A stretch of DNA of 64,000 nucleotides from an uncultured Verrucomicrobiae bacterium (GCA_963813025.1 CAWEXO010000009.1:128001-192000), one strand, 5' to 3'; positions 1-64,000 are shown, counted from the stretch's first letter. Numbers and translations are program-made. Notes: generated from the sequence alone by a model not told the origin.

Positions 1-159
1 CGTTTGCTTTGTTCCACAATTTGGATTCCAAATGAAAAGTCGCGGGCTTCGATGCACTACCCGTTTTGTGCGCCGAAAATCGTCGCAATAAGTGCGTTAA
101 GTCCTGCCCGACAAGCGCCGTCATAGTCGTGCGCATCGAGGCGCCGCTCGACACTGTCC

Positions 160-1185
160 GTGAATATCTTTCTACAGGCTGTTTCGGGAAAGCGCGGGCT
201 GTCAAGCGGGTCACCTGGCCGTCACCGGTCTCGCTCTCCGCTGCCGCCCGCCTGGCCGGAGGTGTTCCGGGAGAATATCAACGGATTGGATCGCGGCGTT
301 TGCTATCTGGTTGCTGTTTCTGGTGGAGTCGATTCCCGAGTGCTGCTTCATCTGCTTCTACAGAGTGGCTTTCAGAATTTGGTAGTCTCTCATCTGGATC
401 ACCGGTTGCGCGGCTCAGAGAGCGCCGCGGACGCTCGTTTGGTCCGGCGATTAGCAGCCCGATTAACTTTGCCGCTGTACCTCCGGAGTGTCAACGAATG
501 GCCAGCGAATTTGTCTCTCGAAACTGCGGCGCGGCAGGCCCGCCACCGTTTTTTTGCGAACGGCGCCCGCCAATATGGCGCTGCCGGTGTCTTTCTCGGA
601 CACCAGGCCAACGATCAGGTCGAGACATTCCTTTTTAATCTTTTTCGGGGCACTGCCTCTCTTGGCCATGCTGCGATGCAATTTCGCTCGACGATCGACA
701 TTGAGGGCCAGAAGGTCCTGTTCTTGCGTCCGCTTTTGTCGGTATGGAAAACCGAGATTTATGCTTTTGCGAAGGCCAATTGCCTGCGCTACCGCGAGGA
801 TAAATCCAACCAGGAGTCAGTCTTTAGCCGCAATAAGCTAAGAAACGATTTAATTCCGCAAATTGAGGCCTTGTTCGGCCGCCCGATTGCGCCGGCGATT
901 TTGCGGACTTGCTTCGCGGCGCTCGACGACGAGGATTTTTTGCAAAGCCTCGTGCCGGCCATGTGGCAGGAAGCGCAGCTCAGTGTCCCATTGGTTCGCC
1001 GGCTACCAGTGCCGGCGCAGCGCCGCTTGATCTACCGTTGGTTGCGTTACCAGGGCATCCCTGATGTCAACTTTGACCATGTCCAGGCTGTACGCTCGCT
1101 CCTTTGGCGGACGACACCCGCCAAAAGCAATCTTCCGGCGGCAAAGCACTGCCGGAGAGGGGCGGGCAAACTCTTCATCGAGTAA
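160..1185 (+). CDS. tilS: tRNA(Ile)-lysidine synthetase
   Basis: PP-loop VAVSGGVDS, HLDHRLRG, ETAARQAR, GHQANDQVET, LRPLL and D-x-SN...SRNKLR motifs. The true start may lie downstream of 160. Confidence 0.95.
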   Translation: MNIFLQAVSGKRGLSSGSPGRHRSRSPLPPAWPEVFRENINGLDRGVCYLVAVSGGVDSRVLLHLLLQSGFQNLVVSHLDHRLRGSESAADARLVRRLAARLTLPLYLRSVNEWPANLSLETAARQARHRFFANGARQYGAAGVFLGHQANDQVETFLFNLFRGTASLGHAAMQFRSTIDIEGQKVLFLRPLLSVWKTEIYAFAKANCLRYREDKSNQESVFSRNKLRNDLIPQIEALFGRPIAPAILRTCFAALDDEDFLQSLVPAMWQEAQLSVPLVRRLPVPAQRRLIYRWLRYQGIPDVNFDHVQAVRSLLWRTTPAKSNLPAAKHCRRGAGKLFIE

Positions 1186-1374
1186 CACCGAGTACGTGTT
1201 GGAACGCGAAAACGGAAACGGCTTTACTTCGGCCAATGAGTCCGGACATCCTAAGGAAACGCCCGTTTTTTTGCAATTGAGCCGTCCTTTTATTTACGCT
1301 CACGCCCGTAAGTCCGCTTGAGTTGGAATGGGGAGGCCAATTACTAACTGTTCATACCAGTTCCCTAAACCAAC

Positions 1375-2220
1375 ATGAAAATCGGCATGAATCTCCTTCT
1401 ATGGGCCACTTTTGTGGATGACGAGCACACCAGAATTCTCGAGCAAATCAAGGCGACGGGTTATGACGGCGTCGAAATTCCGCTGTTCGGCGGTGACGAT
1501 GCACATTACGAGCGGCTGCGAAAGAAGCTCGACGTCATGGAACTGGGAGCAACGACCGTCGCCGTCTGCACACCGGAAGCAAACCCGATCAGCCCGGATC
1601 CGGCATTAAGGAAACGGGCGGTCGAAAGCCTGAACACTCTCGCCCGGCACGCCGGTATCCTGGGATCCACTCTGCTCTGCGGACCGCTGCATCAGCCGCT
1701 GGGCATTTTTTCTGGAACCGGGCCGACCGAAGAAGAGCTGTCGCGCGGCGCAGACGTGCACCGGCAAGCGGCGGAAACGGCCGCCCAGTATGGCGTGGTG
1801 ATCGCCTTGGAGTATCTCAACCGCTTCGAGTGCTACTTCCTGAACACGGCTCGAGCGACCGCTTCTTATGTGCGCCGCGTCGGGCACCCGAATCTGCGGA
1901 TGATGTTCGATACCTTCCACGCCAATATCGAGGAAGAAAATATCCCAAAAGCCTTTGCCGATGCCGCTCCAGAGGTTGTCCACGTACACGTCTCGAATAA
2001 TGATCGGGGCATCCCGGGACGTGGCCACATAGATTTCGCTGCTTTCTTCAGGGAATTGAAATCGGCAAATTATAATGAGTGGCTGACTATCGAGGCTTTT
2101 GGCCGCGCGCTGCCTGACCTCGTTGAGCCCACCCGCGTTTGGCGGGATTTCTTCAACAGCCCGGATGAAGTCGTTACCGAGGGGTACCGCTTTATCAAAG
2201 AAACCTGGGCCTCCTGCTAG
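1375..2220 (+). CDS. Sugar phosphate isomerase/epimerase (D-psicose/D-tagatose 3-epimerase-like TIM barrel)
   Basis: GYDGVEIP, EYLNRFE, DTFHANIEE, HVHVSNNDRGIPGRG and TIEAF motifs of the DTE/DPE family. Confidence 0.88.
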   Translation: MKIGMNLLLWATFVDDEHTRILEQIKATGYDGVEIPLFGGDDAHYERLRKKLDVMELGATTVAVCTPEANPISPDPALRKRAVESLNTLARHAGILGSTLLCGPLHQPLGIFSGTGPTEEELSRGADVHRQAAETAAQYGVVIALEYLNRFECYFLNTARATASYVRRVGHPNLRMMFDTFHANIEEENIPKAFADAAPEVVHVHVSNNDRGIPGRGHIDFAAFFRELKSANYNEWLTIEAFGRALPDLVEPTRVWRDFFNSPDEVVTEGYRFIKETWASC

Positions 2221-3388
2221 TCACATGTCTCTTAAATAATAGTGACATTTATTTCTCCTCAAGAGCGGCCTGCCAAGCGCGCTGGATCTTGGCCAGAATC
2301 TCTTCTCCTTGAGCCCTCCAAACATAACGCTTCGGATGGAGATTATGTTGAGCCAGGTATTGCATGATCGCCTCAACCAGTTGGCCGACACTGCCAAAGC
2401 TGCCGGGCAGGATCGTCTGCTGGCTCAGATCGCGGAAGAAGCGCTCGACCATATTCATCCAGGAGGAACTGGTTGGGGTAAAGTGCAGTTCGAAACGCGG
2501 ATGGCGTTCCAACCAACGCCGGACGCTCGGATGTTTGTGAGTGGCGTAATTGTCCAGAATGATGTGGATGTGTTGGCTCACGGGGATCTCCCGGTCAATG
2601 CGCTTGAGGAATTCGAGCCATTGGCGGTGCGTGTGTTTGTGAGCGGTGTGGGCGATTACTTTTCCCTGCAGGTAGTCGAGCGCGGCAAAGAGGGTGACCG
2701 TGCCATTGCGATAGTAATCGTGGGTTTGGGTACGAATATGCCCTTTGCCCAGCGGCAGACCGGGTTGGCTGCGTTGCAGCGCTTGGATCTGGCTTTTCTC
2801 GTCACAGCAAAGCACCACCGCATTCTGGGGCGGATTGAGGTAGAGCCCGATCACGTCCCAAAACTTCGCTTCAAAGTCCGGATCGGTCGAAAGCTTAAAG
2901 ACCCGTGTCAGATGCGGCTTGATTTCATTCTCGCTCCAAACCCGCTGCACGGTTGCCTTGGACAGTCCCAACTCCCGAGCCATTGCTCGACAAGTCCAGC
3001 GCGCTTGACCGTGCGGAGGCCGGGTGGCTTGATCGAGGATCTGCCGCAAGACAGCGGCTGCAATGCGGCCCTTACGGCCCGAGCGCGGCTGATCCTGCAA
3101 AGCGGCCAGCCCGCCTTCGCTGAAGCGCCTTCGCCACTTCCTGACTTGGTTATAGTGCATATCGACCTCTCGGCCGATGCTCCGATCCCTTTTGCCTGCT
3201 GCCGCCAACTGGATCACTCGCGCCCGTTGGGCCAAGCCATGAGGAGTGCTTTGGGCGCGCAGCAATTGCTGCAGTCGCTGCTCTTCAGCCGAACTCAATT
3301 CCACTTTTCGCCGCGCCCGCTTAGCCATGCAGCCAGCGAAGCATTTTTCTCTTAGAATGTCACTATTATTTAAGAGACACTAGACTAG
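2217..3388 (-). mobile_element. IS630-family insertion sequence, apparently intact
   Basis: Perfect 24-bp inverted repeats TGTCTCTTAAATAATAGTGACATT (2226-2249) and AATGTCACTATTATTTAAGAGACA (3356-3379). CTAG at both outer ends (2217-2220, 3385-3388) is consistent with TA duplication. Encloses an IS630 transposase. Confidence 0.93.
2249..3328 (-). CDS. IS630-family DDE transposase
   Basis: N-terminal HTH (WRRRF...L.D.PRSGR), CDEKSQIQAL, LDNYATHKH and FTPTSSSWMNMVERFF. Confidence 0.96.
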   Translation of the reverse strand: MAKRARRKVELSSAEEQRLQQLLRAQSTPHGLAQRARVIQLAAAGKRDRSIGREVDMHYNQVRKWRRRFSEGGLAALQDQPRSGRKGRIAAAVLRQILDQATRPPHGQARWTCRAMARELGLSKATVQRVWSENEIKPHLTRVFKLSTDPDFEAKFWDVIGLYLNPPQNAVVLCCDEKSQIQALQRSQPGLPLGKGHIRTQTHDYYRNGTVTLFAALDYLQGKVIAHTAHKHTHRQWLEFLKRIDREIPVSQHIHIILDNYATHKHPSVRRWLERHPRFELHFTPTSSSWMNMVERFFRDLSQQTILPGSFGSVGQLVEAIMQYLAQHNLHPKRYVWRAQGEEILAKIQRAWQAALEEK

Positions 3389-3404
3389 AGAGCCCTGGAA
3401 GAGA

Positions 3405-3494
3405 TTAGGAGAGTGTCTCGCAAAATTCGGGTCGGTAGGGTCAAGCTCATGAGCTCATCCCTACCTCTCCGAGCGGCTCCAACAAGTTCTCGCT
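3405..3494. repeat. Degenerate copy of the GTAG-palindrome/MITE family
   Basis: TTAGGAGAGTGTCTCG matches the terminus at 22921-22936 in reverse complement. Also contains the small hairpin GGTAGGG...CCCTACC and the family arm GGCTCCAACAAGTTCTCGC. Confidence 0.6.
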
Positions 3495-4198
3495 TAGCTT
3501 ACCTCGCCGTCACGATTCATCAGCGCCAGAATGTGCCGCTTTTTCTCCATGTAACTTAGGGAATGAAAATTGCGAATCTCCTCGAGCCGGCGCACGCTGT
3601 TCAGCGTGTCCAGATAGTGAGTGTAAGCTGAACCGAGCTCGGCGGTCTCTAGATAACGTCCGCGGAGGTTCGGATCCTGGTAAGCGTCGGGCGAGCGGCA
3701 TTCGAAGAGATGATACCTGATCCAGCGACGGTCAGTTCGGGAGAGGCGCTGAGTCCGCCGAAAGAACGCCACAAACAGCAGGAGCACAAGATACGTGTCT
3801 ACCAAGGCTTGCAGTTCCAGGTTGCGGGCAAAGTCTTCGCCTTGGAGGTGGCGCAAACCGGCTTTGAATTGCAGCCCGGCGTGGAGCGCGTGATTGATCT
3901 CCTCCACAAACATAATCAGGGAACGAATATTTGAGTTCGATATCCCGGAGCGCGGATCATGGTTTTCAAGCTGTTCAATGAGCCAACTCGAATAGTAGAT
4001 GCCGACATATAGACGGTCGTCAGCGGTGCGCAGGAAGGTACGGGCCAAATCACTGAGTTCGTGCGCCGAAGCGCCGGCCAGACGACTCAAATGCGCGCAA
4101 CGGCGTCGATCGATCAGGCAATCTTCGAGATTGATTCCGACACGCGCGTAAGTCCTCTCGAAGAGCCGCTGCACTTCACTGAACAGAGTTGGGTTCAT
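3494..4198 (-). CDS. Hypothetical protein with a possible metal-binding EExxH...ELQA motif
   Basis: 234-aa ATG-start ORF, 8 bp downstream of its partner gene. Contains EEINHALH and LELQALVD. Confidence 0.8.
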   Translation of the reverse strand: MNPTLFSEVQRLFERTYARVGINLEDCLIDRRRCAHLSRLAGASAHELSDLARTFLRTADDRLYVGIYYSSWLIEQLENHDPRSGISNSNIRSLIMFVEEINHALHAGLQFKAGLRHLQGEDFARNLELQALVDTYLVLLLFVAFFRRTQRLSRTDRRWIRYHLFECRSPDAYQDPNLRGRYLETAELGSAYTHYLDTLNSVRRLEEIRNFHSLSYMEKKRHILALMNRDGEVS

Positions 4199-4206
4199 AT
4201 TGCTGT

Positions 4207-4908
4207 TTAGTTATTGCCAATTGAGCCAGACGCCGGCGTGAACCGGCTGTCTCCCAGGTCAACGAAATCCTCCGCGAGGCGGTTGAGCGCGATCCGGCAC
4301 TCGTGAAAACTGCCGGCCAGTTGTTCGAACAAATCGCTCAGATCGAACCGTCGTGCCACGTCATGCGAGGCCACCGCGTGGAAACTTGCCCGTCCGATGT
4401 CTTCGTAAAAAGAGCACGTGGGCGCTCCGCGTTGACTCCGGCGTGCAATGTTCTCGTGGAAGATGCCTGTGACGAATAGCGAGTAATTCCCGACGTGCGC
4501 CCGAATGAGGAATGTCTGGTAGGGTGTGGCAGTTTTCAGGGCTAGCAACAGATCTGAAATGTAGCGGGTCTCGAGATTTTCAATCGGGGCTTCGAGTTGT
4601 CGAATCTGTGAAAACTTCTCCAGCAAAGCGGCCAGGTAATCAGCCAAAACCCGGTCTTCAATGCCAGACCGCTTTAAGGCTAGCCGGGCGAGAACATAAA
4701 AATAGAACTGAGGCGAGATGCTAAGGTTGCCCGGGTTTTCCAGAACTGCGCGAACTAAGACCTCGTGATCGAGGAGTTCGTCGCGCGTCTGGCTATCGGT
4801 GAGGAGTTCGACCAGGCTGACAGCTTGCCGGTTTGTCCGGCACAACGTCCGGACAATGAAACTAAAATCTTCCGCTGTAAACCTGGCCCGACAGTTCGGT
4901 TGAATCAT
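4207..4908 (-). CDS. Hypothetical protein (probably helical)
   Basis: 233-aa ATG-start ORF with the conserved-looking block AHVGNYSLFVTGIF...FYEDIGRASF. First gene of a two-gene operon. Confidence 0.8.
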   Translation of the reverse strand: MIQPNCRARFTAEDFSFIVRTLCRTNRQAVSLVELLTDSQTRDELLDHEVLVRAVLENPGNLSISPQFYFYVLARLALKRSGIEDRVLADYLAALLEKFSQIRQLEAPIENLETRYISDLLLALKTATPYQTFLIRAHVGNYSLFVTGIFHENIARRSQRGAPTCSFYEDIGRASFHAVASHDVARRFDLSDLFEQLAGSFHECRIALNRLAEDFVDLGDSRFTPASGSIGNN

Positions 4909-4923
4909 CGGGATCTATAAAGG

Positions 4924-4940
4924 AGCAAATATTATGCCTT
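4924..4940 (-). promoter_or_regulatory. Putative sigma54 (-24/-12) promoter
   Basis: The minus strand reads AAGGCATAATATTTGCT, an exact GG-N10-GC match to TGGCAC-N5-TTGC, about 16 bp upstream of the ATG at 4908. Confidence 0.6.
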
Positions 4941-5013
4941 GTAGTAAAGGTTTTTCTTTCCAAACTGCACTTGTGTCTGAATTGTTCGTTCACGGTCCCG
5001 TCGACGGATTGCC

Positions 5014-7386
5014 TTGCTCAAGATCGCTGTCTTCAGGTTACACCCCAAATCTCCTGAGTTGCGTTGCCCAGATCCGCTGAAATCTATGGGATTAGGCCGC
5101 GTAATGCGTTTCGGGCGCTGGCTCGCCGTTGTCTCTCTGGCCGGACTGCTTTTCTGGGGCGGATGGTATATTTATGATAAAGGCTTCGGCCGGCGCTGGC
5201 GGACAGCTTTGGCCAAAGAGTTTGAGCGTTTTGGCTTGGTCGTAAACGCCCGGCGACTGACCCTGGACCCGTTCCATGGGCTGGTGGCGCGGGACGTTCA
5301 GATTCTCGGTGGTCCAGGGCGTCAGAACGTGCTGGCCGAGATCAGCGAAATTTCGCTCGACATCAATTACGCTAATCTTTTTTCCCACGAGCAGGCGCTA
5401 AATGCCGTCGATCTGCGCGACGCCCGGATCTCGGTCCCGCTGGACGAAAACGATTCGAGGAGCGGGAAACTCGCTATCAAAAAGCTCCATGCTCGCGTCT
5501 ACTTTTTTCCTGGCCGCATCGATTTTCGGCAGGTTACCGGCGATCTCTACGGGATCCAGTTCACCACGAGCGGCACGCTGGTGAATCCGGGCAGATTGCA
5601 ACCGGAGCTGAGTGTACGAGAAGTAACCAGCGAGGCCGGGTATCGCGCGGCGCAACACTTTGCGATGAGGGTGCTCGACGAATTGCACAACACCCAGTTC
5701 ACCGGCGAAGCGCCTCAGCTTGGATTTACTTTCCAGGCAGATCTGGGTGATCTGGCGAGTTTACGTATCCAGAACGGGCATTTAACTGCCCCGACCCTTT
5801 CGCGATCCGGCTACACCTTACGCAATCTCGAAGCCGAATTTGCTCTGGCGAATCGCCGTGCCGATCTGATTCGCCTCCAAGTGCACGACAAAGACGGCGA
5901 ATTGTCGGCCAAAGCGGACTGGGATTTTGTTGCCGGGGAGAGAGCATTTCAAGTCCGCAGCACGCTCGATCTGGCTCGCCTTCTCGCGACCGAGCCCCGC
6001 TGCAGCTGGGCGCGTGATCTCACGTTTGAGGCGCCTCCCGAAGTTGAGCTCGCCGGCACCACGACCACAGCGGGACGATTGCAATATTTTGGGCGACTTA
6101 ATTTCGATCGTTTCAAGTTTCGGACCGTGCTGTTCCAAAGCCTAAAGGCGGAATTTTCCCGGGCCGGTAATTCCTGGATGATTCACGATGCGGAGGCGAC
6201 GCACGCGACCGGTACGCTTGCCGGCGATGCTTTGCGTCTGCCCGGCAAGTTCCGTTTGCGAGTGACATCGGCTGTCGATCCGGCGGCCTTGGCTCCAATC
6301 TTTCCGAGCACGGTACAAAGAGCGTTGGCCAATTGGCAGTTTCAAAGCGCGCCGGTAATTCAAGCCAGCTTTTCTGGGCCTCGACCAGCGTTCGATCAAC
6401 TTACCGGCGAAGGTACTGTTTTTCTTGGGAGAACCCAATTTCGCCGGCGAAACCTGAATTCGGCCTCAGCGGCATTCACCCTGCAGGACAGCGTCATTGA
6501 GTGTCGCGCCATCCGAGTGACCAGAGACGAAGGTATTGGCACCGGCTCATTCAGCTACAATTTTCGCAACGGCGAGGTGACTCTCGCCAACGTCCAAACA
6601 TCGCTTGATCTGAACACGCTTATCGAGTGGGTCAGCCCGACGCTGATCCGAGCGGTTCAGCCGCTCACCTGGACCGAGCCGCCGCTCCTTCGCGCGAATG
6701 GCACCACCCAGTACTCGGATAGCGGAAAAAATCATTTAGAGATCGACGCGACTTTTCCGTCGGCGTTCATCTATTCTTTCGGCGGAGTCGACTTTCATTT
6801 CGATGGTGCCAAAATGCATCTGCTATTATTGCCCGGCAGTCTTGACCTGACAGATTTCTCTGGCCAGATCGGTAGTGGGAACGTCTCGCTCCGCTCCCGG
6901 ACCGGGTTGCCTCTCAGTCGCAACATCTTTCAGGCGGACCTGCAACTTGCCCAGGTGCCGCTGGCCCGGGCGCTGCCTAAGCTGGACTTTCTTGTCCGGA
7001 GCGACGGCAAATTGAGCGGCTCGCTCGAGCTGCGGCACCGGGGATCGGAATTGTCCGCGCCGCACATTGCCGGTTCGCTCACCCTTACGCCGGCAAAGCT
7101 TTCAGAATTTCGAGTTTTTGGTCCGGTACTTGGCCGGTTGCAAAGTCTCGGTTTTTCCGGACCGGGCGTCGCTTCTATCCAGTTTCATACGGCAAGAGCC
7201 GCGGTGCAGATCGACGCGCTCCGCCTTGCTGAAGGTGTTCATCTGCTCGAGATGACCGGCTACGTGAGTCTGCTGGACGGCGATGTAAACGTGCGCGGCC
7301 AGACCGATGACGGAAAAGTTCAGCTCCGGGCGAGCGGCCCGTTGGACCGGCTGACCTGGGAGTTGCCAGCGGAAGGTGTCGATTAA
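5014..7386 (+). CDS. AsmA-like / repeating beta-groove envelope protein
   Basis: N-terminal TM anchor (WLAVVSLAGLLFWGGWYIY) followed by long beta-rich repeats and an AsmA-like C-terminus. The start is probably near 5086-5104. Confidence 0.65.
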   Translation: MLKIAVFRLHPKSPELRCPDPLKSMGLGRVMRFGRWLAVVSLAGLLFWGGWYIYDKGFGRRWRTALAKEFERFGLVVNARRLTLDPFHGLVARDVQILGGPGRQNVLAEISEISLDINYANLFSHEQALNAVDLRDARISVPLDENDSRSGKLAIKKLHARVYFFPGRIDFRQVTGDLYGIQFTTSGTLVNPGRLQPELSVREVTSEAGYRAAQHFAMRVLDELHNTQFTGEAPQLGFTFQADLGDLASLRIQNGHLTAPTLSRSGYTLRNLEAEFALANRRADLIRLQVHDKDGELSAKADWDFVAGERAFQVRSTLDLARLLATEPRCSWARDLTFEAPPEVELAGTTTTAGRLQYFGRLNFDRFKFRTVLFQSLKAEFSRAGNSWMIHDAEATHATGTLAGDALRLPGKFRLRVTSAVDPAALAPIFPSTVQRALANWQFQSAPVIQASFSGPRPAFDQLTGEGTVFLGRTQFRRRNLNSASAAFTLQDSVIECRAIRVTRDEGIGTGSFSYNFRNGEVTLANVQTSLDLNTLIEWVSPTLIRAVQPLTWTEPPLLRANGTTQYSDSGKNHLEIDATFPSAFIYSFGGVDFHFDGAKMHLLLLPGSLDLTDFSGQIGSGNVSLRSRTGLPLSRNIFQADLQLAQVPLARALPKLDFLVRSDGKLSGSLELRHRGSELSAPHIAGSLTLTPAKLSEFRVFGPVLGRLQSLGFSGPGVASIQFHTARAAVQIDALRLAEGVHLLEMTGYVSLLDGDVNVRGQTDDGKVQLRASGPLDRLTWELPAEGVD

Positions 7387-7402
7387 ATCGGGCGCTTCGA
7401 TC

Positions 7403-8296
7403 ATGACCAGACGGCTTAAGCCAGCCGAGACAAGCGTTTCCCGCTCAGCGGCGCCCCTTCTGGGCGCCCACATGTCAATCTCGGGAGGGCCGGTGCAAGC
7501 CCTGGAACGCGGCCATTCCATCGGGTGTTCCGCAATCCAAATTTTTGTCAAAAACAATATGCAATGGTTTGCCGCTCCTTTAACGGAAGCTGCGGTCGTT
7601 GCTTTTCACAATTGCCCGGCAAAGCCCCAGGTTGTCTTTGGACACACGAGTTATCTGATCAATCCGGCAGCAAATAATCCCGAGTTTCTCCAAAGATCGC
7701 GCCGCGCACTGGCCGAGGAACTAGTGCGGGCGGAGCAGCTTTCTCTCCCTTTTCTGGTGCTGCATCCTGGGTCGCATCTTGGCGACGGATTAGGGGCTGG
7801 GATAAAACGCATCTCGGCCACGCTCGACCAGGTCTTGCGAGTACTACCCGAAAAAAGTTGCAAGGTGGCCCTGGAGATTACCGCGGGGCAAGGCAGTTCC
7901 ATCGGTTCTTCTTTTGAACATCTGGCGGAGATTCTCGCCCGCTGCCGATATCCGGAGCGTTTGCTCGTCTGTCTTGATACGGCGCACCTGTTCGCGGCTG
8001 GCTACGATATCAGTAGCGCTCGGGGGTTTTGGCGCGCGATGCGTGATTTTGATCGGTCTGTCGGGCGAGACCGTTTGGCTGCTTGGCATCTGAATGACTC
8101 AAAGACAGGTCTTGGATCGCGAGTGGATCGACACGAACATATCGGGCGGGGCAAAATCGGGTTGGCGCCATTCCGCGAGATTATGCGTTCGCCCGATTTC
8201 GCCGCTATCCCGAAAGTCTTGGAAACTCCCAAAGAAGCTGACTTGGCGGATGATGTGCGAAACTTGAAAACCCTGCGCCAACTACTGGACGACTGA
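7403..8296 (+). CDS. nfo: Endonuclease IV
   Basis: LGAHMSISGG, HTSYLINPA, VLHPGSH, LEITAGQG, CLDTAHLFAAGYD, HLNDSK and DRHEHIG motifs. Confidence 0.96.
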   Translation: MTRRLKPAETSVSRSAAPLLGAHMSISGGPVQALERGHSIGCSAIQIFVKNNMQWFAAPLTEAAVVAFHNCPAKPQVVFGHTSYLINPAANNPEFLQRSRRALAEELVRAEQLSLPFLVLHPGSHLGDGLGAGIKRISATLDQVLRVLPEKSCKVALEITAGQGSSIGSSFEHLAEILARCRYPERLLVCLDTAHLFAAGYDISSARGFWRAMRDFDRSVGRDRLAAWHLNDSKTGLGSRVDRHEHIGRGKIGLAPFREIMRSPDFAAIPKVLETPKEADLADDVRNLKTLRQLLDD

Positions 8297-8407
8297 GGCT
8301 CGCGTTGGGAACTGCGCTTGTCCTTTGGCGGCGCTGCTATCTACACTTGCTATCCTGCGATTGCGTTCGTATTTGTCGCAGCGAAATCAACGTTAACCCC
8401 CTTTCCT

Positions 8408-9907
8408 ATGCTTTATATCGGCATCGATAGCGGTACTCAGAGCACGAAGTCTATCGTCCTGGATCTTAATTCCGGTGATATTCCGGTATCGGCTCAACAA
8501 AGTTATGAGTTGATACCGGGTCTTCCCGCAGGGCATATGGAACAGGATCCGCAACTCTGGCTCAATGCAGTTGACCAGACAATCACTGCTTGCCTCGATC
8601 AATTGGGGCCGCGTCGAGACGAGGTCGGCGCCATTGGAGTCAGCGGACAGCAGCACGGGCTTGTCGTGCTGAACAAATCGAACGAAGTCGTTCGCCCAGC
8701 CAAGCTCTGGTGCGATGTCTCGACTGCCGCCCAGTGCGCCGAGATCATCGACGAGTTCGGCGGGAGCGCCGCTCTGATCAAGCTCATGGGGAACACCATG
8801 CTGCCGGGTTGGACCGCTCCCAAGATATTGTGGCTCAAGGAGAACGAGCCGCGCAATTACGCATCCACCCGCACGATTCTCCTTCCTCACGATTATATCA
8901 ATTTCTGGTTGACCGGTGAAAAGCGCATGGAGTACGGCGACGCCTCTGGTTCGGGTCTTCTGGATGTGCGAACACGCGCTTGGTGTGAGCCGGTTGTGGA
9001 GTTTATCGCGCCCGATCTGGAGGAAAAATTGCCTTCCCTGCGTTCTTCGCGCCAAGCCGTCGGTCTCCTGCGGGAGACGCTGCGCCAGAAATGGCGGCTG
9101 AAAACCAGCCCGGTCGTATCCGCGGGCGGCGGCGACAATATGATGGGGGCGATCGGTACGGGTAACGTGCGCCCCGGGGTCGTCACCACCAGTCTCGGTA
9201 CCTCAGGAACCATCTATGCCTACTCCCCAGAGCCCGTGGTCGATCCCGAGGGCGAGCTAGCCGCCTTTTGCGACAGCACGGATCGCTGGTTGCCTTTGGC
9301 CTGCACGATGAACGTCACAGTCGCGACGGAACAGGTGAGAAAGCTTTTTGGTTGGGATATTGCCGGTTTGAATAACGCAATTGCTTCCGCGCCGGCTGGC
9401 GCGAACGGGCTGGTTTTTCTGCCTTATCTGAACGGAGAACGGACTCCAAACCTTCCGAATGGGGTTGGTCTGTTCCATGGACTGACCGTCTCGAACATGA
9501 ATCCACCCAATCTGGCCCGTGCCGTAATGGAAGGGGTAACCCTCGGATTAACCTACGGACTCAACCGTTTTCGTTCGCTTGGCATCAGGCCGGCCGAGAT
9601 CCGGTTGACCGGAGGAGGGAGCAAAAGCAGGATCTGGCGTCAAATTTGTGCCGACGTATTCCGGGTGCCGGTAGTCTGCCTGGCAACTGCCGAGGGTGCG
9701 GCGCTCGGGGCGGCGATTCATGCGGGTTGGGTACACGGCCTCGTTACCAACAAGTCGGCGAATCTCGCGGACATCGTTGATCGAGTCGTCAAATTGCAGG
9801 AGGATTCCCGGGCGGTGCCGGATCAGGGAAAGGCGCAGCTCTATCAGGAGACTTACAACCGGTTCCGCGGTTTGACCCAGCGCCTTGCCAGCGGAGGGCT
9901 GCTGTGA
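8408..9907 (+). CDS. xylB: Xylulokinase (FGGY family)
   Basis: IGIDSGTQSTK, GVSGQQHG, PAKLWCD, GGGDN, SLGTSGT and LPYLNGERTP. Confidence 0.9.
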   Translation: MLYIGIDSGTQSTKSIVLDLNSGDIPVSAQQSYELIPGLPAGHMEQDPQLWLNAVDQTITACLDQLGPRRDEVGAIGVSGQQHGLVVLNKSNEVVRPAKLWCDVSTAAQCAEIIDEFGGSAALIKLMGNTMLPGWTAPKILWLKENEPRNYASTRTILLPHDYINFWLTGEKRMEYGDASGSGLLDVRTRAWCEPVVEFIAPDLEEKLPSLRSSRQAVGLLRETLRQKWRLKTSPVVSAGGGDNMMGAIGTGNVRPGVVTTSLGTSGTIYAYSPEPVVDPEGELAAFCDSTDRWLPLACTMNVTVATEQVRKLFGWDIAGLNNAIASAPAGANGLVFLPYLNGERTPNLPNGVGLFHGLTVSNMNPPNLARAVMEGVTLGLTYGLNRFRSLGIRPAEIRLTGGGSKSRIWRQICADVFRVPVVCLATAEGAALGAAIHAGWVHGLVTNKSANLADIVDRVVKLQEDSRAVPDQGKAQLYQETYNRFRGLTQRLASGGLL

Positions 9908-10458
9908 AACTGGTGATCGCGGCGACTGGAGCAAGTGGAGCGATTTATCTCCAGCGCCTGCTGGACCAGATCGACTGTACCCAGCACGAAGTTCATCTCG
10001 TCCTGAGTGCGTTTGCGAAGCAGGTCGTTCACGATGAGCTGGGAGAACTCCGTGTAGCCGCCCAGGTAACCCAGCATAACGATCGAAGTATGAACGTCGC
10101 GTTCGCCAGCGGTTCCGCTTCCTTCGATGCGATGATCATTGTCCCGTGTTCCATGGGTACGTTGTCCCGAATCGCGGCCGGAACCAGTGAAACCCTCATC
10201 TTGCGGACCGCTGATGTTTTCTTAAAAGAAAAACGCAAGCTTGTGCTGGTTCCGCGCGAATCACCGTGGAATCTGATTCATGCGCGGAACTGTTGCCGGC
10301 TCTTGGAAGCGGGCGCGTTGGTATTGCCCGCGAGTCCCTCTTTTTATAGCCGTCCAAAGACGCTGGACGAATTAGCCGATACCGTCGTGCATCGAATTCT
10401 GGACCAGGTCGGGGCGCCCGTGCCAGGCGCCTTTCGCTGGTTTGAAAACCCGGAGTAG
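9904..10458 (+). CDS. ubiX: Flavin prenyltransferase UbiX family
   Basis: ATGASGAIY, ASGS, PCSMGTL, LVPRESP and PSFYSRP. Overlaps the xylB stop (GTGA). Confidence 0.93.
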   Translation: MKLVIAATGASGAIYLQRLLDQIDCTQHEVHLVLSAFAKQVVHDELGELRVAAQVTQHNDRSMNVAFASGSASFDAMIIVPCSMGTLSRIAAGTSETLILRTADVFLKEKRKLVLVPRESPWNLIHARNCCRLLEAGALVLPASPSFYSRPKTLDELADTVVHRILDQVGAPVPGAFRWFENPE

Positions 10459-10498
10459 GCAGGGGCGAGAGATTTATCGCGGGCACCGACGCCGTGCC

Positions 10499-10612
10499 CT
10501 AAATCAGCGACCAGCCAAAAATCACGAGGGAGGTAACGATCATCCCGAGCAGGGTTATTGTGAGAAAAGCACAGCCGATCAACAGGAAATTCAGCGATGT
10601 TTTCAACCGCAT
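10499..10612 (-). CDS. Possible 37-aa single-TM small protein
   Basis: MRLKTSLNFLLIGCAFLTITLLGMIVTSLVIFGWSLI, a continuous hydrophobic stretch. No homology evidence. Confidence 0.3.
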   Translation of the reverse strand: MRLKTSLNFLLIGCAFLTITLLGMIVTSLVIFGWSLI

Positions 10613-11079
10613 TGAGCGCAAAAAGGTCCGTGCAATATCTCGCCACAATTTTGGCAACGTCTGACGCTGCTTTGCGTCACGAGACGAGATCATGAACTGT
10701 TTCCCAGGGTTCGAAAGCCAACCTTTGAAACCGTTCGGAATGATTTGGAAGGCAGCCTTCCGGCGATGGTGACCTTGGCTTCTCCGTGTCCGGGGTGCGA
10801 TGGCTCGGACGGATTTTGCTGGCATCAGGATTTGGTTCCACGCCTGGAGTACGGCTCTTTAAAATCGCTGGCAGGAGTTCGATCCATCAGCCCTGGGCGG
10901 ATGTGAAAAAATTTCGATTTCTTCGTTGCACGTCTGGAAAAGATCGCTAATCTCTGCGGCCCCCGGCCTGAAAAGCGTTGGGGAGCGGTGAGAGGTTTTG
11001 CGCAAGCGAAACAACTGATCGGCAACTGGGTTCGAGGCGAGGATGGGTGAAAGCACGCCAAAAAGTGTAAAGCTTAGGG

Positions 11080-11107
11080 TTGACTCGCTCCAGAAACCAT
11101 GTAGGGT
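11080..11107 (+). promoter_or_regulatory. Putative rrn sigma70 promoter
   Basis: TTGACT-N16-TAGGGT upstream of the 16S leader. Confidence 0.55.
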
Positions 11108-11330
11108 ATAAGGCTCCGCAGAAATCGGAGCGCTCGCGGAAAGGCGAGTCTGTTCTTCCAGATTAAGGGACTTCAAATTGACTCAATTTTGTCCCGGTTG
11201 AATTGAACGGTTGTGAGCAATAGACCCGAGACCAGTTTAGCCGGTGGCGAGTTGAGTTTTTTTACGCCTTAATTTGAAAGGCGATTGTTTTTTGATAGTT
11301 TGGTTCTGAGTTTTTTAAAGCACTCAGAAT

Positions 11331-11381
11331 GATGATGTCAGCGAAGACTGTGTTGTGCGTTTTTACGTCAACATTCTTTGA
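11331..11381 (+). other. 5' arm of the 16S processing stem (pairs with 13240-13287)
   Basis: GATGATGTCAGCGAAGACTG..TTGTGCGTT..ATTCTTTGA is imperfectly complementary to TCAAAGAAT..AACGCACAA..CAGTTTTTGCTGATTATC after the 16S. An equivalent 23S stem is formed by 13693-13720 and 16762-16790. Confidence 0.75.
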
Positions 11382-11555
11382 TTTTAAAAATAGTTTTCAT
11401 GACCGATAAAAAATCTTGCCCTGAGCTCGTAAGCCGGGTTCGGCGCAAGGATGAATTGGTCAGAATCAGTTTTCCGCCTGAAGGCCTGAAGAGCAGTTTT
11501 TGAAGAGCAGTTTTTTTAGGCAAGGCGGATTCCTAGCTCACGTTAGGAGCAAATT

Positions 11556-13130
<1,575 letters not shown>

Positions 13131-13376
13131 ATGTCTCTCGGCCTCTCGCACGAGAGTGGCATAGGTCGACGGCTAAGCTCGTCGCTTCGGCGATGGACAC
13201 GCTGCGACAAGTCCTCCGGCGACGAAAGCAGGCCGAGGCTCAAAGAATTTGAAACGGTAACGCACAATTCAGTTTTTGCTGATTATCGCGAAAGCTTCCA
13301 CCGGAAACAGCGATCGCAGCGGTCGTCTGGTGGCCATGATAGTCATCGACTATCGCAACCGTCGCTATTTCTCCGA

Positions 13377-13449
13377 GGGGGCATAGCTCAGTTGGTAGAG
13401 CGGTAGCTTTGCAAGCTATAGGTCAGGGGTTCGAATCCCCTTGCCTCCA
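13377..13449 (+). tRNA. tRNA-Ala(TGC)
   Basis: Cloverleaf with acceptor GGGGGCA/TGCCTCC including G3:U70, anticodon arm GTAGC-TT-TGC-AA-GCTAT and GGTTCGAATCC T-loop. CCA is not encoded. Confidence 0.97.
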
Positions 13450-13486
13450 GATGCTGCGTCACCGAGGACGACAGACTCTGCAATCA

Positions 13487-13560
13487 GGGCCTGTAGCTCA
13501 GTTGGTTAGAGCATGCGCTTGATAAGCGCAGGGTCACTGGTTCGAGTCCAGTCAGGCCCA
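13487..13560 (+). tRNA. tRNA-Ile(GAT)
   Basis: Acceptor GGGCCTG/CAGGCCC, anticodon arm TGCGC-TT-GAT-AA-GCGCA and GGTTCGAGTCC. CCA is not encoded. Confidence 0.97.
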
Positions 13561-13831
13561 CCGATTGATCACGGACGGCTGCTCGCAAAAACGCTGGTTT
13601 CGTTCGTTCCAGCAATAACATCGATCATTCTGAGTTTTGGCAAAGTCGTGAAGAACTTTGACCGAACTTCCAGTCCGGCGAACGGTCGGACTAGTTCTTT
13701 GACATCTACATACAGGGTAGTAAAATACAACTTTAGAGCATTGTAATGACGCTGAGTCTGAAAGTAGAATGTCAGCGACAAGCGAAATTCTGAGAATTTC
13801 AGTTATCATAAACAGACAGATCGATAAAATT

Positions 13832-16699
<2,868 letters not shown>

Positions 16700-16903
16700 G
16701 TTCTGTTCTGTGAAAGTCAAGCAGCCGGGTCAGTTTGACCGGCTAAACTTAGCGCCTATCTCTACCCAAATATGCAGATATCAGAGAACTGTAAGTTCTT
16801 TCATAGCTTTTCGCCCTAGGCGAAGAGCGTCGCCAGAATTTCTGGTGAAGTTGAGCATAGACCGCCCCCTTCCCCCCACGGGCTAGTTTCGGCTTCACCA
16901 GCC

Positions 16904-17020
16904 TTCTGGTGATCCTAGCGCAGTGGCCCCACCCGTTCCCATTCCGAACACGGAAGTGAAACGCTGCAGCCCCGATGGTAGTGCATCTCTAGGTTGTGCG
17001 AGAGTAGGACATTGCCAGAA
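16904..17020 (+). rRNA. rrf: 5S rRNA
   Basis: TTCTGGTG...CCCATTCCGAACACGGAAGTGAAAC...GAGAGTAGGACATTGCCAGAA with paired ends. Confidence 0.97.
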
Positions 17021-17024
17021 TTAT

Positions 17025-17063
17025 GAACCCCGGTTTTCGAAGGAAGACCGGGGTTCCTTTTTT
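17025..17063 (+). terminator. Intrinsic terminator of the rrn operon
   Basis: GAACCCCGGT...ACCGGGGTTC hairpin followed by CTTTTTT. Confidence 0.85.
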
Positions 17064-17272
17064 CAGATAGGTGGAATGACAATTTTAAAATTTAGAGGTA
17101 GGAGGATTCCATGACATTAGCGATGGGGAAAACCGGAAAACCGGACAAATCTTGAGTCAGGAAGTCAGGACGCGCAGGGTCGTGTGCTGGTATCGCGAGA
17201 ACGTCGGGCGTCGCTGTTGGAGGATTTAGAGAACTCCAAAAAACCAAAAACTCAAAAACTTTCGCCCCGTGC

Positions 17273-17416
17273 CGGTAGGGCGGTAGGGCGAAAATTCATT
17301 CGAGCTTTAGCGAGAACTTGTTTGAGCCGTCATGGGTGTAGCTTGCCTCAGCTTCCGGCTCAAACAAGTTCTCGCCTGTCCGCCTGAGCGGAACGTTGCG
17401 AGGGCAGGCCTTCTAC
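17273..17416. repeat. GTAG-capped long palindrome (REPIN/MITE-like)
   Basis: The 48-bp arm 17282-17329 is identical to 40497-40544. Perfect 20-bp inner stem at 17310-17329/17356-17375. Confidence 0.85.
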
Positions 17417-17495
17417 TTTAAATTAATCGCAGTAACGCTGGTTCTTAAACCACCGTTGCGTCCAGCAGCAGAGCGATTGCAACATTGCAACACCA

Positions 17496-17690
17496 TGGAA
17501 AACGAACTAAAGAAAAGGACGGCCTCGATCGACGCGACTTCATGAAGATGGCAACCATCGCCTCGGTTGCGCTTGCGGCCGGCGCCGGCACTGCACATGC
17601 CCAGGACGCAACGGCATCCTCTACTGGTCCGGTACCGGCTGCGCGACGAGGAACAGTGTACACGGGCGACATGATCCAGGGGAAAAGGTT
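17496..17690 (+). pseudogene. 5' fragment of a Tat-exported protein
   Basis: Twin-arginine signal DRRDFMK...AHA-Q. The ATG at 17496 is out of frame with it, and the sequence stops looking protein-like after TVYTGDMIQGK. Confidence 0.5.
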
Positions 17691-18020
17691 CGGCGAAGTA
17701 GTCGCTGAATATTCCGGCGAGGTCGCGGCTCGTCGCAAAGTGCAACAGCCGAGCCTGGCATTCCGCTGGTGTTTATTCTCTACCACAGCCCGACCCCGGA
17801 GAACCCAGTGGATTACTCTGAGTGAGTTCCGCCGTGAGAGTGATCTTGTGGGAAGCAAAGCAATTTCTGCACTGCTCCCCTGGAGATGCGGTTCACTCGC
17901 ACTCGCCTTGGACCACGACCCGCATAGCGGTAACCGATTCGAACATTTGCGCGTCAAGAGTTATGAAGATTTAAATCGGCAAAATCATCTGGCCGAATTG
18001 CAGTTCGAAAGCGCATGATT

Positions 18021-18272
18021 ATGAAACGCATTTTGTTGGCGGGCAACATCCTGTTGGCCATCTGCTTTGCGGGTGTGCCGAAATCGCAAGCTGGTGTTCA
18101 TATTGGCATCGGGATCGGCTTTCCGGCTCCGGTCTATTATTACCCGGGATATTGGTGGGGGCCGGGATGGTATCCGGCGGGTTATTACTGGGGTCCTCGA
18201 GGCTATGTCTTTTATCGTCGGCCGTATTGGCGCCATCGCTTTTGGTGGCGAGGGCATTGGTACTACCGCTAG
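18021..18272 (+). CDS. Small secreted Gly/Tyr/Trp/Arg-rich protein
   Basis: Signal peptide MKRILLAGNILLAICFAGVPKSQA, then GVHIGIGIGFPAPVYYYPGYWWGPGWY...RFWWRGHWYYR. Confidence 0.75.
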   Translation: MKRILLAGNILLAICFAGVPKSQAGVHIGIGIGFPAPVYYYPGYWWGPGWYPAGYYWGPRGYVFYRRPYWRHRFWWRGHWYYR

Positions 18273-18330
18273 TTTCGAATCCCTCCAATAGCACCGGCAT
18301 CCTTCCGATCTGGCCGACAGGGCCGTCCAC

Positions 18331-18563
18331 ATGGAGAGCTTCTGGGCGACCCTTAAGACCGAGTGCTTCCACGACCAGATCCCGCGCAACCTGGTGCACG
18401 CTAGAGCCATGCTCTTTGATTATATCGAGGCCTTTTATAACCCCAGGCTGCTTCATTCCTCCCCGGGTTATCTCTCTCCAATCGAGTTTGAAAACCACTT
18501 GATCAATCAACCAAACCACAAACCTTAAACAACTTACCTGTCCGCGTTTTCGAAGACAGATCA
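18331..18563 (+). mobile_element. IS3-family remnant (integrase C-terminus plus right end)
   Basis: MESFWATLKTE...YIEAFYNPRLLHSSPGYLSPIEFE, followed by the IR-like CTGTCCGCGTTTTCGAAGACAGATCA ending in CA. Confidence 0.85.
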
Positions 18564-18758
18564 CCCCAATCGCAATGTTCGAGGAAGAGGACGACGACGA
18601 GCACGAGGGCGATGCTGTTGCGGCTACGCCGCGCTTGTGGTCTTCTGCCACTTTTCGGGCAGAAGTGACGCAGAGTGCGTGCGACTTTTCCCCTCTTTGA
18701 GAACCGCGCGGAACGCGGCGTTACGCCGAGGACCGGGCCCGCTCGCTCCGCTCTCCGC

Positions 18759-19517
18759 CTACTGTGCCGTCCAACCGCCATCGATCACAATATCCGTCCC
18801 CGTGATGAAGCCCGCCGCCTCGGAGCAAAGATAGAGAGCGAGCTGGCCAATTTCCTCGACCTGTCCCCAGCGGCCAACCGGGATTTTCAAAAGGAACTGC
18901 TGGTTGAGCTCCGGATTCTGAATCAGCGGAGTATTCATCTCCGTTGCGAAAGGGCCCGGACTGATGCCGTTGACCGTGATACCCTCGGTCGCGAGTTCCA
19001 GCGCCAGTGCGCGCGTCAATCCAAGCAAAGCAGTCTTGCTGGCGGAATAAGCCGAGCGGCCCGGAAGAGAAACGTGACTCATCGTCGATGTCAGATTGAT
19101 AATGCGCCCGTAGCCTCTTCCTTTCATTTGCGGTACGAACCGGTGGCACATCAGAAAGACGCTCGTCAGGTTCGTATCGACAACCCGCCGCCATTCTTCC
19201 AGCGTGAATTCGATCAAGTGCTTGCGGAGATTGATCCCGGCGTTGTTCACCAGGATGTCGACTTGGTGGAATGCTCCCTGCACGTCGCGTTCGAGTTGGC
19301 GAACCTGTTCCTCTTCCGAGACATCGGCCTGAAAGGTCTGCGCCCTTCCACCCCCGGTTTCCACCGCCTGTTTCACTCTGTTCAACTGGCCGAGGTCTCG
19401 TGAGACCAGCGCAACCTGCGCACCCGCCGCACTCAGGGCCAAAGCGATCGCTTTACCCAGCCCTTTGCTGGCACCGGTGATAAGCGCCGTTTTACCGTTC
19501 AGATCGTATTCTCTCAT
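18759..19517 (-). CDS. Short-chain dehydrogenase/reductase (gluconate 5-dehydrogenase-like)
   Basis: TGASKGLG, NNAG, YSASK and PGPFATEMN motifs. Confidence 0.92.
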   Translation of the reverse strand: MREYDLNGKTALITGASKGLGKAIALALSAAGAQVALVSRDLGQLNRVKQAVETGGGRAQTFQADVSEEEQVRQLERDVQGAFHQVDILVNNAGINLRKHLIEFTLEEWRRVVDTNLTSVFLMCHRFVPQMKGRGYGRIINLTSTMSHVSLPGRSAYSASKTALLGLTRALALELATEGITVNGISPGPFATEMNTPLIQNPELNQQFLLKIPVGRWGQVEEIGQLALYLCSEAAGFITGTDIVIDGGWTAQ

Positions 19518-19690
19518 TTTGTGCGTTTCCAAAAAGGTCATGATCAGAAGACTGCTCTCAAATCCGTTTTGCCCATCAAAAACCTCTGAACGCGTGAACG
19601 CGAGCGATTTATGGGAAGGTCCGGCCGAGGTTTGTCTTGCCGAATGGCCTTTGAATTGACTCGCTGTAAACCCGCTGATCAACTAGATCC

Positions 19691-20247
19691 ATGGAATGGC
19701 TGAATGAACCGCCGGAATGGCGAGCCGAGGAAGGCCGGCTGTCGGTCACGACCGGCTTGAGAACCGATTTCTGGCGGCGCACCCATTACGGGTTCATCCG
19801 GGATAACGGCCACTTCTACTACCAAGCCATTGACCGGGATTTTACGGCAAAGGTCCGGATCGGCGGAGAATACCAGGCGTTATACGATCAAGCGGGCCTG
19901 ATGATCCGTATCGATGCTGAGCATTGATAAAGGCCGGCGTAGAGTTTACTGATGGATTGCCAAAATTCTCCGTCGTGGTCACCAACACTTTTTCCGATTG
20001 GTCGGTGTTCCCGATCACCGGTTCGCCGGAGTTTGCCTGGCTTCGGGCGACCCGCTATGAAGAAGCGGTTCGCGTGGATGCGTCTCTTGATGGCAGAACA
20101 TTTCAGATGGTCCGCCTCGCTTGGCTTCCGGCTTCAACAACGGTTCAAGTAGGTCTCATGTGCTGCTCTCCGGAACGAGCCGGTTTCAGGGCTTGCTTTG
20201 CTGATTTTGCTCTGACCGACCCAACTAGCCGCGAGCTTCATACCTGA
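19691..20247 (+). pseudogene. DUF1349-like protein split by a 1-bp frameshift
   Basis: MEWLNEPPEW...TDFWRRTHYGFIRDNGH...YDQAGL continues in another frame as IKAGVEF...GLMCCSPE. CAT-TGA-TAAAG would read HWIK if one G were added near 19926. Confidence 0.8.
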
Positions 20248-20491
20248 AGACCTTTCCAGCGCGCAAAAGACCAGGGTGTAGCGAGGCCGTGCCTCCGCAG
20301 TGCTGGTGTTTGCTCGTTTGCTGGTAATAGGTCTCTTGTGTCTGGTTGTTCTGCTCGGGCGTATTTGCGGCCGCAGCAGGCGTAGAAGTCACGACTTGGC
20401 CGGCTGCCTCATGCTCCCGTTCTGAAATCCCTGGAACTGCGCGAAGCTTTCAGGTAGACCCAGTCTGCTTCTGTTGCGGTTCCTCCCGGAA

Positions 20492-21487
20492 ATGAATCAA
20501 CAATCTGCGGCTCCGCCCCGATTCGACGACAGCAGCCAACGCCGTCGGTTTCGGCTGCCGCGCGAGATTGGAATTCTGGCTGCGCTCGTCCTGATGATTC
20601 TGATTCTGAGCATCTTCATACCTCAATTCCGGGATATTCAGAATTTAACGAATATTACGCGGAATTTTTCCTTTGTTGGCATCGTGGCCATGGGTATGAC
20701 CGCTGTCATTTTGACTGGCGGCATCGATTTGTCGGTTGGGTCAACCTGGGGGATGACCGCGGTGATCGTGGCGGCGCTCGTAACCAACGGTTGGCCGCTT
20801 CCATTAGGGATTATGGCGGGCTTGGCTAGCGCCGCCGGGATCGGCTTGATCAATGGTTTGTGCGTCACCCGGCTGAACATGTCGCCCTTCGTTCCGACCC
20901 TGGCCACGCTTTCGATCGCGCGCAGCCTCGCCTTGATCATCACCCGAGGCCGCCCGATTTCAATCTTCGGCGAAGAGTACCGGACCTTTCTTTGGATCGG
21001 CGGTGGTGACATCTTCGGGATTCCCAATCCGTTTATCATTTTTCTGATAGTCGCAACCCTCTTCTGGGTTCTCCTTTCCCGTACCGTTTGGGGGCGATAT
21101 GTCTACGCGGTCGGTGGAAATGAACGAGCCGCGCGCCTGACCGGTCTGCGCGTAGGTCGGCTGAAGATTGTTGTTTATATACTCTCAGCGCTGGTCGCAG
21201 GGTTGGCGGGAATTATCCAGGTCAGCTATTTGTCCAGTGTCACGGCCGATCTGGGAACGGGCAACGAATTAGCCGTCATCGCAGCGACGGTTATCGGCGG
21301 AGCGAACCTGGCGGGCGGTGAAGGCACCATCGTCGGGACAGTAATCGGAGCCATCATTCTCGAAGTCCTCCGGAACGGGCTGCTCTTGTTTGGAATAGAT
21401 CCCTATTGGCAAGGAGTCTTTGTTGGTGCAGTAATTATTTTGGCTGTTTCCGTCGAATATTTCCGAAAGCTCTTGCGCCATGAGTAA
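20492..21487 (+). CDS. Monosaccharide ABC transporter permease (RbsC-like)
   Basis: GGIDLSVG, GRYVYAVGGNERAARLTG and ELAVIAATVIGG. Confidence 0.93.
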   Translation: MNQQSAAPPRFDDSSQRRRFRLPREIGILAALVLMILILSIFIPQFRDIQNLTNITRNFSFVGIVAMGMTAVILTGGIDLSVGSTWGMTAVIVAALVTNGWPLPLGIMAGLASAAGIGLINGLCVTRLNMSPFVPTLATLSIARSLALIITRGRPISIFGEEYRTFLWIGGGDIFGIPNPFIIFLIVATLFWVLLSRTVWGRYVYAVGGNERAARLTGLRVGRLKIVVYILSALVAGLAGIIQVSYLSSVTADLGTGNELAVIAATVIGGANLAGGEGTIVGTVIGAIILEVLRNGLLLFGIDPYWQGVFVGAVIILAVSVEYFRKLLRHE

Positions 21488-21567
21488 GAGTTTGTTCAAT
21501 CCAACAATACCCTCCCAAGAACCCGTGTTGACCGCGATCGGTCACGCGTGCTCCTCCCGTAAATCCT

Positions 21568-22524
21568 ATGAAAACAAATCAATGGCGATCACTTATTGCC
21601 GCGATCGGCTGCGCCTCAGCCTTGGTTGGCGGCGCCCAAGCCGCTGACAAACCGAAAACCTTCGCGATCGTACCAAAATCGATCAGCGTTTCCTTTTACA
21701 ATGATGTCGAGAAAGGATGTAAAGAAGAAGGCAAGAAACTCGGAGTAAATGTCATTTACACCGGCCCGGAAACGGCCGACGCGGCGAAACAGGTGCAAAT
21801 CCTGCAAGACCTGGTAAGCCGCGGCGTCGACGGCTTCGCGGTGGCACCGATGGATGCTGACTCGGTGATTGGCGTGATCGATTCGGCTCTGCAAAAGGGC
21901 ATTAAAGTCATCACCTTCGACTCTGATTCGCCGAAATCCAAGCGAGTCTGCTTCGTTGGCACGAACAATGAACAAGGAGGCACAGAGGGAGGCAAAGCTT
22001 TCGCGTCGATGTTGCCGAAAGGTAAGTTCGCGATCCTCACCGGCGGTCTTGCCGCCGACAACCTGAACCAACGAATCGATGGGTTCAGAAAGGCTTTGAA
22101 AGATTCGGGCGGTCAATACTCAGAAATTCAGGGATCCCCGTTCCCTTGCAATGATGACGCCGCAAAATCGATCCAGATTATTCAGGATACTCTGACCAGA
22201 AACCCTGACCTTAACGGGTTCTTTTTCTCTGGCGGCTGGCCTCTTTTTGGCGCGCCTGAAGCTTATTTGAAAGCGGTTTCCAATCGCTTGCCCGACATCA
22301 AAGCCAAAAAATTTGTTGTCGTTTCCTTCGATACTTTGCCGGACGAACTGAAGCTCCTGAAACAGCGCGCCTGCAACGCGCTGATCGGGCAGCGGCCTTA
22401 CGCGATGGGAACGAAGAGCGTTGATGTACTGAACGATTTAGTCAACGGCAAAACCGTGCCTCGGGTTGTCGACACCGGTGTTGATGTGGTAACGGCGGAA
22501 AATGTCGTTCAATTTTTGAAGTAG
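21568..22524 (+). CDS. Sugar ABC substrate-binding protein (periplasmic binding protein type I)
   Basis: Signal peptide; VITFDSD, VGTNN, QRIDGF and GQRPYAMG. Confidence 0.92.
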   Translation: MKTNQWRSLIAAIGCASALVGGAQAADKPKTFAIVPKSISVSFYNDVEKGCKEEGKKLGVNVIYTGPETADAAKQVQILQDLVSRGVDGFAVAPMDADSVIGVIDSALQKGIKVITFDSDSPKSKRVCFVGTNNEQGGTEGGKAFASMLPKGKFAILTGGLAADNLNQRIDGFRKALKDSGGQYSEIQGSPFPCNDDAAKSIQIIQDTLTRNPDLNGFFFSGGWPLFGAPEAYLKAVSNRLPDIKAKKFVVVSFDTLPDELKLLKQRACNALIGQRPYAMGTKSVDVLNDLVNGKTVPRVVDTGVDVVTAENVVQFLK

Positions 22525-22651
22525 CTCTGGCGAACGCCGCCCTCAGGCGAACGAGATTGAACGTATTCAGGCGTCGTTGGGCGGCGGCTCAGGCTAGTGC
22601 ACCGTCCTCATATACTGGTGCCGTCGCCGCGGCCCACAGGGTTGCGTCGAA

Positions 22652-23007
22652 GAGACTGTCTCGGAACATTCTTGGACTCTGTGCTGCTGGTAGGGCAAAA
22701 AATTCAGAAAGTCTCACAAAAGTGTGTCTGGGCCCTGTGTCGGTAGGGCGAGAATTCATCTGAGCCTTCGGCGAAGACTCGTTCGAGCCGGACGATGGAG
22801 TTGCCACACCCAAGGCGGCTCCGCCTTCGCCAAGGCTATGGCGGACACGTCAAACAAGTTCTCGCTGACGCTCGTCCGCCAAGGCGGATCGCCCTACCAG
22901 CACAGAGCCCAAGAATGTTCCGAGACGCTCTCCTAAATTGTCGCGTTGCCGGCATCAGGGCCAGCCACACCTTGTGAGACAAGCTCTTCAATTTTTCGCC
23001 CTACCGG
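22652..23007. repeat. Composite nested inverted-repeat element of the GTAG-palindrome family
   Basis: Three inverted-repeat pairs (22652-22686/22898-22932; 22688-22742/22950-23007; 22742-22790/22851-22899) plus embedded mini-hairpins. Confidence 0.8.
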
Positions 23008-23339
23008 AGCAGGGCCGAGGCCAGGTTGCGATACAGCTTCTGAAAATGGGCCTGCGGCTGCGTTGCTCGTCGGTTACGTATCGATTCGGATATGCGCCCT
23101 CCCACTGCCAGTTCCAAGCCCGGACCGCCTTGCCGGCGGCCCATTTTGAACACAACGATGGCACCAGTATATGAGAGACGGTGCATTAGGTGGCCTCGCT
23201 GTACAGAGTCCTTGAAAAGAAAAATGGAATACGTGGAGATGAGGCGCTCAAAAGAACTTGATTCATCCACGTCAACTTGCAGTTTTCAAGGACTCCAGAA
23301 GATCAAGCCGACGCCTGAAGAGAACCTGAAAATCGCCTT

Positions 23340-24824
23340 TTGCCTGCTTTACTCCAGATCAACGGCATTTCGAAGCGCTTTCCCGGCGTGCAAGCGCTTA
23401 GCGACGTTACGTTTGACGTCGATGAGGGCAGCATCCACGCGGTCATGGGCGAAAATGGTGCTGGCAAAAGCACCTTGATGCAGGTTATCGCGGGCGTTCA
23501 TCAGCCGGACAACGGTACAATCCGCTTCGGCGGTGAGCGCGTTCATTTCTCGCGCACCGCCGAAGCACAAGCGAAAGGCATCGCGATCGTTTACCAGGAA
23601 CTGAACCTGGCTCCTAATCTCTCGATCGCGGAGAACATTTTTTTGGGTATAGAACCACGAAGATCCGGTTTTTTGCTCGACCGCTCTACCCTTCACCAAA
23701 GCGCGCGGCAAGCGATGGCGCGACTCGGGCTGCATTTTGATCCAGATCGAATCGTTCGAACCCTTACCGTTGCGCAGCAGCAGCTGATTGAAATCTGCAA
23801 AAGCCTGATTCGTGAGCCGCGTCTTCTTATTCTGGACGAGCCGACCTCCAGCCTTTCCGAAACCGAATCGGCCATTTTGTTCCGCGTAATTAGCGATCTC
23901 CAGGCTCGCGGAGTCACGATTCTTTATATTTCGCATCGATTACCCGAAGTGTTTGCCTTATGCCATACGATCACCGTCCTGCGTGACGGGCGTCACGTGC
24001 GAACGGTGCCGGTGAGTCAGACCAATGAAGCTGAGATCGTCCGTCTGATGGTAGGGCGAGAGTTGCTGCAGTTCCATCGTTCGAGTGGCGATCCGAAAGA
24101 CGTCGTACTTGAGGTAAGGGGCCTCACAAAAAAAGGTCAGTATGCAAACATCAGTTTCTTTCTGCGCGGCGGCGAGATTCTTGCCATGGCCGGGCTTATC
24201 GGCGCCGGCCGGAGTGAAATCGCGCTCGGAATTTTCGGATCGCCGCCTCCGGAAAGCGGCACGATTTTTCTGCAGGGAAAGCCGGTTCATCTTCACGAAC
24301 CAACAGATGCCCTCACCGCTGGCATCGCCTTTGTGCCAGAAGATCGGAAGTCCATGGGCTTGGTCCTCAGCGCCAGTGTTGGTCATAATATTTCCATCGC
24401 CAACCTGCGGAACCTAGCGTTTGGGCCGTTCGTGGACCAAGCGCGAGAAAGCTCTTTAGTAGATCGCTTCGTGTCCCGCCTCCGGGTCCGAACACCCACA
24501 ACCGAGCAGCGCACCGGTTTGTTGAGTGGCGGAAACCAGCAAAAAGTTCTGCTCGCGAAATGGCTCGCGGTGCAACCTCAGGTGCTGATTGTCGATGAGC
24601 CCACGCGCGGCGTCGACATTGGGACCAAAGCCGAGATCTACCACCTGTTCGATGAGTTGGTGCAAGAAGGAATTGCCATCCTGATAATTTCTAGCGATCT
24701 CCCGGAGGTACTTGCTCTGGCGGACCGGATTCTGGTGATGCGCCATGGACAGATCACTGGCGAGCTATCCCGGGCCGAGGCTACGGAAGAGAAAATCATG
24801 CATTTGGCTGCGCTGGGGTCTTAG
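23340..24824 (+). CDS. Sugar ABC ATP-binding protein (RbsA-like, two ATPase domains)
   Basis: GENGAGKST, LDEPTSSL, LSGGNQQK and DEPTRGVD. Confidence 0.95.
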   Translation: MPALLQINGISKRFPGVQALSDVTFDVDEGSIHAVMGENGAGKSTLMQVIAGVHQPDNGTIRFGGERVHFSRTAEAQAKGIAIVYQELNLAPNLSIAENIFLGIEPRRSGFLLDRSTLHQSARQAMARLGLHFDPDRIVRTLTVAQQQLIEICKSLIREPRLLILDEPTSSLSETESAILFRVISDLQARGVTILYISHRLPEVFALCHTITVLRDGRHVRTVPVSQTNEAEIVRLMVGRELLQFHRSSGDPKDVVLEVRGLTKKGQYANISFFLRGGEILAMAGLIGAGRSEIALGIFGSPPPESGTIFLQGKPVHLHEPTDALTAGIAFVPEDRKSMGLVLSASVGHNISIANLRNLAFGPFVDQARESSLVDRFVSRLRVRTPTTEQRTGLLSGGNQQKVLLAKWLAVQPQVLIVDEPTRGVDIGTKAEIYHLFDELVQEGIAILIISSDLPEVLALADRILVMRHGQITGELSRAEATEEKIMHLAALGS

Positions 24825-24843
24825 GAAGACTGACATGGCAGGC

Positions 24844-25812
24844 TCATAAGTAGAAATTGCGGACCCAACGATGGGCTTTCAGCAGCTCAACCTGTTCCTT
24901 AGGGAGTCCGCGTCCGGCTCCTATTTGGCAGTTTCGTTCGACGTTTCGCACCGAACGCATTCCAGGAATGACGGTTGATACAGCCGGGTGACTCAAGACA
25001 TACCGCAAAGACGTTTCGGCCATCTGATCCAGCGAGATACCGAGGTCAGCGGCGATGTTTTGCACGCGTTCATAGACTTCTTTCTTTCGATCGCCGCGGA
25101 AATATCTGCCGCGGAAATCACCTTCGGCAAACGTGGTTTTCGGCGTAATCGTTCCTGTCAGCCCCCCTTCATCCAATGCCACACGTACAATTACCCCAAC
25201 CTGTTGCCGTTCACATGCGGGAAACAGTTGATCTTCAGGGCTCTGCTCAAAAATATTATAGATGACTTGAACGGTATCTACCACGCCTGTCTCAATGAGT
25301 TTGAGCGCATTATCCGGCTGATAGTCATTTATTGAGACGCCAAAAAAGCTCAGTTTCCCTTGTTTCTTGAGCTGTTGAATGGCGTCTAACCAATCGCCGT
25401 GGTTGACCCATTCGTCAGACCAGACATGAAACTGCTGTACATCAATCCTATCCAACCCAAGATTTCTCAAGCTCTCTTCGGTACAGGCTACGACATGCTC
25501 AGAAGGAAAGGTTTCTTCCACCGACACCCCTGATTGTGCGGGCCACTGACGATTCTTTGGTGGAATTTTTGTTGCCACGTAGACCGTTTCAGAGCGTTCT
25601 TTGATAACCCGCCCGACGAGACTTTCACTGTGCCCTTCGCCGTAAGCTAGAGCGGTGTCGACAAAGTTCAGTCCGAGATCAAAGGCCTTGTGCAGAGCCT
25701 TGACTGACTCATCGTCCGAGGCGCCGATCCACATGCTTTTTCCGATTCCCCAGGCGCCGTAGCCGATTTCAGAAACCTGTAATCCTGTTTTACCCAGTGT
25801 TCGATAGTTCAT
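24844..25812 (-). CDS. Aldo/keto reductase
   Basis: [30 protein letters not shown] and SLRNLG. Confidence 0.93.
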
Positions 25813-26929
25813 TATGAGTTAGTATCTTCTTGTTATTGGTTATGCCTTGCTCGGAGGCAAGCTGATTGCCCGTCGAATACCCGGCGTTCGCTCCGCACGA
25901 TTCTCGGACGATCAACCTCAGAGCCAATTTGCAGTTTCGGATGCCAACCGACCGTCCCTCGAGCAAGTCAATTGCTGCCAAAGCAGCCTGTTCCCCTTGC
26001 TTGATCGGTTCAGTATCGACCGTCGTGAGCGGGGGGTTGGAATACGCAGCAATCGGTAAACCATCAAACCCGACCACGGCAACGTCACCTGGAACCGAAA
26101 GCCGCGCTTCGCGAAGTGCGGCTAGCGCGCCCACAGCGATCGTGTCGTTTCCGGCGAAGAGCGCGGTGGGATGCCGACCCCGTTGCAAAATTTGGCGCAT
26201 CCCACGATAGCCGCTCTCGAGATTGAAATCGCCGTAGGCGATCAGCCCTTCCTTCGACTCAATTTGTGCCTTCTCCAGAGCCCGACGAAAAGCGCGAAGT
26301 CGTTCTCTGGCTCCGATGTAGTGGACTGGCGCATAGGTGATATGGGCGATGCGCCGATGACCCAGATCGATCAGGTGGCGCGTCGCACGCTGGGCGGATC
26401 GGCCGGTGTTTGGGCGAATCGAATTTTCCTTCGGGTGACCGATCGATCCAAAAATTACTACGGGGAATTGAGAGTCAATGAGCCGAACCAATCCATCATC
26501 CTCGGAGTTGGCATTAAGGACAATGAGTGCATCGATACTCTTGCTCTTTGCTAAATCAAGGTAAGCGGTGCGCCGCGCTCCGGCCTCAACAGCCTCCACT
26601 AATAGCCTGTAACCGCGGCGGTTACAGACCCGGCCAATTCCAAACATGAGCGGCGGAGCAAAAGCGTCGACGCTCAGCAAGTCTCCGTGAGCCAGCACCA
26701 GTCCCAGCGTCCGGCTTCGCCCACTGACCAGCATGCGGGCCGCGGAATTCGGAACGTAAGCAAGTGCCTTGGCCGCGTGAAGAACGCGTGCTTTGGTTTC
26801 GGCCCCGATGTTCGTTCCTCTCTTTTCGTTCAGCACGAAGGAGACGGTAGTCCGCGATACACCGGCCGCCCGCGCAATATCGTTGCTTGTTACCCGGCGC
26901 ATGCCTTCTATATCCCTGGCGGATGGCAC
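25790..26929 (-). CDS. LacI-family transcriptional regulator
   Basis: [24 protein letters not shown] and sugar-binding domain ([17 protein letters not shown]). The start may be 26902. Confidence 0.95.
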
Positions 26930-26930
26930 A

Positions 26931-28277
26931 CTAACTCCCTACGGTAACCGCCGGCGCATTACGAAACTGGTGGGGTATCCATTCTCCGTGCTCGGCCAGC
27001 AATTCATCGACCAGACGCCAGATTTCGTCCAGTTCAAGTTCTGAGCCGGTGTGAGGATCTAACATCGCGGCATGATAGATATAGTCGCGCTTTCCGGTGA
27101 GCAGCGCTTCTACCACGAGACCCTGGACATTGATATTCGTCTGCATGAGCGCTGCCAACTGCGGCGGGATAGCTCCGATGTGCGTCGGTTGAAATCCATT
27201 CCGGTCAACCAGACAAGGCACTTCGACGCAACAGCCCGGTGGAAGGTTAGTGACCAAGCCCGTATTTTCCACATTCCCATACACCACGCGCGGAAAGCCG
27301 GTCTCCAAGCTGTGAATGATGGCGGATCCATATTCCACGCTGCGCTCCATTTCTAATCGTGCATCGGGCGATTCCAGCTCCTCCTGCAGCGTTTGCCAAT
27401 AGGCACTTCGGGTTTCACATCGTCGAGGATATTCGTCCAGAGGAATGTGGTATCGATCAATGAGATCCTCTCTTCCCTTTTTGATATACCACGGTACGTA
27501 TTCGGCAAAGTGTTCGCTGGATTCGGTTACGAAATAGCCGAGTCGGCGAAACATGTCGTAGCGAACCAAGTTATCTCTCGGGACCCGACCTTCCTCGATT
27601 ACCTTGTGGATCAGTGGGTACAGATCTTCTCCATCCCGCTCGAACCTCAGATAGAACGCCAGGTGATTTATGCCGGCTACGACGTAATTGATTTCCTCGA
27701 GCGGCACACCGATATCAATAGCGAGCTCGTTGCTGGTGTGTTGGACGCTGTGGCAGAGACCGATGGTTCGGATGCGGGTCGCGCGATTGATTGCCCAACA
27801 GTTCATCGCCATCGGGTTAACATAATTCAGGTGTACTACCTCAGGACAGCGCCGCTCCATCTCACGGCACATCTCGACTAAAACCGGAATGGTCCGCAAT
27901 GCGCGCATGATTCCGCCGATCCCCAGCGTGTCACCGATGGTCTGGCGGAGCCCATATCTCTTGGGAATCTCAAAGTCGGTAATCGTGCATGGTCGATAAC
28001 CGCCGACTTGAATCATGTTAACGGCGTACTGCGCACCATCCAGAGCGCAGCCCCGGTCGGTCGTAGCCTCGATCGCGGTGCTAAGTCCTCGTGCCTGGGC
28101 GACGCGGTGAGCTACCAGCTCCGAAATCTGGAGTCGCTCCGAATCAATGTCGAAAAGGCAGATCTGGCAGTCAGCCAATTCTGGGAATGACAGGAGGTCG
28201 ACGAGCAGATTCCTGGCAAAGACTGTGCTTCCAGCCCCAATGAACGTAATTTTTCGCGCGGAATAATGTTTTGTCAT
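26931..28277 (-). CDS. melA: GH4 NAD-dependent alpha-galactosidase
   Basis: KITFIGAGSTVF, IPKRYGLRQTIGDTLG, NYVNPM, GLCHSVQ, TESSEHFAEY and AAMLDPHT. Confidence 0.88.
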   Translation of the reverse strand: MTKHYSARKITFIGAGSTVFARNLLVDLLSFPELADCQICLFDIDSERLQISELVAHRVAQARGLSTAIEATTDRGCALDGAQYAVNMIQVGGYRPCTITDFEIPKRYGLRQTIGDTLGIGGIMRALRTIPVLVEMCREMERRCPEVVHLNYVNPMAMNCWAINRATRIRTIGLCHSVQHTSNELAIDIGVPLEEINYVVAGINHLAFYLRFERDGEDLYPLIHKVIEEGRVPRDNLVRYDMFRRLGYFVTESSEHFAEYVPWYIKKGREDLIDRYHIPLDEYPRRCETRSAYWQTLQEELESPDARLEMERSVEYGSAIIHSLETGFPRVVYGNVENTGLVTNLPPGCCVEVPCLVDRNGFQPTHIGAIPPQLAALMQTNINVQGLVVEALLTGKRDYIYHAAMLDPHTGSELELDEIWRLVDELLAEHGEWIPHQFRNAPAVTVGS

Positions 28278-28332
28278 TGGATTTCCGGAGCTGAGCAGCC
28301 GCGGGAGTGTTTTCCTTCAAAATCCGGCACCG

Positions 28333-29649
28333 CTAAGAGCTCTGCTCAAACAGAGCGTTGACTTCCTGGCTGGCCGCTTTGAGCGTGGTCGCCGCGTCTG
28401 CCCCATTTAAGTAAATTGCATCGAAGGCCGCTCGCATGATTCGATCCACATCGCTGGCGTGGTCGGTGATTGGAAACAGAAAGGTCGCCTGCGGATCGGT
28501 CGCTTCCTCGACAAAAGCAGAAACATCCACTCCTTGCTGGGCCATCTTGGCTTTTGCAATTTCCGTCGCTTCCGGCACCGCCGGGAAAACACCGCCATAT
28601 TGCGCCACGATCTTCTGGGCGTCCGGCGAGGCCAGAAATTTCACCCACTTCCACGCTTCTTCCTGATGTTTGCTGCCGACCCAGATCGAATCCGCCAAGC
28701 CGTTAAACATCGACCGACGGCCCACCGGCCCTTTTGGCAAAGGAGCGAACCCGATATCGAATTTGCAGTTCTCCCTGTACCAATGCACGGACCAGTCACC
28801 GGTCAGAGCCAGCGCGCCTTTCTGGGCTGCGAATAGCCCATTTTCACCGGCCTGGCGGGCATTCGCCGCCGGTACGATAATTCCCTTCTTCATCATGTTA
28901 GCAATCCATTGGATCGCCTCCGCCAATTTCGGATCGTCATAGTTGAGGTGATTTGCCCAGGGGCCATCGTTAAATTTGAAACCATTGGATACCGCAAAAT
29001 GGCTCCACTCAACCTGTCCATATCCGTCCACCGAGCCATTAATCAGCAGTCCATATTGTTTGATGTTTTTTGGATCGAATCCTGCATCCAAAGCTGTTTT
29101 GCCATTTGCGTCGACAGTCAGCTTGGCTAACACCTGACCAAACGAACCGCCATCTTTCGGATTCCAATCCAGTGAGAAGAGCGACTGGGGGTCGATCCCG
29201 GCTTTCTCCAACATACCTTTGTTGTAGACAATTCCGATTGTGTCCCAATCTTTCGGTAAGCCGTATTGCTTGCCATTTCTTCCCCATACCTTGACCAGAT
29301 CGCCCAGATAAATGTTTGTCGGCACCTTGTCGCTAGCGATCAGGGGAGCAAGATCTACCAGGAGATTGTTTTGGATGAATTCCGGATACCTTGCCAGGTG
29401 ATCGGTGATCACATCGGGCGCCGTCCCAGATACGAACGCCGTATTGAGTGCGTTCCAATAGTCGAACCAACCGGTTTGGGTGATTTTGATTTTGATATCG
29501 GGGTTCTGCTTTTCGAACGCTGCTGCGCAAGCTCGGTAGGCCGGCAGTTGGTTGTTGTCCCATAGCCAATAGTTGATTTCGGTCACCGCCTGAGCGGGAA
29601 TGCCAGCCAGGACGCTGCTAGCGAGCAGGAGCTTTGTCAGATTTCGCAT
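28333..29649 (-). CDS. Oligosaccharide ABC substrate-binding protein (paralog 2)
   Basis: Signal peptide; CUT1-type motifs YWLWD, APDV and YGLPKDWDT. Confidence 0.92.
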   Translation of the reverse strand: MRNLTKLLLASSVLAGIPAQAVTEINYWLWDNNQLPAYRACAAAFEKQNPDIKIKITQTGWFDYWNALNTAFVSGTAPDVITDHLARYPEFIQNNLLVDLAPLIASDKVPTNIYLGDLVKVWGRNGKQYGLPKDWDTIGIVYNKGMLEKAGIDPQSLFSLDWNPKDGGSFGQVLAKLTVDANGKTALDAGFDPKNIKQYGLLINGSVDGYGQVEWSHFAVSNGFKFNDGPWANHLNYDDPKLAEAIQWIANMMKKGIIVPAANARQAGENGLFAAQKGALALTGDWSVHWYRENCKFDIGFAPLPKGPVGRRSMFNGLADSIWVGSKHQEEAWKWVKFLASPDAQKIVAQYGGVFPAVPEATEIAKAKMAQQGVDVSAFVEEATDPQATFLFPITDHASDVDRIMRAAFDAIYLNGADAATTLKAASQEVNALFEQSS

Positions 29650-29737
29650 AGGTTTCAGGATTAGGATTGGTTTTTAATCGTGGACGGGTTGGTTGAAAGG
29701 GTTCGGTGGTATGTGGTCAGAACCACGGCGGCGGGTT

Positions 29738-31054
29738 CTACTTGAACAACGAATTAATTTCTTGGTTTGCCGCTTTCAGTTTCGGAGTGACCTCGGCGCC
29801 ATCTAGAAAGATCGAATCAAAAGTAGCCCGCAAGATTCGTACGGAGTCGGTCGCATGCTCGGAAATCGGAAGAAAAAAGGTACCGTGTGGGTCCTGCGCT
29901 TCCTCCACGAACGCCGACACATCAACACCCTTCGCCGCCAGGCGGGCCTTCGCGATCTCGGTTGCCTCGGGAATTGCGGGGTAGACAATGCCGGTGCGGG
30001 CAACAATGGTTTGTCCTTCGGGTGACGCGAGGAATTTCACCCATTTCCAAGCCTCTTCCTGGTGTTTACTACCAACCCAGATCGAATCGGCTAGTCCGTT
30101 GATGGTCGTGCGACGACCCTCGGGACCTTTCGGCAGGGGTACGAAACCGTGCGGAAAGTTACAGTTCTCGGTAAACCAATGGACCAGCCAGGAGCCGATG
30201 AGGGCGAGAGCTCCTTTTTGCGCCGCAAACAGCCCGGTCGCCGCAGCTTGGCGAGCATCTTTTGCCGGGACAATGAATCCTTTTTTGAGACTCAAATCAG
30301 CGAACCACTGAATGGTATCAATCAGTCTCGGATCGTCGTAATAAAAGTGGGTTGCCCATGGTCCGTCGTAGTACTTCCAACCAAGAGATGCGGCGAAGTT
30401 TGCCCATTCCTCGTGACCAAGGCCATCGGATAAACCATTGAGCAACAGCCCGTACTGTTTCACGTGCTTGGCATCAAAGCCGGCTTCCGCTCCGGTTTTC
30501 CCGTTCGCATCGATACTGAGCTTGGCGAGCACCTGGCCAAATGACCCTCCATCGCTCGGGTTCCACTCCAATTTCCAGAAGGACCGAGGATCGATCCCCG
30601 CTTTGTCCAGCATGGCCTTGTTGTAAACAATGCCGATCGTGTCCCAATCCTTGGGTAATCCGTACTGCTTGCCGTTTTTTCCCCAGACCTTCACTAACCC
30701 TGTCACGTAGATATCGGTGGGCACTTTATCGCGAGCGATCAGTGGCGCCAGATCGACCAACAAATTGTTTTGAACGAATTCCGGATACCGAGACAGGTGA
30801 TTCCAAAAAACATCGGGAGCAGTCCCAGAAACGAACGCGGTATTCAGCGCGGTCCAATAGTCGAACCAGCCGGTCTGCGTGATCTTGATCTTAATATCTG
30901 GGTTTTCCGTTTCGAAAGCCTGCGCGCAGGCTTGATAGGAAGGGGCCTGGTTAGCATCCCATAACCAATAGTTAATTTCCGTGACCGCCTGGGCGGGCGC
31001 TGCGGCAATCCACAGACCGCTGGTTACAAGCAAGATTTTTGCTAGATGATGCAT
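29738..31054 (-). CDS. Oligosaccharide ABC substrate-binding protein (paralog 1)
   Basis: Same length as 28333-29649 (438 aa) and shares long identical blocks with it. Confidence 0.92.
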   Translation of the reverse strand: MHHLAKILLVTSGLWIAAAPAQAVTEINYWLWDANQAPSYQACAQAFETENPDIKIKITQTGWFDYWTALNTAFVSGTAPDVFWNHLSRYPEFVQNNLLVDLAPLIARDKVPTDIYVTGLVKVWGKNGKQYGLPKDWDTIGIVYNKAMLDKAGIDPRSFWKLEWNPSDGGSFGQVLAKLSIDANGKTGAEAGFDAKHVKQYGLLLNGLSDGLGHEEWANFAASLGWKYYDGPWATHFYYDDPRLIDTIQWFADLSLKKGFIVPAKDARQAAATGLFAAQKGALALIGSWLVHWFTENCNFPHGFVPLPKGPEGRRTTINGLADSIWVGSKHQEEAWKWVKFLASPEGQTIVARTGIVYPAIPEATEIAKARLAAKGVDVSAFVEEAQDPHGTFFLPISEHATDSVRILRATFDSIFLDGAEVTPKLKAANQEINSLFK

Positions 31055-31075
31055 TGCCTTGTTATTGTTCTGAAC

Positions 31076-31972
31076 TCATCGGTAACCGGTGTATCGAAAA
31101 GCGTCCACGACCTTGCGGCCAAAGAATATCAGGAGGACGGCAACTGGAATCATGCCAAGGACAGTACAGGCCATCAGGCCGCTCCAGTCAGGCGTTCCGC
31201 CGGCCTGCTGCGCGCGAAATGCGTTGATGGCAACCGCCATCACCCGCACAGACTCAGCGCGTCCAACCAAAAATGGCCAGAAGAATTCATTCCACGCGTT
31301 TAGCACTGAGAGGATCGTCAACGTAGCCAACGCCGAGCGGTGGAGCGGAAGAACGACGCGAAAGAAAATCGTAAAGTAGTTTGCTCCGTCAATCCGGGCG
31401 CATTCTTCCAACTCGCGCGGAGTCGAGAGAAACATCTGGCGTAAAAAGAAAACCGCAAATGGTGTCATCAGGGCGTAGGGCGCCGCCATTCCCTGATACG
31501 TATTTAGCCAACCCAGATCTTTGATCAGGATGAAGTTAGGGATGAAGAGCACGACCGCCGGGATCATGGTCGCGCCGAGAAAAAGGAAAAAGATGAACCG
31601 GCGTCCCCAGAAGCGAAGCCTAGCAAAAGCGTACGCCGCCATGGCGCTGCAGGCGATTTGCGGCACAACGACCAAGACAGTAAAAATAACGCTGTTCAAC
31701 AGGGCGCGATAAAAATCGATCTTGCCGAAGCTGGTTTGTTCGAGGCGCGGATCGCTCGGATTGATCAGCCCGATGACGCGCTCGATGTTAAACAGGGTGG
31801 GATCCTGCGGCAGCAGCGAGCCAGCGCCAGTGAACAGAGTGTGACTGTCACTCAGCGCAGTTTTTATCGCGATCCAGATCGGACCGAGAGAAATTACCGC
31901 GAACACGGCGAGCACCAGGTATCCCAGCCAGGGGGCGGCCCGTTTGCCTGAAGTGAAAGAGGCGTTTTCCAT
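31076..31972 (-). CDS. Carbohydrate ABC permease (MalG-like)
   Basis: EAA loop ELEECARIDGA; WNEFFWP. Confidence 0.93.
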   Translation of the reverse strand: MENASFTSGKRAAPWLGYLVLAVFAVISLGPIWIAIKTALSDSHTLFTGAGSLLPQDPTLFNIERVIGLINPSDPRLEQTSFGKIDFYRALLNSVIFTVLVVVPQIACSAMAAYAFARLRFWGRRFIFFLFLGATMIPAVVLFIPNFILIKDLGWLNTYQGMAAPYALMTPFAVFFLRQMFLSTPRELEECARIDGANYFTIFFRVVLPLHRSALATLTILSVLNAWNEFFWPFLVGRAESVRVMAVAINAFRAQQAGGTPDWSGLMACTVLGMIPVAVLLIFFGRKVVDAFRYTGYR

Positions 31973-32944
31973 CTAGGAACCCAGATCTGATTGGCCGGAC
32001 CGGAGAATCCGCATCTGCACGGCGGTCACAATGGCAAGGCAAAGGAAGAGGGCACATGACAGGGTCGAGGCGTATCCCATGCGAAATGTCTCAAACCCGG
32101 ACTCATAGATGTACCAGACGATGGTCCGAGTCGAGTAAGCCGGTCCACCAAGTGTGGTGACCGCAATCGTGTCGAAAACTTGGAAGGAGCCAATAATGCT
32201 CGTAACTAACACGAAAACCATTGTCGGTCGGATCAAGGGGAGGGTGATATGAAGGAAATTCCTCCAGGAGCCAGCGCCCTCGATTCGAGCCGCTTCATAG
32301 ATATCCCGCGGAATCGCTTGAATCCCGGTATAGAACAGCAAGGCAACCAACCCCATGTGCCGCCAGATGTTCACCGCCGCAATGGTCGGCAAAGCGAGGT
32401 TTCGGTCAGAAAAAAAAGCGATCCGACCAAATCCTAGCCAGTGCAGGACGACATTTCCAAAGCCGAGTAAGGGGTCAAGCATCCAAAACCAAATAATCGC
32501 GACGATGACGTTTGCGATGAGGTAAGGGGCGAGGATGATTGAGCGTAAAACCACCGAGCGGCCGAGCTGAGCCAGCAACACGGCCAACAGCAAGCCGATC
32601 ACCGTTTGAATCGGAATATTGTAGAGCACATAGAGGACGGTGATCTTCATTGCGTTCCAGAAGTTCACGTCGTTCCAAAGGTGGATATAATTCGCGACGC
32701 CGATAAACCTGGCGGTACGCAGCAGATTCCAATCGGTCAGGCTGATGTAGACCGCCCGAAAGGTCGGAAGCAGGTAAAAAACAGTAAAGCCCAGGAGCGC
32801 TGGGGCGATAAAAATCCAGGCACAAAACGATTCACGGCGAAGGAGCGACCCAAAAAAAGACTGCTTTTGGGAAGGGAGCCGCCGGGCAGTCATTTGCGGC
32901 ACACTTGCGGGGGAACCTAGCTCTGGCGATAAGCGAGCGGACAT
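31973..32944 (-). CDS. Carbohydrate ABC permease (MalF-like)
   Basis: EAA loop IYEAARIEGA; multiple TM segments. Confidence 0.93.
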   Translation of the reverse strand: MSARLSPELGSPASVPQMTARRLPSQKQSFFGSLLRRESFCAWIFIAPALLGFTVFYLLPTFRAVYISLTDWNLLRTARFIGVANYIHLWNDVNFWNAMKITVLYVLYNIPIQTVIGLLLAVLLAQLGRSVVLRSIILAPYLIANVIVAIIWFWMLDPLLGFGNVVLHWLGFGRIAFFSDRNLALPTIAAVNIWRHMGLVALLFYTGIQAIPRDIYEAARIEGAGSWRNFLHITLPLIRPTMVFVLVTSIIGSFQVFDTIAVTTLGGPAYSTRTIVWYIYESGFETFRMGYASTLSCALFLCLAIVTAVQMRILRSGQSDLGS

Positions 32945-33019
32945 AACGTAGACAGAGACTCTTGGGAGGCTTCTCGGGCTTCGTTTTCTTCGGGGGAGGA
33001 ACGGTAAAAACCGCTTTTA

Positions 33020-33056
33020 GTAACACGCGTTACAACCGATCAATAACACGCGTTAT
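33020..33056. promoter_or_regulatory. Tandem LacI-type operators
   Basis: Near-palindromes GTAACACGCGTTAC (33020-33033) and ATAACACGCGTTAT (33043-33056), with identical 12-bp cores 23 bp apart, upstream of the ABC-melA-lacI operon. Confidence 0.75.
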
Positions 33057-33199
33057 CTGAAGGTCAAGTTTGATCTTCGTTTGCCCGACCGAGTGAGGAG
33101 ACTCACCGTCGAGTTCGAGGACGACGTGGTTGCGGACCTCGGCGTGAGCTCGGTCGAACAGTAGGCCGCGTTGCGACTTTGTCTTTGGAACTTGACTCG

Positions 33200-33999
33200 G
33201 CAACTTCAATGTCTTCGTCCCGGCATTGCAAAAGAACTCCTCGGGAATCACCTGGGGGAACGGACCCGCGGCCGGTTCGTCGATCTCGATCGACAATTTC
33301 TTTATCGCCAAACCGACGGACAGCGCGATCAAGATCAATCTTGCCCTGGCCCTAGGCAAACACTTGATCCTGACACCCGGGATCTACCATCTCGACGAAC
33401 CCCTCTTTGTACTCTGGCCGAACACCGTGGTGCTCGGTCTCGGCTTTCCCACGCTGGTCCCCGGTCGAGGAAACGTCTCGATGGTGATCGCCAATGTGCC
33501 GGGGGTGAAGCTCTCGGGGGTAATCTTCGACGCCGGTCCGATCAATTCACCGGTCCTTCTCCAAGTGGGTCTGCTGCCGTCCTTGCCCATCCTGCGGGGC
33601 GCCGGAAGCGACCCAACAACCCCACGCTGCTGCAGGACGTGTTCTTCCGCATCGGTGGTGCTACTCCAGGCAAAGCGACCGTCAGCCTACAAATCAACCA
33701 GGACAACGTGATTATCGACGACGTTTGGGCTTGGCGAGCGGACCACGGCAACGGAGTGGGCTGATTTGGTCCAGACGCACGAGGGTTGGGGTCTGGGCAG
33801 CTACTGCTTCTTCAACGTCGACCCATCGATTCACGCGGCGCGCGGCTTCGAGGTTCCCGATGTGTCAGGAAGTCAAGTTGCACGATGTGCTGACCGTTTC
33901 CCTCGGCGGTGTCGGTGTGATCGACCATGTGGTCAACAATACCGGTGCCCGGCGCAGGGCGTGGCAACGATCCCGAGCTACCTGGCCGGCTATCCCTGA
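33200..33999 (+). pseudogene. Fragmented GH55-like exo-beta-1,3-glucanase
   Basis: LILTPGIYHL, VVLGLGFPTLVP, DVFFRIGG, WAWRADHG and HEGWGLGSYCFFN are spread over several frames. The 5' part is missing and there is an internal deletion near 33763. Confidence 0.7.
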
Positions 34000-34082
34000 A
34001 GCCGCTGACCAATGTCCCACGCAATGGCGGTCGAGACGTCGTGAACGCTGACCTGGACCGCGTGAGACCGGATCATTGATTA

Positions 34083-34571
34083 CTATTTAAAACCGTCTGC
34101 GCCCGCCTCGGCGCACTGCCCGTCCTGGTGCGTAGTCCCGCCAGAAATTCCGAGGGCCCCGACAATTTTGCCGTCGATGAGAAGGGGAACGCCGCCCTCA
34201 ACCGGGATCGCAGCGCGCAGCCGCAGCACCCGCAGACCGTCTCCGCCAGAGGCCAATACGTCCTCGAAAGCCTTGGTTGGACGTTTAAACAACGCCGCCG
34301 AACGCGCCTTGTCGATGGCAACATCGGTGCTGCCGATCTGGGTATTGTCCATTTTCTCGAAGTAAACCAGGTTGCCGCCGGTATCCACAACCGCCGCCGC
34401 CACGGTCCAATTGTTCTTACGCGCCTCCGCAAGCGCCGGAGCAACGGCCTTCTTGGCGTTTTCCAGGTTAATCGAAGGCCCATAGGAATTCGGCATCTGT
34501 GCCAGCCCTCTTGAGGCGCACAATGCGAATGTCAGGAAAAGCACAACCTTCATTACGGTAGGTGATGCCAT
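34083..34571 (-). CDS. GlcG/HbpS-family heme-binding protein, secreted
   Basis: Signal peptide; AVVDTGGNLV, KARSAALF and EGGVPLLIDGKIVGALGISGG..QD. Confidence 0.9.
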   Translation of the reverse strand: MASPTVMKVVLFLTFALCASRGLAQMPNSYGPSINLENAKKAVAPALAEARKNNWTVAAAVVDTGGNLVYFEKMDNTQIGSTDVAIDKARSAALFKRPTKAFEDVLASGGDGLRVLRLRAAIPVEGGVPLLIDGKIVGALGISGGTTHQDGQCAEAGADGFK

Positions 34572-34729
34572 GGGGAACCTCTTTTCGCCGTTCTACCGGG
34601 GAATGTATGCTATTCGGCTTCCTTCACGCAAGCCTCTCCCGACGAGACGCGGCTCTCCCTCAAGGGCCCAATTAACCGCGCTGCGCCGATTCCCAGCCAG
34701 ACGAAACGAAAGAAGTCGCGGATGGCTTG

Positions 34730-35815
34730 TTATCTTTCGATGAGATGAACGATGCGATCGGGTTTGCGGTACGCCTCGTAGATAAGCAGGATCTCCAGCG
34801 CGTCGTCCAGAGTGCCCCGTTCGGGTCCTTTTCCTTCCAGCAAGCGCGTGGTGTAGCTGATGATTTCCGGCGCGTAACCGAGGAGAAAAAGGCCCTTGTT
34901 GTGGAGTTGGCCAAGGGAGAATTCTGGTTCCCAGTGCAGCGGAGCACACTCATCATCCATGATATTGAAATAGTCGCCGGAGCGCCCGTAACTCTGCTTT
35001 TGTTTGCCGCTCCGGTACAAGGTGACACGAGTGTTGTTTTCGATGACAACATTTTCACCCTCGCCGATAACTTCCGTTCGTTCGAGGAACGAGCTGAATG
35101 ACTGGCCGTGACTGAAGATAAGGTTGCCAATTGCGCCGCTCTTAAATTGGAGCGAAACGCTGGCCGCGCCAGAGAAACTGCGGGTGACGAAGAGCGATTC
35201 GAGCAATCCTCCAAGGAGCAGCAGAACGGAGTGAGGATGGACGAAGTGATCGAGAAACCCGACCATCTTACGGTTGTCGGAGCGTTCTTCGTAAGTGGGG
35301 AGGGATTGCGGATAGCGCGCGGTGATGCAGTTGATGCGGCCGAACTCGGCGCGGCTGGACAGGGCCTTTGCTTTCAGATTGGCTGGGACAAACATTTTCT
35401 TGAAACCAACCGCAACGTGCCGGCCGGTTTCAACGCTGACGCGGATCATTTCCCGGACTTCCCGAGAAGTGCCTGCCGGCGGCTTTTCGATCCAGGCATG
35501 GGCGCCGCCTGCATGCAGTCAATGGCGAGCGCGGGAAAAACCGGGAGATGTTGAGCATCGTAGTTCGTCACGATAAAAACCAGTTCGGGCTTTTCCGCGG
35601 CAAGCATCTCGTGGTGATTTGTGTAGGTTCTCTGGGCGCCGAAAAGGCGGGCGCAATGCGCCGCTTGCTCCGGCTGGAGATCGCAGATCGCCACAAGGTC
35701 GACCGGGGCGAAGGCGAATGTAGGATAGACGTTGCGGAAAGCGTGAGCTCCCGCGCCGATGAAACAGGCGCGCAGTTTGCGCGGGTATTCGGAGTTGTAA
35801 GTGACGTGCTCGATA
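34730..35815 (-). pseudogene. Gfo/Idh/MocA oxidoreductase with frameshift
   Basis: FIGAGAHA N-terminus. A frameshift near 35506 interrupts A-G-A-H-A-W-I-E-K-P. No in-frame ATG (ATC at the expected start). Confidence 0.75.
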
Positions 35816-35836
35816 CAAAAGGGATGTCTCCGGAGA

Positions 35837-36202
35837 TTATTGGCTGATGGTCTGGCGATCCGCAGAGGTAAAGACAATGAAGAGGAGTGCATCCGAACGT
35901 CCAACGTTGGTGGCGCGATGCCAGACGTTGGGCTGCACAGTAACCGTATCGCCCGGGTTCATCTCCGCTTCCATCCCATCGGGCATCGTGTGGCGGATGT
36001 TGCCCTGGATCACAATGAGAATTTCGCTGCAATTGGGGTGAAAGTGGCGAGGATTGCTGCAGCCAGGCTTAAGCCGGCAGCTTCCCACCGTAACTTCGCT
36101 ACTGTTGCCTAGAGAGCCGCTGGCGTACCACTTGAGACCGCCCCATGCGAATTCGACCCTTTCCGCCTTTTCGGCAGAGACTAACTGAATGGTTTCTGGC
36201 AT
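35837..36202 (-). CDS. Cupin-domain protein
   Basis: PRHFHPNCSEIL...G and PGDTVTVQPNVWH cupin motifs. Confidence 0.9.
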   Translation of the reverse strand: MPETIQLVSAEKAERVEFAWGGLKWYASGSLGNSSEVTVGSCRLKPGCSNPRHFHPNCSEILIVIQGNIRHTMPDGMEAEMNPGDTVTVQPNVWHRATNVGRSDALLFIVFTSADRQTISQ

Positions 36203-36271
36203 GGTTTTATGAGATCATAGAGGATTTTCATTGCAAGGCGTCCCGGTTGCCTGACTAAAGTCGCGTTCCTC

Positions 36272-36502
36272 GTGCAATCTTTGTTCGCGCTAAACGCGGA
36301 ATACTATTTTGGTGACAAAGGCAGTCTTGAAGCGGTCGATTGCTTTCCCTTACGGCCACAAGATTTTGCCAACCGGCTCGAGGATTCACTGGCTAAGCCG
36401 ATGCAAACACCGTTCGACCTTAAGTTGGCCACGCGGCGGATGCAGACTTTGTGGAAGGATACCATCAGTCTCACTCAGGGCCGCTACCTTCCAACAGATT
36501 GA
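36272..36502 (+). pseudogene. C-terminal fragment of a nucleotidyltransferase/DUF4037-like protein
   Basis: QSLFALNAEYYFGDKGSLEAV...P.DF..RL. No N-terminus is visible. Confidence 0.4.
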
Positions 36503-36511
36503 GAGTAGGCT

Positions 36512-37714
36512 ATGGCAACAAACCTCCTTCATCTGGGCGCCTATAGCGATTGGTTTGCCGTGGCAAAACGTCAAGCCGAGCTTTATCCCGTCGCTCCGCC
36601 TGGCGCAGAGACACAGCGGCTGATCCGTGAAACGCTCGGATTCTCCCGCATCGATCCGGTTGCCGCGGATGTTCGTATCGAGGCAACTTGGGAACGGGAT
36701 GGACTTCTTGGTCAGGAGATATCCTGGTCCGTCGGCTACGGACCGAAGACGCGCGCCTGGCTGTTGAAACCTGCGCACATCGAGCGGCCGCTGCCTGGAG
36801 TGCTGGCCCTTCATGGGCATGACGGAATGAAGTTCTTCGGCAAAGAGAAAATAGCGGACGGTAATGAGCCTATACCGAACGCGGTGAAAAAGCTTCGAAC
36901 GCAACTCTACGACGACCGAGCTTTCGCAAACGATCTGGCTCGAGAGGGTTTTGTTGTTTTGGCATACGATGTGTTCCTGTGGGGCAGTCGTCGCTTTCCC
37001 CTTGAGACCATGCCCGAATCAAGTCGCCGACTCGCCGGACAACGGAGAAAGACAGGAAAGACGTCAGCGGAGAAACCGGACGAAGTCGAGCGCTATGAGA
37101 GAGCTGCTCGGGATCACGAGCATGTGATCGCGAAATACTGCAACCTGCTCGGCACCACTCTTGCCGGTGTCGTGAATTTCGAGGATCGCACCGCGTTGCG
37201 CTATTTGCGTTCGCGTCCGGATGTAAGCGCCGGTCCAATCGGCTGCGTGGGTCTGTCCGGCGGCGGATGTCGCGCCGCGCTGCTCCAAGCAACCAGTGGC
37301 GAGATCGGGGCCGCGGTGATCGTCGGCATGATGAGCACTCACCCGAAGCTGTTGGATCGTCACCTCGCTTGCCACACCTGGATGTTTTTTCCGCCGGGTC
37401 TGGCCCGGTTCGCGGACTGGCCCGATCTTGCGGCCAGTCGCGCGCCGTCGCCTTTGCTCGTGCAATACGATCGGCACGATGAGCTTTTTCCTCTTGACGG
37501 CATGCGCGCCGCTCATGAGCGCATCGCGGCTTACTACGCGCAGGCTGGGCGAGCCGAAGCCTATCAAGGGAAATTCTACGATGGACCACACAAATTTGAC
37601 TCGGTCATGCAGGCCGACGCCTTTGCCTGGCTACGGGCTCAACTGCTAGGTACCGCTACGCCGACCGAAACCGCCAGCGGCAGGACGCCGATGCGACACC
37701 ACCCAAAACCATGA
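36512..37714 (+). CDS. Alpha/beta hydrolase (dienelactone hydrolase / acetyl esterase-like)
   Basis: LALHGH, nucleophile elbow GLSGGG, DELFP and GPHKF catalytic His. Confidence 0.85.
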   Translation: MATNLLHLGAYSDWFAVAKRQAELYPVAPPGAETQRLIRETLGFSRIDPVAADVRIEATWERDGLLGQEISWSVGYGPKTRAWLLKPAHIERPLPGVLALHGHDGMKFFGKEKIADGNEPIPNAVKKLRTQLYDDRAFANDLAREGFVVLAYDVFLWGSRRFPLETMPESSRRLAGQRRKTGKTSAEKPDEVERYERAARDHEHVIAKYCNLLGTTLAGVVNFEDRTALRYLRSRPDVSAGPIGCVGLSGGGCRAALLQATSGEIGAAVIVGMMSTHPKLLDRHLACHTWMFFPPGLARFADWPDLAASRAPSPLLVQYDRHDELFPLDGMRAAHERIAAYYAQAGRAEAYQGKFYDGPHKFDSVMQADAFAWLRAQLLGTATPTETASGRTPMRHHPKP

Positions 37715-37715
37715 G

Positions 37716-38108
37716 CTATACAACTCGATACTCTTTGAATCGAAGATTTCGGATCCGTCGAAAATGGCGAACATCGCGGGTGACCAACGGAATTTGAAAA
37801 TGCAGGGCCGTGGCGGCAATCAAAATGTCGAAATCACCGATCATCTGGCCGGCTGATCGCAGCTCCCTCCGAAGACGGCTTCCCTTTTCTGCGACCCCAG
37901 TATCAACGTGGAGACAGCGAAACAAACCAGCGATTCGCCAACCTTCAGAGGTGTTCGAAAAACCTTCGAGAAACTCCAGAACAGTGACTACCGAAATCGC
38001 AAACTGATCGTCTCGATTTTCACTGAGAAAGCGGAGCGCTGTGCCGTTTCTGTTTCTCGTACGTTCCCTCTGCAGATCGATCAGGAAACCCGTATCGAGC
38101 AACATCAT
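37716..38108 (-). CDS. vapC: PIN-domain toxin VapC
   Basis: LLDTGFLID, VTVLEF, IGDFDILIAATAL and LVTRDVRHF. ATGA overlap with the antitoxin gene. Confidence 0.93.
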   Translation of the reverse strand: MMLLDTGFLIDLQRERTRNRNGTALRFLSENRDDQFAISVVTVLEFLEGFSNTSEGWRIAGLFRCLHVDTGVAEKGSRLRRELRSAGQMIGDFDILIAATALHFQIPLVTRDVRHFRRIRNLRFKEYRVV

Positions 38109-38350
38109 TTCGTTGCCCATTTCGAAGGTGAGATTGTTCTTGCGCGCTGTCTCTCCCAGTAAGAGGAAGCCTCAAGGTCCGCGGCGATGACCGGAAGCTT
38201 TGCCAGCTGGGACAGAATATTTGCTCCAGACGATTCTTCCGCGTCAAAATGCGCCCGCCGCACAACCTCAGAAAAGGATTCACCCTCGCGCTTCGCCGCC
38301 CGGAGCTTTTCGTAGGCATCGAGTTCAAGCGAAATGGTTTTCGTAGCCAT
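38105..38350 (-). CDS. vapB: VapB-type antitoxin (DUF217-like)
   Basis: MATKTISLELDAYEKLRAAKREGESFSEVVRR, directly upstream of vapC. Confidence 0.85.
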   Translation of the reverse strand: MATKTISLELDAYEKLRAAKREGESFSEVVRRAHFDAEESSGANILSQLAKLPVIAADLEASSYWERQRARTISPSKWATK

Positions 38351-38365
38351 GCATGAGACCATGCA
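38350..38365. promoter_or_regulatory. Putative vapBC autoregulatory operator
   Basis: Inverted repeat TGCATG-AGAC-CATGCA abutting the antitoxin start codon. Confidence 0.5.
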
Positions 38366-38452
38366 CGAAACATCGGGTCCGATCAACGGTTTTCAGCTCC
38401 CCCCTTGAGTGAAAGACCCTTCAGCCGGCCATGACTTATCGGCTTTCAGTCA

Positions 38453-39022
38453 TCAGTGATCGGCCATTCGATCATCGGCTATCGGCGCGAAAGCGCCCCG
38501 TTCCGCTTTTAAGGAAAAGGCGAGCGGAAGCCAAGGTTTGTCTGGCCAGCGGTACAAACGGTCCGGGCCTTGGCTAAGCTGATTAAACATCTTCCACTCT
38601 GTCGCAGCGTGCTCATGCAGCCAGCGCAACGTGAGCCCGGCCGCTAGTAAGCCGCCAGTAATCTCGCTCAAGGGGTGCATCCATTCGTAGGACAGCGCGT
38701 TTCGCAGCAACGCTTCGCTGGCATAATCGTGCGGGTCGTCAATTACCACCGGCTCGGTTTGAAAATAGGGGGTGAAGTATCCTGGCAAGCCTTCTGGTGT
38801 TCGCTTGGCACTGTCAAAGACGTAGGCAAAAGGATGTCCATCCGCCAGGTAGAGGGAACCGCCCGGTTTCAAAAAGTACGCGACAATTTCTGCCCATCTG
38901 CCGATATCCGGAAGCCAGACAATTGTTCCCCAAGTAGAGTAGACTAGATCGAATGACGCGAGTTCAGGAATTGTTTCCGCAGCGTCGTACAAATCTGCTT
39001 CAACAAACTTTGCTCGCTCAGT
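38453..39022 (-). pseudogene. 5'-truncated class I SAM-dependent methyltransferase
   Basis: AKFVEADLYDA...FDLVYSTWGTIVWLPD...LKPGG. Motif I and the start are missing. Confidence 0.8.
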
Positions 39023-39205
39023 GAACCACCGTCTTGTTTTCCTTCGTCGCCATGAGCAGCAGATCCGGTTGCCATTTCAGCTTTCTTCGAAAATCTTCGC
39101 GCAAATCATTGCCGTGACCAGCTAAACCGCATCGTTCCCAAACTTCAACGACCGCCGCTTCGTCCTCGGTGGACAAGTTCGAATCGTCAGGTTGCTATCG
39201 GGCAT
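39019..39205 (-). pseudogene. N-terminal fragment of a GNAT acetyltransferase (YpeA-like)
   Basis: MPDSNLTIR, then a frameshift, then EDEAAVVEVWERCGL...NDLREDFRRKLKWQPDLLLMA. Ends at the junction with the methyltransferase fragment. Confidence 0.65.
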
Positions 39206-39320
39206 CGCGAAACGCTCCAATGAATGTTTGTAGTTGGCTTGGCCGTAGGGAAAGAAATATTGAGCGCTCCGATTGCCTCTATCCAGTTGAGCGACGAATT
39301 GTGAAGAGGAGAAATTGCCT

Positions 39321-40430
39321 ATGAGCGCATTGCTTTTCACCCCGTGGAAAATCAGGGAGGTTGGGCTTCGTAACCGGATCGGCGTTTCGCCCATGTGTCA
39401 GTATTGGGCGACCAACGGATTCGCGTCGGACTGGCATCTGGTTCACCTGGGTTCGCGAGCAGTTGGTGGCGCCGGCCTGGTAATGACGGAAGCGTCGGCG
39501 GTCGAGGCGCGGGGCCGGATTACCCCCGCTGATCTCGGAATCTGGTCGGACGAACACATTCCAATGTTGTCCCGCATCGCCGATTTCATTCACAGCTACG
39601 GTGCGGTCGCCGGCGTGCAATTGGCGCATGCCGGGCGCAAGGGCAGCGCGGCACGCCCTTGGGAGGGTGGGCGATCTTTGTCCGACGAAGAAGGCGGTTG
39701 GGAAACCGTTGCGCCAAACTCGCTCGCCTTCGGAGGTCCGAAGAACGAACTCTGGCGAGTGCCTCACGAATTGACGGAGGAAGAAATCGCAGTGGTCCAG
39801 GCTGCTTTCGTATCGGCCGCCCAGCGTGCTTTGACCGCTGGGTTCCGATTGGTCGAACTGCATTTTGCTCATGGTTACCTGGGACACAGTTTTCTCTCAC
39901 CAATTACCAACCAGCGAACCGATCGGTACGGCGGTTCGTTTGAGAACCGGATTCGTTTCGCCATCGAAACAGTGCAGCGGGTCAGGTCGGTCTGGCCGGA
40001 CTCGTTGCCCTTAGCAATGCGGATCTCCGCAACCGATTGGATCGATGGCGGCTGGGATATCGAACAAACCGTCGAGCTGGCCAGAAGGTTAACCCCTTTG
40101 GGTGTTGATCTCCTTGATTGCAGCTCGGGCGGTATCGCGCCTGGTGTTCGCTATGACACCCGCACTGCCTACCAAGTTCCTTTTGCGGAGCGCGTCTTGA
40201 AAGAGGTAGGACTGCCAACTGCGGCGGTTGGTTCAATTACCGAGCCGAAGGTTGCCGAGGAGATCCTGCAGCAGGGCCGGGCTACTCTGATCTTTTTGGC
40301 TCGAGCGATGTTGGACGACCCGTACTGGCCGCTGCATGCCAGCTTTCAACTGGATATCCGCCGTGAGGTCAATCTGCCGCCGCCCTATGAGTATGTTTTG
40401 CAAAACCCAATCACCGCGACCCACAACTGA
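39321..40430 (+). CDS. NADH:flavin oxidoreductase (Old Yellow Enzyme, YqjM/NamA-like)
   Basis: SPMCQY, HLGSRAVGG, QLAHAGRK, HFAHGYL, RTDRYGGSFENR and RISATDW. Confidence 0.94.
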   Translation: MSALLFTPWKIREVGLRNRIGVSPMCQYWATNGFASDWHLVHLGSRAVGGAGLVMTEASAVEARGRITPADLGIWSDEHIPMLSRIADFIHSYGAVAGVQLAHAGRKGSAARPWEGGRSLSDEEGGWETVAPNSLAFGGPKNELWRVPHELTEEEIAVVQAAFVSAAQRALTAGFRLVELHFAHGYLGHSFLSPITNQRTDRYGGSFENRIRFAIETVQRVRSVWPDSLPLAMRISATDWIDGGWDIEQTVELARRLTPLGVDLLDCSSGGIAPGVRYDTRTAYQVPFAERVLKEVGLPTAAVGSITEPKVAEEILQQGRATLIFLARAMLDDPYWPLHASFQLDIRREVNLPPPYEYVLQNPITATHN

Positions 40431-40496
40431 AGAGCGTGCGCGTTACGTAGCGTGGGACGGGACCGTGGCGCGACCTAAGACGCACGGCGCCGAGTT

Positions 40497-40627
40497 GGTA
40501 GGGCGAAAATTCATTCGAGCTTTAGCGAGAACTTGTTTGAGCCGGACACCGGAGTGATCAACGCTCCAGACGGCTTAAACAAGTTCTCGCCTGGCGCTCG
40601 TCCGCCCAGGCGGATCGCCCCCATCGG
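40497..40627. repeat. GTAG-capped long palindrome (REPIN/MITE-like)
   Basis: Left arm identical to 17282-17329. The right arm CGGCTTAAACAAGTTCTCGC carries an embedded TCCGCCCAGGCGGA mini-hairpin. Confidence 0.85.
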
Positions 40628-41012
40628 CACAGGACAGTGCGGCATTATCAGACAATATCTAACCCTGGCGTGACCCATCGCTTGATTGCACGTGCTACGA
40701 GTTGCCCAAAGTCCGACAGACCCTGCACCCCTCGTCCGTACTCGGGTAGCGGCACCAATGCTTACGCGATTTCCTTTGGCTCCGAAGAGGTCTTAATGCC
40801 AGAGCCAACAGACCCTATGAAGTCTGGATCACTTAGGTTGACAGGCGGCGCAAAGATAAAGAAGCTGAATATGCCATCCCCCAGATCCTCTTAAAAGTCG
40901 CCGCTCCAGCCCAAAAATTTTGCCGGAGGCCAGCGACGGTTTTCGAGTCACGGTAAGGGATCGTGCAAGACCCTTCGTATTGACATCAACCTTCAGACAA
41001 AGATCAACTTCC

Positions 41013-42119
41013 ATGCCTATCCTTAGCATTCGCGCTCTGGCGCTTAATGACGATGAACCCTGCGGTCAGCACGCACAGCCGCGGCAGTCTGTAAGAGAGA
41101 CGGTTTCCGGCCGCCTCCACTACCTGTTGCGGTCAGGTCTAACCGGGGCCCTGGCGGCTCTCGCTGCACCGGTGCTCGCCCTCTTCGGCGGAGCAACACT
41201 GTCATCCGCTGCTGCCTCCAGCGATCAGATCCTGATCGGACTCGTCACCAAGACCGAGGTTAATCCATATTTCGTCAAGCTGCGGCAAGCAGCAACCGCC
41301 GAGGCCGAGGCGAAGGGAGGAAAACTAATTGCCCGGTTCGGTAAGTTCGACGGCGATAACGAAGGACAGGTGGCCGCCGTTGAGGACCTGATCAGCGCGG
41401 GCGTAAAGGGTATCCTGCTCACCCCAAACAATTCTACCGGAATGCTCGGCGTCATAAAAAAGGCACGCGACAAGGGTATTCTCGTGATCGCGCTCGACAC
41501 CGCGACCGATCCGGCTGATGCCGTCGATGCGACGCTCGCCACGGACAACTTCGAGGCGGGTGTCCTGCAAGGGGAATACGCTAAGAAGGCCCTCGGCGGC
41601 AAACCCGCAAGACTGGCGATGCTTGACGGCACGCCTGGCGGAACCGTCGATACGCAGCGGCACAACGGATTTTTAAAAGGGTTTGGAATCAAGGAAGGTG
41701 ATCCCGCCATTGTTGGGAAGGCGATTACGCATGGCGCCCAGGATGAAGGACAGACCGCGATGGAAAATCTCCTCACGGCGCATCCTGATATTAACGTCGT
41801 TTATACGATCAACGAACCGGCCGCCCAAGGCGCCTACGCGGCAATCAAGGCCCGCGGCAAAACGAAGAATATCGTCCTGACTTCAATCGATGGCGGTTGC
41901 TTGGGCGTGAAGTATGTCCATGATGGAAAGATCGCCGCAACGGTGATGCAGTTCCCGAAAATTATGGCCACACGCGGTGTCGACTATGTCGTTGATTTTG
42001 CCAAGACCGAGAAGAAACCGAGCGGATTCATTAACACTGGCGCCAAGCTAATTACCGACAAGCCTCTCGGTCTTCCGGCGAAGGATACGAAATGGGGCTC
42101 TGAGAATTGTTGGGGATAG
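41013..42119 (+). CDS. Sugar ABC substrate-binding protein (FrcB-like)
   Basis: GLVTKTEVNPYFVKLR, DGDNEGQ, ATDNFEAG, YTINEPAA and ENCWG. The start is uncertain. Confidence 0.9.
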   Translation: MPILSIRALALNDDEPCGQHAQPRQSVRETVSGRLHYLLRSGLTGALAALAAPVLALFGGATLSSAAASSDQILIGLVTKTEVNPYFVKLRQAATAEAEAKGGKLIARFGKFDGDNEGQVAAVEDLISAGVKGILLTPNNSTGMLGVIKKARDKGILVIALDTATDPADAVDATLATDNFEAGVLQGEYAKKALGGKPARLAMLDGTPGGTVDTQRHNGFLKGFGIKEGDPAIVGKAITHGAQDEGQTAMENLLTAHPDINVVYTINEPAAQGAYAAIKARGKTKNIVLTSIDGGCLGVKYVHDGKIAATVMQFPKIMATRGVDYVVDFAKTEKKPSGFINTGAKLITDKPLGLPAKDTKWGSENCWG

Positions 42120-42158
42120 CTCGTTGGGCTGAGGCGCGGCCTCGCTAGTCGATCAACA

Positions 42159-43172
42159 TTGAGTGCGGAACTGCAGACTGCGGATCGTAGACCGAGGCCA
42201 AAATCACTGAGCGTCAGCGTGACGTGGTTGGGTCGGATTGTATTGACTCCGACGTTCGGGCCGCTGGTCGTTCTGCTTCTGTTTGGCGTAGTATTTTCCT
42301 TGGCCACGCGCACGTTCCTGGCCGCCGGCAATCTCTCGCTGATCGTCCAGCAGAGCGTGATTGTGGGCACTCTGGCGATTGGCCAGACCTTGGTCATTCT
42401 CACGGCCGGGATTGACTTGGCCAACGGCGGAATTGCCGTTCTCGGAACGATCATTGCTGGAAAGCTTGTTGCCAACCATCAAGATCCGGCGCTTTCGCTC
42501 CTTTTTGCGCTGGCAGTCTGCACCTGTTTCGGACTGATCTCCGGGGTGTTGGTGAGTCGCCTGATGCTGCCACCGTTTATCGTCACGCTTGGTCTACTCG
42601 GGATTATCACCGCAACGACGCGTCTGGTGGCCGGAGGCGGTGCGTTTCCGGTGACCGATGATCTGCTCGGTTGGACGGGAAACGCGTTCGCTGTCGGGGA
42701 TACCTCGATCACCTATGGCATGATCATCATGTTCGGCCTCTACGCGCTTTTGTGGTACTTACTAACGCAAACCGCCTGGGGCCGGCACGTCTACGCCATC
42801 GGAAATAATCGGGAAGCGGCTCGGCTGGTCGGCATCCCCGTGCAGAGCAGACTCCTTACGGTCTACACCTTTGCTGGTCTGCTCTACGGAATCACTGCCT
42901 GGCTAGCCTTAGGCCGTATTCCGAACGCCGATCCGAACGCGCTGCAGTCTGCGAATCTGGACAGCATCACCGCGGTGGTTATCGGCGGAACGAGCTTGTT
43001 TGGCGGCCGCGGAAACATCTGGGGAACTCTGGTTGGAACACTGATCGTCACCGTCCTGCGTAACGGCCTCACGCTTACGGGCATCGACCCGCTTTGGCAG
43101 GATCTCGTCACCGGTATCCTCGTGATCAGCGCGGTCGCACTGGATCAGATTTCGCGAAAGAGACAACGATGA
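42159..43172 (+). CDS. Sugar ABC permease (FrcC-like)
   Basis: LTAGIDL, WGRHVYAIGNNREAARLVG and LDSITAVVIGGTSLFGGRG. Confidence 0.92.
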   Translation: MSAELQTADRRPRPKSLSVSVTWLGRIVLTPTFGPLVVLLLFGVVFSLATRTFLAAGNLSLIVQQSVIVGTLAIGQTLVILTAGIDLANGGIAVLGTIIAGKLVANHQDPALSLLFALAVCTCFGLISGVLVSRLMLPPFIVTLGLLGIITATTRLVAGGGAFPVTDDLLGWTGNAFAVGDTSITYGMIIMFGLYALLWYLLTQTAWGRHVYAIGNNREAARLVGIPVQSRLLTVYTFAGLLYGITAWLALGRIPNADPNALQSANLDSITAVVIGGTSLFGGRGNIWGTLVGTLIVTVLRNGLTLTGIDPLWQDLVTGILVISAVALDQISRKRQR

Positions 43173-44002
43173 GTAGAGAGGTTGAGAAGAAGCCCGCCCT
43201 CCCCCTCCCAGGAACCGTGGTTCTGGAAGCACGCGGGATTACTAAACGGTACGGGCATGTCACCGCGCTTGACCATGCTGACCTGGAATTACGCGCGGGT
43301 GAAATACTCGCGATCGTGGGGGATAATGGTGCTGGCAAAAGCACCCTGATCAAGGTCCTTTGCGGCGCGGTCGTTCCGGATGCAGGACAGGTTCTTCTTG
43401 ATGGCAAACCGGTTCATTTTCGGAGTCCTCTGGAGGCGCGCAAACTTGGGATTGAGACTGTTTACCAGGATCTCGCCGTTGCTCCGGCGCTTGATATCGC
43501 GACCAATCTCTTTCTAGGGCGAGAAGTGCGCCGGAGCGGGCTCCTCGGATCCTGCTTGCGGCTGCTCGACAAGAAGAGGATGCGGCGCGAAGCGCAGCAG
43601 GAGATGGATGCGCTGAAGTTTCATCTTCCTTCGATCGACAGCGCAGTTGAGAAACTCTCCGGCGGACAACGACAGGGCGTGGCGGTCGCCCGCGCCGCGA
43701 TCTTTGCCCGCCGGCTGGCGATCATGGATGAACCCACCGCGGCACTGGGTGTTCGCGAGTCAGGTCAGGTGCTCAGCTTGATTCGGACAATTCGGGACCG
43801 CGGACTTCCGGTGATCCTTATTAGCCACGATATGCCGCATGTGTTCGAGGTGGCGGATCGTATTCAGATCATGCGTCTGGGTCGTGGCGCCGCCGTCACT
43901 ACGCCGCAGCGCCATACCATGTCGGAAGTAGTCGCTATCATGACTGGCGCGGCCAAAGGAGATGGGCTGCCGGCTGCATCGAATGAGGCGAGCCCGGCGT
44001 AG
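43169..44002 (+). CDS. Sugar ABC ATPase (single domain, FrcA-like)
   Basis: GDNGAGKST, LSGGQRQ and MDEPTAALG. Confidence 0.93.
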   Translation: MSREVEKKPALPLPGTVVLEARGITKRYGHVTALDHADLELRAGEILAIVGDNGAGKSTLIKVLCGAVVPDAGQVLLDGKPVHFRSPLEARKLGIETVYQDLAVAPALDIATNLFLGREVRRSGLLGSCLRLLDKKRMRREAQQEMDALKFHLPSIDSAVEKLSGGQRQGVAVARAAIFARRLAIMDEPTAALGVRESGQVLSLIRTIRDRGLPVILISHDMPHVFEVADRIQIMRLGRGAAVTTPQRHTMSEVVAIMTGAAKGDGLPAASNEASPA

Positions 44003-44056
44003 GCTGATGCTTGAGAAGCATCGGCCTGGCTCGATTAAAATGCTTTTTGTAGTTGC

Positions 44057-44080
44057 TCGTGCATCATGTATCATGCACGA
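44057..44080. promoter_or_regulatory. Putative GntR/FCD operator
   Basis: Inverted repeat TCGTGCAT-N8-ATGCACGA with internal ATCATG repeats, 9 bp before the regulator ATG. Confidence 0.55.
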
Positions 44081-44089
44081 TACTGCGCG

Positions 44090-44779
44090 ATGTCGGAGAC
44101 CTTGGTCAAACCTCTTGAGCGCAAATTGATTGCACCGCCCTGGTCGAGCCTCGCCGCAATCGCTTACGAAGCGATTGTCGAAGGCATCCTGACTGGCGTT
44201 CTTCCCGCTGGCTGGCAGATCAGCATCGCCAGCGTCGCTCAGCAGTTGAAGATGAGCAACACCCCCGTGCGCGAAGCGTTAAGCAGAGTTGCCGCCGAAC
44301 GACTAATCACACTCTCCGCCAATCGCGGCTATACCGTCGCTCCGCGCATCTCCGAACAAGACTACCATCAATTATTCGAAGCTCGACGCATCCTCGAGCT
44401 CGCGGCGATCAAATCTGCGATCATCAACTCGGAAACCACCTCGAGAGTGACCAACGTGATGAAACGGTTTGCTGGGACTGACTCCAGTCCAGAGTACAGG
44501 CATTATCGAGATTTCAATCGCGCAGATCGCGAATTTCATCTGGCTCTCGTGCAGATGTCTCGCAATCGATTTCTGTGCCATGCTTGGGAACAGTTACATT
44601 TTCATCTGCAGGTCGGGCGCCTTTACGCCGGCGCCGGCATCATTGACCATAAGGAAGCCTGCAACGAGCATGAGCGAATCTTCGCTGCGCTGAAAGCGGA
44701 CGATCGGAAGAAAGTCCTGAAGTGCGTCGGCGAACACATCCACGCGGCCAAGCGGCGTCTAACTCAACTTTTTCCCTGA
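44090..44779 (+). CDS. GntR-family regulator with FCD domain
   Basis: wHTH SNTPVREAL; FCD motifs DREFHLALV..SRN and EHERI. Confidence 0.93.
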   Translation: MSETLVKPLERKLIAPPWSSLAAIAYEAIVEGILTGVLPAGWQISIASVAQQLKMSNTPVREALSRVAAERLITLSANRGYTVAPRISEQDYHQLFEARRILELAAIKSAIINSETTSRVTNVMKRFAGTDSSPEYRHYRDFNRADREFHLALVQMSRNRFLCHAWEQLHFHLQVGRLYAGAGIIDHKEACNEHERIFAALKADDRKKVLKCVGEHIHAAKRRLTQLFP

Positions 44780-44808
44780 AGATCCAGAACCGCACCCCAG
44801 AAACAAAT

Positions 44809-45765
44809 ATGAAAATCCAAACGAGCGCTTTTGCCATCATGGCTTGCGCCAGTATGCTCTTGAACTCGGTTTCCGGCTCCGGAGCGGCCGGCAATGCCCG
44901 TTTCACCGTAATTATCTACGACACCACTGGAAATCCTTTCTGGTCGAAAGTTGTGGCCGGCGTCAATGAGGCTGCCAAGGCTTTCAATGTGAATGTCGAC
45001 ACTGAGTTTGCGAATAATGATCCGGTCCAGCAGAATAATGCGATCGAAGCAGCCTTGGCGTCGAAGGTTCAAGGGATCGGTTTGGCGATCAATGTTCCGA
45101 ACGCTTACGAGCGGAATATCAAGAGGGCCATTGAGGCGGGAATCCCTGTCGTGGCATTCAACATTGACGATCCGAAAGGAGCCGCCGGTAGTGCTCGATT
45201 GTCTTTCATCGGCCAAAGCTTTCCATCGGCGGGCTACGCGATCGGTAAGCGGATGGTTGACGCAGCTTCGCTAAAAACAGGGAGCCATGTGGTTTGTCCC
45301 GTCGAGCATCCGGAAGCAACCTACGCCGTCGAGAGATACGCTGGTGTAAAGCGAGCGTTAGACGAGGCAGGAGTGACCTCCGAAATATTGGATACAGGCG
45401 CCATCGGGCTGGAAGATACCGTCAACAAGGTAAATCAGTACCTGTTGGGGAAACCCGACACCGCCGCTGTCATCGGATTGGGACAACTACCAACTGAAGC
45501 AGCACCGCAAGCGATCAAGGAAGCCAACTTGAAAATTCCCACTGGTGGCTTCGATCTCAGTAAGGCGATTCTCCAGAACATCCTCGACGGTAAAACCATT
45601 GCGACGGTCGATCAGCAGCCGTTTTATCAAGGTTTCCTAACCGTTACTCAACTCTACTATAAGAACAAGTACGGTCTTATTCCGGTGGATGTAAATACCG
45701 GCTCAGCCCTGATTGATAAGACGAACGCTGCGGTGGCCCTTCAGTTCGCCGACACCACTCGTTAA
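44809..45765 (+). CDS. Sugar ABC substrate-binding protein
   Basis: Signal peptide; NPFWSKV, GIPVVAFN, GGFDLS and DQQPFYQG. Confidence 0.9.
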   Translation: MKIQTSAFAIMACASMLLNSVSGSGAAGNARFTVIIYDTTGNPFWSKVVAGVNEAAKAFNVNVDTEFANNDPVQQNNAIEAALASKVQGIGLAINVPNAYERNIKRAIEAGIPVVAFNIDDPKGAAGSARLSFIGQSFPSAGYAIGKRMVDAASLKTGSHVVCPVEHPEATYAVERYAGVKRALDEAGVTSEILDTGAIGLEDTVNKVNQYLLGKPDTAAVIGLGQLPTEAAPQAIKEANLKIPTGGFDLSKAILQNILDGKTIATVDQQPFYQGFLTVTQLYYKNKYGLIPVDVNTGSALIDKTNAAVALQFADTTR

Positions 45766-45804
45766 ACGCGGCGAGACGGCGCCGTGCGGCTGCAAAAGAA
45801 AGCC

Positions 45805-46845
45805 ATGTCACTTCACCGACAGGACGCCAAAGCATCCTTTTCCCGCAGCGGCCGCGAATTGGGCTCTCCACCTTCTTTTGCATCGTCTCTTCTGGATGCG
45901 CTGCGACGCCATCCGGCCGGTAATATTCTGATCATCTTCGTTCTCCTGGAGATTAGTTGTATTGTCGCTTCTCTGGCGTTCCCGGATCAATTCCGGTATG
46001 TCAGTCCGCTCAATATCCAGTCAGTTCTCCGAGCGATTCCCCAGTTGGGGATAATCTCTATCGGAGTAGGGATTCTGATGATTGCCGGGGAATATGATCT
46101 ATCCGTCGGTGCAAACTTCACCTTCTCCGCCTTGATTATGGCTAACAGCTACAATGCACGATGGCCTCTGACTCTGGCCGTTTTTCTCGCCTTGCTCACT
46201 GGAGCTGCGCTTGGGGCGGTGAACGGAATGATCACTTTGCGAGCGAAGATTCCCTCTTTTATTGCCACATTGGGTATGATGATGCTGCTGCGTGGACTAA
46301 TCCTTTTTTCTTCAGGTACCCAAACTCGTCCTTTTCATCCGGGAACATTTTTTGAGAACGTAATGACTGGATCCGTCGGCCTAGTCCAATTCGCTTTCCT
46401 CTGGCTACTTGCGGTCACCGGTGCGGCGTACCTGCTGATGGACCGCCATCGCCTTGGCAATCATCTCTACGCGGTCGGTGGGAACCGCGAAGCGGCAACT
46501 GCCATCGGGGTGAAAGTTTTCCGCGTAAAGCTATTGGCGTTTTCAATCGCGGGTTTCACCGCAGCCCTGTCTGGAATAATCAGTACGGTCCGGGTCAGTT
46601 CGGTGTCCCCGATTCAGGGTCAGGGTCTCGAATTGCAGGCGATCGCAGCCTGCGTCATCGGCGGGGTGTCTTTGGCCGGAGGAAAAGGTTCGATGATTGG
46701 CGTCCTCTTGGGAGCCGCCCTCCTTTATACAATTCAAGACATTCTCCTGTTGCTGCGCGCGCCCGGTTTCTACCTCGATGCATTTATTGGATTCATTATC
46801 CTCGTCGCCGCAACCCTGAATCGTCTGGTACAAAAGGAGGCTTGA
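45805..46845 (+). CDS. Sugar ABC permease
   Basis: AGEYDLSVG, YAVGGNREAA and LELQAIAACVIGG. Confidence 0.92.
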   Translation: MSLHRQDAKASFSRSGRELGSPPSFASSLLDALRRHPAGNILIIFVLLEISCIVASLAFPDQFRYVSPLNIQSVLRAIPQLGIISIGVGILMIAGEYDLSVGANFTFSALIMANSYNARWPLTLAVFLALLTGAALGAVNGMITLRAKIPSFIATLGMMMLLRGLILFSSGTQTRPFHPGTFFENVMTGSVGLVQFAFLWLLAVTGAAYLLMDRHRLGNHLYAVGGNREAATAIGVKVFRVKLLAFSIAGFTAALSGIISTVRVSSVSPIQGQGLELQAIAACVIGGVSLAGGKGSMIGVLLGAALLYTIQDILLLLRAPGFYLDAFIGFIILVAATLNRLVQKEA

Positions 46846-46847
46846 TC

Positions 46848-47612
46848 ATGACGAACCCTCCTGGAGCCGCCGAGACCTCCGTTTTTCCTTTGATTGAGCT
46901 GAAGGGCGTCTGCAAAAGCTTCGGAAAGGTCGTCGCGCTCAATCACGTCGACTTCGAGATCAGGCTGAACGAGGTGGTTGGCCTGCTCGGCGATAATGGG
47001 GCAGGGAAGTCGACATTAGTGAAGATGCTGTCCGGAGTCGTCTTCGCGGATGAGGGCGTCATTCTTCGCAACGGGTCGGCCGTCAAAATCACCTCGTATT
47101 CCGACGCCGAGAGACTCGGGATCGAAACAATTTACCAAGATATCGCACTGGTGAATACGCTGTCGGTGTATCGCAATATGTTCCTTGGACGCGAACAAAC
47201 CAATGCACTGGGTTTTCTCCATCGGCGGGCCATGCGATCAAAAACTATTGAGATTCTTCGAAGCTCTGTAAAGATCGCGGGCATTGACTCCCCAGATCAA
47301 CTGGTTGGAGGACTGTCCGGAGGCCAAAGGCAGGCGGTGGCTATAGCCCGAGCAGTCTACTTCCGTAAAAAAATACTTTTACTCGACGAACCGACCAGCG
47401 CCCTATCGGTTCGTGAGACAGAAAATGTCCTGGATTACATCGTCCAGCTGCGGCGCGACGGAGTTACCTGTGTCTTTGTCACCCATAATCTTTACCATGC
47501 CTTCCGCGTGTGTGATCGGTTCGTCGTCCTATCCAGAGGGCGCAAGGTGCTCGACGTCGCCAAGCCGGCCACGAACCTGGAAAAGCTCACGTCAGTAATC
47601 GTGAACGAGTGA
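46848..47612 (+). CDS. Sugar ABC ATPase
   Basis: GDNGAGKST, LSGGQRQ and LDEPTSAL. Confidence 0.93.
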   Translation: MTNPPGAAETSVFPLIELKGVCKSFGKVVALNHVDFEIRLNEVVGLLGDNGAGKSTLVKMLSGVVFADEGVILRNGSAVKITSYSDAERLGIETIYQDIALVNTLSVYRNMFLGREQTNALGFLHRRAMRSKTIEILRSSVKIAGIDSPDQLVGGLSGGQRQAVAIARAVYFRKKILLLDEPTSALSVRETENVLDYIVQLRRDGVTCVFVTHNLYHAFRVCDRFVVLSRGRKVLDVAKPATNLEKLTSVIVNE

Positions 47613-47619
47613 CCTGATT

Positions 47620-48471
47620 ATGATTCTCGATGCCCATCAACACTTTTGGAAAGCTGACCGAGGCGATTATCACTGGATGACCCCAACCGTGCCTGTTCTG
47701 GCCCGCGACTACTTACCCGGTGATCTACGGCCCGAATTGCGGAAGACTGGCGTGACTAGAACGATTTTGGTTCAGGCTGCGCAAACGCTTGCCGAAACAC
47801 AGTTCTTGTTGGCGCTTGCCCGCGAAACTGATTTTGTTGCCGGAGTTATCGGATGGTTTGACCTCGAGCAAGAAGACTTTCCAGACACATTTCAACGCTG
47901 CCGCCGCGAAAACCCTTGTCTGCTCGGTGTGCGACCGATGTTGCAGGATCTCGAGGACGACCGCTGGATTTTGCGACCGCAGGTGATCACGAACCTTCAC
48001 TATCTAAGTGCGTGCAAGGTACCGTTCGAATTCCTTACCTATACCCGTCATTTGCCGAGTGTGCTGCAGGTTCTGGAGCAGGTTCCGGAATTGCCCGCTG
48101 TGGTCGATCACCTTTCGAAGCCGGAGATCAGAGCAGGGAAAATTCAACCCTGGGCTGATCTCATACTGGAAGTAGGTAAACACTCGAAAGTCTTTTGTAA
48201 GCTTTCCGGTATGGTTACCGAGGCTGACCACCAGTACTGGTGTCCTGCACATCTTGCTCCATACGTCGATCACGTATTGCGTTCTTTCAGTGAGGATCGC
48301 ATCATGTTTGGTAGCGACTGGCCTGTTTGCTTGCTCGCGGGTAGCTATGCCGAAGTCATCAATGCGCTTCGGACCGTTTTAGCTCCGCGGCTGACACCAG
48401 TTGGCCTCGCTAAAGCGTTTGCTGAAAACGCCGCCAGGTTTTACGGCATCCACGGTTTGCTCGATGAGTGA
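47620..48471 (+). CDS. Amidohydrolase 2 family (L-fucono-lactonase-like sugar lactonase)
   Basis: DAHQHFW, ILVQA, VDHLSKP, KLSGMVTE and MFGSDWPVC. Confidence 0.88.
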   Translation: MILDAHQHFWKADRGDYHWMTPTVPVLARDYLPGDLRPELRKTGVTRTILVQAAQTLAETQFLLALARETDFVAGVIGWFDLEQEDFPDTFQRCRRENPCLLGVRPMLQDLEDDRWILRPQVITNLHYLSACKVPFEFLTYTRHLPSVLQVLEQVPELPAVVDHLSKPEIRAGKIQPWADLILEVGKHSKVFCKLSGMVTEADHQYWCPAHLAPYVDHVLRSFSEDRIMFGSDWPVCLLAGSYAEVINALRTVLAPRLTPVGLAKAFAENAARFYGIHGLLDE

Positions 48472-49450
48472 GAAAATTCTGAACCTGGGGGTGATTGGTG
48501 CGGGAATAGTCGCCGCAGGACCGTACCGGAAAGCTTTGGCCCGCCAGCCCATGATTAAAGCGACTGGTGTGGTCGATCCGGATAGCAAACGAGCGGAAGC
48601 CTTGGCGAGTGAGCTGAAGACGAGGGTTTATCCCGATTTGGATGCCCTTCTCGGCGATCCAAAGATTGATGCCGTAGCGATCTTAAATCCTAACCATCTC
48701 CATGTGGAGACCGCCTTGCGCAGCCTGCAAGCAGAGAAACACGTCCTCTTAGAGAAGCCGGTTGCCGAAACCGTTGAAGAAATTGACCGACTGCAGGCAG
48801 CTTCGAAACGGGCGGCGAGAGTCTGCATGCCTGCCCATAATTACATCTATAATGCCAGTATAGAACGGGCGAAGCGCTTAATCGCAGAAAAGCGACTGGG
48901 CAAGATTGCAAGCGCCTGGATTCTCTACAACATCTTCCACTCGGAAGAAATCGCCAGCCGTTATGGTGGAGTATTGCGCGAGGTTTGTGTACACCACGCT
49001 TATTCATTGTTGTACCTCCTGGGCCGGCCTGCGCGGGTTGGCGCGACGGTGTCACGAGTGCATTATCAAGAACTGACCTGTGAAGACCAGGCGATGCTAA
49101 CCTGCCAGATGGCAGGCGGTGCTCTGGCTCACCTCTGGGCGAGCTTTGCGGCGAGCGATCCAACGGGTGATTCTTGGACAGTCATTTACAAGATTCTCGG
49201 AACTGGCGGCGGCGTTACTTACACCTGGGACGATGCCCGGTTTGAAGACAGTGGAGGTCCCGCTTGGGGAATCCCGAATTACCTGGATGGCTTTTCGAAC
49301 GAACTGGACTTTTTTGTGCGTCGAGCCATTGCTAACAGCGAAGCGCCCCTTTCCACCCTCGCCGACGCTCGAGATGCCATTTGTATCATCGAAGCTGCCG
49401 AGCATTCCTTGAGTCGTTTCGGTGCCGCCGTTGAAGTAAATTATCGTTAG
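48464..49450 (+). CDS. Gfo/Idh/MocA oxidoreductase
   Basis: GVIGAG, PNHLH and HVLLEKP. Confidence 0.9.
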   Translation: MSEKILNLGVIGAGIVAAGPYRKALARQPMIKATGVVDPDSKRAEALASELKTRVYPDLDALLGDPKIDAVAILNPNHLHVETALRSLQAEKHVLLEKPVAETVEEIDRLQAASKRAARVCMPAHNYIYNASIERAKRLIAEKRLGKIASAWILYNIFHSEEIASRYGGVLREVCVHHAYSLLYLLGRPARVGATVSRVHYQELTCEDQAMLTCQMAGGALAHLWASFAASDPTGDSWTVIYKILGTGGGVTYTWDDARFEDSGGPAWGIPNYLDGFSNELDFFVRRAIANSEAPLSTLADARDAICIIEAAEHSLSRFGAAVEVNYR

Positions 49451-49455
49451 CAATT

Positions 49456-50628
49456 ATGGGATCGACGATCACTCGGGTTCAGGTTCATGAATTTCGGTAT
49501 GAAGTAAATGACCTTGGGATGGACGCCGGCGGGTTTGACTTTGTATATCTTCCCGCTCACCGCCAAGCAATTACCAAGGCCGCCATTGTCATCGAGACAG
49601 CGGATGGTGCGAAGGGCGAGTATGTCGGTTTATGGGGCGCAACACCGATGGCGCTCGCCCAAACGATTATGCTGGCGCCGCATCTTCTCGGCAGAGACAG
49701 CTTTCAGCGAGAGCTCATTTATGACGAATTCAAAAGAGCGCTGCGTCAGTACGATCATATGGGCCACGGAATGATCGATATCTGTCTTTGGGACCTGGCT
49801 GGAAAACAGCTCGACGCTTCCGTCTCAACCTTGCTGGGCGGTTATCGATCCCGCCTTCCGGCTTATGCGAGCACATTGCATGGCGATCGCCATGGCGGCT
49901 TATCTTCCAAAGAAGCATACGCCGATTTCGCGATCCAATGTCGGCAGATCGGCTATCGAGCTTTCAAGATCCATGGGTGGTATGACGGTAATCCCAGGGA
50001 AGAGGCGGCAACAATTGAGCACGTTCGCAAGAGCGTCGGAGACGAGATGGTGCTGATGTTAGATCCCGCTTGCCAGATACGCACTTTTCTCGATGCACTG
50101 GCGGTTGGAAAGGCATGTGATCAGGCCAACTTTCTTTGGTTGGAAGATCCTTTTCGGGATACTGGCGTTTCCCAGTTTGCTCACCGAAGATTACGCCAGC
50201 TCATCAAAACGCCGATTCTCTGCTCTGAACACGTTCGCGGCCTCGAGCCAAAAGCGGATTTCGTTATAAACGGCGGAACGGATATCTTGCGGACAGATCC
50301 GGAGTACGACATGGGAATAACTGGTGCCTTGAAAATAGCGCATTTGGCTGAAGCGCTAGGTCTTGATGTCGAGGTGCACGCCGCCGGCCCAGCACACCGG
50401 CATTGTATGGCGGCGATTCGGAATACCAACTATTACGAACTCGCCTTGGTTGGTCCGAAGTGCCGAAACCCTTTGCCGGATGTGTATTCTTGTAACTATT
50501 CAGATCAGTTGGATTGCATCGGCCCGGACGGCTGTGTTCCAGTGCCTGATGGGCCTGGCTTGGGAGTCAATTACAATTGGGATTTCATTGCGAGTCATCG
50601 CTTTGCCCTTCACGAGTTCCGGGCTTAA
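49456..50628 (+). CDS. Mandelate racemase/enolase-superfamily enzyme (likely acid-sugar dehydratase)
   Basis: DICLWDLAGK, PAYAST, KIHGW, LMLD, WLEDP, SE, EVH and PDGPGLG. Confidence 0.88.
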   Translation: MGSTITRVQVHEFRYEVNDLGMDAGGFDFVYLPAHRQAITKAAIVIETADGAKGEYVGLWGATPMALAQTIMLAPHLLGRDSFQRELIYDEFKRALRQYDHMGHGMIDICLWDLAGKQLDASVSTLLGGYRSRLPAYASTLHGDRHGGLSSKEAYADFAIQCRQIGYRAFKIHGWYDGNPREEAATIEHVRKSVGDEMVLMLDPACQIRTFLDALAVGKACDQANFLWLEDPFRDTGVSQFAHRRLRQLIKTPILCSEHVRGLEPKADFVINGGTDILRTDPEYDMGITGALKIAHLAEALGLDVEVHAAGPAHRHCMAAIRNTNYYELALVGPKCRNPLPDVYSCNYSDQLDCIGPDGCVPVPDGPGLGVNYNWDFIASHRFALHEFRA

Positions 50629-50782
50629 GCCGCCGTCGCATGAGCTTCCAGCTATTCGTGCCTCAGATCGGGACCATTCGTGACTGCGGGCTTCCAGTGA
50701 CTCCTATCAGCCGCGACCTGCCGTACGTGTCGGACTTTGGGATCTGTAGCGCTCCATCAAGCGATTGGTCGCACGAGCGCTC

Positions 50783-52179
50783 CTAAGAAACTAAATCCGT
50801 TGCTGGCTCTAAAGGCGTGAGTTGGAAGCCGAATTCTTTAGCTCGTTTGCTGAGATTGTGAAGTAGGCGGTCTTTGTACTTTTCTTCATAGTAGGTTTGG
50901 CCTTGCTCGACGTAGGCGGCGCCGAACTTGAGCATGCGATAGAACAAGCGTGCGAGTTTGTGAGCCCCGGCGTTAATGGCCGTGGGTGCGCCCAGTCGGG
51001 CTTTGATGCGGCGGATAAAGGCCCCAATGGCGGTCTTGCTTTGCATCGCTCCTTGGGCCGCCAGGCGGAACATCGCCGCGGCGCGATTCTTGGTTTTTCT
51101 GGGTCTGGAACTGAGAAGTTTGCCTCCGCTGATGCGATTGTCCGGGCAGAGTTTGAGCCAGGAACAAAAGTGTTTTTCGCTTTTCCAACAGTTCATGTCT
51201 AAACCCGTTTCGCGAAATGATGACTTCCACCGCCAGGGTGCTCAAGCCAGGCAGACGAGTCAGATCGACTCCGCAAACGCTGGCCAGATAGGCTTGACGT
51301 TGCAGTTGCCAGGCGAACTTGGGCCGAACGTGCTTTCAAAGCGCCGCTTTGCTCGAGGAATTTGTTCAAAATCGAGTTTGGTCTCGAATTGCTCAAGTTG
51401 TTGCTCAATCTTGTTTTCACATTCGGTGATCTTAAGCTGATAGGCATCATAGAGTTCGAGCGCCGTTTGCAAGGCGAAGAGATGCTCGGCTCGGTAATCT
51501 CCTTCTAAAGCCTTAACGATCTGTTCGGTGGATGCCTTGACTTGAGGGTGTTTCATCTGGGCAAGCTTGAGCGCATCGCGTTCTCCGGCCAAGATCGCCC
51601 GAATCATGGCCATACCGGTGTAGCCGGTGATGTCGCTCAAGACTCGATGGATTTGGATGTTCATTTCGGTTAAGGCCTTCTGCATGCGTAAAACATGGCT
51701 GCTGCAGTCTTTGACTAAGGTGTCACGCAGGCGCAGAAAGCTGCGCAAAATGCAGACTTCGTCCTTTGGTCGGAACGAGCCGTTTAAAAGCCCAAAGGTG
51801 TGGAACTGTTGAAGCCATTGGCAGTCGGAGACATCGCTTTTGCGACCGGGCAGATTCTTCACATGAGCAGCATTGACCAATTTTACCTCCAAGCCTCTCT
51901 GCTCCAGAATCTGGAATACCGGAATCCAATAAACCCCGGTTGATTCCATCACCACCGTCTCAATGTGATGTTCATTGAGCCAGTCGGCTAGCCGGTGCAG
52001 ATCGCTGGTAAAAGGGCCAAACTTACGGATATTTTCCTCGAGCTGCGATCTTCGGGAATGGCCACGAGGTGAAAATTGGCTCCGATATCGATTCCTGCAG
52101 CATTGAGATTGATCCGTTCGAGAACATTTTTGCGGGCTTTTGATTTGCCCTTGCGGCTGGTCGTGGTTTTCTTTGCCAT
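50783..52179 (-). pseudogene. IS110 recombinase split by frameshifts
   Basis: AAGIDIG (D), MESTGVYW (E), RKSDVSD (DD), CPDNRISGGK (catalytic Ser loop) and AHKLAR are in three ORFs: 51988-52179, 51260-51955 and 50783-51196. Confidence 0.9.
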
Positions 52180-52214
52180 ACGTATCTTCGGGCTTAAGAT
52201 GTTGTTTTTACTTT

Positions 52215-52410
52215 CAAAGCGCAGCGCATCGGCCCGAGTTGGTGATATTTGAGATAAATCTCCTAAACAGGATAGCTCCAGATCGGCTAGCCACCGATCT
52301 GGAGCTTCGCTAATGCAACAACCAAATCGCTCGGAACCAAACTAGCTATCGGGCATGAAGCTCCAATGCCGTACATCGGTCTTAACTGCCGACCCACTGC
52401 TGCCTACTCT
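52215..52410 (-). ncRNA. Candidate IS110 bridge RNA
   Basis: Non-coding region 5' of the recombinase with two similar loop modules (..GC-ATTGG...TGCCCG.. and ..GC-ATTAG...ATCCTG..), a 13-bp perfect stem (52274-52286/52294-52306) and segments matching the element ends. Boundaries are approximate. Confidence 0.6.
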
Positions 52411-52487
52411 CGTACAACAAGTGCCCGAGGCGATCAAACCAACGTTTCTTGCCGCAACAAGAACCCGCAGGAGTTCTGGGGAACTAG

Positions 52488-52685
52488 CTAGAGATCGTCT
52501 CAGAATGCCGCACTGTCCTGCGCTGGTAGGGCGAAAATTTATTCGAGCGCAGGCGAGAACTTGTTTGAGCCATCTGGAGCGGGTGGCTCACCCAAGCGTC
52601 TGGCTCAAACAAGTTCTCGCCAAGGCTCGAATAAATTTTCGCCCTACCGGCGCAGGACCAAAAACGCGTTGAGACATGTCTCTAG
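52488..52685. repeat. Most complete GTAG-capped palindrome with CTAG...GTCTC outer termini (MITE-like)
   Basis: Near-perfect stem 52515-52572/52601-52658. Outer inverted repeat CTAGAGATCGTCTCA / TGAGACATGTCTCTAG. Confidence 0.85.
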
Positions 52686-52686
52686 C

Positions 52687-53657
52687 TAAGTACTCACGTT
52701 CGGAATTACGGTGACGTATTTCGTCAGGCTGCTCGAGCCAGCCGTTTGACGGCGATCTTGGCCAGAAGACATTGAGATCGCGGCGGGTGAAGGTCCAATT
52801 GAAGGGCGATGCCGAGCGCTTTTGACTTCACAGCGGCCGAAGACTCTTCTCGATGGACATCCCAGGCTGCCAGATAGGTCCAGGCACCCATGCGGAAGTA
52901 CTCATGCTCGACGTGCCTCGGGCGAGTGGGCGCCGGCGGTAGCGTCGGTTGTTTTCGGCGGCGGGATTGAATACTGGTCTTTTCGTCTGCGCAGATGACG
53001 TAATCATCGGCACCCAGTGGAGCGCCCTCCCAGACACGTTGGTAAAGATCGAGGATGGGTCCGGCTTTTCCGGCAAAGTCCGGATCGCGGGGGAAGATCC
53101 AGCTTCGATGTTTCCAGGGGCGAAGGGCATCGCTGCTCTAACCAGCGCCACAAAGTAGCGCCGCTGATCTCAGCGACCAGGCCTTGCGAAATAACGTGCT
53201 GGCGGGTTTCCTCAACCGAGAGCCGAGACAATGGGAGCCCGAGGGTGTAAGGAAGCTCGCAGGCGAGTGCCTTAACCTGAACGATGAGACCGGGGGGAAA
53301 AGCGGGCCTTACGCCCGCCTCGAGGCTGCGCCTCAAGGCCAGGCAATCGGGCAAAGGCGAATCGCTTACGCCACTTGCTGACAATCTGACGCGGCGTATC
53401 CAGCCGGGACGCGATCACGTCATTGGAGAGTCCTTCATCTGCGAGGAGGATGATTTTGGCACGGATCACATCACAATACGATGACGTATATTTCCTTGCC
53501 ATTGATTCCAGCGTCTGTCGCTCCTCGCTGGAAAGATTCACATTAAGTGGGCTTTTTCTTGGCATTAGGGACACTATTCCTCTGATGCAAGCCTATCAGA
53601 TTACGTCACCGATTCGACTCTAAAATACGTCACCGTATTTCCGAATAGTTGTACTTA
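52687..53657 (-). mobile_element. IS630-family element, internally deleted (non-autonomous)
   Basis: TIRs TAAGTACTCACGTTCGGAATTACGGTGACGTATTT / AAATACGTCACCGTATTTCCGAATAGTTGTACTTA with TA at both ends. HTH ORF at 53272-53565. The DEKTSIQ and EHEY segments join directly to C-terminal PFNWTFTR. Confidence 0.88.
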
Positions 53658-53779
53658 GCCAGCGGTCACAACTAACGGGGATTTCTCGCAACGGAGGTCG
53701 AGGTGCGATTGTATTCGCCATGCTGCGAAAAGAAAATCGGGTCTTGATTAAAACGATAAAAAATGTCGTTATGGATTCG

Positions 53780-54423
53780 ATGGCAGATTACCGCATCAAA
53801 GTTCTCGCGGATCATCGTGAATCCGCGTCGGGGGTGCTCGATTTTTTGCAGGCCTTACCTGGGACTATTGTCGAGATCACTACCCTCTCGACCGGCGACT
53901 ATCTCGTTGCCGATCAGGTACTCTTTGAACGTAAGACTGCGACCGATTTTGCGGCATCATTAGTCGATGGACGGCTTTTCTCGCAGGCCGCCGCCTGGTC
54001 AAGCAACCGTTGCGGGCCGCTTATGTCATTGAGGGAACAGCAACCGATTGGCTTACGCTTGGTATCCGCCGTGAGTCGCTGCAGGGTGCGTTGATCACAC
54101 TAAGTTTGATTTTCGATCTGAATGTCTTTCGTTCCTCTACTCCTCAGGAAACGGCTCAGCTGCTTTTGTATGCCGGCCGGCAATTTGCCCGGATTCATTT
54201 TGCCGAACCGCCCGCCTATCGAATTCAAAAAGCAAAGCGATTGCGCACCCGGCAGCTGCGGGTGCTTCAGGCCCTGCCGGGGGTCGGACAAGATCGATCG
54301 CGAAGTTTGCTCGATCACTTCGGCAGTCTGCGAGCGTGTCTTGCCGCTTCTGTCGATGAGCTTACTCAAGTACCCGGAATCGGAGAGAAAACGGCGGCCG
54401 GCATCTGCAAGGTGCTGGGGTAG
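53780..54423 (+). pseudogene. ERCC4 (XPF/Mus81-type) nuclease with C-terminal HhH, 1-bp frameshift
   Basis: ADHRE, GDY, ERKTATDF..S..DGRLFSQ and VIEG, then LPGVG and VPGIGEKTA HhH motifs. The frame breaks near 53993. Confidence 0.85.
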
Positions 54424-54456
54424 AGAGATCATGGCAAGCGGCCAATGGACCGACGG

Positions 54457-54510
54457 GAGCCGGTCCCTACCGACGCACAGCTATCACAGTGTGTAGGGAC
54501 GAGCTCACCC
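54457..54510. repeat. Pair of short GTAGGG REP-like units
   Basis: GAGCCGGTCCCTAC and GTAGGGACGAGCTC are mutually inverted. Confidence 0.5.
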
Positions 54511-54566
54511 CGGCCCTAACTAACTAGACTAGTTAGTCCACAGCAAATGGTCAAACTCCCTGATAC

Positions 54567-54775
54567 TCACGGTCCCTCGAAAGTTGCCGCAAGGTATAAT
54601 GTCGGCCTAGTCGAATCGCTTTCCAGCAGCTCTTTGTTATCCCAGATGCCGTGAACACGGAAACCCTTCGAGCGGAGCAAGTACTCAAGCTCGCCGAGAA
54701 AGAACACGCGATAACAACAGTAAGCCTCGACGCCTCGACGATACTTTCTCCCTCGATTTCCCAGTCGATAGAGGA
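54567..54775 (-). pseudogene. C-terminal fragment of a probable SAM methyltransferase
   Basis: The minus strand reads YRVFFLGELEYLLRSKGFRVHGIWDNKEL...YLAATFEGP-stop. Confidence 0.4.
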
Positions 54776-54790
54776 CGTTGCGTGTACTTG

Positions 54791-54944
54791 GAGAGAGCTA
54801 AGAACCGCCGGTGAGATGATCGGCGATTTCGACATTTTGATCGCCGCTACCGCCCTGCATTTTCAAATTCCGCTGGTTACGCGGGATATTCGCCAATTTC
54901 GCCGGATCCGAAACCTTCGATTCGAAGAGTATCGAGCCGATTAA
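54791..54944 (+). pseudogene. vapC C-terminal fragment paralogous to 37716-38108
   Basis: ELRTAGEMIGDFDILIAATALHFQIPLVTRDIRQFRRIRNLRFEEYR versus ELRSAGQMIGDFDILIAATALHFQIPLVTRDVRHFRRIRNLRFKEYR. Confidence 0.85.
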
Positions 54945-55061
54945 CTTCTTGGTTTCGAACGACGTAGCATCGGCATCCTGCCGGTCCGAAAACCTGACAA
55001 GCTGGAAGTTTATTCCACCGTGCCGTGGCAATGCTCATCGACTTTGGCTATTGGTTATCGG

Positions 55062-56063
55062 CTATTTGATTTCCAGCCGGACCGGCTGCTGGTCTCGTGC
55101 CGACTCATAGGCCGCCAAGGCAACTCTTAAGGCCTCGTACCCGTCTTTCCAGGTGACCTGGGGTTTACGTTTCTGTCGAATGCTCGCAATAAATTCTTCA
55201 AGCATCGCGAGGTTCGGATCGGGACCGAAACCAACCCAGCAGGGGTTTCGAGAAGAGCGCTCCGAGTAGAGAGTCACGTATTGAGCAAAACTGTCCATCA
55301 CCGCCAAGCCGTTCTCTCCGACTACTTCCATCTTCAGGTGCCCCCAACGAGGATAGGAAGCCGGACGGCTCCAGCTGCAATCGATGCAGGCGTGGACGCC
55401 GTTGGAAAGAGTGAGCAACAAAAATCCCGCCGTATCAACGGCCAATTCTTCTCGCTGAAAAAGGTTATCTACTTCGGCGTAAACCTCGACTACCTCCGCG
55501 CCGAAATACCAGCGGAGCAGGTCGACCAGATGCACGGTGTGGTCCATTACCGCACCGCCACCAGCTAGTTCCCTGTCCGCAAACCAGGCTCGGTGGCGTG
55601 CTGGATTCTCGCTGTGATTAACCCCGTTCACACCGAGCACAGCCCCGAGCTCACCGCTCCGGATCATGCGACGGACGACTTGAGTCGAGGGCGCAAAACG
55701 CATCGGAAAAGCGGTCATGAAGTGCACTCCGCTCTGCCGGCAAGCCGCCAGCATCGAGCCCGCGTCGGAAAGATGGGTCGCGATCGGTTTTTCGCATAAG
55801 ACGTTGCTCTTGGCCTCAGCCGCCATTTGTACCAGCTCCCGATGACGCGCGCTCTCCGAACAGATCAAAACGCCCTCAAGTCCTTCTGCCAAAAGGTCAC
55901 GATGCCGCGGGAACCAGTGCAGCCCAGATTCCTCCGCGACTCGACGCCCGAGGTCTCGATTCTCTTCCGAAAATCCGACGAGCTCAGCCTCTGGAAGTGT
56001 TTTGATGAGAGCTGCGTAATGGTCGGCATGAACATGAGCGAAACTGAGAATGCCAAGGCGCAT
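55062..56063 (-). CDS. Gfo/Idh/MocA oxidoreductase
   Basis: GILSFAHVHA, LCEKPIA and GGGAVMDHTVH. Confidence 0.92.
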   Translation of the reverse strand: MRLGILSFAHVHADHYAALIKTLPEAELVGFSEENRDLGRRVAEESGLHWFPRHRDLLAEGLEGVLICSESARHRELVQMAAEAKSNVLCEKPIATHLSDAGSMLAACRQSGVHFMTAFPMRFAPSTQVVRRMIRSGELGAVLGVNGVNHSENPARHRAWFADRELAGGGAVMDHTVHLVDLLRWYFGAEVVEVYAEVDNLFQREELAVDTAGFLLLTLSNGVHACIDCSWSRPASYPRWGHLKMEVVGENGLAVMDSFAQYVTLYSERSSRNPCWVGFGPDPNLAMLEEFIASIRQKRKPQVTWKDGYEALRVALAAYESARDQQPVRLEIK

Positions 56064-56072
56064 AAATGAGGC

Positions 56073-57077
56073 TCAAACGGTTGCTGACCTGCCAGTAGAC
56101 AGCGATTCTTTCACCGCCAAGGCGATTCGCAGAGCCTGGAACGCGTCATCGGCTGTTAACTCAAAAGGTGATCCGGACTCGATAGCACTATACGCGTGGC
56201 GGATTTCCGCGGTGTAGGGATCTTCCGAAAGGTCGGACAGCGGCAAGCCCACGGATTCTGCTTCACCGGATCTTGATCTTGGCGGGAAAAACGTCTGAAC
56301 CGCCGGCGCCTGATCCGAATGCCACTCGACAAGGCCGCCTGATCCCGCGAGGTCTATCGCGGTACGAAAAACTCCTGGTGGGTTAGCCCACCCTCCCTCG
56401 ACGAGAGCCAAAGCACCGCTCTGGAAGCGCAGGATAGCTTGCACATACTGCGCCGGGCCAGTTGCGGATTGCCCTCTTCGGGCGTAGACCCGTTTTACCT
56501 CTCCGGCCAGCCAGCGGGCATAATCGAAATCGTGGATCATCAGATCGACGACCATGCCGCCCGAGCGGTTCTCATCAAGATACCAGTTGTCGTGAGGCGA
56601 TCCTGCTCCCGCGTCTGGGATCCGCGGCGGATAAGCCACGCGTTTAAGACGTACCACCCCTAGCTGGCCAAGTTGGCCGCCGGTGACGAGTTCTCTCGCT
56701 AAACGGTACTGCGGGAAGAACCGCACGACCATTCCGACAAAGAGGCGAACTCCAGCTTGCTCGCAGCCATGGATCATCGCGGCGGCGTCTTGGAGCGTGA
56801 CAGAGATCGGTTTTTCGCAAATCACGTGACGGTGGGCGTTGGCCGCCTCCAAAACCATCGATTTGTGCAGAAAAGTCGGTAGGCAAATATCCACGATATC
56901 GACGGAGTCCAAGAGCTTGGCCCGGTCGGTAAAGCCGCGGATATTGTGACGTTTGGCCAAGTCATCTCGCTGAGCAGCATGCAGCGACGTACAGCCTACC
57001 AGCTCGGCATCGGTGCTGCGCCAGGCGGTCGCATGGATTTCGCCCATCGTTCCCGTGCCGATAATGCCAACGCGCAT
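56073..57077 (-). CDS. Gfo/Idh/MocA oxidoreductase
   Basis: GIIGTGTMG, ICEKPI and SGGMVVDLMIHD. Confidence 0.92.
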   Translation of the reverse strand: MRVGIIGTGTMGEIHATAWRSTDAELVGCTSLHAAQRDDLAKRHNIRGFTDRAKLLDSVDIVDICLPTFLHKSMVLEAANAHRHVICEKPISVTLQDAAAMIHGCEQAGVRLFVGMVVRFFPQYRLARELVTGGQLGQLGVVRLKRVAYPPRIPDAGAGSPHDNWYLDENRSGGMVVDLMIHDFDYARWLAGEVKRVYARRGQSATGPAQYVQAILRFQSGALALVEGGWANPPGVFRTAIDLAGSGGLVEWHSDQAPAVQTFFPPRSRSGEAESVGLPLSDLSEDPYTAEIRHAYSAIESGSPFELTADDAFQALRIALAVKESLSTGRSATV

Positions 57078-57096
57078 AGATTGGAAAACGGCAGGT

Positions 57097-57933
57097 TTAT
57101 TTCAGCGCTCCCGCCGTGATACCCCGAATGAGTTGTCGCGAGAAGATGAGGTACAGGAGCACCGGAGGCAGGATCGCGAGTGTCAGTGCCGCTAATACTG
57201 AGGTGTAGTCGTTCGCAAACTCGCCCAGGAACGTCTGCGCGCCCAGGACCAATGTCTTGGTCGATTCCCCCGGTGCCAGGATCAAGGGGAACCACAGATC
57301 GTTCCAAATAGGTATCATTGATATCGCTAAGACTGACCCGAGCGCCGGCCGAACTAAGGGGAGGATCAGCCAGTAAATGCGATATTCGCTCGCGCCATCA
57401 ATGCGAGCCGCGTCTTTGAGATCTCGCGGCAACTGTCTCATGAAGATCGTCAAAATGAATACTGCCAGCGGAATACCCTGGGCCGTGTAAACCAGAATCA
57501 GCGACCAGAGTGTATTAGCCAGGTGGAGACCGACGATCAGCCGTAAGATGCCAATGGTGCCGAGCCGGATGGGCACCATGATTCCGATCGCCAGGTAAAG
57601 GCCGGTTAAAGTATTCAGCCGGAACCTGTACTCCGCCAAAGCAAAACCGGCGAGTGAACTTACCCACAGGATGAGCACGAGAGCACCAACGGTTACCACA
57701 AAGCTGTTGAAGAAATATAGATCAAAGCGGCTACCCGCGAAAAGGTTCTGGTATCCGTCCAATGTAAAAGTCTGAGCGTTGGGCAAGCTATAAGGTGCAC
57801 TAAATATAGCGAGGCGGTCTTTGAACGAGTTAACGAAGGTGAGCAGAATCGGGAAGAGAGCCAGGGCCGAGTAACTTAAGAGGACGAGGTGGATGGCACC
57901 GACACGGAAAGCCTTTAGGCCGAACTTTGCCAT
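57097..57933 (-). CDS. Carbohydrate ABC permease
   Basis: LKDAARIDGASE; WNDLWFPL. Confidence 0.93.
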   Translation of the reverse strand: MAKFGLKAFRVGAIHLVLLSYSALALFPILLTFVNSFKDRLAIFSAPYSLPNAQTFTLDGYQNLFAGSRFDLYFFNSFVVTVGALVLILWVSSLAGFALAEYRFRLNTLTGLYLAIGIMVPIRLGTIGILRLIVGLHLANTLWSLILVYTAQGIPLAVFILTIFMRQLPRDLKDAARIDGASEYRIYWLILPLVRPALGSVLAISMIPIWNDLWFPLILAPGESTKTLVLGAQTFLGEFANDYTSVLAALTLAILPPVLLYLIFSRQLIRGITAGALK

Positions 57934-57938
57934 TGCTT

Positions 57939-58886
57939 CTAATATTGGACCTGCTGCAGCCGACGTTGCCAGCCCAGAAGGTAGACCAAGACCCCCGCCA
58001 GAATGATGAGAAGCATTACTCCGGCCACGGCGGCGCCCATAAAAGGATCGGCTGGTTGCAACTGATAGCCAAAGAAGGTCCGGAAAAAGAGTGTGCCCAG
58101 GATATCAGAGGCAAAGTTTGGTCCCGCGATTGCACCCTGCGTGGCGTAGATCAACTCAAATGCATTGAAGTTGCCAACAAAGGTGAGCACTGCGACCAAC
58201 CCCACGGTTGGCAGGATCAGAGGAAACTGAACACTCCAGAAAATCTTCCATGCGCCGGCTCCATCTACCTTGGCGGCTTCGAGTAACTCTTCCGGGATAC
58301 GGATGAGGGCAGCTAAAAACAGGATCATCGGAATACCGACGTTCTGCCAGACAGAGATGAGAGAGAGGGTGGTGAGGGCGGTGGATTCGAGACCCAGCCA
58401 GGGCCTGTCTAAACTGGCTAATCCGACAATGTTGAGGACCGTCCGCGAGATGCCCCAAGCCGGATTCAGGATCAGCTTCCAGATAAATCCAATGATGACT
58501 ACCGACAGGATCGTTGGCGTAAAGATGATGGTGCGATAGATCCAGGTGCCTCGGACACGGCTTGCCAATAACGCTGCCAAGAGCAAACCAACGGGGTTCT
58601 GCACCAGCATGTGAATGAAGAAAAATAAGGCGTTGTTGCGCAGCGCGTTCCACAGCGGTTTCAGCCACTCCTCATGGCTAAACAAGATTTGATAATTTCG
58701 TAGGCCAACGAAGATCTGCGTTGATTGAGCGTTCTGGTTGTTCAGCGATAACCAGAGCGAATCAAAGATTGGGTAGATCATGAAGACGGTGTAGATCAAC
58801 ACCGCCGGCATCAGGAAAACCAGGAGGTGAACGGGAAAGGAACGGCGTCTCCTCATGGCAGATTGAGCGCTGAAGGCGCGCCTCAT
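57939..58886 (-). CDS. Carbohydrate ABC permease
   Basis: LLEAAKVDGA; multiple TM segments. Confidence 0.93.
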   Translation of the reverse strand: MRRAFSAQSAMRRRRSFPVHLLVFLMPAVLIYTVFMIYPIFDSLWLSLNNQNAQSTQIFVGLRNYQILFSHEEWLKPLWNALRNNALFFFIHMLVQNPVGLLLAALLASRVRGTWIYRTIIFTPTILSVVIIGFIWKLILNPAWGISRTVLNIVGLASLDRPWLGLESTALTTLSLISVWQNVGIPMILFLAALIRIPEELLEAAKVDGAGAWKIFWSVQFPLILPTVGLVAVLTFVGNFNAFELIYATQGAIAGPNFASDILGTLFFRTFFGYQLQPADPFMGAAVAGVMLLIILAGVLVYLLGWQRRLQQVQY

Positions 58887-58926
58887 GAAAGCTGCGCGAC
58901 CAGTGAGAACGATATTCCCGGCCTCG

Positions 58927-60198
58927 CTAGAAATTTTTTATCGGTTTGAACCAGGAAGTCAGGTCCTTCTGAACAAAATCGGCCGCTTGTTGCGGAGTCA
59001 TGGTGCCGTTCAACACTTGGGCGCAGGCATTCCAGAGGTCGTTTTCATTATTCGGATTCGCGTTCCGGGAGAGGATTTGATAAGAAGATCGGAAGGTCGT
59101 TGGCCACTTCGTTCGCCAGCTCAGGAATTCCTGGGCAACCGGATCGTTTAGCGTATATTTCACGTTGCCTAACGGAAAAAATCCGGGCAGCGCGTTCGCA
59201 TACAGCTGAGCAAACTCGTCTGAAGCGACCCAGGCGAGAAACGTCCGTGCGGCTTCCTTGTTCTTGCTCGCAGCGTTAAGTCCCAGAGCGATGTCGGGAT
59301 GATCATTAATCACCGGTGTGCTTTTCCCCTCAAACGTGTAGGGCGGGAAAGCGCCGAGATCTAACTTCGGATTCATTTGGCGAAAAACGCTTATGTCCCA
59401 TGAGCCGGCCGGGTAGATCGCTCCGCGCTCCTGGGCAAAGAGATTCTGGGAGTCAGGATAAGCCAGCGCCTGGTAGCCTGGAGGCAGATAAGGCCGCCAT
59501 TTCGCCAAGGCTTCGAACGCGGCCAGGAAACCACCTTCATTGTATTGCGCGGTGCCGCGGATCAGGCCTTTCCGGCCATTTTCGCCATCCCACAACGTGG
59601 GACCGATGTTCTGATATCCCATCGTCGCCGACTCCCATTGATCCTTCGTGCCGAGAACCAACGGGATGTACTTGCCATTGGCCTTCAATTTTTCGAGCAC
59701 CGCGAGAAACTCTTGCTCGATGTGCGGGACACTGAGGCCCAATTCTTTGAAGATGGCTTTGTTATAGAAAAAGCCGTGAATGACCGAAGCCATTGGCACG
59801 GCAAAAGTGGTTTTGCCATCATCTGTGGACCACGCCGCCTTCGCAAGTTCGGAGAAATGATCCATTCCCGGCAGGTCATTGAGCGGGACCAGTTCGCCGG
59901 CTTTATAGATGTCCAACGACTTGTCGAACGGTCGACACGTGATCAGATCTCCCGCGGTTCCCGCTTTGAGCTTGGCGTCCAATACGGCGTTGTACTCGGT
60001 CGGCGCGGTAGGCGAGAACACAACCTCAATCTCTGGATGCTTCTTCGCGAATGCCGGCAAAATGGTATCACGCCAGATCTTGAGATCGTCATTACGCCAG
60101 CTTTCCATGATGAGCTTAACCCTGCTCTGCGCCCAAGTCTGATCAGCGCAGATCAGAGCGATCAAACTGAAAACAAACAGCCCGAATTTTTTGAGCAT
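58927..60198 (-). CDS. Carbohydrate ABC substrate-binding protein
   Basis: Signal peptide; ESWRNDD, AGDLITCRPFD and VPMASVIHGFFYN. Confidence 0.92.
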   Translation of the reverse strand: MLKKFGLFVFSLIALICADQTWAQSRVKLIMESWRNDDLKIWRDTILPAFAKKHPEIEVVFSPTAPTEYNAVLDAKLKAGTAGDLITCRPFDKSLDIYKAGELVPLNDLPGMDHFSELAKAAWSTDDGKTTFAVPMASVIHGFFYNKAIFKELGLSVPHIEQEFLAVLEKLKANGKYIPLVLGTKDQWESATMGYQNIGPTLWDGENGRKGLIRGTAQYNEGGFLAAFEALAKWRPYLPPGYQALAYPDSQNLFAQERGAIYPAGSWDISVFRQMNPKLDLGAFPPYTFEGKSTPVINDHPDIALGLNAASKNKEAARTFLAWVASDEFAQLYANALPGFFPLGNVKYTLNDPVAQEFLSWRTKWPTTFRSSYQILSRNANPNNENDLWNACAQVLNGTMTPQQAADFVQKDLTSWFKPIKNF

Positions 60199-60920
60199 AA
60201 GGTCCCCATTATTAGAAACCGCTCATCCGGAATCAATCAAAACCAGTGGCGCCGAGGATAAGCTTGCAACATGTCCGGTTTCACGGCCGGCAATGCCGAT
60301 GCGACAATGCACGAAACGAGCCGGTAGGCACAGGTTTAGAACCTGTCTTTGACCGGCGGACACGTCAGATAAATTCGGAGCGCATCTTTGTCCGCCAAGC
60401 TGTCAGCCCGCGGGCAGCCACGGTCAGTTCGAGGACAATAATTCAGTCATCGCGAAACCTGAGTCCAGCAATTCCGCCGGGTAATTCCACCCGGAGGTCG
60501 TATCAGATTGGTCCGGGGACTCCGCAGAGGCCGCGGCCGGTGATGATGGGTCATGCTTCTGAGACGGATGTTGAGGTGTGTCCATAGGTCATTTTTTGTT
60601 GAGGGTTAAGTATTAGATTAGCGCTCCGAAGAGGGAGCAAGGGTCGGTCGAGCGAGTTCCGTCCGAGTTTGACCGGCGGTCAGACTACTCGGGCGAGACC
60701 AGCGAGGAAGGCCCCAGTAGCAATGGATACAGCTACCGGAGTGATAGATGATACTTCGGCGACAATCGAGAGATGGCGCGGTCGAAGCAACATAACGAGC
60801 GCCAGACTAAGTGGGCAATTCCTGGAAGTCAAGCAGCCGATCAAGCAAAATACAGATGGGCATTTGCCTTCCTGCGTTCGACTTTTTCAACTTACACGCT
60901 ATCTATTTGCCAACGAAGTC

Positions 60921-61760
60921 ATGGGCAAAGCTCTTTTGTTTCTTCTGATATCGATGTTCGAGATCGGGTCGGCTTGGGCCCAGCGCTCAGTGGAAATTGA
61001 TCTGACCAACCAGGAAATTTACCTGATGGAGGGCCGTCGGGTGATTCTGCAGTCGCCAATCTGTTCAGGTCGCGCGGGTCACGAAACACCGACCGGGTAT
61101 TTTAAGGTAACGCAAAAAGACTTAAATCACGCCTCAAGCGTTTACGGTTTCTTTGGCAACCCAGTGACCAAGCAGATCGTGGTGCCAGACGCTGACATTT
61201 ATATGAAAGTTCCTCGCGGCTTGGAATTTGTGAAAGCTCCGATGCGTTACTATACCCAGTTTGCGCATGCGATCGGCTTGCATGCCGGATTCCTTCCGGG
61301 CATCCCCTCGTCTCATGGCTGTGTGCGTTTACCGGAGGAATATGCGGTCGCCTTTTTTGAGCAGGCGCCAATCGGCACGCCCGTGCACGTCTTTGGTCAT
61401 CCCCAAGGCGGCCGGCAATATTGGGCGTCGGCGCGAACCACTCCGATCGTCGGCGCGCCGTCGGTCGCGCGATTTGGTTGGACCGCCGCTGATCGAGCTT
61501 TCGCCGCCCGGGGCGGCGATAATCGCGACTTCCGGCGCAGCCGCGACTTGGCTTTCGATCAATTCGACTCCGAGTGGGATCAGCGAGAAAAAGCAGTCAA
61601 ACGACAAATCGCGGAGCTGAAGTCGTTGCGTGATTATGCGCAGGGATATCAACGGGAGGACCTAAAATCCCGGATCAAATCCCTGGAGGACTACAAAGAC
61701 GAACTCGAATCCCGGCGGGACGCCGCGAAAGAAGCGTTGAAAGAGCAGTGGGGCGATTAA
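60921..61760 (+). CDS. L,D-transpeptidase (YkuD domain) with C-terminal coiled coil
   Basis: Signal peptide; EIDLTNQ, SGRAGHETPTG and IGLHAG...SHGCVRL, followed by a charged heptad-rich tail. Confidence 0.88.
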   Translation: MGKALLFLLISMFEIGSAWAQRSVEIDLTNQEIYLMEGRRVILQSPICSGRAGHETPTGYFKVTQKDLNHASSVYGFFGNPVTKQIVVPDADIYMKVPRGLEFVKAPMRYYTQFAHAIGLHAGFLPGIPSSHGCVRLPEEYAVAFFEQAPIGTPVHVFGHPQGGRQYWASARTTPIVGAPSVARFGWTAADRAFAARGGDNRDFRRSRDLAFDQFDSEWDQREKAVKRQIAELKSLRDYAQGYQREDLKSRIKSLEDYKDELESRRDAAKEALKEQWGD

Positions 61761-61933
61761 GAGCGGCAGAGAGGCCGATTCCAAGGACACCTTGTACCAC
61801 TTTTCCTTCAAGATGCCGATGCCTCGGCGGAAAAGTGGACAGGCCCTTTGCCGCCGGCCCGCGATGAAGCCTACCTCCCAACGAGGCGCCGATTACACTC
61901 GTCACGGCGGGCTTGCGCGTTAGAATATTTCCC

Positions 61934-63672
61934 GTGAACCGCGAACTTCCAGCATCCCCCCTCCGCAGCCAGCAATGGTTCGGGAGAACCGATAAAATGG
62001 GCTTCATCTATCGAGCCTGGATGAAAAACCAGGGCATGCCGCAACACGTATTCGACGGACGGCCGGTCATCGGCATCTGCAATACCTGGTCCGAACTCAC
62101 TCCCTGCAACGCGCATTTTCGCGAGCTGGCCGAGTACGTGAAGCGCGGCGTGTAGGAAGGCGGGCGGTTTTCCGGTCGAATTTCCGGTGATGTCGCTCGG
62201 CGAAACGAATCTTCGTCCCACTGCGATGATGTTTCGCAACCTCGCTTCGATGGACGTTGAGGAATCGATCCGCGGCAACCCGATCGATGGAGTCGTTCTG
62301 CTTGTGCGGCTGCGACAAGACCACTCCGTCGCTGCTGATGGGCGCGGCGAGCTGCAATTTGCCGGCCTTGGTGGTCTCGGGCGGCCCGATGCTCAATGGC
62401 TATTATCGACGGCAAGAACATCGGCTCCGGCACCGGCGTCTGGCAAATGTCCGAGGAAGTGCAGGCGGGGAAGATAACTCCGCAGGAGAATTCATCGAGG
62501 CCGAATCCTGCATGAATCGTTCCCGCGGGCACTGCATGACGATGGGAACGGCGTCGACAATGGCTTCGATGGTCGAAGCCCTCGGCATGGGCCTGCCGCA
62601 AAACGCCGCTATTCCGGCGGTGGATTCTCGCCGGCAAGTGCTGGCGCATATGGCCGGCCGGCGATCGTCGAGATGGTCCGCGAAGACCTGACGATGGACA
62701 AGATTCTGACCCGGGAAGCGTTCGAAAATGCGATCCGAGCCAACGCGGCGATTGGCGGCTCGACCAATGCCGTGGTGCATTTGGTCGCTCTGGCTGGGCG
62801 GATTGGTGTTCCGCTTTCCTTGTAGGATTGGGAGCTGGGGACCGAAATCGCCTTGCCTGGTCAATCTGCAGCCGTCGGGCGAATTCCTGATGGAGGATTT
62901 CTACTATGCTGGCGGGTTGCCGGTCGCGCTGCGTGAACTCGGTCATGCCGGTTTGCTGCCATCGTGAAGCGCTGACCGTCAACGGCAAGACGATCTGGCA
63001 GAACGTCTTGGCAGCGGAGTGTTATGATCGGCAGGTCATTCCGACGTTCGACGAGCCCTTTAAGGCCCATGCTGGCATTGCGGTATTGCGCGGCAATCTC
63101 GCTCCCGACGGAGCTGTGCATCAAACCGTCCGCTGCGACGCCGGCTCTGCTGAAGCATCGTGGGGCCGCCGTCGTGTTTGAGAACATCGAGGAATTCCAC
63201 AACCGGATCGGCGATGAAGATCTCGGCGATCGATGAGAATTCGGTCATGGTTCTGAAAGGCGCAGGCCCAAAAGGGTATCCGGGTTTTGCCGAGGTTGGC
63301 AACATGCCTCTTCCGCCGAAGCTCCTCCGCAAGGGCATAACGGACATGGTGCGAATTTCTGATGGGCGAATGAGCGGGACGGCGTACGGCACAGTGGTGC
63401 TGCACGTGTCGCCGGAAGCCGCCGCGGGTGGCCCGCTCGCTCTAGTCCAGACCGGCGATATCATCGAGTTGGATGTCAAACAGCGACATTTACACCTGAG
63501 TGTTTCTGATCGCGAACTCGCTCAGCGCAGAAAAGAGTGGCGACCACCGGAAAAGCCGGCTCGTGGCTATTACCGGCTATTTCACGACCATGTCCTCCAG
63601 GCGGACAAAGGAGTCGATTTGGATTTCCTCGTAGGGAAGACTGGAGCCGCCGTGCCGCGCGACAACCACTGA
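61934..63672 (+). pseudogene. IlvD/Edd-family dehydratase (L-arabonate dehydratase-like) with multiple frameshifts
   Basis: [42 protein letters not shown] and DGRMSGTAYGTVVLHVSPE are spread over several frames. Confidence 0.88.
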
Positions 63673-63873
63673 GCAGCTGATCAGCTGCTCAGGTAACAGT
63701 CAATTGAGCGGAGGAAGCGGAGGGAGCGGCTTCAGCGGAGGGATGTAGCCGGCCAGCTCAGAAGTCGGGTAGCGGGCAGTCCAAGGGCTCTGCGGACAAT
63801 GTCTGATCAACTAGCTAATTTGCGGTCCTTAGCCCGTTATGCGAAGCATGACGCGAATTTTGTTCTCGTTGTT

Positions 63874-64000
63874 TCAGGCAGCTTTAAGGCCAAGAGCACC
63901 AAGAAGGTTGTCGAGATCGTCTACGATCTTTTGATAAAGACGATCGAGCTGGGTTCGTTTGTGCTGTTGGAGTTTGGAGTCGGCCCGGTAGGGCTGAAGT
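63874..64000 (-). CDS. C-terminal end of a gene running off the window, possibly a transposase
   Basis: The minus frame reads LQPYRADSKLQQHKRTQLDRLYQKIVDDLDNLLGALGLKAA-stop. The AA-stop ending resembles many IS proteins, but the family cannot be determined. Confidence 0.4.
   Translation of the reverse strand, partial: LQPYRADSKLQQHKRTQLDRLYQKIVDDLDNLLGALGLKAA

What the first reader, a model, noticed from the sequence alone, without database searches (positions are those of the whole stretch)
50779..52460. IS110 element with a candidate bridge RNA whose guides match its own ends
Seen: a non-coding stretch of about 270 bp 5' of the DEDD recombinase contains, on the minus strand, two parallel modules, GATGTACGGC-ATTGG-(loop)-TGCCCG-ATAGCTAG and GGTTGTTGC-ATTAG-(13-bp hairpin)-ATCCTG-TTTAGGAG. 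CTCCTAA occurs both in the second module (52260-52266) and at the element end (50780-50786). TTGTTGC matches the other end, TTCTTGC (52446-52452), at 6 of 7 positions. Established: IS110 recombinases use a bispecific bridge RNA with target- and donor-binding loops. Inference: module 2 is the donor loop for a GTTTCTT-GC-TCCTAAG circle junction with a GC core, and module 1 predicts a target like TGTACG-GC-TAGCTAT. The present flanks fit that target poorly. An alternative end including GCAACAA (52454-52460) cannot be excluded.
Basis: partly seen in the sequence, partly recalled or inferred. Interest (0 to 1): 0.7.

Follow-up and report, generated by a model that had tools for sequence, protein, structure and literature searches.

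The report
Bridge RNA reading folded-back donor DNA
This jumping gene carries a real guide ("bridge") RNA of a known kind, but one of its guides matches a spot well inside the element's own end, behind a DNA hairpin, which suggests that the end folds back on itself to be recognised, unlike the textbook case.

Summary
Twelve sister copies and a contig lacking the element fix it at 50780-52485, with core AG and a one-sided target TAGCT-AG. The 3' guides spell the target and the right end. The unexpected result concerns the left donor guide (TTGTTGC). It does not match the bases beside the core. It matches a site 24-30 nt inside the left end (52460-52454), on the same DNA strand that the right guide reads, just behind a conserved hairpin. 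This covaries across 22 protein clusters (4.13/7 versus 2.38 permuted) and in 23 held-out pairs (4.0 versus 2.12). Best explanation (about 50%): one strand folds back to form the donor, giving top-strand-only transfer. Against it: mutating the equivalent palindrome in the relative ISPpu9 still gave circles, there is no strand or replichore bias, and no RNA data exist. This copy's ORF is frameshifted, but intact sisters share both donor guides. The scan noted bridge RNAs and reversed guide order before, on other DNA including this genome. I did not find the displaced guide site in its notes or in the papers I read. New variant; interest 0.68.

The parts
50780..52485 (-). IS110-family element including both AG cores (1,706 bp)
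   Evidence: 12 sister copies share these ends; a contig of run X1 joins 50779 to 52484, skipping 1704 with 2 letters fitting either side
52486..52490 (-). Target half-site TAGCT read by the right target guide (host DNA, inside a palindromic repeat)
52484..52485 (-). Left core AG (CT on the strand paired by the right guides)
52478..52483 (-). 6-nt spacer TTCCCC: position of the canonical left donor, not matched by the left donor guide; its first 2 nt match the target-loop handshake bases
   Evidence: canonical match 1.36/6 against 1.43 permuted; the handshake match is partly circular because it was used to call left ends
52460..52477 (-). DNA hairpin AGAAC...GTTCT between core and guide site (weak here, z -2.2; stronger in many homologues)
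   Evidence: z < -1.5 in 54 of 77 elements against 6 of 77 control segments; starts 5-6 nt from the core in 53 of 77 and ends at the site start (0/+1) in 56 of 77
52454..52460 (-). Displaced left-donor-guide site TTGTTGC, 24-30 nt inside the left end, same sense as the RNA guide
52444..52450 (-). Left subterminal inverted repeat AAGAAAC; the 124-bp mini-element keeps the left end exactly to here
   Evidence: the two repeats covary 6.18/7 against 5.59, 0 of 20000
52223..52388 (-). Predicted bridge RNA core (two internal loops); the true 5' and 3' ends are unknown
   Evidence: only match of model R1 in the window (the model was built with this sequence)
52368..52376 (-). Left target guide segment ATGTACGGC (2 nt longer than in relatives); canonical but loose in the clade, at chance for the sister family's targets
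52340..52349 (-). Right target guide ATAGCTAG plus handshake TT
52313..52321 (-). Left donor guide TTGTTGC plus AT
52258..52267 (-). Right donor guide TTTAGGAG plus AT
   Evidence: positions 2-6 match the right end 5.00/5 against 2.96 permuted in 59 elements, right end called without the RNA
50783..52179 (-). DEDD recombinase gene, broken by five single-base insertions relative to the nearest relatives (near 52045, 52041, 51363, 51310, 51213); real decay or assembly error unresolved
50785..50791 (-). Right subterminal inverted repeat GTTTCTT, 3 nt from the core, overlapping the stop codon
50780..50781 (-). Right core AG

Best explanation
An IS110-family element of the long-recombinase clade that includes ISPpu9. 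It moves with an upstream bridge RNA whose right guides read the target (TAGCT-AG) and the right end (TTAGG-AG) on the strand antisense to the ORF (the 'top' strand). Shown by sequence comparison: ends, core, one-sided target, RNA fold, covariation of three guides with their usual partners, and covariation of the left donor guide with an internal left-end site on that same top strand. Inferred: the top strand turns back at the hairpin, so the internal site lies opposite the 6-nt spacer and plays the part of the bottom strand. In the circle junction the two subterminal repeats close the structure, leaving a pre-opened bubble that holds the core and both guide sites. The folded arm has no complement to the core, so only top strands can be exchanged and replication would complete the event (copy-out, with a single-stranded or locally extruded donor, as with integron attC sites; that comparison is recalled). 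Insertion regenerates the target at the left junction, which explains the tandem stacks. This copy and the mini-elements would be moved in trans by intact sisters.
For: Left donor guide against internal site 4.13/7, permuted 2.38, 0 of 20000, 77 elements in 22 clusters. The offset scan over both strands peaks once, z = 6.4, at 10 nt before the repeat on the same-sense strand. In 20 independent tree pairs own beats swapped 13 times, loses once, ties 6. Held-out: 23 new pairs 4.0 against 2.12; 15 with unseen guide 5-mers 4.0 against 2.05, 0 of 20000. The canonical left donor is at chance in both sets, while the same register works for the left target guide (2.68/6 against 1.51). Transition mismatches favour G-T/U-G wobble with the antisense strand, 12 against 3, p = 0.035. 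Hairpin position is fixed relative to core and site. Mini-elements without RNA keep exactly this 40-nt end. ISPpu9's 43-nt A box has the same layout by eye, also in MITEPpu9, and lies upstream of a transcription start about 84 nt in, so it acts as DNA. Top-strand-only excision and single-stranded circles are reported for CazIS110-1 and IS621.
Against: Point mutations in the ISPpu9 A-box palindrome still gave correctly joined minicircles by PCR (PMC12288879); I could not see which bases were changed, nor ISPpu9's own guide. No strand preference in hairpin G-T pairs (9 sense, 7 antisense) or in junction folding (repeat stem P > 0.5 in 50 of 59 sense, 49 of 59 antisense). For this copy the predicted repeat stem is minor (P 0.14 and 0.32), and a natural mini-element junction folds no better than shuffles (z -1.1 and -1.7). 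No orientation bias against GC skew (8 against 7 of 15). Matches are imperfect (mean about 4 of 7) and the register wanders (shifts -2, -1 and +1 keep some signal). The left target guide, used as a control, shows a weak excess at the site (1.96 against 1.58, 814 of 20000). CazIS110-1 prefers double-stranded donor about 20-fold at one junction. No expression or biochemistry for this element.
Confidence: 0.5

Rival explanations
1. The left donor guide does pair with the internal site, but without fold-back geometry: it is an accessory anchor in duplex DNA (or a second RNA-protein dimer binds there), catalysis at the core rests on the right donor guide alone, and the palindrome and repeats are protein-binding sites.
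For: Explains all covariation results. Fits the lack of strand bias and the ISPpu9 palindrome mutant. Half-match recombination is reported for IS621.
Against: Does not explain why the stem starts 5-6 nt from the core and ends at the first base of the site while its sequence and length change freely, which is what places the site opposite the spacer.
Confidence: 0.3
2. The left donor guide is unused. The element works by right-guide half-matches, and the guide-site likeness is a by-product of shared ancestry, base composition or copying.
For: The left target guide is already at chance for 11 sister-family targets (2.09 against 2.17). The control guide shows a small excess at the site. One-sided donor matches are common in natural IS110 junctions.
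Against: One sharp offset on one strand (z = 6.4), 13 to 1 in independent pairs, replication with unseen guides and wobble-biased mismatches.
Confidence: 0.1
3. The hairpin and site act at the RNA level (terminator against read-through, or pairing of the guide with an antisense RNA) and regulate expression rather than recombination.
For: ISPpu9 makes an antisense RNA over its 5' leader. A hairpin followed by a T-rich run occurs in some members.
Against: Many sites are not T-rich. The terminator scan did not flag this hairpin. By the lengths given in the paper the antisense RNA ends well short of the A box (my arithmetic). RNA-less mini-elements keep the segment.
Confidence: 0.07
4. One reading: left end near 52452, GC core, canonical two-strand donor, target TGTACG-GC-TAGCTAT.
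For: 6/7 match at 52446-52452 in this copy.
Against: Copy boundaries, tandem junctions and the empty allele all place the crossover at AG 52484-52485. The match does not covary.
Confidence: 0.02

Closest known systems
ISPpu9 / MITEPpu9 of Pseudomonas putida KT2440 (PMC12288879, PMC8450116)
   Same: AG core, upstream long leader, 43-nt left box with a palindrome, short right box, non-autonomous derivative, tandem copies, repeat targets. The cluster representative listed for ISPpu9, ISPsy35 and ISWpi13 in Durrant's Supplementary Table 1 shares the motifs of this protein by eye.
   Different: In the passages and sections I read, no guide was mapped to the left box and the palindrome's role is left open. 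Different target. I could not obtain ISPpu9's RNA to test its guide (one search found nothing).
IS621 and ISCro4/IS622 bridge recombinases (PMC11208160, PMC11208158, PMC13626964)
   Same: DEDD plus Ser architecture and fold (best E 2.6e-11, 17% identity), RNA upstream of the ORF, two internal loops, 2-nt core that reads CT on the top strand, handshake positions.
   Different: 463 against about 326 aa, with a predicted helical insertion at about 172-229 inside the coiled coil. Guide order reversed relative to the ORF. 7-bp subterminal repeats. Left donor guide matches the top strand 24-30 nt from the core instead of the bottom strand next to it.
IS1111-group seekRNA elements such as ISEc11 (PMC11187229)
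   Same: Order of the target matches (top-strand complement first) and subterminal inverted repeats.
   Different: RNA lies upstream, not downstream. The left repeat is pushed 27-39 nt inward by the hairpin and guide site.
CazIS110-1 and IS621 copy-out / half-match pathways (10.1101/2025.10.25.684509; 10.64898/2026.08.31.748434)
   Same: Top-strand-only exchange and single-stranded circles, which the fold-back model needs.
   Different: As described in the parts read, the left donor guide pairs with the bottom strand; no folded donor is proposed.
ISPpu10 stem-loop gate (10.64898/2026.03.19.712850)
   Same: A DNA stem-loop adds to RNA pairing, and the left guide is permissive.
   Different: There the stem-loop is in the target, not in the element's own end, and it does not relocate a guide site.
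Integron attC and IS200/IS605 folded single-strand substrates (recalled, no call)
   Same: Works-like comparison: a folded single strand as recombination substrate, one strand exchanged.
   Different: Different enzymes, no RNA guide. Membership is not claimed. The lagging-strand bias recalled for IS200/IS605 was not seen here.

Membership tests
IS110 family | DEDD RuvC-like domain plus Transposase_20 domain | tested here: met
   Pfam on window pieces and intact sister; NCBIfam NF033542 247 bits, cut-off 140
IS110 family | Catalytic D, E, D, D and C-terminal serine | tested here: met
   D31, E78, D115, D118 in 42 of 42 aligned proteins; position 349 is S in the sister and in 21 of 42, T in the other 21. 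The window copy is frameshifted.
IS110 family | Short shared core at both ends, no target duplication | tested here: met
   AG at both ends and in tandem junctions; empty allele with 2 ambiguous letters (one contig, 23 letters on the short side)
IS110 family | Circular intermediate | tested here: inconclusive
   Head-to-tail junctions exist, but no end-to-end joint appeared in contigs of 3 runs
IS621-type bridge RNA | Two internal loops closed by covarying stems in the non-coding end | tested here: met
IS621-type bridge RNA | Right target and right donor guides match target and donor, core included | tested here: met
   Target 10 of 15 exact, 2 more by one wobble; donor 5.00/5 against 2.96
IS621-type bridge RNA | Left target guide pairs with the opposite strand next to the core | tested here: inconclusive
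   Met weakly across the clade (2.68/6 against 1.51, 49 elements in 17 clusters), at chance for 11 sister-family targets
IS621-type bridge RNA | Left donor guide pairs with the bottom strand next to the core | tested here: not met
   1.36/6 against 1.43; held-out 1.33 against 1.56; it matches the internal same-strand site instead
IS621-type bridge RNA | Guide order relative to the ORF as in IS621 | tested here: not met
   The 3' guides read the ORF-sense left target and right end; IS1111-like order
IS621-type bridge RNA | RNA is expressed and binds the recombinase | not testable with these tools
   No RNA holder listed
IS1111 group | Subterminal inverted repeats of 7-17 bp | tested here: met
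   7-bp repeats that covary
IS1111 group | Long non-coding end and RNA downstream of the ORF | tested here: not met
   The RNA is upstream; the right end overlaps the stop codon
IS1111 group | Recombinase groups with IS1111 in a tree | not tested
   No IS1111 proteins were fetched; the ISPpu9 paper places ISPpu9 in the IS110 group
Folded single-strand substrate (attC-like; works-like only) | Strand-specific folding and single-strand dependence | tested here: inconclusive
   Hairpin conserved, but no strand asymmetry and no replichore bias

The most novel reading that the evidence does not exclude
A widespread IS110 clade (Verrucomicrobia, Cyanobacteria, Proteobacteria and others, 39-100% identity to the sister protein, probably including ISPpu9) recognises its donor as one folded DNA strand. 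Both donor guides pair with the same strand, a hairpin supplies the missing arm, and the single-stranded copy-out circle is therefore ready to integrate without second-strand synthesis. This would be an RNA-guided counterpart of folded single-strand substrates and would allow programmable insertion of single-stranded cargo.
Probability: 0.5. Interest if true: 0.82.

Novelty: new variant of a known kind. Interest (0 to 1): 0.68.

Why it matters
Whether IS110 elements move as single- or double-stranded circles is being argued now. A clade whose end sequence encodes a same-strand donor gives a direct test of that question. It would assign a role to the unexplained ISPpu9 A-box palindrome. It also gives a design rule: surveys that rebuild donors from 25-nt windows and canonical strand pairing would score this guide as missing, and orthologue screens built on short canonical donors would omit a needed cis element. 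Even if fold-back is wrong, the displaced guide site is a reproducible departure from IS621.

Tried and rejected
(1) Left end carrying an extra CTAG. Joined flanks were 4 bp longer than empty repeat copies at this site, and removing CTAG gave mostly zero net difference at three repeat sites (28 of 54, 130 of 186, 26 of 33). Rejected because tandem junctions lack CTAG, an unoccupied paralogue has TAACTAG and the empty allele keeps CTAGCTAG. Where the 4 extra bases came from is open: 1 doubtful case among 12 of 124 free sites with paralogues. (2) Left guides as mere structural motifs: rejected, they vary and covary. (3) My first left-target test was off by one register and gave chance; the corrected register gave a signal, so I re-tested the left donor in that register too. 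(4) Rfam: 4 matches, all below gathering score, none in the RNA. (5) Sequencing runs: no RNA holder listed. The element contigs listed for run X1 differ from this copy at about 10% of positions, so the frameshifts could not be checked; X1 may be the source sample and is not independent. (6) No sense-strand sigma-70 promoter match in 52150-52560. (7) Replichore bias: none. (8) ISPpu9 sequence: not in viral contigs, and not found in the two supplements searched. (9) The helical insertion has no credible Pfam match. No complex prediction was run.

Full report
VERDICT. The element is an IS110-family insertion sequence with a real bridge-RNA gene.

1. OBSERVATION. All quoted motifs are at the stated places. 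The ORF (52179-50783, minus strand) gives DEDD_Tnp_IS110 and a weak Transposase_20 hit. It carries five single-base insertions that are absent from the nine nearest relatives aligned across those positions (92-93% identical). All five are insertions, so assembly error cannot be excluded.

2. TRUE ENDS. The genome holds 12 sister copies about 88% identical to this one (10 full-length, 2 interrupted). Eight of the 10 full-length copies have a 463-aa ORF. There are also five mini-element units at three loci; the single one is 124 bp. All copies share the right end TTTCTTAGG-AG and a left end that runs to 52483, not 52452. Three head-to-tail junctions in the genome read right end-AG-left end, as do L009 and L093. 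A 322-nt contig of run X1 matches 50481-50779 with 3 differences and continues at 52484, skipping 1704 bases with 2 letters that fit either side. The tool warns that joints with under 30 letters on one side are weak; this one has 23, but its long side includes the unique neighbouring gene. The element is therefore 50780-52485 with core AG. Across 15 insertion sites the left flank is TAGCTAG in 10, TAACTAG in 2, and a near variant in 3; the right flank carries at most 0.54 bit per position. Because only one side matters, each insertion rebuilds a target, which fits the tandem stacks.

3. THE RNA. I collected homologues from genome contigs (78 loci), metagenomes (80) and relatives. Of 203 loci with a protein match, 141 were parsed, 125 had a left-end call, and 77 distinct elements in 22 clusters at 70% identity were tested. 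An alignment of 58 of them folds into two internal loops with 16 of 24 pairs compensated. The model finds 13 copies in the genome and one in the window. The 3' strand of loop 1 spells the left junction; in homologues this comparison is circular because it was used to call the end, but in this genome the ends were fixed independently. The 3' strand of loop 2 spells the right end (5.00/5 against 2.96, 59 elements). Both end in the core, as in IS621, if the top strand is the one antisense to the ORF; this is the order reported for IS1111 elements. The left target guide is canonical but loose (2.68/6 against 1.51), and at chance for 11 sister targets.

4. THE DISPLACED GUIDE. The left donor guide does not match the bases beside the core (1.36/6 against 1.43). 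It matches, in the same sense, the 7 nt that begin 10 nt before the left subterminal repeat: 4.13/7 against 2.38, 0 of 20000 permutations across clusters. A scan of 42 offsets on each strand has one peak, z = 6.4. Among 20 independent tree pairs with different guides, own beats swapped in 13, loses in 1 and ties in 6 (62 of 77 proteins entered the tree). For a held-out test I searched 74 further loci with the RNA model: 72 matches, 40 with a left end and repeat call (32 dropped for lack of one), 23 guide-site pairs not in the first set. They give 4.0 against 2.12; the 15 with unseen guide 5-mers give 4.0 against 2.05. Five of the 23 score 3 or less, three of them in a subclade with a longer loop where the model probably picks the wrong columns. 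Transition mismatches favour wobble pairing with the antisense strand, 12 to 3. Clusters are kin, so the permutation counts overstate certainty, and the left target guide used as a control shows a small excess (814 of 20000). Between core and site lies a hairpin of changing sequence: z below -1.5 in 54 of 77 against 6 of 77 controls, and 13 of 23 held-out. It starts 5-6 nt from the core and ends at the first base of the site. The mini-elements keep the left end exactly to the end of the repeat.

5. MECHANISM. Both donor guides must pair with the same strand, and their sites are separated by a U-turn of the right size. The simplest reading is that the top strand folds back so that the site lies opposite the 6-nt spacer and stands in for the bottom strand, with the two repeats closing the circle junction. 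This predicts top-strand-only exchange finished by replication, in line with single-stranded circles reported for CazIS110-1 and IS621. The ends, guides and covariation are shown; folding, strandedness and expression are inferred. Results against: the ISPpu9 palindrome mutant still made circles by PCR, though excision can run on half-matches and the authors suggest a role in integration. There is no strand asymmetry, this copy's own junction folds mainly another way, and there is no replichore bias. I give fold-back 0.5, an accessory duplex anchor 0.3, an unused guide 0.1 and an RNA-level role 0.07.

6. COMPARISON. The protein passes NCBIfam IS110 and folds like IS621 and ISCro4 (pLDDT 88), with a predicted helical insertion in the coiled coil; that the insertion binds the hairpin is only a guess. 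The closest studied element appears to be ISPpu9, judged by eye from its end boxes and from a cluster representative. It is an IS110 member and works like a bridge recombinase, but it fails two IS621-type features (guide order, left donor pairing) and one IS1111 feature (RNA position).

7. LITERATURE SEEN. PMC11208160: passages and a supplement search (one picture-only file not searchable). PMC11208158, PMC11187229, 10.1101/2025.05.14.653916, PMC8450116 and 10.1101/2024.06.21.599552: passages. PMC12288879: passages, section 17, first part of section 18, supplement passages and part 2 of 3. 10.1101/2025.10.25.684509, PMC13626964 and 10.64898/2026.08.14.744561: first part plus passages (25, 103; 19, 99). 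10.64898/2026.08.31.748434 and 10.64898/2026.03.19.712850: first part. 10.64898/2026.10.21.760802: passages and section 2.4. Eight searches turned up no description of a displaced same-strand donor guide. Figures and preprint supplements were not visible; Durrant's Extended Data Fig. 10c and the cluster models in the 2026 survey's Fig. S12 could show it, and most subscription papers are not in the library. The attC and IS200/IS605 comparisons are recalled.

8. EARLIER NOTES OF THE SCAN. A note on another piece of this genome already called a sister's arm a bridge RNA with wrongly mapped ends, and one on another genome reported reversed guide order. In the short texts shown neither mentions the internal site, and a word search for a folded single-strand donor found nothing.

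9. SCORE. New variant of a known kind; interest 0.68. The sequence result is solid and testable with existing assays; the mechanism is about even odds.

Noticed in passing
alignment A3, position 349 of L001:1359-2747: The catalytic serine position is threonine in 21 of 42 clade proteins while the DEDD residues are invariant; one literature search gave nothing on this.
   Followed up: partly
window 52682-53662: IS630-like element (40-nt inverted arms; weak NF033545 hit) inserted at a CTAG in the same palindromic repeat; its junction forms a free TAGCTAG target.
   Followed up: partly
window 52515-52658 and 50720-50779: Large palindromic repeat family with many copies genome-wide; it hosts at least three of the IS110 insertions.
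   Followed up: partly
L002, L003, L004 (G000:C14:36986-37227, C14:104508-104758, C13:343107-343235): Mini-elements of about 120 bp with the 40-nt left end and 14-nt right end, alone or in tandem, like MITEPpu9. The C13 unit sits just before a sequence resembling the left end of another IS110 (L093).
   Followed up: partly
L009:560-2400: Tandem stack in which the target guide matches the ORF's own right end, and the donor guide matches the end of an upstream 60-bp mini-element with covaried repeats.
   Followed up: no
L205, L207, L209-L211, L079, L081: Subclade with an AA core, an A-run target guide and a longer donor loop; the internal site matches a segment 8-9 nt further 5' in the loop (7 of 7 in L211, by eye).
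   Followed up: partly
window 52486-52489; G000:C11:492921 and C11:436296: Occupied repeat sites are 4 bp (CTAG) longer than the repeat consensus, yet free copies of such duplications were hardly found; origin unexplained.
   Followed up: partly
L011-L016, L087/L094/L098/L102: In several multi-copy relatives the two flanks are inverted repeats of each other, so the target sits in a host hairpin, as reported for ISPpu10.
   Followed up: no
L194, L199, L201, L203: Little or no RNA upstream of these ORFs; the model hit lies elsewhere in the locus.
   Followed up: no
window 45784-50628 and 55062-57077: ABC sugar transporter, amidohydrolase-like, oxidoreductase-like and enolase-superfamily genes flank the element (MR_MLE, the others by eye).
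   Followed up: no
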